Assembly (NCBI GenBank): GCA_964016885.1
Contig: OZ024749.1
Span: 3,224,001-3,288,000 of the forward strand
Source of the DNA: Eledone cirrhosa
Lineage: Eukaryota
Length of the DNA: 64,000 bases
Reading direction: 5' to 3'
This document shows, in pieces, positions 1-64,000 of this stretch (positions are counted from its first letter, which is position 1; each line of letters begins with the position of its first letter). Made by a program: the position numbers and the translations under genes. The notes below the pieces were generated by a model, which had not been told where the DNA came from, searched no databases, and saw only the letters and a list, made by a program, of their open reading frames with translations.

Positions 1-25
1 CCAGGTCAGGTCTATTGTGTCATTA

Positions 26-65
<40 letters not shown>

Positions 66-1985
66 TATTATTATTATTATTATATATATATATAGTTCTA
101 GAGTAAACCAATCTTAAAGAGAGAGATGGACATAGGAGAGGAGAAAAGAGATGGGTAACGTCTTCCTTGTGAATTTTGTGGTCGTGTTTTGCTTAACTAA
201 TGAATATATATGTATATATATATATATTCATCTATATACGGAGACTATTTATACTGTCTCGTTGACCACTTCAATAATTTTATTTTGTCGTGTTTGTCTT
301 TTCTTTTTTTCTTTGTTGATTGTTTCCGGTAACTTGAAGACACATTTTGATTTGGAGAACTGAAATATTATTTTTCCTTTAAACAGGTAACGATTTAATG
401 AGGGAAATAAAATACCAAAATATCCCATTAACTAAGACTCTTGAGAATATGTACCACGTGCTACAAAATGGCCTATTCCACTATAATTTCCTTCTCTACT
501 TATTTGTACCACTTGAATATAGCTGCGAGACGTCATAAGCACACCACTGTACTATGTCGTTTGAATTAAGTGCTGCTATTCCTATTGGAAATGAAAATAA
601 TTCAGATATTTTCAGTCACGTTACAAGAACAATTTCCAAGTTGCTAAATTTCAAATTGTTTGACGTTCGTACATTCGTGAAATTGGAGCATTTGCACAAA
701 TTCTCTTTAGTACAATTTCATAGGATTCGTACCTTTGTGGTTTTAATAGTGTTGTTCTTGTAGTTTAGCCGCAAGTGAGCTGCTAAATATTAGACATAAG
801 ATTAAGGTTATACAGTCCGTGACTATTACAGTTCTTTCGATAAATACATGCTTTTCTGTATCATTAAATTATTGCTGATGAAGTCAACGAGCTTTTAAAA
901 TCGAATATATAAAACGTTCGAATGACATTCATGAAGATCCATGTTTTCTTCCATTGCATGGTATAATGGAAATCAAATATACTTTGCTAAATCCTTGATT
1001 CTAATAGAGCATTTTGACCCACATTTCGTCTCCGGTAACTATACTATGATTCCTAGGATCAGCACTATAGCACACTTTCCACAAGTAATTTCTATAAGGA
1101 TTATGATTAGGTTATACTTACCCGAGGAATACGAAGCCACTCATGAACGAAATTAACATATGTCTATATGTTAATTTAGTTCAGCGAGACCTTGTAATGA
1201 ACATATATTTTAAACACGGATCGGTATGATGTTAAGCAAGAGTTGCTCGGTGTTTATTTGTTTTAGAAGTTTCTGTCTACTAAACCCAAATTGCCAGTTA
1301 TATATAAGCCCGAGGTTATGGTATTAAACACTTGCTTAAGACATATTCAATTGTATTGATAAGCCATCACACTCTAGTTATTCAACATTGACGTAAACTT
1401 TTTACTTTCTTTCTGCTCTTATTTTCCAAATTTAACTCCTATAAAAATACCCTTTAAAAGTATAGGATGTATAAGACATATTTCTTGCTGTTGCCAAAAT
1501 GTAATATTGAGGTTACTTTATGACCACGACTGTTTTCGACATGCCAAGATGTGACAATTTTGTTAAAATGGTTCGGAAGCTATTTGCAGTTACAACCACT
1601 ATTTTATTATTTTCGCAGCGAAACTAAATAACTTTTTAAACATACTTCCAAGCTGTAATAACCGTTAAATAAACTGTCATACACAGGTAATTTATGACGA
1701 TGGTGCATGTCGTTTCAAATTATTACTTTATCGGTCCAATATGGTTGTATAATTGGAAATTGTGCGTATTTTCTTTTCATTTCTTTAGATATTCATTTTG
1801 CGTTCGACTCCGAAGGACATAAAGAGATAGGGAGTATATATATAAGAAAGTGTAAAAACAAAAAGAAACAACTAATAAGAACTAGTAGAGAATGTATTAG
1901 ATAGCAATAATTGATGTCATGTCTGTGATGTTATATGTGGGATACAAAAATACAACAAAGCTAGGCAAGGTGAAAGATCACTATT

Positions 1986-2031
<46 letters not shown>

Positions 2032-2049
2032 CCTACACGCATTCATATT

Positions 2050-2117
<68 letters not shown>

Positions 2118-2426
2118 TTTAAAGGAAATATATAATTTCTCGGCACAACTATGGTGTTCATATATCAGGCATAATAAAGTACAGTGAATTAGTGTTTGCT
2201 GCTTCCAGCGTATGAGGATCATGTATTATTACATAGCAAAAAGAAAGATCTTTTCTCTGTTTAGCCAGGACGGTATAAGAATAATCTAAAACCGAATTGC
2301 AATAATTGAACGATATACATATATTTCCTAAATAGAACATACAATATGCACTAGTTAATCAATAACCGATTACTCTATGAGTAGATTCACCCTGAACTAT
2401 GAAGCGTTTTCAATATAGTGATGGAA

Positions 2427-2568
2427 TAATTGTTTCTATTTTTTGGCACAAGACCAGCAATTACTCAGTGCATTACTGGTACTTTATTTTATCGACCCCG
2501 TAAGGATGAAAGGCAAAGTTAACCTCGGCGGGATTTGCACTCAGAATGGCGTCCGACCCTCTACCGAT
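2427..2568 (-). mobile_element. SINE, internally deleted
   Basis: Same family. Flanked by the duplicated gatggaataat. Confidence 0.85.
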
Positions 2569-2784
2569 GGAATAATGTTAGTATATTACCGATAAATTCC
2601 AAGATATTATATTGCTGCCTTACCACTATATCACTTCCTCCAGGCTGGGGGACGTTATCAGTGGGGGTATATACTAAAGCAAAGAGTTAATGTTAATGCC
2701 GTCGTCCAGGACGACAGTCATCTAGAGTTTCTGTCATATTAGAAGTATTTACATACACAGGCAGACGAAAAATAGTAACATAAT

Positions 2785-2966
2785 GTGGATTGGCAGTATC
2801 GGTAGAGGGGCGGACGCCATGCTTTCCAGCATAGTTACGTCCCTTTACGATCTGAGTTCAAATCCCGCCGAGGTTGACTTTGCCTTTCATCCTTACGGGG
2901 TCGATAAAATAAAGTACCAGTAATGCACTAGTTAATTGCTGGCCTTGTGCCTAAAGTAGAAACAAT

Positions 2967-2968
<2 letters not shown>
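2785..2968 (+). mobile_element. tRNA-derived SINE (main family, representative full copy)
   Basis: A-box-like tggcagtatcgg, B-box gagttcaaatcc, central gcctttcatccttacggggtcgataaaataaagtacc, tail ccttgtgcctaaagtagaaacaatta. Confidence 0.9.
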
Positions 2969-3027
<59 letters not shown>

Positions 3028-3639
3028 AATGTATACATACATAATATATACATATACATATATATATATATATACGATATAATATATTTATATATATTCA
3101 TATATATATATATATTATATATGATATAATACAAATATATATATATATATATATATACGTGTGGGGTAGGGGCATGTGTGTGTGAGTATGTATGTATAAG
3201 TTAGCCATGAAATAATTAGACTATTAAACATTTTTGTAGCAGCTTGGTCCCTGTATATGAATGCTAATTCTTCCATAGACGTAGAAAAATGGTGGTTTAT
3301 TATATTTCTTATTTCTACGATGGAACCCTTGTAAACTAATTAGCTTTATTCATGAAAGTGCGGGGATGGGGGGAAACAAAGATAAAATGACATGCAACTT
3401 CAACGTTAAATTGAAGACATAACCAAATTTGTTCTACCTATTATTTTCACCTACATAGGTATTCAGGTCAAACACCTATTATTGATTATGGAAAAATGCT
3501 ATAAAACGTGTTGATGATGACGATGGTAATAATAATAACAATGATAACAACATTAATATCAATTAGTTAAAAAAAGTTTGACAATTTGCAACTGTAATGT
3601 TGAAATAAATACCCCAAATATACTAGTTAATGTGCAGCT

Positions 3640-3716
<77 letters not shown>

Positions 3717-3729
3717 TAAGTATACATGT

Positions 3730-4325
3730 GTGTATGGTGGCTGCCAACTCGTTTTCGAGTACGGCCACTACTTTATATCCATGTAGGAGAACCCCTACCG
3801 ATGCGCTGAACGAGTGTGACTTTTTAGTCTCAGCCAGTGACTTGAAAACTCTGGTACAAACACTACACTTGTGACAATTATTGACACATAGTGCTGGGCC
3901 CATGGTACCATGAGATGACAAGGGCAGAGATATCTCCAGATATAAAGCAATGCCTGTGCCGTGAAGCTTTTATAGTGAGCAAAGGCACTGCACAAAGCCA
4001 GTCCCACTCTCTTAACCAAGATGATATTTACCAAAAAGTAGAACAAGTCAACATCATTGGATACCATCAGGGTTGCAGGTGTTATATCAGAGTTTTCCTT
4101 CTCCTAGAATTCTGCCTTGACAAAGGCTAAGGGGTCATCTCTCCCGGTGATTTTGGATGGCCATTGACTCTTAAGAGCTCCTTTGCCCTTTGACATGTTT
4201 TGTTTTTGTCCTGCAGGATGTCCAAAGTCACCCTCCTCACCAAGAAACCTTGGTGGGGTTGCCAATTTACTCGCCAACGACCCGACCATGGGACAGGTTG
4301 TACTGGGATACATGTTACCAGTAGC
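3730..4325 (-). mobile_element. Probable LINE (RTE-like) 5' UTR fragment; diverged homologue at 48101-48430 (+)
   Basis: Both copies begin gctactgg..acatgta..cccag and share tggtcgggtcg and ggtgaggagg...tttggaca.cctgc.gga. Flanked by TA/CA repeats. Confidence 0.5.
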
Positions 4326-4353
4326 ACATGTGTGTATACATACATACATACAT

Positions 4354-4442
<89 letters not shown>

Positions 4443-5033
4443 TTCATATGTATAAGTGTAACTTCATGTGTCTGTTTAATGGAAAGAAATGAGAAATGTA
4501 GTTTTATAAAAGAAGTGAGATAGAATAATGCAAACATTCTTCAGCGTACCTCGGCATACCTCCAGCAGTACTAATGATACCAGTTCAATTAATGTATACA
4601 TATTTCCGTTACCCAAGGGACTCTTTGACATCTTACTTCAGTCAATGTGAAATGAATATGCTCCTGTTGGAACTTTTCAATGAAGGAATTTAACTGATTC
4701 CTTATTGCTATTTGATTAGTTTTAAAGAGTAGCATTTCTCCATCAGCGATTGTATAAACCTTCAATATATCAAAATGATATCATATTCAATTTATCAAAA
4801 TGATATCATGTTACACTAGCGTGTAACATATTTAAATACAACCAGTTTTGATAATAGAGGGGAAAATATATTCGTTTATGAAGAAACTGGAAGCGATGAA
4901 ATAAATAATTATTTTCATCTCTTCAAATCGTTTATATGCGATCTAAGGTTATATGTTTTATCACACAAACATATATATATATGCATAGTTACACAAATAC
5001 ATATATATACACACATGCATGCGCAACACACAC

Positions 5034-5076
<43 letters not shown>

Positions 5077-5166
5077 CAAAGATTAATATGCCTCATTGAT
5101 TACTCAACGAATACGATTTTACATTAGATTAGAAGCACTCAGCATCATGATTTCCTTGAGTTTTTA

Positions 5167-5497
5167 ATATTATTCAAAATGTTAACAAATGAAAAATATT
5201 CACATAATCAAAATATAGACTTTATTATACATATTTAAAAGGTACTGTGTTGTTTAAGTACGTTTTCATCAGACAAAATATATGATTTGATATATGACAT
5301 ACCGCTACGGTCTTGATTATACAATTCCAGTATTGGCAATAGTGGAATCAAGACCGTAGCGGTATGTCATATATCAAATAATATATTTTGTCTGATGAAA
5401 ACGTACTTAAACAACGCTGTACCTTTTAAATATGTATAATAAAGTATATATTTTGATTATGTGAATAGTTTTCATTTGTTAACATTTTGAATAATAT
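5167..5497. repeat. Fold-back inverted repeat, ~150-bp arms
   Basis: 5167-5316 is the reverse complement of 5347-5497. Confidence 0.9.
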
Positions 5498-5515
5498 ATA
5501 TATATATATATATAT

Positions 5516-5900
5516 ATAATAACTAGAGATTGATTAATATATAAATAAACATGAATAATCACCGGAGATAATTTTTACAAGTGTGTAACCACACATAGCT
5601 AGGTAGGTAACTAAATAAAGTTGACCAGAACTTCAAAAATAGATACCTTATAATACCTAATAATTCCTTGTTGAAAATGCAAGTCTCCACTTCTGTGGTT
5701 TACCATGTGATTAATTGGTGAAATATATTTATTTAATGGAATATATACAGAGAAGATTAATCATATAGTAAGGTATCTATTTTTGATGTTCTGGTCAACT
5801 TTATTTAGTTACCTACCTAGCTAAGTGTGGTTACACACTTGTACAAATTATCTCCTGTGATTATTCATGTTTATATGTTAATCAATATCTAGTTATTATA
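5516..5900. repeat. Inverted repeat, ~135-bp arms with ~115-bp spacer
   Basis: 5516-5651 is the reverse complement of 5768-5900. Confidence 0.9.
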
Positions 5901-6243
5901 AAATGCTCGGACCCACTCGTTAGAATCTTAGAGCTTATTTTGCGGGTGATATGGCGCATGTTTTTCTGGCATGACACCCATAATTTTGATTTAGATTAAA
6001 TTGATTTGATTTATCTTAATTTTGGATATATATATATATATATATTTATATATTTTTTAAATCCAAATTCAATAAACAGACCAGGATTTTTTCTTTTTGA
6101 GGATTGAAAGCAACATTTTTTTGCTTTTAAGAAATCACTGGTAAATGGAATAATTGCCTTATGTTGTTTATTACATAACTATTAAGTTCTGTTACCTACA
6201 TAGAGCACTCTTTTGTCCTGGACTTTTCCGACGGAATTACTTC

Positions 6244-6306
<63 letters not shown>

Positions 6307-6361
6307 AATAGAGAGAAAAAGACGGTACAGTATATGGAAGGGATATATTAGTTTAAAGCTT

Positions 6362-6412
6362 GAAACGTTAAGAGGGCCTTAACTTTTCGGACGCTAGTCC
6401 TTCATCAGAAGT
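6362..6412 (-). ncRNA. Degenerate hammerhead motif
   Basis: Minus strand reads CTGATGA a ggac tagc gtcc GAAA a gttaag gccct cttaac g TT. Helix I is weak. Confidence 0.5.
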
Positions 6413-6509
6413 AAGAATGAAAAATAAGATAAATAGAAGGGACGGGCAGGTTGGATTTGGAAAAAAAAATGTCTTTAGATAAAAATAACAGGTCCATTCT
6501 TGGAAAACA

Positions 6510-6559
<50 letters not shown>

Positions 6560-6561
<2 letters not shown>

Positions 6562-6757
6562 ACGAAGGAAATGTGGTAGGGAACCAGGTGGACCATAACG
6601 CACCAAAGTACTCAATACTTGAGGTAGTAGAGTGGGTAATAGGAACCAGTAAGACCCCGACAGCTGAGCTAAAGCCGTTTCGACGGCTAATTCGACGGCT
6701 AATTCCTGAATTAGCCGTCGAAACGGCTTGAGCTCAGCTGTCGGGGTCTTACTGGTT

Positions 6758-6760
<3 letters not shown>
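6560..6760. mobile_element. Short TA-inserted family; copies also at 12238-12380, 23007-23075, 40007-40365, 46550-46640, 47990-48090 and 52018-52185
   Basis: Shared aacgaagga.atgtggta.ggaaccag.tggaccataacgcaccaaagtactcaatactt...gccgtttcgacggc. Several copies fold back. Confidence 0.85.
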
Positions 6761-6820
<60 letters not shown>

Positions 6821-6824
<4 letters not shown>

Positions 6825-7207
6825 ATAAATGCTCTGAAATAGCGATATATATGTGAATATAGACATAGAATATTCGAAAATATTCTGTATGTTTATAATA
6901 AACATTTTGAAGACCTAATCGCTATAGAATAGAATACGTCACGTATTACAATTAGATTCTCGATAAAAGCAAGGGAAGTAATCTACGCGTTTCATTCTCG
7001 TTAGAAATCATCAGGACTACATATCCAGTGCTTTTATCGAGAATGACACAGCTAGAGACTTATAGAATACTTAGCTGTGTACAGGAACTGGTTTGAAAGA
7101 GCGGTTGCCGGTCCGGCAGAAATTAGAAATTGGAATAAATGCTCTGAAATAGCGATATATATGTGAATATAGACATAGAATATTCGAAAATATTCTGTAT
7201 GTTTATA
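6821..7207 (-). mobile_element. Inverted ~1.25 copies of the 310-bp unit
   Basis: Reverse complement of the array unit (tggaataaatgctc at 6821 and 7131). Starts directly after (TA)n. Confidence 0.9.
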
Positions 7208-10200
7208 TTTTCGAATATTCTATGTCTATATTCACATATATATCGCTATTTCAGAGCATTTATTCCAATTTCTAATTTCTGCCGGACCGGCAACCGCTCT
7301 TTCAAACCAGTTCCTGTACACAGCTAAGTATTCTATAAGTCTCTAGCTGTGTCATTCTCGATAAAAGCACTGGATATGTAGTCCTGATGATTTCTAACGA
7401 GAATGAAACGCGTAGATTACTTCCCTTGCTTTTATCGAGAATCTAATTGTAATACGTGACGTATTCTATTCTATAGCGATTAGGTCTTCAAAATGTTTAT
7501 TATAAACATACAGAATATTTTCGAATATTCTATGTCTATATTCACATATATATCGCTATTTCAGAGCATTTATTCCAATTTCTAATTTCTGCCGGACCGG
7601 CAACCGCTCTTTCAAACCAGTTCCTGTACACAGCTAAGTATTCTATAAGTCTCTAGCTGTGTCATTCTCGATAAAAGCACTGGATATGTAGTCCTGATGA
7701 TTTCTAACGAGAATGAAACGCGTAGATTACTTCCCTTGCTTTTATCGAGAATCTAATTGTAATACGTGACGTATTCTATTCTATAGCGATTAGGTCTTCA
7801 AAATGTTTATTATAAACATACAGAATATTTTCGAATATTCTATGTCTATATTCACATATATATCGCTATTTCAGAGCATTTATTCCAATTTCTAATTTCT
7901 GCCGGACCGGCAACCGCTCTTTCAAACCAGTTCCTGTACACAGCTAAGTATTCTATAAGTCTCTAGCTGTGTCATTCTCGATAAAAGCACTGGATATGTA
8001 GTCCTGATGATTTCTAACGAGAATGAAACGCGTAGATTACTTCCCTTGCTTTTATCGAGAATCTAATTGTAATACGTGACGTATTCTATTCTATAGCGAT
8101 TAGGTCTTCAAAATGTTTATTATAAACATACAGAATATTTTCGAATATTCTATGTCTATATTCACATATATATCGCTATTTCAGAGCATTTATTCCAATT
8201 TCTAATTTCTGCCGGACCGGCAACCGCTCTTTCAAACCAGTTCCTGTACACAGCTAAGTATTCTATAAGTCTCTAGCTGTGTCATTCTCGATAAAAGCAC
8301 TGGATATGTAGTCCTGATGATTTCTAACGAGAATGAAACGCGTAGATTACTTCCCTTGCTTTTATCGAGAATCTAATTGTAATACGTGACGTATTCTATT
8401 CTATAGCGATTAGGTCTTCAAAATGTTTATTATAAACATACAGAATATTTTCGAATATTCTATGTCTATATTCACATATATATCGCTATTTCAGAGCATT
8501 TATTCCAATTTCTAATTTCTGCCGGACCGGCAACCGCTCTTTCAAACCAGTTCCTGTACACAGCTAAGTATTCTATAAGTCTCTAGCTGTGTCATTCTCG
8601 ATAAAAGCACTGGATATGTAGTCCTGATGATTTCTAACGAGAATGAAACGCGTAGATTACTTCCCTTGCTTTTATCGAGAATCTAATTGTAATACGTGAC
8701 GTATTCTATTCTATAGCGATTAGGTCTTCAAAATGTTTATTATAAACATACAGAATATTTTCGAATATTCTATGTCTATATTCACATATATATCGCTATT
8801 TCAGAGCATTTATTCCAATTTCTAATTTCTGCCGGACCGGCAACCGCTCTTTCAAACCAGTTCCTGTACACAGCTAAGTATTCTATAAGTCTCTAGCTGT
8901 GTCATTCTCGATAAAAGCACTGGATATGTAGTCCTGATGATTTCTAACGAGAATGAAACGCGTAGATTACTTCCCTTGCTTTTATCGAGAATCTAATTGT
9001 AATACGTGACGTATTCTATTCTATAGCGATTAGGTCTTCAAAATGTTTATTATAAACATACAGAATATTTTCGAATATTCTATGTCTATATTCACATATA
9101 TATCGCTATTTCAGAGCATTTATTCCAATTTCTAATTTCTGCCGGACCGGCAACCGCTCTTTCAAACCAGTTCCTGTACACAGCTAAGTATTCTATAAGT
9201 CTCTAGCTGTGTCATTCTCGATAAAAGCACTGGATATGTAGTCCTGATGATTTCTAACGAGAATGAAACGCGTAGATTACTTCCCTTGCTTTTATCGAGA
9301 ATCTAATTGTAATACGTGACGTATTCTATTCTATAGCGATTAGGTCTTCAAAATGTTTATTATAAACATACAGAATATTTTCGAATATTCTATGTCTATA
9401 TTCACATATATATCGCTATTTCAGAGCATTTATTCCAATTTCTAATTTCTGCCGGACCGGCAACCGCTCTTTCAAACCAGTTCCTGTACACAGCTAAGTA
9501 TTCTATAAGTCTCTAGCTGTGTCATTCTCGATAAAAGCACTGGATATGTAGTCCTGATGATTTCTAACGAGAATGAAACGCGTAGATTACTTCCCTTGCT
9601 TTTATCGAGAATCTAATTGTAATACGTGACGTATTCTATTCTATAGCGATTAGGTCTTCAAAATGTTTATTATAAACATACAGAATATTTTCGAATATTC
9701 TATGTCTATATTCACATATATATCGCTATTTCAGAGCATTTATTCCAATTTCTAATTTCTGCCGGACCGGCAACCGCTCTTTCAAACCAGTTCCTGTACA
9801 CAGCTAAGTATTCTATAAGTCTCTAGCTGTGTCATTCTCGATAAAAGCACTGGATATGTAGTCCTGATGATTTCTAACGAGAATGAAACGCGTAGATTAC
9901 TTCCCTTGCTTTTATCGAGAATCTAATTGTAATACGTGACGTATTCTATTCTATAGCGATTAGGTCTTCAAAATGTTTATTATAAACATACAGAATATTT
10001 TCGAATATTCTATGTCTATATTCACATATATATCGCTATTTCAGAGCATTTATTCCAATTTCTAATTTCTGCCGGACCGGCAACCGCTCTTTCAAACCAG
10101 TTCCTGTACACAGCTAAGTATTCTATAAGTCTCTAGCTGTGTCATTCTCGATAAAAGCACTGGATATGTAGTCCTGATGATTTCTAACGAGAATGAAACG

Positions 10201-10952
10201 CGTAGATTACTTCCCTTGCTTTTATCGAGAATCTAATTGTAATACGTGACGTATTCTATTCTATAGCGATTAGGTCTTCAAAATGTTTATTATAAACATA
10301 CAGAATATTTTCGAATATTCTATGTCTATATTCACATATATATCGCTATTTCAGAGCATTTATTCCAATTTCTAATTTCTGCCGGACCGGCAACCGCTCT
10401 TTCAAACCAGTTCCTGTACACAGCTAAGTATTCTATAAGTCTCTAGCTGTGTCATTCTCGATAAAAGCACTGGATATGTAGTCCTGATGATTTCTAACGA
10501 GAATGAAACGCGTAGATTACTTCCCTTGCTTTTATCGAGAATCTAATTGTAATACGTGACGTATTCTATTCTATAGCGATTAGGTCTTCAAAATGTTTAT
10601 TATAAACATACAGAATATTTTCGAATATTCTATGTCTATATTCACATATATATCGCTATTTCAGAGCATTTATTCCAATTTCTAATTTCTGCCGGACCGG
10701 CAACCGCTCTTTCAAACCAGTTCCTGTACACAGCTAAGTATTCTATAAGTCTCTAGCTGTGTCATTCTCGATAAAAGCACTGGATATGTAGTCCTGATGA
10801 TTTCTAACGAGAATGAAACGCGTAGATTACTTCCCTTGCTTTTATCGAGAATCTAATTGTAATACGTGACGTATTCTATTCTATAGCGATTAGGTCTTCA
10901 AAATGTTTATTATAAACATACAGAATATTTTCGAATATTCTATGTCTATATT

Positions 10953-10957
<5 letters not shown>
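7206..10957 (+). mobile_element. Tandem array of 12 apparently identical 310-bp units, each with a type I hammerhead (retrozyme-like)
   Basis: tcgaatattctatgtc recurs at 7211, 7521, 7831 and so on to 10931 (period 310). No ORF. Ends in (TA)n. Confidence 0.9.
7356..7441 (+). ncRNA. Minimal type I hammerhead ribozyme (repeats every 310 bp up to about 10850)
   Basis: gtagtc CTGATGA t ttct aacg agaa t GAAA cgcg TA gattac. Helix III is the palindrome ACGCGT. Helix I is extended by ttctcgataaaagca/tgcttttatcgagaa. Predicted cleavage after 7414. Confidence 0.85.
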
Positions 10958-11002
<45 letters not shown>

Positions 11003-11205
11003 TATATATAAATATATATATATATGTATATATATAAATATATAGTATAAAAGAGAAAACACAGGTAAGCATTAAGAGAAGGATTTTATCCAGGTATTTA
11101 CGACCGTTTCATTATTAAGTACGTTGAAACCATCCATGAAACTGGCTTTCTTAACCAAAAAACTGGATCACAATAAGCAATTTTTTGCTTCTCTAACTAT
11201 ATACA

Positions 11206-11308
<103 letters not shown>

Positions 11309-11723
11309 ATATATTCATACATAGATAGGTATATGTGAGTATTATCATCTAAAGAAACCACTTCATGCAATACTTGTTTGGGAAATGAATCATTTGATAT
11401 CTTTCCCTCTAAATTCTCTCTACTGTCTCTTTCTATCTATGTATCAATGGTTATATCTTTGTCTCTCTATATATATGTCTGCATGTTTGTCTTCCAATAT
11501 CTCTTTCGTCGGACAAGAATAACATCAATAATAAACGAAACGTACCACTATGGTCCTGACAGTAGACATCCCCACCCCCAGTTAACCCGGCTCTATCCCT
11601 AAGCTACACCATCAAGTTTATCGATGGTGTTTTTCCCATCGAGTGATGGAGTTTACGAGCGAAACCAACTGAGAGATAACACAGAGGTAGGCCAGAGCAA
11701 GACGTTTGAAATACATCCATGTA

Positions 11724-11925
11724 GAGGGTAGACTGAAAATGTCCTAGTCTGACTATTACGGAATGATGCTAGAGCTGTGGAATCTTGCATGCATTAATTT
11801 CAAGTCTTATTATCATTATCTACATTGTTTCTTTCTATAGATGACCAAATGATGTTTATTTCGAAAAATAAATCTCATTTGGTCATATTAACTCGGTAAG
11901 CCTATGAACATTATATCCGACCCTC
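11724..11925. mobile_element. Degenerate mariner-like MITE
   Basis: Imperfect terminal inverted repeats gagggtagactgaaaatgtcctagtc and gcctatgaacattatatccgaccctc. Confidence 0.4.
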
Positions 11926-12149
11926 AATACGCGCGTTTTTTCTCTCCCCCATTTTTCCTTTTTTTCCCGATCTTTCCTCTTATCACTCATTACCTTTTAT
12001 TCAACTTCTATTTCTAGCTCTATCATTTGTTCGAAGCTTAAGACTCTCTTCCTATTATTTCAAGAGTTCGTTAAACTAATATATTTATTCCATGTACCGT
12101 GTCGTCTGCTTTGTTATATATTTTTTAATTTTACATAATATATATATAC

Positions 12150-12239
<90 letters not shown>

Positions 12240-12549
12240 CGAAGGAAATGTGGTAAGGAACCAGGTGGACCATAACGCACCAAAGTACTCAATACTTGAG
12301 GTAGTAGAGTGGGTATTAGGAACCAGTAAGACCCCCGACAGCTGAGCTCAAGCCGTTTCGACGGCTAATTCTGGACCTTAAGATATATATATATATATAT
12401 CTTAAGGTTTGTTGGTTCACCACTGGATAGAACTGGTCATTCCGTATGGTCAATCCTGGTGTAATATTGTGAAGATTACTCAACGCAGTGCAGTTCACCC
12501 ATCTTCATTTGTCTAGGTGGTGGTGCGAATACGGAGTTAATTATAAATG

Positions 12550-14389
12550 AAATAACAGTAGGCTGGACAGGTGTAAATCCTTGAAAGGTTTATTATACTA
12601 TGATCATTTTAATGACCGGGTCCCATATGAATCCGGTGATATCATCAGGTATTGGAATATAACAAAGGAATATGTAAAAAGCCATGGGTCCGAAAAACCA
12701 TGGGTCCGGGAAACCAGAGACAGAAATGGCGGCTGACCAACTAGTTTCACAGTGTTGGCAACCGAAAACTACCAGTGGATATCTGGTAAGGGGGCGCAGG
12801 CATATCATATACTACCACCACTCCCTCAAAGAAGAAGGGGAAGAAAGAAAGGGAGACAGAAGTGTGGTCTAAGGGTCAAACTGCATTCATGTTATAAAAT
12901 GCCGCGAAAAAAATGCTACCCAAAGAATCTATAGTGGGTGTCTGTATGGTCTAATGTGTGAACCGAAGATTGGAACGCTAAACTTATGTTGTGAGTTATA
13001 GGATGAAATAAATTAAATGTAAAATATTATATTGAAAAATGGTAAATTGAAAAATAAAGGTAGCGAGATTTATTTATTTAACGAACTTACGGAGTGAGTC
13101 TTATATGAAAAACATTTTTTTATTTAACTCGATAAGATATTAGGATGGGATATGGAGTAAAGATTTCGATTGGGAGACCCAGCCAGCACACCCACCACCA
13201 TGAGTCAGCCAGTCTCGTGTGGTATCGTCCAGCCAAAGAAATGGAAATTAATTGTTCCGAGTACTCTAGGAACGTAGATAACTTTGGCCCAGGGATCGCT
13301 AGCGGGAACCCAACAATTTCAACAGGCCATCGTCTACACCACGAATACTATTATATCACACATTAGGCGTTTATTTACGTGTCAATAGAGGCATGATACA
13401 GCTAATAGTTGTGCCCAAACCTGGAGTTTGTAGGTACAGGTATAATTAGGCGGCCAAAACAGGCGGCGCGGTGGGACTGGGGCAGAGCAAGCCACTCCGA
13501 GTAATTTTATTTACCGAAAGAGGAGAAATTTATTTTTCCGAGCACTCAAGGAAGGCTGAACTTTCCGAGTGCCCAGCGCGCAGCCGGGGAAAAGCCACCA
13601 CACAAGTCAAACAATGAAAAGTGCAAATAGATCAAAATTATTTTAATTTATTTTAAAGTCCCAGTTAGTCCTGGTTATAGGTAGTGTGGTTCTTAGGAGG
13701 GTAGGGGGCTATGCAGGTGCATAATGACTTGAGTAAGGAAAAGTTACAAAAAAATACCAATACATTGATAAAAATACATTAATAAAATAATAGAAAATAA
13801 TAAAGTAATAAAATATACATTAATGAGATAGTAAAAAAATTAATAAAGGTAAATAAGAGCCAATATAGATCAAGTTGTAGTAAGATAATATAAGATGGAT
13901 ATACTGATACAGATATAGAGGATGGAGAAGATGGAATGGTAACAGATTGTACCTAGTGTAAAGTTCGGGTTCCGAATTCAGTGCGAGCCATAAAAAGTGG
14001 AAGCATTTTTTTCGCGGCATTTTCTAACATGAATGTAGTTTGACCCTTACACTACACTTCTTTCTCCCTTTCTTTCTTTCTTCCCCTTCTTCTTTGACGG
14101 GTTGGTGGTAGTATATGATAGGCCTGCGCCCCCTTACCAGATATTCACTGGTAGTTTTCGGTTGCCAACACTTTGAGGGAAGCTGGCTGTGAAACTAGTT
14201 AGTCAGCCGCCCTTTCTGTCTCTGGCTTGCCGGACCCATGGTTTTTCGGACCCATGGCTTTTTACATATTCCTTTGTTATATTCCAATACCTGATGATAT
14301 CACCGGATTCATATGGAACCCGGTCATTGAAATGATCAAAGTATAATAAACCTTTCAAGGATTTACATCAGTCCAGCCTACTGTTATTT
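12550..14389. mobile_element. PLE-like insert with ~370-bp inverted terminal arms
   Basis: 12550-12916 is the reverse complement of 14003-14389. The arms carry a hammerhead and aataaa, with (TA)n nearby on both sides. Confidence 0.8.
14287..14344 (+). ncRNA. Type I hammerhead (one core mutation); inverted copy at about 12594-12653
   Basis: atac CTGATGA t atcaccgg...ccggtcat t GAAA tgatca AA gtat. The inverted copy has AAAA tgatca TA, so the consensus of the two arms restores GAAA tgatca TA. Confidence 0.7.
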
Positions 14390-14425
14390 AATTTATATAT
14401 ATATATTTATATATATAATAAGGAG

Positions 14426-15607
14426 TTGACGGACCCAGCATATTTATCAATGCCAGGACCGGTTGTATGTCAGCGTACTCAATAGGCAACGTAGGATACA
14501 TTCCCAGAGTATAAACATAGTTATTCGCTTCAATACAACACACGTAAAACGGCTGCCTATTATAGTTCCCAGACTCGAGTTTCGCCACACATAATGCAGC
14601 AGTAGGGTGCACTGCACCCTCTGTCTGCATATATTATGCAACAATGAATAACCGGCGTATGTGGCGTCATCAGCGGGTATCGCCTAATCAATAACCAATC
14701 GATCGACAGAATCCAAACCCCAGCCCATGCCGGCTATGTCGGTTTGTTACAGCCGACACCGTAAAGTGATTAGCAACTGGAATCTAATACAATTATGTCT
14801 CTCGCCTAGCCACCGATTTACAAACTTTACGTGGTGGCGGGTGATAGAAAACTAATCTTTTCGTTCCCGTCAAAAGAACTCAGTCAACGTGTCTCACACA
14901 CAAATTAATAAGAGGTGAAATGATGGCTATTAGAAATAACAGTCCCACATTGATATATAATAGATGGTAGCATTCGGCTCATGTCTCCAAGTCCCGTGAC
15001 TAGAGGAAAGCGATGGTAACAATGGTAGTGCCAAGAACCTTTAAAGGACTTTAAATGCCAATATCCATTATAGAGCGATATATAGTAGCGAGCTGGAATG
15101 CGGCAGCCGCGTGCGTAAACCAGTCTATTTCACAACTTAAAAGAGAGAGAGATAAAAATAATAGCAATAATTAGAGCGCATATGAAATCAAGACAATAAA
15201 AAATGAAAATTGTTTAACTTACTCTCATTATTCCGCTAGTTGGGAGAAAATAATAATTGTTTCTACTTTTGGCCCAAGGCCAGCAAATACGCAGTACATT
15301 ACTGGTACTTTATTTTATCGAATGAAAGGCAAAGTTAACCTCGGCGGGATTTGAACACAGATCGTAAAGGGATGCAACTATGCTGCAAAGCCTGGCGTCC
15401 GACTCTCTACCTATACTGCCAATCCAATGACCTTGGTGGAGAGAAAATGATAATGATTTGACGGACCCAGCATATTTATCAATGCCAGGACCGATTGTAT
15501 CTCAGCGTACTCAATAGACAATGCAGGATACATTCCAAGAGTATACACATAGTTATTCGCTTCAATACAACACACGTAAAACGGGTGCCTATAATAGTTC
15601 CCGGACT
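14426..15607. repeat. Pair of ~150-bp direct repeats (14426-14575 and 15458-15607)
   Basis: ttgacggacccagcatatttatcaatgccaggacc...atagttccc.gact occurs twice. Confidence 0.8.
15254..15426 (-). mobile_element. SINE
   Basis: Reverse complement of the main family. Confidence 0.85.
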
Positions 15608-15820
15608 ATATAATGTCTATATACATATGTGTACATGCTATATACATTTATATATTAAATGTATATATATATATATTTTTTTTATGTATATATATATATA
15701 TTAAAAAAAAAAAAAATATATATATAGTAATAATAATATATAGTTTCAGAAGAACCCGTTAAGGTTGAAAGCAGCGATTCTTTGCTTAAACTTTATCTGT
15801 TATTTTAATAAATATATATA

Positions 15821-15859
<39 letters not shown>

Positions 15860-17109
15860 TCGTGTGTGCGTCCGTAGATGCTTGTATTTATGTGTGTGTT
15901 CCAATTTTATATTTATCAATCTTTTCTCAAGGAATATAGGAATTATGAGCCTTATTCTATCGAATGTATTGCAAGAGGTAATTTACCAGGCAATTTTCCA
16001 TATATTTAATTTTGTTGCCTACATTCTTTCGAACGTTTTTGTTCCAAACATTTTTGTTCTTATTTTTTACTTCTAGTTTATTTCTTTATTTGAACTTAAG
16101 TGTTAAAAGAAGAAAAAAATCATATCTCCTTCTGAAAAATATTAATAGTTATAATAATAATAATAATAATGGTTATATTAACAATAACGTAGGCACTAGA
16201 GGCGATTTCATTTTGATTTTTCTCACAATAAAAGTAATTGCTTATTTCCGTTGGAGGTAATAAATAATATTGGGATGATTTTTTTAATTTACTTTTTTCC
16301 TGATTTTGTTGTTGGCTTCCATTGGAATTTCTATTATATTGGGTGTTGTTTTTGTTGTAGTTTGTGATGTTGTTGTATTTCTGTTTCCTTAGATAGCATG
16401 GATTTTATAATGCGTGTTCTGTTATATAACTATCCCGGAAGATATATTCCAATTCTTGCTTCCAACATGCTTAATCAGTGATGCCATTTCTACATGGTAG
16501 AATAAGGTAAGATTCTCCGCTTGCCAAAAATATGACGATAAATAGAAAGTAAAGAGTGATAAGAAGAAGGAACGGCGAAAATATGGAGACAAAGTGGAGA
16601 AAAAATACATGTACGTATTCAGTCAGCCATTTTGGAGAGTGGCTAGTCACGGGGTATCTTACGCATTCGAGAGGATTAAGAAACGAAGTAATTAATTCAT
16701 ATGTGGGATGGGCATGTGAGTATCCGTGCGTGTGTTTGTGTGTGTGTGAGTGTGCATGTGTTTGTGCGCGTGTGTGGGTGTAACCCAGCCCGATGTGGAA
16801 GGGTGAGAAAAGGATCTGTTATTTTTTCTAATAATGGAGTTTGATACGTGTCCTGGTTTATGCAGGTCGCTTTTGTGAAACTCCCAGAGGTGTTTACTAT
16901 TTAATCCTATAATGAAGCAGTAGGTTTGCCGTGGTAAAGTAGGACGACCAAACTGTTTTTCTATTTAGATACTGTGATCCCTGTGTGAGAAAGAAAAGCT
17001 GTCATCTAATTGTCTAATGTAGGACTTGGAGCGAGTGTCATGGTGATTTCAAATCCAAAGTTCCTGTTTTGGGATTTATCAACGGTCTCGTGTATGCACA
17101 TTTTATTTT

Positions 17110-17535
17110 GGTTATTTCATCTGGTCGAGTTTGCTCGGGCACTCATGAGACTAGGATGCCATCCATCACGATTTAGGATCAATGTTGGGAGGTCATTAGG
17201 GGACCATCCTGTGTCTCTACAAAGTTGGTCAATGTAAGTTAAAGCCGGTCAGCCAACCTTCCTCTGACCGTGGCTAGGTGCCCAAATCAAAATATCACCA
17301 ACAAGCTCCCGCTTTGGTCACCAGCAGTGTCCGTCAAATCGCATTATTCCTTCCCACAATATTACAGCTATATCAGTGATGGGGCTACAGATCAGTTCTT
17401 TCATAGGATGCTATCTCCATGAGATATTAAGTACGACCCTCAGCATCCGTGTTTAATTTCCATCAAGCTTGGATTCTAGTTCTTTAGTAAGTGTTCAAGC
17501 AATGGCACTATAAATCAAGGTCGATTCTACAGTTA
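17110..17535 (-). mobile_element. RTE-clade LINE reverse transcriptase C-terminal fragment
   Basis: Manual translation gives VESTLIYS..TLTKELESKLDG..RMLRVVLNISW...RFDGHCW..ELVGDILIWAPSHGQRKVG*PALTYIDQLCRDTG, with stops. Confidence 0.8.
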
Positions 17536-18588
17536 TTTAAGTCCCCATAATTTTAATGTCCGTATTGGTGCATACCTGATGTGCTATTCCTGGTGGAGTA
17601 GTAATTTCGTAACTTATTTGGTAAATTAGTAATAAACTTTCTTTATTAGTCGTAGCCGTCTTCGTGGAGGACCACGTTATAGTAATGCACAAGCGCATTG
17701 AACTTAATTCTCACTATAATTCAACCCTACACGATGTTCGAGAAGGGTTTTTGCTTTTAATAAAATGTTCAGGTTCAATTAAATAGTTTCACTGTAAGCA
17801 ATTTTACTAGCAAGACTTGAGTCGACCCTAAACTGTGGTAAATTACATTTACCTGACACAGATTTAGTTCCTCATATACAAAGTTACTGCATTTTTCCGA
17901 CTGAGCAATCATTGTTCATACGTCTGTTGGATCAACATTACGTTAGTTCTACCAAAAAGCATTAACAAAATTTGAATAGTAATGTATTATCAGAGGAAGA
18001 CTTAACGCTCTAATTCTCAGGAATATCTACTATCAAATGAGGTAGTCTAAGTGTATGTATGGCTGCCATTCTGTCTGTATAAGTGTGTGCATGTGATTCG
18101 TTGTATTAATATACGTGACAGATTGTTTAAGTTACTGCATGTCTATTGCCTTCCATGTATGTGAAATGTGAAATTTTATGTCGTAAAATGTTTACATATG
18201 CCTCTTTAATTATTACACATGCACAATATTCATAATAGGAAATGTTTCAAGCTGCCGTATTCAATCATTATATGTATATCTTTATATTCGGTCAACAGGA
18301 AATGTAAGAGAATTATTAATTAAAGCAAGCTCACATATGGATAAGTATATCTAGATAGGTAAGTCAAAGTGACATAAACTTGTTTAGAAAACGATGATCA
18401 TATTGAGAAGATATATGACGCCACGTGAATTTAAATCACAAAAATATGAAATACAATAGAGGAATGAATTTATGGACGCTCAAACACACATCTCTCTACC
18501 TCATTCTCTCTCTCTCTTTACCACACACACACATATATATACATATTTATATGTATATACATATGCATATATATTACACATACACACA

Positions 18589-18693
<105 letters not shown>

Positions 18694-18762
18694 GTGTGTG
18701 TGTGTGAATATTAAAACAAACGTACTGCGTGGTTGCAAATGGGTTACATATGAATAAAGTTA

Positions 18763-18866
18763 GTCCTTCATCAGTGATCTTCCAACCTTCATTGGTATTT
18801 CATCGCTTTAAAGATCATATACCTCCGGTTGGTGCGAGCAACGGCTAAAGAAAGTCGTTGGGACAC
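18763..18866 (-). ncRNA. Non-circularly permuted hammerhead-like ribozyme with k-turn, family A copy 1
   Basis: Minus strand reads gtgtcc-caacgact ttcttt agccgttg-ctcgca-ccaacc-GGA-ggtaT A tgatc-tttaa-agcgat GAAA tacc-AATGAA-ggttgg-aa-gatca CTGATGA a ggac. All hammerhead core nucleotides are present. Helix I is tgatc/gatca and helix III is ggtat/atacc. Predicted cleavage lies between 18818 and 18817. Confidence 0.75.
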
Positions 18867-19405
18867 ATAAATAAGGGGAACGAGCGAGACTGTAAACAAT
18901 CAAAGATGGTAATGCAACGAAAAGAGAGGAAGAAAGAGTCAAGTCCCAGATTTCTATGAATATAAGTTCGGTGAAATCGTAGACGAGAGAGAATAAAGAC
19001 CATCAAACCTAGTCGAAATGTGAGCAAGGAAGGAATTCCGCACAGGTCAAACGGGAGGAAGAAGGAGTCTAGTCCCTGAATTCGGTGAACATAAGTTCTG
19101 TGAAATCGTAGACAAGAGAGAAAAAAGTAACAACCAGCCTGGTCAAGCGTGCGTGAGAAAAGAATTACGCACAGGCCAAACGGGAGGAAGTAGGAGAGGA
19201 AGTAGCAGAGAGTGAGTGAGTGAAGGGTGAGGAAGAGGCTAACAGAGAGAGTGACTGTTAGAGAGGGTAAAGGGAGGTCAAAGATACAGAGAAAGAGGAA
19301 GCAGTAAGAACGAAATAGACAGGTCACTACAGAGGAAAATATATGTGCGAATATTAAAACTAACTTGCTGCGTGGTTGCAAATGTGTTACATAAGAATAA
19401 AGTTT

Positions 19406-19509
19406 GTCCTTCATCAGTGATCTTCCAACCTTCATTGGTATTTCATCGCTTTAAAGACCATATACCTCCGGTTGGTGCGAGCAACGGCTAAATTAAGTCG
19501 ATAGGACAC
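19406..19509 (-). ncRNA. Permuted hammerhead-like ribozyme, family A copy 2
   Basis: Direct repeat of copy 1, 643 bp away. The helix I change tgatc to tggtc keeps pairing through G-U. Confidence 0.7.
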
Positions 19510-19870
19510 GTAAATAAAAGGAACGAGCGAGACTGTAAACAATCAAAGATGGTAAGCAACGAAAAGTGAGGAAGAAAGAGTAAAGTCACAGATTTCTATG
19601 AATATAATTTCGGTTTCTCTCTTGTCTACGATTTCACAGCTGTTATGTTTACCGAATTCAGGGACTAGACTCCTTCTACCTCCCGTTTGACCTTTGCGGA
19701 ATTCCTTCCTTGCTCACATTTAGACTAGGTTTGATGGTCTTTATTCTCTCTCGTCCACGATTTCACCGAACTTATATTCATAGAAATCTGGGACTTGACT
19801 CTTTCTTCCTCCCTTTTCGTTGCATTACCATCTTTGATTGTTTACAGTCTCGCTCGTTCCCCTTATTTAC

Positions 19871-19968
19871 GTGTCCCAACGACTTTCTTTAGCTCGCACC
19901 AGCCGTAGGTATATGATCTTTAAAGCGATGAAATATCAATGAAGGTTGGAAGATCACTGATGAAGGAC
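19871..19968 (+). ncRNA. Permuted hammerhead-like ribozyme, family A copy 3 (inverted, part of the 5' hairpin deleted)
   Basis: ctcgca ccagcc gta ggtaT A tgatc tttaa agcgat GAAA tatc aatgaa ggttgg aa gatca CTGATGA aggac. The stem substitutions give G-U pairs. Confidence 0.65.
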
Positions 19969-20546
19969 TAACTTTATATATATATATATATGTGTAGATG
20001 TTATATTTAATTTGTTTGGATACAAGCAAAATATTTTTATATCTGATATAAAGCACTCAACAAATTATTGGAGATTCCAACCAGAATGGTTGCATTTTTT
20101 CAGCATATGTCAATATTTATTTATAAAACTAACTTATATTATATTTTATCTGAAGAGAGCTGACCATAGTTTGCCTTGGTGGCCCTTGAAATATGTATAA
20201 TGAAATAAATATGCTTTTATAAATATAGTTCCCATTTGTTAATATATTGTATATATATATATATTATTATAATGTATTATGTTATATTGCATTGTGTTAT
20301 ATATAATTCCTGCTCTATATAACCAAATTTGTTTAGATTTAGGTTAGTTGCTTTGGACTATATTTGTAATATGGTTCTTAATGTTATCTACATCCTTAGT
20401 TATTCTTATTATATATTTTTATTATTTTTATTTTTATTTTTATTTTTATTATCATATATTTTTGCAAGACTTTAGTTTATGTACACTCCATATTCTTCGG
20501 AGTTTCCGGCTTGTATCTGCCGATATTACTTCTTGTTGTTTTGATT

Positions 20547-20584
20547 GCCCTGATGAGTCCTTAATAGGACGAAACATTGTCGGC
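20547..20584 (+). ncRNA. Canonical minimal type I hammerhead ribozyme
   Basis: gcc CTGATGA gtcc ttaata ggac GAAA cattg TC ggc, located near the 3' end of an insert flanked by (TA)n. Confidence 0.85.
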
Positions 20585-20629
20585 TGATAAAAACTTTTGA
20601 TGTATTAAAGGATTCTTTGTTTTACTCTC

Positions 20630-20691
<62 letters not shown>

Positions 20692-20699
20692 TATATATA

Positions 20700-20750
<51 letters not shown>

Positions 20751-21438
20751 GTACTTGGGATCTTCTCGTTCTGTATGTGAACATATGTATTCGTTCCGTA
20801 TGTAAATTTTCTTGAGATTTCACTTAAGCAAAGTTGATGTTTGCTAACAAAGCTGACAGATGATAAAGACAATAGAAGGTTAATATATGACATACTGGAG
20901 TTAGGCAGTTGCTAATTAGTACGAGCGTCGCAACAAATTCCCGTCAGTATGCTGATCATGTTAGATGTGACCTGCTGACACCCGACAAAGCTTTCCTCTC
21001 TGAAGTCTTACTCAGCTGTTAATGCGTTATGAAATGGTGATGAATAAGTCGCGAAGTCCATACCTATGGACGATATATATAAATACCTTCAATGGGTTTA
21101 AATCAGTAAATGTTATTTTCTGAAATATTAAATCACGGCAAAGTTCGAAAATTAAGAGTGGTGGTTAAAAGACAGGTATATATATGTATATGTATATATA
21201 CACACGCACACACATTTGAGATCTCTTACAGGAAACTTAATAGAGTGGCGTTGCCAATTAAGGTTGATACTACGAAGACAGCCACTTTCTCTAGCAGGAA
21301 CACAATATAACAGCGGTACTCTGCACAAGAAATGATTGCTATGCTTCAGTAAAATAAATGCGTGATATGGAGATTGACTGCAGGAATAACTTTTAGCGTG
21401 TTGCACACATCCCAAGGATGGCTTTAAATTTGTATATA

Positions 21439-21735
21439 CAGTAGTCCTCCGGTTTTCTCAGGGGTTAAATTTCTAGAGCACCTACGAAGATTCAAAAACC
21501 ACGAATATTGGACGTGGTCCATAAAAATGCCTATAATGTCTTACCTACAATAAGCCGGCAAATATGGTATATTTTTATTAATTATTTAACTTTAATAAAT
21601 ATAAATTGCCAAGTAAAAACTATTAAAGCATCTCGGAAGATATTTACGATTCCGCGAATGTGAGGTGGTTTACACGAACAATTATTATTTAGAGTCTAAG
21701 GACCCGCGAATGTGGGACCGTGAATGCCGGTCGGT
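21439..21735. mobile_element. Tigger/pogo-like MITE remnant
   Basis: TA followed by cagtagtcctccgg, with repeated ccgcgaat motifs. Confidence 0.4.
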
Positions 21736-22491
21736 GGGGGTAGGGGTGGTGTTCATTGTATATAAAGCACGGGAAGAAGCTAAGTTGGTATACTGAAAAG
21801 ACGGTCCTCGACAGCGAGGCCCAACTGTTTATAGATTCCTTTATACATATATATACCCCCCCCCCCCCCCACACCCCCCCCCTCCCTCCGCCACACACAC
21901 ACACATATAAACGAACACATGATTTTATTCATATAAATATTTTTCCTCTACTTTATGAATATTTTAGTTACGAAAAGAAATCATAATTTCTTAATAAAAG
22001 TGACAGATTCTGTCAAAATAATACACACACCCACAGAGAGATGTTTACGCAGGTACGTACACACACATATACATTTATTCATACACACACACACACACAC
22101 ATATATATACATATACACATATATATATTAATTTATGCATCAATTTGTGCATTTGTGTTGCCATTGGAGTGTTATATTATATACGAGATAATCCCCTCAG
22201 GGGCTAACAATTTCATTATTAGATTATACGAATTTTGCCCTGAAGACAAATCGATATAAATTTCTCATTTCCCTATCTGTCATACATCGATATTCCTCTC
22301 GAGAATTTACCCCCTGTTATCGTTTAATAAGTATCAACATTCCTATACCTTATTGCCCCTAAATATGTCCCACTTTTCATGGTAACATTCGTGAAATAGA
22401 ACACAATACAAATCCAGTGCCACCCTTTCTCATCTTCACATAAAGAAAATATAATCTATTGGTATTTTTCAATATTTCGCAACATGTAACG

Positions 22492-22540
<49 letters not shown>

Positions 22541-22544
22541 AGAA

Positions 22545-22903
22545 TGATACGAAATTTCATTTCTCACTCTTAGTACGTCACTTACTTAAATGTAAGTATG
22601 TATGTATACGTACATACATATATGTATACAGACGTACATACATAGTATGTATATATATATACATACATGCACACATATATATATGCACGTATCGGTTTAC
22701 CGAACATTTATTAAAATGCTCGGTTTGTTTGTTTAAACAAACAGCCCGAATTACGCCGTACAGTGTTTAGGCAACCACGTCACCTTTTTGTTCAACACTG
22801 ACACAGGAACAATGTACTATTTTCAAGCTTATTAGCTATCGTCAGCATCGTATACCTTCCTGCCAGATGGTTGAACGTCTGAAAGTATATACTTTCCTTA
22901 TGC

Positions 22904-22905
<2 letters not shown>
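22545..22905. repeat. Interspersed repeat, mostly an inverted homologue of 29440-29780
   Basis: 22680-22905 is the reverse complement of about 29465-29700. Confidence 0.8.
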
Positions 22906-22996
<91 letters not shown>

Positions 22997-23104
22997 CATA
23001 TATATAAAAGGAAGTGTAGTAAGGAACCAGAAGGACCATAAAGCACCAGAGTACTCAATACTTAGTGTAGTAGAGTTTGAAATATATATATATATGTGTG
23101 TGTA

Positions 23105-25560
23105 TGTGTTCCTGGGATTTTTCCACGGACTATGATAGAAGATGCTGGAGATTCTGGTTGTGGGAGGATGGATTGCTGGAGCGATGGATCAGTGGTGTAA
23201 AATCCTGGTATGGTAGTGAGGAAGTGGAGAGTAGTGGGGTGCGTGCGCAACAGGAAGTGGTCAGAGTTACGGCACTGGTCAGAGGATCAAGGCAGGGCGA
23301 AGAGGTGAGAGGAAGGAGATAGCAGTAGGGAGTTGACAGCAGGCAGTAGTGAGAGAGGCTGACAGATATAGAGAGGCCTGTATGGGGTGTGGAATGTGTG
23401 TATGTGTGTGCGGAGGTGCCGTGGACACGGAAGGAGAGGGGTAGGTGTGATGGGGGGGGGGAGAGGGCGGCGGTGTGGGGAGTTGGCGTGTATATTAGTG
23501 GAGGTATTAGTGGGATGTGTGTGACTGGGGTGTTGAGGTGAGAGAAGGTGTTAGGGACGGTAGGAGGGAGTGTAGTGTACTGGTGTGTGTGTGCGTGTTT
23601 GGATATGAGTGTGTGTCTGTGTGTGATAGAGTGGGTGTTATTATTACCAGTAATGGGGAGGGGCTGCAATGCGGGAGTGTTAGTGGGGGTTAGTGGTGGT
23701 AGTGTGTGTGGAGTCGGTGGTGTATCGGTGCGTACGTAGGTGTGGGTGATCGTATGTGTGATGGTGTTTGTTCGTGTGGGTGTGGTGCGGGGCAAGGTGA
23801 GTTGGACTGGGGGGTGTGTGAGTAATATTAGTGGTGGGGTGGTCAGATGTGGGGTCTGTAGGGTGAAGCTGGTGTGCTGCTCGACGATGAGGCGAGCGGC
23901 GTTGGACTTATGGCATTGGATCAGGCCATAGACTGTGGCCTGGTGGGCGAATATCCAGGGATTCCAAAGTGGCGGGTGATGGGGAACGCCCGCCGAGACG
24001 AATATCGCGGAGGTGCTCCGTGAACTGATCCACCAGGTCACGTCCCGTCTGTCCAAAGTAGGTTGCAATGCACTCCGTGCAGCGAAGTCCATAGACGAGG
24101 TTGGAAGAGGTGCAGCGAAGGCATGCCGAACAGAGAGAGAGTGGCCGTTGGGACCCTGGAAGGTGGTGGTGTCGGTGTTGTGGGGGCAGGTGTGGCAGCG
24201 AGGTCTGGAGCAGGGAAGGGAACCGGGGGTGGTGGGGTAGCGAGCTGTGGACGAGGAGGAACCGGAGATTACGCGCGCGTTTGAAGGAGGGGAGGCTGGG
24301 TATGGAAAGATGGGAGAGGTGGAGGTCTCGGACAGGAGGCGTCGGAAGGGGCGAAGGATGATGCGGTGGGGCGGGAGACAGCACAGGCGCGAGCCTAGGC
24401 GACGTGGACAAGGGAGGGAGGGTAACCTCTCCGGATGAATGGCTGACTAGAGAAAAGGCCTGGGACTCGAAATCAGCATCTCGGCTGCAGAGACGGTTGA
24501 TCCGGAGGAGTTGGGAGTAGAGAATGGAGTGTTTGGTGTGTGTAGGGTGGGGGGAGGTGAAGTCGAGGTAGGAGTGGGAGTCGGTGGGTTTGAAGAAGGC
24601 GGAGGTGACGAGGGAGCGCTGGGAGGGGTCGATGGTGACGGATATGTCCAAGAAGTGGACGTGGGTGATGGAGATAGAGGTGGTGAAGTGGAGGGAGGGG
24701 TAGTAGGAGCAGAAGAAGGAGAGAAAGGAGTCGAGCCGTTCTCGGGTGAGGGTCGTGGCTCCGATACAATCGTCGATGTAACGACCTTACAGTTCTGGCG
24801 TGGAGCTGGGCAAATATTTGTGCCTCAACAGGCCAACGAAAAGGTTGGCATAGATTGGGCCCATGCTAGTGCCTATGCTACCCCCGTGATCTGTTGGTAA
24901 AACTCCCCCGAGAAATAGAAGCAGTTAAGGGTGAGGACCAGCTCAGCGAGGCGAAGGAGGATGGGGGTGGAGGAGATGGGGGAGGGGCGAAGTTCGAGGT
25001 AGTGCCGGAGGGCACGTAGGCCGTCGGCGTGGGGGTTGACTCTGTAGAGGGACTTAATATATTGGGTGAAGAGGAGTGTGTGTGGTCCGGGTGGGAAAGT
25101 GAGGGAGTAGAACTGGCGAAGGGCGTGGTTGGGGATGTGGGAGGGGATGGAATCAATAATGGTGGATATGAGTTCTGTGAGACAGTTGCAAGCGGAGACG
25201 ATGGGGCGGCCTGGGTTGTCGAGTTTGTGGGTCTTTGGGGGTGCGGGCGTGCGGATGATAGATGGGAAGCGGTGGGAGTGGGGGCATGAGGCAGGAGGAG
25301 ACGAGGTGTTGGGTGAGGGCGGAATCTTGCTTTTGGTAGAGGCGTGTGGTGTCGGACGGTAGAGGGCGGTAGAAGAAGGGTGTTACGGAGCTACCTGAGG
25401 GCTTCGGCCGCGTAGAGGTCTGTGCGCCACACCACCGCGGCGCCTCCCTTCTCCGCCGGTTTGATGACGATGTCGTCGCGGCTACGGAGGGAGAGGAGGG
25501 CGAGGAATTCGCCGCGTGTGATGTTATGCAGTTTGGAGCGGCGGCGGAATTCAAGCGATA
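23105..25560 (-). mobile_element. Penelope-like retroelement, 5'-truncated and frameshifted (RT plus C-terminal GIY-YIG endonuclease)
   Basis: Motifs DIVIKPAEKGGA, GTSMGPIYANLF, RYIDD (about 24769-24783), FLDISV, FKPTDSHSYLDFTSPHP..SQLLRINRLCS and CTSSNLVYGLRCTECIATYFGQTGR..EH. Bounded by (TA)n. Confidence 0.92.
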
Positions 25561-25583
25561 CATATATATATTTATACATATAT

Positions 25584-25641
<58 letters not shown>

Positions 25642-25645
<4 letters not shown>

Positions 25646-25987
25646 GGGAACCAGAAAATTGCTTATTGTGATCCACCTCGTGGTTAAGAAAGCCAGCTTC
25701 ATGGATGGTTTTAACGTACGGTTAGGGGTAACTCTACAAGTTTGTAAGAAATCCGTTCAATTTTGGAGTATAAAGTAGAAAAGAGAAAACGCAGGTAAGC
25801 ATTAAGAGAAGTATTAAATCCAGGTATTTACGACCGCTTCATTGGTAAGTGCTACCTTATATTGCTATACTGCAAATAGCTGCCACTCAATTATAATTGT
25901 TGTTCACATCCAAATTTTCAAAAAATGAAACGGTCGTAAATACCTGGATAAAATTCTTCTCTTAATGCTTACCTGTGTTTTCTCTTT

Positions 25988-25995
<8 letters not shown>
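25642..25995. mobile_element. Rearranged TA-inserted family; second copy at 11043-11200
   Basis: Shared aaagagaaaac.caggtaagcattaagagaag and gcttattgtgatcca blocks, with an internal inversion. Contains GAAAcggtcgTA, a hammerhead 3' half. Confidence 0.7.
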
Positions 25996-26033
<38 letters not shown>

Positions 26034-26039
26034 GTATAC

Positions 26040-26147
<108 letters not shown>

Positions 26148-26167
26148 GTATATATATATATATATAC

Positions 26168-26219
<52 letters not shown>

Positions 26220-26475
26220 AGCCACATCGTAAAAAGTTGCAAAAACACATATATACCTGTGACTTTGTTTATTTGGTGTATGTGTAAATAATTATATAAG
26301 GTTGAAATAAAAATTTGGGCGATATTGGGCTGCGCTTTCTAGCAATCAACCCACTCGCCGTAAGCAACCAATCACACCCTTCCTGACTTGACCACTGCCA
26401 CGTAACAGTTCTCAACCGTTTTGAAATCATGTTTGGCGGTGGCCACTTTAGAAAATAATATGTCCTAGTGAGTTT

Positions 26476-26555
26476 ATCCCCTGAAGAGCTCTAAAACTCG
26501 AGTATGAACCTTAAATAAGGTATCTCAAAACTGAGCGAAACCAAAGGGTCGGGAT
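26476..26555 (+). ncRNA. Type I hammerhead ribozyme with extended helix II
   Basis: atccc CTGAAGA gctc ...41 nt... gagc GAAA cc aaag gg TC gggat. Confidence 0.85.
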
Positions 26556-27239
26556 TTAGTGATTTTGTCCTGGTATGTATATAAGATTTCTAACATTAAG
26601 TTTTACCTAGTGGAGATGTTATATAATACTATGTAATATGTCCATGGTGGTCCAGGTAACAGTGAAACTTTTCCCTGAGTCGCTTTTTTTTCGTTGTTCT
26701 GGTGTTAGCGGTTCGCTTTTCGGTCGCTGGCTTCAATTTGCATAACTGTCTAAATTTATAATATCTAATGTTATAATTCTTATTCGTTAGCTTGCCCGCA
26801 ACTAGAGCTTCGATTATGCTGTACTACCTTCGTGTACAAATACATATCTATATATATATATGTGTGTGTGTGGGGGGGTGTATGTGTGTATGTGTGTTTG
26901 TTGGTGTGTGTGTGTGTCTGTGTGTCTGTTGGTGTGTATGTGTGTCTGTGTGTCTGTTGGTGTGTATGTATGTATAGAGACACACAAACATACACACATT
27001 CATATATATGTATATATATATATATATGTATATGGCTGTGTGTGTGTGTATGTGTGTGTGTGTCTGTGTGTGATTGTGTGTGTGTGTGTGTGTTTGTTGG
27101 TGTGTGTGTGTGTCTGTGTATATGTCTGTGTGTGTGTGTGTGTCCGTCTGTCCGTGTGTGTGTGTGTGAGTCCTAAGTGCACGCGTTATTTCTGAAGGTG
27201 TAAATATTCTGGCACCACACCTACCTAAATAAGCTTTTA

Positions 27240-28335
27240 ATAATTGTTTCTACTTGGCACAAGGCCAGCAATTACTCAAGGTATTAATGGTACTTTATTT
27301 TATCGACCCCGTATAAATTAATATGTGTGCGGTGTTTTTCTAGAATCGCAACCGAAGCCGGAATAGTTATTAGGTTAAATTAACTAGAAACATTGTTCTT
27401 TATGTTCTCATGCCTGAACACATGTAAGGAATAGTTATTCTCTGCGGTATTAGAATTTAAAATGTCGGCACTAACAAACAAACCGAATTCCACGCTTATT
27501 TAATAATCACAATATAGCAAGTTAATTGATGAACAAATCCCTTAAATTGTGAGTGACAAAGCAGGTTATATTGACACCAGTACTTCTTTCAATCCAAGAA
27601 GGATTGTTAACATTGGCGGCAAAGTTAACCTAGGTGGAAATGAAACTGAAAACATAAAGAGATGTAAGCAAAGCATTTGGGTACGCTCTGGATTGTCAGC
27701 CAATTTACTACCCTCTGTCAACATTAATAATGGTTTCTGATTTAAGCACAATGGCAATAGTTTTGGAGAAGTTCATTAATGGTACTTTACTTTATCGACC
27801 CCATAAGAATGGAAGGCAAAGCTAACATTGACGGGATGTGAACTGAGAAAGTAAAGTGACTTAATCATATGCCGCAAAGCATGTTGTTCGACGCTCACCG
27901 ATATTACCAATCCGGGGCTCGCTGTTAAGAGTAATAATTGTTTCTAATTTTAGTACAAGGCCAGCAAATACCCAGTACATTACTGGTACTTTATTTTATC
28001 GATCCCGTAAGGATGAAAGGCAAAGTTGATCTCGGCGGGATTTGAACTCAGAATGGAAAGGGCCGTAACTCTATGCGTCAAAGCATGACGTCCGACCCTC
28101 TACCTATACTGCCAATCCACCGCCCTGTAATAATAATTTCTGATTTAAACACAAGGTGAGATATTTGTTGGGAGAGGAGAGACGATGTATTAACTCCAAA
28201 ACTCCGCTGGTGCTTTATTTTATCGAACTCAGGAGGTCGAAAGGCAAAGAGGAGATTGGCGAGATTTGAACTCAGAACGTAAAGCTCTGAAATGAAATGA
28301 CCCAACGCATTTGGTCCGACGCTCCAACAAGCATG
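27240..28335 (-). mobile_element. Cluster of about 5 SINE copies or fragments of different ages
   Basis: Family blocks at about 27240-27312, 27560-27720, 27740-27915, 27933-28125 and 28130-28335. Confidence 0.75.
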
Positions 28336-29297
28336 CCCATGCACTACTATAATAAGAACGAGTTTATTTGTCTTAAGACTAAATAAGTCTTAGGACATAA
28401 CAACATTTTCTTGTGTTTAAACTTTCGTAGCATTTTATATAAATTACAAATCTGCTTTATTGGTATAAGTAATAGTATTTTAGAGCAGCTATCACACCAG
28501 ATCAGCTAACGAATATTACTATATAGTAGTTTAAACCATCAATACGGAAAGATGGAATTTTGTGTGAGCAAATTGGCAACTTATCAAAACAGCCTAGAAG
28601 GCATTTTCTTGAATGTAAGTATCTTAATTTGTCGGAATTACAAATCATGTCTCACTATTCATTAACTGTCTGGGAAAGAAAAGGCGGGTGACGATATTGA
28701 ACGATTGATATACGAAACCAATCTGATAACCAATTTTGCAATGTAGGAATCGATTTGGGTGCATTTGACGCTACATTTCCTTGCCTGTAGACTGCAAAAT
28801 CGGAAAATGATGACGGGACTGGATAGATTATTTCCAGAAATTACCCCTAGTTTTACGCACTTTTCTATCGAACGGTTTGTTTGAGACAACTTGAAGTGTA
28901 AATACAAACCTCCGTCGCTAAATACGATTTTGGGGAATATTATATAAAATAAAAGCTAATTCAAACACCCGCAGAGATATAATGACACAGAGGCAGATAT
29001 TCATATCTTACGTATTAATATATAGGATGTCTCCCATAAAATGTATACGCACTTCAACAACATTCTAACATATATTGCCTGTACAACTAATCAAACTGTG
29101 TATACCCATTTTCGGGATAAACTCTATGTATATAGAGAAACGTAAACGCATATGATATATATATATATATATATATCCAGGGTGGCCCCAGTGGATATAC
29201 ACTCCTTGATTACCTGTGCAGACAAAATGAATTAGAGTGCTGTTGACGTGCGTATACATGTTTGTTTATACCCTGCATGGATACACACACACACACC

Positions 29298-29431
<134 letters not shown>

Positions 29432-29774
29432 AAACATGAAAGGAAATTTCATTTTTCACTCTTAATATGCATAAGGAATGTATATACTTTCAGACGTTCA
29501 ATCATCTGGCAGGAAGGTATACGATGCTGACGATAGCTAATACGCTTGAAACTAGTACATCGTTCCTGTGTCAGTGTTGAACAAAAGGCCAACGATGGTT
29601 GCCGAACACTGTACGGCTTAATTCGGGCTGTTTGTTTACAAACAAAGCGAGCATTATAATAAATGTTCGGTAAACCCAAACGTACATATATATATATATA
29701 TATGTGTGTGCATGTATGTATATATATACATACTACTGTACGTCTGTATACATATATGTATTTACGTATACATA

Positions 29775-29812
<38 letters not shown>

Positions 29813-30295
29813 GCTTGTTTGCATAATTGCAAACGAATCGAATGTTATTAATTTTTGAAAAAGTCAGATTATATTTATTGTATTCAACCATATAGAGCGC
29901 ACTTTCTTTTTTTTTTTTTTGAAAAGTGGCAAAGCCGGTCATTTATGGCTCGTATACAGGAAACTGACTGGCCTGCCTGGTGATATGCAAATCACTGATC
30001 TGTGAATCTGCTGATCACCCACTCTGCTAATATGCAAATCAGGCCGATCAGTCACTGTGTACTTTTGAAAATATCATATATTTTCACTAGCTCTGACAGT
30101 TGGCAGGTGAAGTGTCTGCTGTACTGATGAAGGGTGATACCCAGAAACATTAGTGTTTGCAGTTCTGTTTACATGCCAACATAAGAGAAATAATGAGGGG
30201 CTCAATCTACTGACATGGCTTTTAAAAGGAAGCTTGTTGCATAATTGCAAACGAATCGAATATTTTAATTAATATTCGAAAACCTCAGATTTTAT
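29813..30295 (+). mobile_element. Hammerhead-bearing insert with terminal direct repeats; further fragment at 39898-39990 (-)
   Basis: gcttgtt(t)gcataattgcaaacgaatcgaat occurs at 29813 and 30232. TA flanks. Confidence 0.7.
30119..30162 (+). ncRNA. Type I hammerhead ribozyme
   Basis: ctgta CTGATGA a gggt gat accc a GAAA ca ttag tg TT tgcag. Confidence 0.75.
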
Positions 30296-30332
30296 ATGTA
30301 TATGAATGTACGTATAGTATATTTGATAATAT

Positions 30333-30445
30333 ATTCATTTCTACAGTTACATTTTCAAGAGTTAATGTTACTAGGAACGGTTCTATTAATAATAGAACTG
30401 TTTCTAGTAACATTAACTCTTGAAAATGTAACGGTAGAAATGAAT
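30333..30445. repeat. 113-bp near-perfect palindrome
   Basis: attcatttctacagttacattttcaagagttaatgttactag...ctagtaacattaactcttgaaaatgtaacggtagaaatgaat. Confidence 0.9.
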
Positions 30446-31651
30446 CAAATTGCCCTTTACATAATAATTGCCGAGATAAAAACTTACTATACAAATGCAT
30501 AGTAAAAACTAGAGATAAAATATATAACCATATAGCAGCCACTTCTATAACATTTAAAGAACGCTGGTATAATCATAAATATATATTTAATAGATCCGAT
30601 AAAAAATGTTCTACATCACATTCACATCTAATTTGGTACTTAAAGAACAATAATATTGACTATTCAATCTCTTGGGGAACGATTTCGAAAGCATCCTCAT
30701 ACCGAAATGTGGCTCTCTCAAGAATCTGTCATTTGGGTATTGAAGACATTTTTTATATACTTACCTGCCAAAACTCTATCAAATTAAAGAAAACAATGTT
30801 CAGCTCCTGCAGACATCGCCAAAAAATGACTTTTAATCTATAGTATAAAAATCACTTATTCACATTCTATATGTCTTCACTATTCTTCTGTCGATGCTTA
30901 GTTGTGATTTATAAATTATATGTTTCCTTTCATGTAATATTTTTACAAATTATTTTACAAATGATATTCTTTTCCAATTGATATTCTTCTTACTGCTTTT
31001 TTCATTGATATTTTTTATATTTTTTAATTGATATTTCTTAATTGATATTTCTTAATTGATATTTTGAAATATATCATTTTTCATTTTTCTAAATACACTC
31101 ATGATGCCTGTAATCATATTTTCTTCCTAATTGACTATATAGATAATATCTAAATGCATATATAAAAGAAAATCTCAGCTTTGAAAAAATATAATATAAA
31201 ATAACTTATAATCATATAAAATAATAATATATAAAATTTTCTCAACATACATTTCGCATTTTTTTAAGTAAATTCTAAAAGAAATGACAGATCTAACATA
31301 AATAGTGTAACTAACAAACATTGGAGTTATCTTTTCCTTTTCATTTTCTTTTTTAACTATAATCTAGCACGCATAAACATCTTCTCTTCTTAACAACATA
31401 AATACTAAAGTCTCTATAATTTTCGTTAACTTAATACTTTTCCGCAAACATCCATGATTTCAGCAAACAGGAGGAGTAGTTGGCTTTGATAAGCATCAAT
31501 AAATGCGAAACAAGGTCTTGTCAGCTTTATCTCCCCTGTTTGCTGAAAATTAAAGTACGTGAGTCTGTCACTACTCTAAAACAATAGCATAAGGTCTTCG
31601 AAATGCTTTTAATTAAGCATACAGTGTATTGCAAAATACACTATATATACA

Positions 31652-31722
<71 letters not shown>

Positions 31723-33459
31723 TATATATATATTTCTCCTAACTGCAATCTTTGTAATATGGAGACCCTATTAATAATTGCTAATTATGGTAACTTAATT
31801 AACAAAAAAAGTGATTTATTCACAAACTGCTTGCACAAATCCTTATCTACATTCCAAGCATCATATAAAATTAGAAAAAAACATTGACTAAACGTGAAAT
31901 GATTTCGACTTTTATTAATAATTCTGAGTGTGAAATGATATTGTCTCTGATTAATAATTCTTGTAATGCTTTTATTATTATTGCTATTATTAATATTGGA
32001 TATAAGATTTCTACCTAACAATAGAAATTGTTTACTTGATCTCTTATAGAGTATGTTAATCTCTAGATTGTTTAAATACATTTAATTTTGTTTTTGTATT
32101 TTTTAAATCTTGTATCTTATATATTTGATACCCGTAATGTCTTGAGACTCGTAAAGCGTTTAATTACTTTAAATGTTTGTTTAGTCTTACGAGGATATTG
32201 TTTAGATTTATAGTATAAAAGTTTCGTTTTATCTAAATTGATTAATAATCTGTACTTTATTGATGTATAATTTTGAATACAGTAAAATCTAGTTAAAACA
32301 AATTTATAACACTCTTAAGTGTAGTTATAACTAATAATTAATATTATATATAATTGACAAATATCGATTTAAATCTTATGTTTTATATATGAAATATACA
32401 AATGTGTATATATAAATAAATCTGGCTTAATAATATCATATTTACTACATTTATAAGCTTTATGGTTAGTTAATAACATTTTAAATGTTAATCTGTCTAA
32501 TTAAATTATTGACTATATTTTTTAATTGAAATATACACTTGATTACCCTTGGAATTAGGTTAAATTATCTTTTTCACTTTATATTTGCTTTAACTTTGAT
32601 ATAATACAATGATATAGGTTCTTTTAAATATTATAGTCTAAAAATTTCGAGTTATTTAATTAATTGATTATTTCGAATTAACTTAATATTTGAAAAAAAA
32701 ACGGTCACGTATCATATACCTTGATTTTCCTTCTCCTTATGTAATTATATGTTAGCATACATATCTCCCTTTCTTTGTATTTACTATCAAATCTCTTTCC
32801 TTTTCTCTCTCTCCTCTAGTTAGCTCTCTCGCTCTCTCATTTGATCCCTCTATGAAACGGAGGTACACATAATTTATTATTTAAATTTTTAACAGTTATG
32901 TAGTTTTATGTATATATTTATTACTTGCATTTATATAAAATTATTATATATATTATTATACATTTTTATACACATGTTCATACGTACACACTTTATTATA
33001 TGTAGTTTTTCATGTTTCGATCTTATGGTATATAAATATTGAGTTATGTCATGACTAATCACTACCAAGACTGGATTTGAACCGTCAGCACAGTCGAGGT
33101 ATGTCAGACATCAATTTATTTTATCTGATGAGGACGTACTGATGAAATAGCTCAGTACCTCTGAGATATGTATAATAAAATAGATTTTATCACATGAATG
33201 TCTATATTTATTAATATTTTGAAGTAATATTATATATATATATATAATCCAGTACATTTCTCATTCTGCACAACACCTAATCTAGCCGAGACCATAGCAT
33301 ACACTAATAGGACCAAAATACGCTAACACATGCACCCCAAGCAACCACTAGCACCGTCCCAAACAACACCTCACAGATAATACATAAGAACGCTCAACTA
33401 CATGATAACTCCAACCAAAATCTGACCAACCGTCAACATAACAACAACGCCATAGCCCC

Positions 33460-33860
33460 CAGGTTCAACTGAAAAAAAACCGGAGGATTGCCGAATGAGC
33501 GAGGAGTGTCTTATCAAGAACATTGTGTACCAGGGCGATGTCACACCCGGCCGAAATGAATACACCTGTAAAGGCACGACCTCGACTACCTTTAAAGAGC
33601 GACTTTACTACAACAAACGTAAACGCTCCCAAACCAGACTGGTAGATTTGATCTGGAGCCTCATGTATAAAAACCTGAAATACAAGATAAATGGTCAGTT
33701 AGGAGACGCGTTGCCCAACTTTCCACTGGGGGAACAACTGAAGGTTGTTCCTGGCCGAATATGCCAAGTTCATTAAATTAAAATCGGCCATGAATTCGAG
33801 ATCGGAAATCCTAATAAACTGTAGACACACCAGGAAGAATACGTTCTCTGCCTTGATATT
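33460..33860 (+). pseudogene. Decayed PLE GIY-YIG domain related to 41.0-41.5 kb
   Basis: EECLIKNIVYQGDV..YTCKGTTSTTFKERLY...LVDLIWSL, with frameshifts. Confidence 0.8.
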
Positions 33861-35418
33861 CGGGTAGATGCCACGGACAAACCATTAATAACTTAAACAC
33901 AACATAAGAATCACTACCACTATTTTCTCATCTCTCATTTCATTGCCACTGTTATCCTTGTTAATTTGTAATTTCTAATCCTTATTTTAGTTTAAATCCT
34001 GTAAATGTTAGATCGCATCCATTATCGACCCCCTCCATTAAACATATCACCATGCCCCCTCCAACCTCATCCACGCCAACACATTCCACATAGGAATGAG
34101 ACACACACAAACCACTAGCACCACCCACCACTCTCATCCAACACATACCACATACCATTGAGACACACATAAACCACTAGCATCATCCACCATCCACCAT
34201 CCACACCAACACATACCACATACCATTGAGACACACCCCAACAACTAACACCATCCACCACCCTCATCCACACTAACACCTAACATATATATATTTATTC
34301 ATTTGTATATATTATATATATTATATATACTAGCAGAAGACTGCGTTACACTGTCTTATGTACTCAGTAACTTAATCCATGATACATTAAAAAAAGACGA
34401 TATTATATATGAACTGCATTAGGAGAAAATTAGTATGTTTATTTAAGCGATGGCCAACCGGAAATTTTGACATTTCAGAAATTTTAAAGAAGTGAATCTT
34501 TAAATAAACAAAATATATTTAATCAACAGCCACGAAATTTAGTAGATACATTATGTAATATTCATTCATTATTTATTCAATGTAATCAAACTTATTTTAC
34601 TAATGGGATAAACAATTATAAAACGTACGCAGTCACGTGCTCCTTACTTTTTTTATAGTTTAGATATTTTTTTTATTTAGCTTACGTCCGTTGCTTTATA
34701 TCAGACTTGCAGAATTGTTTCAGGCTTAGTTTTGAAATCCATATCATACATCCACTTCAAATAAAATTTTAATTTTGACGAACGATTATAGACGTCTGTG
34801 CCGATCTCGTCTGTCTTCGTGAAACCTTTGGTAAATGGAATAATTGCCTTATGTTGTTTATTACATAACTATATATCTTTTTATATATATTTTCATCCGC
34901 CAAACTCATACCATTCCCAGCCGCTCATTAATTCCTTATAGCACGTGTCACCTTTAACGATGTCTAAACAGGACATTTTACCCACTATCCCGAGGAAAAA
35001 GACCACATTCTTTCATCTAATATGACGCACAACTCTACCACATCCACACCACACACGGCACCTCAGTCACAGCAGATACACACCGACATGTCTAGGGCAG
35101 GCCAAAACACCACACCCGCTACTACTTCCTCATACCCCCCCCCCCCCCCGCCAACAACTATCATACATGTCAACACATTCCTCAAAATTAACCCTCAATC
35201 AAAACAACATAAACTGACCAACATATAAACGTTACATTTTTTATGCGCGATGTATATTCATTCTGTCATTAATACTTCGGAGGTCCTACGAGCCATTGAT
35301 TCCAGAGTCGGGCAGATCGATAGATATCGAACCTTGAGCTGATCAATAACGAAACGCGTGTCACCAATCAATAAACGTAATGAAGGACTAACCAATCCTC
35401 CTTGTATTTTTATATATA

Positions 35419-35811
35419 AGGGCGGTGAATTGGCAGTATCGGCAGAGTGTCAGACACCATGGTTTACATCATAGAGTTATGGCCCTTTATGCTCTGAGTT
35501 CAAAACCCGCCGAGGTTAACTTTGCCTTTCATCAGTACGGGTTCGATAAAAAAAAAGTACCAGTAATGCACTGGGTAATTGCTGGCATCGTGCCAAAATA
35601 AGCAACAATTATTATATTATTAAGGGCGGAGGATTTGCGGTATCAGTAGAGAGTCGGACGCCATGCTTTGACGCATAGAGTTACGGCCCTTGCCATTCTG
35701 AATTCAAATCCCGCCGAGGTTAACTTTGCCTTTCATCCTTTCGGGGTCGATAAAATAAAGTACCAGTAATACACTGGGATAATTGCTGGCCTTGTGCCAA
35801 AATTAGAAACA

Positions 35812-35815
<4 letters not shown>
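35419..35815 (+). mobile_element. Two tandem SINE copies
   Basis: Copies at 35419-35612 and 35623-35815. Confidence 0.9.
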
Positions 35816-35846
<31 letters not shown>

Positions 35847-35849
<3 letters not shown>

Positions 35850-36004
35850 AATACTGGAATTGTATAATCAAGACCGTAGGCGGTATGTCATTTATTTTAT
35901 CTGATGAGGACGTACTGAAAAAAAAACAACACAGTACCTTTGAAATATATATTAGAAAGCATATATTTTGATTATGTGAATATCTTTCATCTGTTAACAT
36001 TTTG

Positions 36005-36010
<6 letters not shown>
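35847..36010 (+). mobile_element. TA-flanked PLE-like terminal fragment with hammerhead-like core; homologues at 33060-33230 and in the 5167-5497 fold-back
   Basis: ttttat CTGATGA ggac gtactg...cagtac cttt GAAA tata TA. Shares its flanks with the other copies. Confidence 0.6.
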
Positions 36011-36067
<57 letters not shown>

Positions 36068-37309
36068 CATTATTAAGTATATGCCTGTGTAGTAGTGGAT
36101 ATGTACTATAATTCCTATGAGTTTCATTGAATTTTTGTTATACTTTCCTTCCTTGTCATTTAAAGCTACTATGCAAATCGACCTATTGTATGCTTTCAAG
36201 GCGCAATACGGTACCGAATGGTACTTGGAAGTTTGCTGAACTAGAAATACTCGTACAAATTTCATCCAGAGTTGTAATATTTTCGCCATCTTTCAAAATA
36301 TATGACTGAAGGAGAGCAACAGTTGTTGTACAACAGAATTCCGTATTACACCGTGTGAAATAAACACATTATTTAGTTACAAATCTCCGAGCCTAGACAA
36401 ACGGAAGAAAAAAGTTGAAGCGAGATCTCTTACATGCGATTCGGGTTTTTGGAAAGCCATGTAATAAATCTGAAATTACTGTTAATGCTGATGTATGTAC
36501 TCAGACGTTTACCACTCTTTTAATCGCACAATAGCGATACAACATTCAATTGGTTAGATGCTTTGTTTAAATGAATTTCGCTGATTTCGACTATTCAGAC
36601 ATGTATTCTATGTTGAAATGCCTCAACAAAACAGAAACAAATGCTAATTCTGTGATTTCCCTGCGATCTCTTAATTCAGTGTGGAAATATTTAGGAGAAA
36701 TGTCAGATAATATTGTGAAATTGTTATAGATGGTGGTTATAAGAATTCAATTAATCCATTTCCTGTCGTCATCCATCATTTTGTGAGGAAAAATAGTCAT
36801 TTAGAGTCGAAACCTATTGAGTTAATGAACTGCTGATAAAACTGTAAACGCAATTGTTAATTACGTAAAGGAAACTCTAAAGAAATGTGGTTTCATTGAG
36901 AAAGGACGTGCATTCACAAATATCAACGGCAAAACTTTGTTTGAAGGAAGCAGGAGTAATAAAGAGGATTATAATGAACTCAGTCTCTAGAAATAGCTTC
37001 ATGTTTCAAAAGAGGGAATTAAATGGATTATTATCTCCCAGTTCATATATTATACCAGTGTGGCCAACATATATTGATACCGAAAACATTATCTGTGAAA
37101 ACATTAACTATTCTCGTGCTCGATGACAATTCCAGTTTAAAATATAGAGTCTTGGTCACAATTGGACGCTGAAACCAATGGTCACACATACATGGAAATA
37201 TATAAAATATATTCATACTAAATAATCTTTATGGCAACAGATTGAGCACTGATATTCTTGATCTTCCATCCACGGATTCCGGCCCGCACACATTAATATA
37301 TATATATAT

Positions 37310-64000: not shown

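What the first reader, a model, noticed from the sequence alone, without database searches (positions are those of the whole stretch)
18703..19975. Family A element has PLE pseudo-LTR architecture with ribozyme-to-ribozyme spacing of 643 nt and no coding capacity
SEEN: a partial tandem plus an inverted copy between microsatellites, with two same-strand permuted ribozymes 643 bp apart and an internal duplication of an agtc..gaattt..tgaa.ataagttc.gtgaaatcgtagac block. INFERENCE: double cleavage would release a 643-nt unit RNA, so this could be a retrozyme class using the permuted ribozyme. Some microsatellite-targeting PLE clades are reported to lack canonical hammerheads, and this motif could fill that role.
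Basis: partly seen in the sequence, partly recalled or inferred. Interest (0 to 1): 0.7.

Follow-up and report, generated by a model that had tools for sequence, protein, structure and literature searches.

The report
Rearranged hammerhead ribozyme in animal retroelements
A short non-coding repeat copied thousands of times into this animal genome carries the parts of the hammerhead ribozyme in a scrambled order reported so far only from environmental RNA; it likely cuts its own transcript, and the same fold appears to be the 'missing' ribozyme of many Naiad retrotransposons.

Summary
Confirmed and extended. 18703-19986 is a non-coding insertion in TA/CA repeats: a 643-nt unit, a partial tandem unit and an inverted copy. 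Each holds the hammerhead core in order S-G-C, a non-circular permutation (Eckert 2023, metatranscriptomes only). At least eight divergent families in the genome keep it with compensatory changes in stems I and III and four extra helices (91.5% of cells paired vs 69% shuffled; 142 of 215 sites have the cleavage block vs about 1 in shuffles). New features: stem II is 0-1 bp, replaced by a four-way junction, and a kink-turn consensus sits beyond stem III. By eye, 10 of 53 published Naiad 3' ends show this S-G-C fold and 6 nematode Naiads show C-S-G, which would explain why Naiads 'lack' hammerheads. Cleavage, the circle and the 643-nt RNA are untested: no RNA run was listed, genomic 3' ends do not map to the cut, 5' ends are inconclusive, and unit length varies (632-660). 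Naiad RT hits here are all broken; one chimera points to a young Neptune element as current helper. The scan noted a rearranged hammerhead in a Penelope-like tail once before, in another genome (unchecked).

The parts
18703..19345 (-). Full family A unit, 643 nt, non-coding, pyrimidine-rich on the ribozyme strand
   Evidence: 92-96% identical full-length copies genome-wide
19346..19614 (-). 5'-truncated upstream tandem unit (unit positions 374-643), the pseudo-LTR
19614..19986 (+). Inverted 5'-truncated copy (unit positions 223-601), no tail; last bases merge with (TA)n
18763..18864 (-). Ribozyme copy 1, 5' to 3': T helix 18864-18861; Px hairpin 18860-18839; L 18837-18834; P0 18832-18827; stem III 18823-18819; H17 18818; stem I 18817-18812; linker; L' 18806-18803; 11.1 at 18802; GAAA 18801-18798; III' 18797-18794; P0' 18787-18782; I' 18780-18775; CUGAUGA 18774-18768; 10.1 at 18767; T' 18766-18763
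   Evidence: sequence; covariation
18817..18818 (-). Predicted cleavage site (after the UA of GGUAUA), by analogy with hammerhead geometry; untested
   Evidence: inference from stems I and III and PMC10085705
18787..18827 (-). Kink-turn consensus between stem III and P0 (strands 18827-18823 and 18794-18787): 3-nt bulge, G1b, A2b; 3n, G2n, A1n; predicted
   Evidence: definition PMC5061560
19406..19507 (-). Ribozyme copy 2; core intact, two mismatches in the Px hairpin; predicted cut 19461/19460
19873..19968 (+). Ribozyme copy 3 (inverted copy); core intact, 3' strand of Px deleted; predicted cut after 19913
18703..18744 (-). [quoted passage not shown]
   Evidence: matches the PLE/Naiad tail described in PMC8557442 section 6
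18926..19196 (.). Internal 129-nt duplication within the unit
18576..18702 (.). Left (AC)n/(TA)n/(TG)n target microsatellite
19976..19991 (.). Right (TA)n target microsatellite

Best explanation
Family A is a non-coding, TA-targeted mobile repeat whose unit carries the hammerhead core in the non-circular order S-G-C inside a covarying seven-helix fold, likely inherited from the 3' end of a Naiad retrotransposon, that likely cuts tandem transcripts into unit-length RNAs which a Penelope-type enzyme would copy back into the genome. Shown: architecture, copy number, the fold's covariation across families, fixed 3' ends, shared private variants in tandem units. Fold: stem III is extended by P0 through a predicted kink-turn that would bend it back so that the distal ends of P0, stem I and helix L meet; stem II is one base pair or none, stacked on a four-way junction (T, Px, L). 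Inferred steps: self-cleavage (about 0.75); circularisation of the unit and rolling reverse transcription primed at AT-rich spots 70-110 nt past the cut (about 0.5); descent from Naiad (about 0.8); present-day mobilisation in trans by a young Neptune element rather than by the decayed Naiads (about 0.45); kink-turn protein (SNU13/L7Ae family) acting as a switch (about 0.3).
For: Covariation: A1, 24 copies of 8 families, 91.5% of 528 cells paired vs 69.1% shuffled, score 0.667 vs 0.243, slid controls 30-49%; stems I and III have two-sided changes in 5 of 6 and 4 of 5 pairs; 10.1-11.1 paired in 24 of 24 with five pair types. A2, 19 copies of 7 families, adds T (89.5%) and Px (94%). Unselected tally: 142 of 215 sites have the S block, H17 is non-G in 141 of 142, 10.1-11.1 pairs in 114 of 142, G1b-A2b in 138 of 142. 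A 98-99% identical young subfamily keeps the fold with new compensations in stem I. [quoted passage not shown] Naiad_Obim and Naiad_Ovul end in the same fold with the same 23-nt GAAA-to-CUGAUGA spacing; Acropora Naiads share even the UUAAU linker (by eye). Tandem units within a locus differ 3.3% vs 5.9% between loci and share 1.63 vs 0.29 non-consensus bases per 100 nt. One SGC element is fused without a TA spacer to an open Neptune RT-GIY-YIG frame.
Against: No cleavage or RNA data. Stem II is not the canonical helix: the strand before GAAA is held in L and the strand after CUGAUGA in T; in family E (most of the 18 C-A sites) and in the Naiad_Obim/Ovul consensi 10.1 and 11.1 do not pair. 3' ends are at unit position about 601, not at the cut (1242 vs 16 forward-strand places); 5' junction excess at the cut is at most 1.5-fold. 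The circular unit folds with only 48% of bases paired, unlike the highly self-paired retrozyme circles (PMC7229834). The window's own two tandem units differ by 7.1%, more than the between-locus mean. No intact Naiad was found: 7 of 7 RT-motif hits are full of stops and 0 of 7 have the ribozyme downstream. The Neptune chimera is 1 of 30 Neptune loci and can also be a later insertion at a truncated Neptune end. Nested folding of single copies is unremarkable (z -1.0, 0.16, 0.20). A1 and A2 used the copies closest to family consensus, and relatedness inflates those scores.
Confidence: 0.62

Rival explanations
1. The fold is a hammerhead-derived recognition tail that binds the PLE protein (and perhaps a kink-turn protein) and no longer cuts, or cuts too slowly to matter; copies arise from long linear read-through transcripts.
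For: Stem II strands are sequestered in L and T; insertions read through up to five predicted sites; no clear genomic footprint of the cut; an earlier scan note reached this verdict for a different element (e1-8034208, not tested here).
Against: All core letters, the A15.1-U16.1 pair (24 of 24), a non-G H17 (141 of 142) and the 10.1-11.1 pair with five pair types are kept across diverged families; nematode Naiads carry textbook C-S-G hammerheads with full stems in the same place (by eye).
Confidence: 0.2
2. The ribozyme cuts, but no circle forms: it only trims the 5' end of read-through transcripts, and tandem insertions come from incompletely cut linear multimers or repeated template jumps, as in ordinary PLE pseudo-LTR formation.
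For: Architecture equals that of ordinary PLEs; weak self-pairing of the unit; 4 of the 5' ends in 44 loci fall at 525-528, one at an internal non-TA junction; several tandem pairs differ by 5-9%.
Against: Arrays of 3-5 units with shared private variants (L009, L235) and priming at internal AT-rich spots fit a circular template.
Confidence: 0.3
3. The active form is a domain-swapped dimer between neighbouring units or two RNAs, as proposed for minimal PLE hammerheads, so the S-G-C order is only a register within tandem arrays.
For: Minimal PLE hammerheads are thought to work as dimers (PMC4209133); tandem copies are common.
Against: All partners lie within 100 nt at fixed spacing (124 of 142 at offset 16); the local helices L, P0, T and Px covary; swapping does not create a canonical stem II.
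Confidence: 0.07

Closest known systems
Type-SGC non-circularly permuted hammerhead ribozymes (HRIMA-1 and variants; Eckert et al. 2023, PMC10085705)
   Same: Block order S-G-C; CUGANGA, GAAA, UH, stems I and III with covariation; short linker from stem I to the stem II side.
   Different: Theirs come from metatranscriptomes, none from a known organism's genome, with a true stem II and a helix joining the other sides of stems I and II. Here: animal genome, thousands of copies; stem II 0-1 bp opening into a four-way junction; stem III extended by P0 through a kink-turn consensus. Their supplements were not read.
Naiad Penelope-like elements (Craig et al. 2021, PMC8557442)
   Same: TA targets, 5' truncation, partial tandems, inverted copy, one-ended 30-40-nt tail; by eye the same S-G-C fold at the 3' ends of 10 of 53 consensi, including Naiad_Ovul and Naiad_Esco, which they labelled HHR_half_core.
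   Different: Family A encodes no protein; the paper reports no canonical hammerhead and did not resolve the half cores.
Metazoan non-LTR retrozymes (Cervera and de la Pena 2020, PMC7229834; bioRxiv 10.64898/2026.07.22.740005)
   Same: Non-coding tandem units with one hammerhead core per unit, derived from PLE pseudo-LTRs, under 45% GC.
   Different: Those carry type I hammerheads in 150-450-bp units and give highly self-paired circles shown by experiment; here S-G-C, 632-660-nt units in family A and its sister H, weak self-pairing, circles not shown.
Kink-turns (box C/D, Kt-23; Huang and Lilley 2016, PMC5061560)
   Same: 3-nt bulge, G1b, A2b, A1n, G or U at 2n; family F reads like box C/D.
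   Different: Placed in a ribozyme periphery; family E has Watson-Crick pairs instead; structure and protein binding untested.

Membership tests
Hammerhead ribozyme (type SGC) | Core letters CUGANGA, GAAA, U16.1-A15.1, H17 not G | tested here: met
   H17 non-G in 141 of 142 sites; GAAA and CUGANGA were search requirements
Hammerhead ribozyme (type SGC) | Stems I and III with covariation in S-G-C order | tested here: met
Hammerhead ribozyme (type SGC) | Stem II between the strand after CUGANGA and the strand before GAAA | tested here: inconclusive
   one pair only (114 of 142 sites; absent in family E); helices L and T stack there instead; one-pair stem II has precedent
Hammerhead ribozyme (type SGC) | Helix joining the other sides of stems I and II as in HRIMA-1 | tested here: not met
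   strand 5' of I' pairs with the 5' leader (P0), not with the 3' tail
Hammerhead ribozyme (type SGC) | Site-specific self-cleavage | not testable with these tools
   no assay; genomic footprint inconclusive
Classical hammerhead types I-III (Rfam) | Circularly permuted block order, Rfam model match | tested here: not met
   no hammerhead model among 6 matches at E up to 10 in 18700-20000
Non-LTR retrozyme | Non-coding tandem units, one ribozyme per unit | tested here: met
Non-LTR retrozyme | Type I hammerhead | tested here: not met
   order is S-G-C
Non-LTR retrozyme | Expressed as unit-length circular RNA | not testable with these tools
   no RNA holder listed
Naiad PLE (autonomous) | ORF with N-terminal GIY-YIG, CxC and RT with IFD | tested here: not met
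   no such ORF in the element or beside SGC motifs in the fetched loci
Non-autonomous PLE derivative | PLE insertion signature: TA target, 5' truncation, partial tandem, inverted copy, one-ended tail | tested here: met
   vs PMC8557442 section 6
Non-autonomous PLE derivative | 3' end homologous to an autonomous PLE | tested here: inconclusive
   structural match to published Naiad 3' ends read by eye only; no alignment run; no intact partner in this genome
Kink-turn | 3-nt bulge, G1b-A1n and A2b-G2n, flanked by two helices | tested here: met
   sequence level only: standard in families A, C, F, G, H; U at 2n in B, D; absent in E; G1b-A2b 138 of 142, A1n at least 125 of 142 (the loci were selected for G1b-A2b)
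Kink-turn | Kinked 3D structure, L7Ae-family binding | not testable with these tools
   needs FRET, gel or binding assay

The most novel reading that the evidence does not exclude
Naiad retrotransposons from comb jellies to molluscs, spiders and nematodes use the second, non-circular class of hammerhead topologies (S-G-C and its rotation C-S-G); the cephalopod-type version is a kink-turn-gated ribozyme that a host SNU13/L7Ae-family protein switches on, and it has spawned a superfamily of circular-RNA retrozymes that outlived their Naiad parents by hijacking Neptune enzymes.
Probability: 0.25. Interest if true: 0.92.

Novelty: new variant of a known kind. Interest (0 to 1): 0.8.

Why it matters
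Non-circularly permuted hammerheads were reported only from environmental RNA, with no known host or role. This puts one in an animal genome in thousands of copies and ties it to a defined retrotransposon clade. It offers a concrete answer to an open point in PLE biology (why Naiads seem to lack the otherwise universal hammerhead) and explains the unresolved 'half cores' of Craig et al. The architecture (kink-turn beyond stem III, four-way junction instead of stem II) is a hammerhead periphery I did not find in print (open-access library only) and suggests how a scrambled chain can close the core and be regulated by a protein. Standard descriptors miss it, so ribozyme counts in invertebrate genomes are probably too low. 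A one-day transcription assay tests the central claim.

Tried and rejected
RNA evidence: no RNA holder listed; runs X1-X3 are contigs of one sample of unrecorded kind and show neither ends nor strand. Metagenome contigs: 0 hits for the family pattern. Exact octopus-Naiad core pattern with one mismatch: 0 hits in G000. Search with L121 upstream DNA was swamped by another repeat; its ribozyme end gave 3 matches; Naiad-like relic ribozymes (L121/L186, L187, L188, L219, L220) have no ORF beside them. Other PLE fragments near SGC copies (L040, L041, L084, L098, L101, L135) were rejected as partners: the three read in full (L040, L041, L135) are separated by TA runs or other sequence, and L135's element ends in a canonical type I hammerhead. 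5'-end footprint of the cut: inconclusive. Nested folding gives no signal. Within/between-locus statistics were discarded because the chosen unit held a microsatellite; only its core consensus, spacings and Neptune search are used. The family E row of the kink-turn table rests on one out-of-register copy and was not used; E was read from the three copies printed below it. Weak Rfam snR66 hits over the core (24-26 bits vs 65) are treated as chance box C/D-like words. A coding role for the 201-codon frame was rejected. Chance origin of the motif was rejected.

Full report
Observation. The element spans 18703-19986 between (AC)n/(TA)n and (TA)n. It consists of a 643-nt unit (18703-19345), a 5'-truncated tandem unit (19346-19614) and an inverted copy (19614-19986). 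CUGAUGA cores lie at 18774 and 19417 on the minus strand and at 19957 on the plus strand. The 129-nt internal duplication is real. A 201-codon stop-free frame has no Pfam match near a cut-off. About 40 nt of tail are present at the left end only.

Family. In the 3.0-Gb genome G000 the unit gave 4742 first-look candidates, 40 scored, with full-length copies at 92-96%. An exact core-plus-3'-end pattern has 1242 places on one strand. Across 80 segments in 44 loci the mean divergence from consensus is 3.2%; 23 segments end at unit position 601, others at 621-643; 5' ends are scattered. Unit spacing is 632 in a five-unit array and 635-660 in a sister subfamily. This is the insertion pattern described for Naiads and other PLEs: 5' truncation, partial tandem, inverted copy, one-ended 30-40-nt tail, (TA)n targets (PMC8557442 section 6).

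The ribozyme. Read 5' to 3' the motif has the cleavage block first (stem III strand, UH, stem I strand), then GAAA with the other stem III strand, then the other stem I strand with CUGAUGA: order S-G-C, the non-circular permutation of Eckert et al. 2023. No Rfam hammerhead model matches (6 matches at E up to 10, none a hammerhead). A second family sits at window 51137 (1442 candidates), and pattern searches gave many more: 248 hits vs 0 control, 486 vs 3, 180 vs 8 (which includes an unrelated satellite). Clustering 168 distinct sites gave at least eight families with a fixed 23 nt between GAAA and CUGAUGA. On 24 of these 168, chosen as closest to their family consensus, family E left out, 91.5% of 528 cells pair vs 69.1% in shuffles, covariation score 0.667 vs 0.243, slid controls 30-49%. 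An extended alignment of 19 copies from 7 families, family G left out, gave 93.9% vs 75.6%; one of its five measures (further pair types) fell below the shuffles. Relatedness inflates such scores, so I also ran an unselected tally: 142 of 215 distinct sites have a pairing S block upstream vs mean 1.04 in 200 shuffles; H17 is non-G in 141 of 142 (copies are not independent, and at family level 8 of 8 is not significant alone).

What is new in the fold. (a) Stem II is one pair: 10.1-11.1 pairs in 24 of 24 aligned copies with five pair types and in 114 of 142 sites overall. The strand before GAAA pairs with a 5' leader (helix L), the strand after CUGAUGA pairs further upstream (helix T), and a hairpin Px lies between them, making a four-way junction. 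In families D, E and H, T and L can run right up to the core, so 10.1 and 11.1 need not pair. A natural hammerhead with a one-pair stem II is fast (PMC3088659 passages). (b) Stem III is extended by helix P0 through a 3-by-6 loop that fits the kink-turn consensus of PMC5061560 (passages): standard in A, C, F, G, H, U at 2n in B and D, Watson-Crick in E. A 50-degree kink would bring the end of P0 back to the distal ends of stem I and L, to which it is tied by one-nucleotide linkers; Eckert et al. flag this connectivity problem for some SGC ribozymes. The kink and any protein binding are predictions.

Link to Naiads. Craig et al. found no canonical hammerhead in Naiads but listed unresolved cores and half cores, among them Naiad_Ovul and Naiad_Esco. 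I read by eye the last 330 or so bases of 53 of their 54 Naiad consensi. Ten show S-G-C with stems I and III (Bfor, Chem-3, Amil, Aacu, Anas, Movir-2, Ptep, Obim, Ovul, Esco, the last degenerate), most with L and P0, and Bfor, the three Acropora, Obim and Ovul also with T and Px; Obim and Ovul have the 23-nt spacing and the kink-turn words. Six nematode Naiads (Nbra-1 to -3, Hcon, Hpol, Asuum) show C-S-G with full stems I-III. The other 37 showed neither in view; five bivalve ends look twister-like. S-G-C, G-C-S and C-S-G are circular permutations of one another, so the clade may share one inverted topology (inference). None of this was aligned by program.

Who moves it. In G000 a Naiad-type RT motif has 7 hits, all with many stops, none with the ribozyme downstream; Naiad-like ribozyme relics lack ORFs. 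This agrees with the paper's statement that cephalopod Naiads are remnants. Yet an A-like subfamily is 98-99% identical between copies. In L137 a member of it is fused, with a few bases of microhomology and no TA spacer, to an open 760-codon RT plus C-terminal GIY-YIG frame of a 99-100% identical family with 1800 candidates; I call it Neptune from its domain order and cysteine linker (label and recall), and it has its own type I hammerhead. The fusion is 1 of 30 loci of that family and no second one was found, so trans-mobilisation by Neptune is a lead, not a result.

RNA cycle. 3' junctions with TA fall about 70 nt past the predicted cut (1242 forward places) and rarely near it (16), so a cut 3' end is not the primer site. 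5' junctions on one strand: 131 within 30 nt, 45 at the cut window, 45 further upstream; after allowing for the element's own TATA this is at most a 1.5-fold excess. Insertions read through up to five sites. Tandem units share private variants (3.3% vs 5.9% divergence; 1.63 vs 0.29 shared non-consensus bases per 100 nt; 15 of the 39 pairs come from one array, and without it my hand sum of the rows gives 4.4% and 0.92). This fits rolling reverse transcription of a circle but also homogeneous linear multimers. Against a typical retrozyme circle: 48% pairing of the circular unit and 7.1% difference between the window's own units. No RNA run was available.

Literature seen. PMC10085705: abstract, introduction, sections 7, 13, 15, first part of 18, passages; supplements not read, and they may hold SGC variants closer to this fold. 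PMC8557442: passages, section 6, supplement passages. bioRxiv 10.64898/2026.07.22.740005: first fifth and passages; supplements not seen. PMC4209133: first quarter. PMC7229834, PMC5061560, PMC3088659: passages. Searches listed no paper linking non-circular hammerheads to retroelements or animal genomes; the library lacks most subscription journals.

Verdict. The fold is real (about 0.93) and works like a hammerhead by every sequence test but a conventional stem II; it is a new structural variant of type SGC in a new setting. Cleavage 0.75, circle 0.5, Naiad descent 0.8, Neptune helper 0.45. New variant of a known kind; interest 0.8.

Noticed in passing
window 51090-51400 (-): Copy of family B, a sister non-coding element with the same S-G-C fold; 1442 candidates in the genome.
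   Followed up: yes
window 20544-20588 (+): Canonical type I hammerhead, Rfam 29.2 bits vs gathering 34, in a different repeat.
   Followed up: no
window 7205-10963: 310-bp unit in 12.1 copies at 100% identity, each with CUGAUGA followed by GAAA, plus an inverted copy near 7014: a very young type I retrozyme-like array or an assembly artefact.
   Followed up: no
window 23130-25756 (-), 30424-30843 (+), 40528-41466 (+): Broken frames with PLE-like RT and GIY-YIG-like words (labels by eye).
   Followed up: no
window 53212-55034 (-): Two long frames resembling a LINE ORF1 with a zinc knuckle (label by eye).
   Followed up: no
L137:449-3960 (G000:C2:369558000-369563000): SGC element fused directly to a young open RT-GIY-YIG (Neptune-type) element.
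   Followed up: partly
PMC8557442 supplement, 3' ends of Naiad-1 to -3_Nbra, Hcon, Hpol, Asuum: By eye, complete type C-S-G hammerheads with full stems I-III; only two natural CSG sequences were reported in PMC10085705.
   Followed up: partly
PMC8557442 supplement, 3' ends of Naiad Mgal, Bpla, Mphi, Scon, Mmer: Twister-like motif instead of a hammerhead (label recalled, agrees with note e1-9935298).
   Followed up: no
PMC8557442 supplement, 3' ends of oyster and hemichordate Naiads (CGi, Sglo, Olur, Tgra, Pmar, Skow, Pfla) and Chem-2: Another conserved structured-looking motif beginning CGGGUG, unidentified: a candidate third ribozyme class in the same slot.
   Followed up: no
L199, L210, L226-L230: Older family with GAAA 22 nt before CUGANGA and a different upstream arrangement; pairing not worked out.
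   Followed up: no
L237-L243: Seven decayed Naiad-type RT relics with an insertion-in-fingers-sized segment.
   Followed up: partly

Follow-up and report, generated by a model that had tools for sequence, protein, structure and literature searches.

A conserved kink-turn-like loop joins stem III to a second helix in a rearranged hammerhead ribozyme of an Eledone cirrhosa genomic repeat

Hammerhead ribozymes of type SGC, as described for HRIMA-1 and an SGC variant (Eckert et al. 2023, PMC10085705), run in the order cleavage site, GAAA, CUGAUGA, with a short linker between stem I and the strand that precedes GAAA and an extra nucleotide after A9. They contain a helix that continues straight into stem I, and a short purine linker connects this helix to the stem II side. 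Constructs of this type cleave in cis at 0.007-0.19 per minute, and Eckert et al. noted that some of them have a direct connection from the end of stem III to the I-II helix, yet the two lie far apart in the crystal structure (PMC10085705). In about 50 and 33 aligned rows viewed by eye, the published motifs end at that helix and start at stem III, so that they contain no two-stranded loop there, and their stem II strand continues unbroken up to GAAA. They come from metatranscriptomes, and the paper states that none of its RNAs, one GCS candidate excepted, derives from the genome of a known organism. Simple kink-turns (k-turns) such as Kt-7, Kt-23 and SAM-I combine a 3-nt bulge with G1b.A1n and A2b.G2n pairs and C-G at -1b/-1n, accept A.G or U.G at 3b.3n, and include the U2n variants of Kt-23 (PMC5061560, PMC2790904).

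Retrozymes and the pseudo-LTR hammerheads of Penelope are non-coding tandem units with one hammerhead each and a short tail (PMC7229834), and the retrozymes so far described have units of 150-450 bp and type I hammerheads. Penelope-like elements leave partial tandem copies, a tail and an inverted, 5'-truncated neighbour, and use microsatellite targets (bioRxiv 10.1101/2021.04.23.441226); animal retrozymes have been proposed to derive from them (bioRxiv 10.64898/2026.07.22.740005). Within the literature searched, which held few subscription papers, we found no hammerhead with a k-turn and no four-way-junction hammerhead or retrozyme of this kind; type-SGC or non-circularly permuted hammerheads were represented by the 2023 paper and by papers that mention them once or twice.

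Here we describe an internal loop on the minus strand of a 64,000-nucleotide window of Eledone cirrhosa DNA (the window being the whole stretch analysed). The RNA that holds the loop resembles type SGC in block order, in its short stem I linker, in the extra nucleotide after A9, and in a helix that runs directly into stem I and is joined to the stem II side by a short purine linker. Aligned with HRIMA-1 by eye, this helix (termed the NC helix) holds the place of the SGC I-II interaction helix, its non-bulged strand CCAACC standing where that helix has its 3' strand and its partner strand lying upstream rather than downstream. The link from stem III to this helix, absent from the published motifs, is here two-stranded and closed by the candidate k-turn, and the RNA is open instead in stem II: GGAC pairs about 60 nt upstream of GAAA and GCGA pairs with an upstream UCGC. 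It also differs in being a genomic repeat. Unlike the known simple k-turns, the loop lies inside a hammerhead-type ribozyme whose stem III would serve as the C helix, and its 3b.3n pair drifts from lineage to lineage among seven states. The k-turn is a known motif; what appears to be new is its position, in a genomic repeat, as the closing element of a rearranged hammerhead whose GAAA block is split. We put the probability that the loop is a true simple k-turn with an architectural role, closing a ring of helices, at roughly 70%.

Architecture of the ribozyme and its internal loop

A sequence-only reading of the window had pointed to a k-turn-like motif on the minus strand, and such a motif is present and conserved far beyond chance. 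The bulged strand, AUACC-AAU-G-A-A-GGUUGG (18798-18782), pairs with the non-bulged strand, CCAACC-G-G-A-GGUAU (18832-18819), so that the internal loop (18832-18782, minus) sits between hammerhead stem III and the 6-bp NC helix. The bulge is AAU (L1-L3, 18793-18791) and is followed by G1b.A1n (18790/18824), A2b.G2n (18789/18825) and A3b.G3n (18788/18826), the bulge and b positions together spanning 18788-18793 and the n positions 18824-18826, with C-G at -1b/-1n. The NC helix is formed by CCAACC (18827-18832) and GGUUGG (18782-18787), the latter entering stem I with no linker. In sequence, the loop has the features that define a simple k-turn, i.e., a bulge followed by GA, A1n with G or U at 2n, flanking helices and C-G at -1b/-1n. 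At window composition, the probability that one loop matches G1b, A2b, A1n and G or U at 2n by chance is about 0.009.

Around the loop, the parts of a hammerhead can be assigned on the minus strand. Stem III pairs 18794-18798 with 18819-18823, the latter including U16.1, and stem I pairs 18775-18781 with 18811-18817. By analogy, cleavage is predicted after A17 of AUA (18817/18818); among 100 copies position 17 is A in 68, C in 30, and G and U in one each, and so not G in 99/100. A UAAA linker (18807-18810), itself part of the pattern used to collect copies, leads from stem I to helix c as the site-to-GAAA link does in type SGC. Helix c pairs GCGA (18803-18806), which one variable nucleotide follows, with UCGC, which together with a 1-nt linker into the NC helix occupies 18833-18837. 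The core consists of GAAA (G12-A15.1, 18798-18801) and CUGAUGA with one extra nucleotide after A9 (18767-18774). The extra nucleotide is A in 53, G in 15, C in 11 and U in 11 of 90 copies, and the G that follows it is kept in 85/90 with no internal-branch change. That G opens the strand GGAC (18763-18766; likely G10.1 and stem II), which forms helix a with GUCC (18861-18864), about 60 nt from GAAA. Hairpin b (18839-18860), helix a, helix c and the core make up a four-way junction.

These helices covary. In an alignment of 35 hand-picked copies, 90.5% of cells in the six helices were paired, vs 28-49% when the strands were slid, and cells with double changes numbered 134, vs 40.7 in shuffles that ignore relatedness (0/500) and 11-36 after sliding. 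Counted by pairs, 14 had a double change, which was not above the shuffles (44/500). Both strands changed in 5/6 pairs of the NC helix. Stems I and III both show covariation: stem III was paired in 94.9% of cells, with G-C replaced by A-U in 7/35 copies, and stem I in 90.6%, with double changes at two pairs. Hairpin b was paired in 93.1% of cells with double changes at three pairs, and helix c showed U-A to A-U in 7/35 copies. Helix a was only 72.9% paired in this alignment because its register shifts by one base; with 0 or 1 extra nucleotide permitted, 4/4 pairs formed in 69/90 copies, in the forms GGAC/GUCC, GGAU/AUCC and GGAA/UUCC. GAAA and CUGA stay 22-23 nt apart even though the sequence between copies turns over. 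An exact core (CUGANGA, GAAA, and UH with A15.1-U16.1) was present in 81/100 copies, GAAA having been part of the search pattern, and core, stems I and III and kink were all intact in 42/100. Free-energy folding, a method that cannot model pseudoknots, recovered the NC helix and hairpin b but missed stem I and helices a and c, so that the complete structure was not favoured (z = -1.47).

The assignment of helix a bears on how far the ribozyme is rearranged. Helix a is probably stem II, because the standard hammerheads of this genome use the same stem II (an extra A, then GGAC/GUCC) and a viroid hammerhead likewise has an additional base between A9 and G10.1 (PMC3705267). In the alternative, with helix c stacked on the core, the extra nucleotide would pair with the base before GAAA, and this pair forms in 56/81 copies and fails in 25. 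The literature searched held no precedent for a break between position 11.1 and G12. The rearrangement goes further than the sequence-only reading had it, since the invariant G after CUGAUGA-N pairs with the upstream GUCC.

Rfam, at its gathering threshold, had no match in the 64-kb window. With the limit relaxed to E 5, a C/D-box snR66 candidate at 18774-18818 (E 0.18, 26/65 bits) emerged and was rejected: it uses the stem I strands and the core CUGA. Similarly weak snR66 matches fall on all three copies of the family to which the locus belongs, family A (18774-18818 (-), 19417-19461 (-) and 19913-19957 (+)), and are taken as chance.

Conservation of the loop across genomic copies

A descriptor search of the window returned six rows, namely five copies of the same layout and one unrelated. 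Besides the locus itself (copy A1), these are copy A2, with the same k-turn sequence, at about 19406-19507 (-); copy A3, inverted and decayed, at about 19874-19968 (+); a family C copy at about 37729-37828 (+), with bulge CGA, C-G at 3b.3n, U2n and C3 changed to U; and a family B copy at about 51126-51226 (-), with U.U at 3b.3n, U2n and one stem III mismatch. The variants quoted earlier for families B (-51137) and C (+37818) and for A3 (+19957) are all there, with the proviso that A3 has decayed. Part of its upstream hairpin (hairpin b) is deleted, and it stands out at 2n: because 48/48 copies of the main A cluster have G there, the U of A3 most likely arose in that copy alone. Families B, C and E, for their part, have U2n as a lineage state. 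Two CUGACGA copies (+29527 and -22845) were considered for family C and rejected as standard-order hammerheads.

To collect copies without regard to the kink, an anchor pattern that ignores all kink positions and includes GAAA was scanned across the 3.0 Gb genome. It gave 6716 exact matches, and the reversed-pattern control gave 0. GA followed after exactly 3 nt in 6335/6716 anchors (94.3%), [G/U]A stood at 2n,1n in 5898/6716 (87.8%), and the catalytic CTGA was found at its expected spacing in 5827/6716 (86.8%). The kink GA and [G/U]A are as conserved as the catalytic CUGA.

The first 100 of the 6716 matches listed, all on one contig, were examined position by position. G1b was present in 95, A2b in 97 and A1n in 91, all three together in 84, and the triple was absent in 16/100 copies, a rate like that of decay at core positions. 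Position 2n was G in 73 copies and U in 22, L3 was U in 86, -1b was C in 94 and -1n was G in 91. Once 8 copies with broken flanking helices were excluded, the remaining 92 formed 25 clusters, 8 of them with at least 2 members, at a mean between-cluster distance of 0.39; GA and A1n were the majority state in 8/8 multi-copy clusters. On a tree of 90 copies, built with the kink columns left out and 10 broken or truncated copies dropped, internal branches carried one change at 1b and none at 2b, 1n, -1b or -1n. The corresponding numbers were 0-2 at core positions, 2-4 at NC positions, 7 at L1 and 9 at 3b. In family E, 13 copies found by similarity, and hence a biased set, had G1b in 13, A1n in 13, A2b in 11 and U2n in 11.

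All copies come from one genome and one shared ancestor, with family A contributing about 60% of those sampled, so copy counts are not independent. Three contig sets from one sample, in which the variants listed for 18782-18832 fell at 3b and at one stem I position, give no independent support. Poor conservation of the bulge and GA across copies had been named as what would speak against the motif; the opposite was found, and the match to the k-turn consensus (3-nt bulge, GA, A1n, and G or U at 2n) holds across lineages. The fixed adenines and the choice of G or U at 2n match the pattern of natural k-turns as given in PMC5061560 and PMC2790904, at the level of sequence. Outside this genome, 13 pattern matches in metagenome contigs and 10 in viral contigs were judged to be chance, as 0/23 form stem III and stem I fully, and blastn against phages gave no match.

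Proposed closure of the ring and competing readings

Both strands continue from stem III into the NC helix, and the NC helix runs straight into stem I; stem III, the NC helix and stem I therefore form a closed ring through the core. At a rise of 2.8 A per base pair, a straight stem III plus NC helix would span 39.2 A, one kinked to the 50-degree included angle of k-turns (PMC5061560) 19.4 A, and stem I 19.6 A. The estimate is a crude triangle that leaves out helix width, twist and core geometry. Because a straight helix cannot close the ring, a sharp two-stranded bend would be needed for folding in cis. Stem III would serve as the C helix of the k-turn and the NC helix would stand in for the helix by which type-SGC hammerheads connect stems I and II. 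The kink would supply a bend of about 120 degrees, and the resulting 105-nt domain would then fold and cleave in cis. The earlier proposal that the kink makes the permuted topology feasible in cis gains from the estimated distances (19 A with a 50-degree kink vs 39 A straight), the bend itself being a prediction. The accompanying proposal, that the end of helix III connects to helices I and II through linkers of 0-2 nt, agrees with 0 nt to stem I and 1 nt to UCGC, but UCGC/GCGA is only one arm of the junction.

How readily a given copy would kink may depend on its 3b.3n pair. Under published folding rules, which come from a Kt-7 background (PMC5061560), 50/100 copies are predicted to fold in Mg2+ alone (U.G 34, A.G 12, C.A 3, C.U 1), 14/100 are predicted not to fold with ions alone (C-G, G.U, A-U), and 36/100 lie outside the rules consulted (A.A 20, U.U 14, U.C 2). 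Families B, C and E join U2n with U.U, C-G or G.U at 3b.3n. U2n is the commonest state of Kt-23, and in T. thermophilus Kt-23 it depends on U.G at 3b.3n (PMC2790904). Unaided kinking of the U2n lineages is doubtful, and A2b-U2n might there be an ordinary pair; because they have no U.G at 3b.3n, these lineages would need either the ring itself or a protein to kink. Rescue of an impaired k-turn by tertiary context is documented for SAM-I (PMC5061560).

The loop might instead serve mainly to bind a protein of the L7Ae family (15.5K/Snu13 or kin), which would gate cleavage or stabilise or localise the unit RNA. L3 is U and G1b is kept in most copies (86/100 and 95/100), the 14/100 copies with a Watson-Crick or G.U pair at 3b.3n are predicted not to fold with ions alone, another 14 have U.U, and all 16 Kt-7 variants at 3b.3n fold with L7Ae (PMC5061560). 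L7Ae contacts G2n according to the same paper, yet families B, C and E have U at this position; family C has A at L3; and the largest family has U.G or A.G at 3b.3n, both of which fold in Mg2+, while tertiary context alone can rescue an impaired k-turn (PMC5061560). We consider a mainly protein-binding role unlikely, and from sequence protein gating is the weaker proposal next to the architectural role, which is the common denominator because half of the copies are predicted to be ion-folding and three lineages lack G2n. The two are not exclusive. Binding of 15.5K/Snu13, raised in the earlier reading, is possible on sequence grounds and not favoured; as an addition to the architectural role it is plausible, most so in family D. 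There the non-bulged strand carries CUGA and the bulged one AUGAUG, which we take to be a box C/D-like pair.

Another arrangement would do without a ring-closing kink. The ribozyme could work as a strand-swapped dimer of tandem units, as in amphibian retrozymes, with the loop as a flexible element or a modest bend. Tandem pairs are common here (13 among 100 matches), dimeric action is documented for axolotl retrozyme hammerheads (PMC7229834), and three crossing helices would hamper folding in cis. The axolotl dimers, however, offset a short stem III (PMC7229834), whereas stem III here has 5 bp and an extension; published SGC ribozymes cleave in cis (PMC10085705); and a dimer offers no ground for fixing A1n, A2b, the 3-nt bulge and the arm lengths. 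We regard dimeric action as very unlikely. It is also highly unlikely that the loop is kept for some other reason, such as recognition by the partner reverse transcriptase or another non-canonical motif, and bears a mere likeness to a k-turn, or that the RNA is a non-cleaving relic. The ribozyme does lie at the 3' end of insertions (34/100 copies end within 45 nt of the core), and the split of the stem II strand from GAAA could impair catalysis, but 1b, 2b, 1n, -1b, -1n and the bulge length match the k-turn pattern, the variable sites are those that vary in natural k-turns, and the core nucleotides and position 17 are kept across lineages.

A bolder version of the architectural reading is possible but doubtful: a four-block topology beyond the six permutations held to be possible, with the stem II strand split off from GAAA and helices I, II and III joined at both ends into an active cage that the k-turn closes, present in more than 6,700 copies of a cellular genome, in which lineages with a poorly folding kink would cleave only when bound by the host's 15.5K/Snu13. 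If true, this would be a natural protein-gated hammerhead that times the processing of retro-element RNA.

The repeat element, its surroundings and significance

The ribozyme sits in a retrozyme-like repeat with units mostly of 500-680 nt. In being tandem, non-coding units with one hammerhead each and a short tail, these resemble retrozymes and Penelope pseudo-LTR hammerheads (PMC7229834); they differ from the retrozymes described in their length and S-G-C order. At the locus, one tandem unit measures 643 nt from the predicted cleavage site of copy A2 to that of A1 (18818-19460 (-), cores at -19417 and -18774). Of the 13 same-strand tandem pairs among the 100 matches, 11 were spaced 502-679 nt; in each of 9 inverted pairs the 3' ends pointed outward, and in none inward. 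A microsatellite lay within 110 nt downstream in 73/100 copies, falling into two 3' end classes, one within 45 nt (34/100; near 24 nt from the core) and one at 46-110 nt (39/100). The marks of Penelope-type insertion, i.e., an inverted 5'-truncated copy, a tail and a microsatellite target, are present, as in Penelope-like elements (bioRxiv 10.1101/2021.04.23.441226). Under the architectural reading, the repeat would be a non-autonomous, retrozyme-like element. Its tandem transcripts would be cut to unit length by the ribozyme, and a Penelope-type reverse transcriptase would copy these RNAs back into (TA)n sites.

The open frame of the family A unit had no Pfam match (E 0.001). Among the frames listed for the flanks, no long ribozyme-linked coding frame was recognised, six frames were without a Pfam match, and no autonomous partner was found. 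A rod-like, viroid-type fold of the 643-nt unit was rejected, its folding showing no unusual stability (z = -0.86). The family A unit contains a 129-nt internal duplication (81% matches) at 18926-19196. A 201-codon stop-free hydrophobic frame runs along the ribozyme strand at 18848-19450 (-) and occurs in many copies, again with no Pfam match; it is probably a by-product of pyrimidine richness. Two diverged copies within 30 kb of the window (L139:724 (+) and L141:4261 (+)) keep the 3-nt bulge and GA and would be missed or barely caught by the anchor pattern. The window region seems denser in copies than the genome average. A repeat search of the whole window was dominated by microsatellites.

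Other hammerheads and repeats lie nearby. At 7205-10963 (+), twelve identical 310-bp tandem units each carry a standard-order hammerhead-like core, adjoined by an inverted partial copy at 6814-7207 (-); the array looks like a very young type I retrozyme array. Further standard-order hammerheads occur at -6408, +20550, +42896, +56918 and -50694 and in L002, L021 and L025, several with an extra base after A9. The one at -6408 has the extra A and the GGAC/GUCC stem II of family A, which may hint at how the rearranged form arose. Broken frames at 23133-25756 (-), 30424-30840 (+) and L012:2215-3120 (-) look by eye like pieces of Penelope-type reverse transcriptase or GIY-YIG, and those tested had no Pfam match at E 0.001. 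A near-perfect 298-nt palindrome, its arms 1 nt apart, lies at 48670-49266.

A conserved k-turn at the stem III link offers an answer to the question that Eckert et al. raised about non-circularly permuted hammerheads. The finding would place a ribozyme class known from contigs of environmental RNA in a high-copy genomic repeat, whose many naturally evolved lineages are a ready covariation set, and the split GAAA block would break the assumption that this block is uninterruptible. For L7Ae-responsive RNA switches, too, a hammerhead that carries its own k-turn is a natural starting point, even if the host does not put it to such use. Most likely the k-turn lets the rewired RNA fold back on itself, and this would explain how rearranged ribozymes fold at all.
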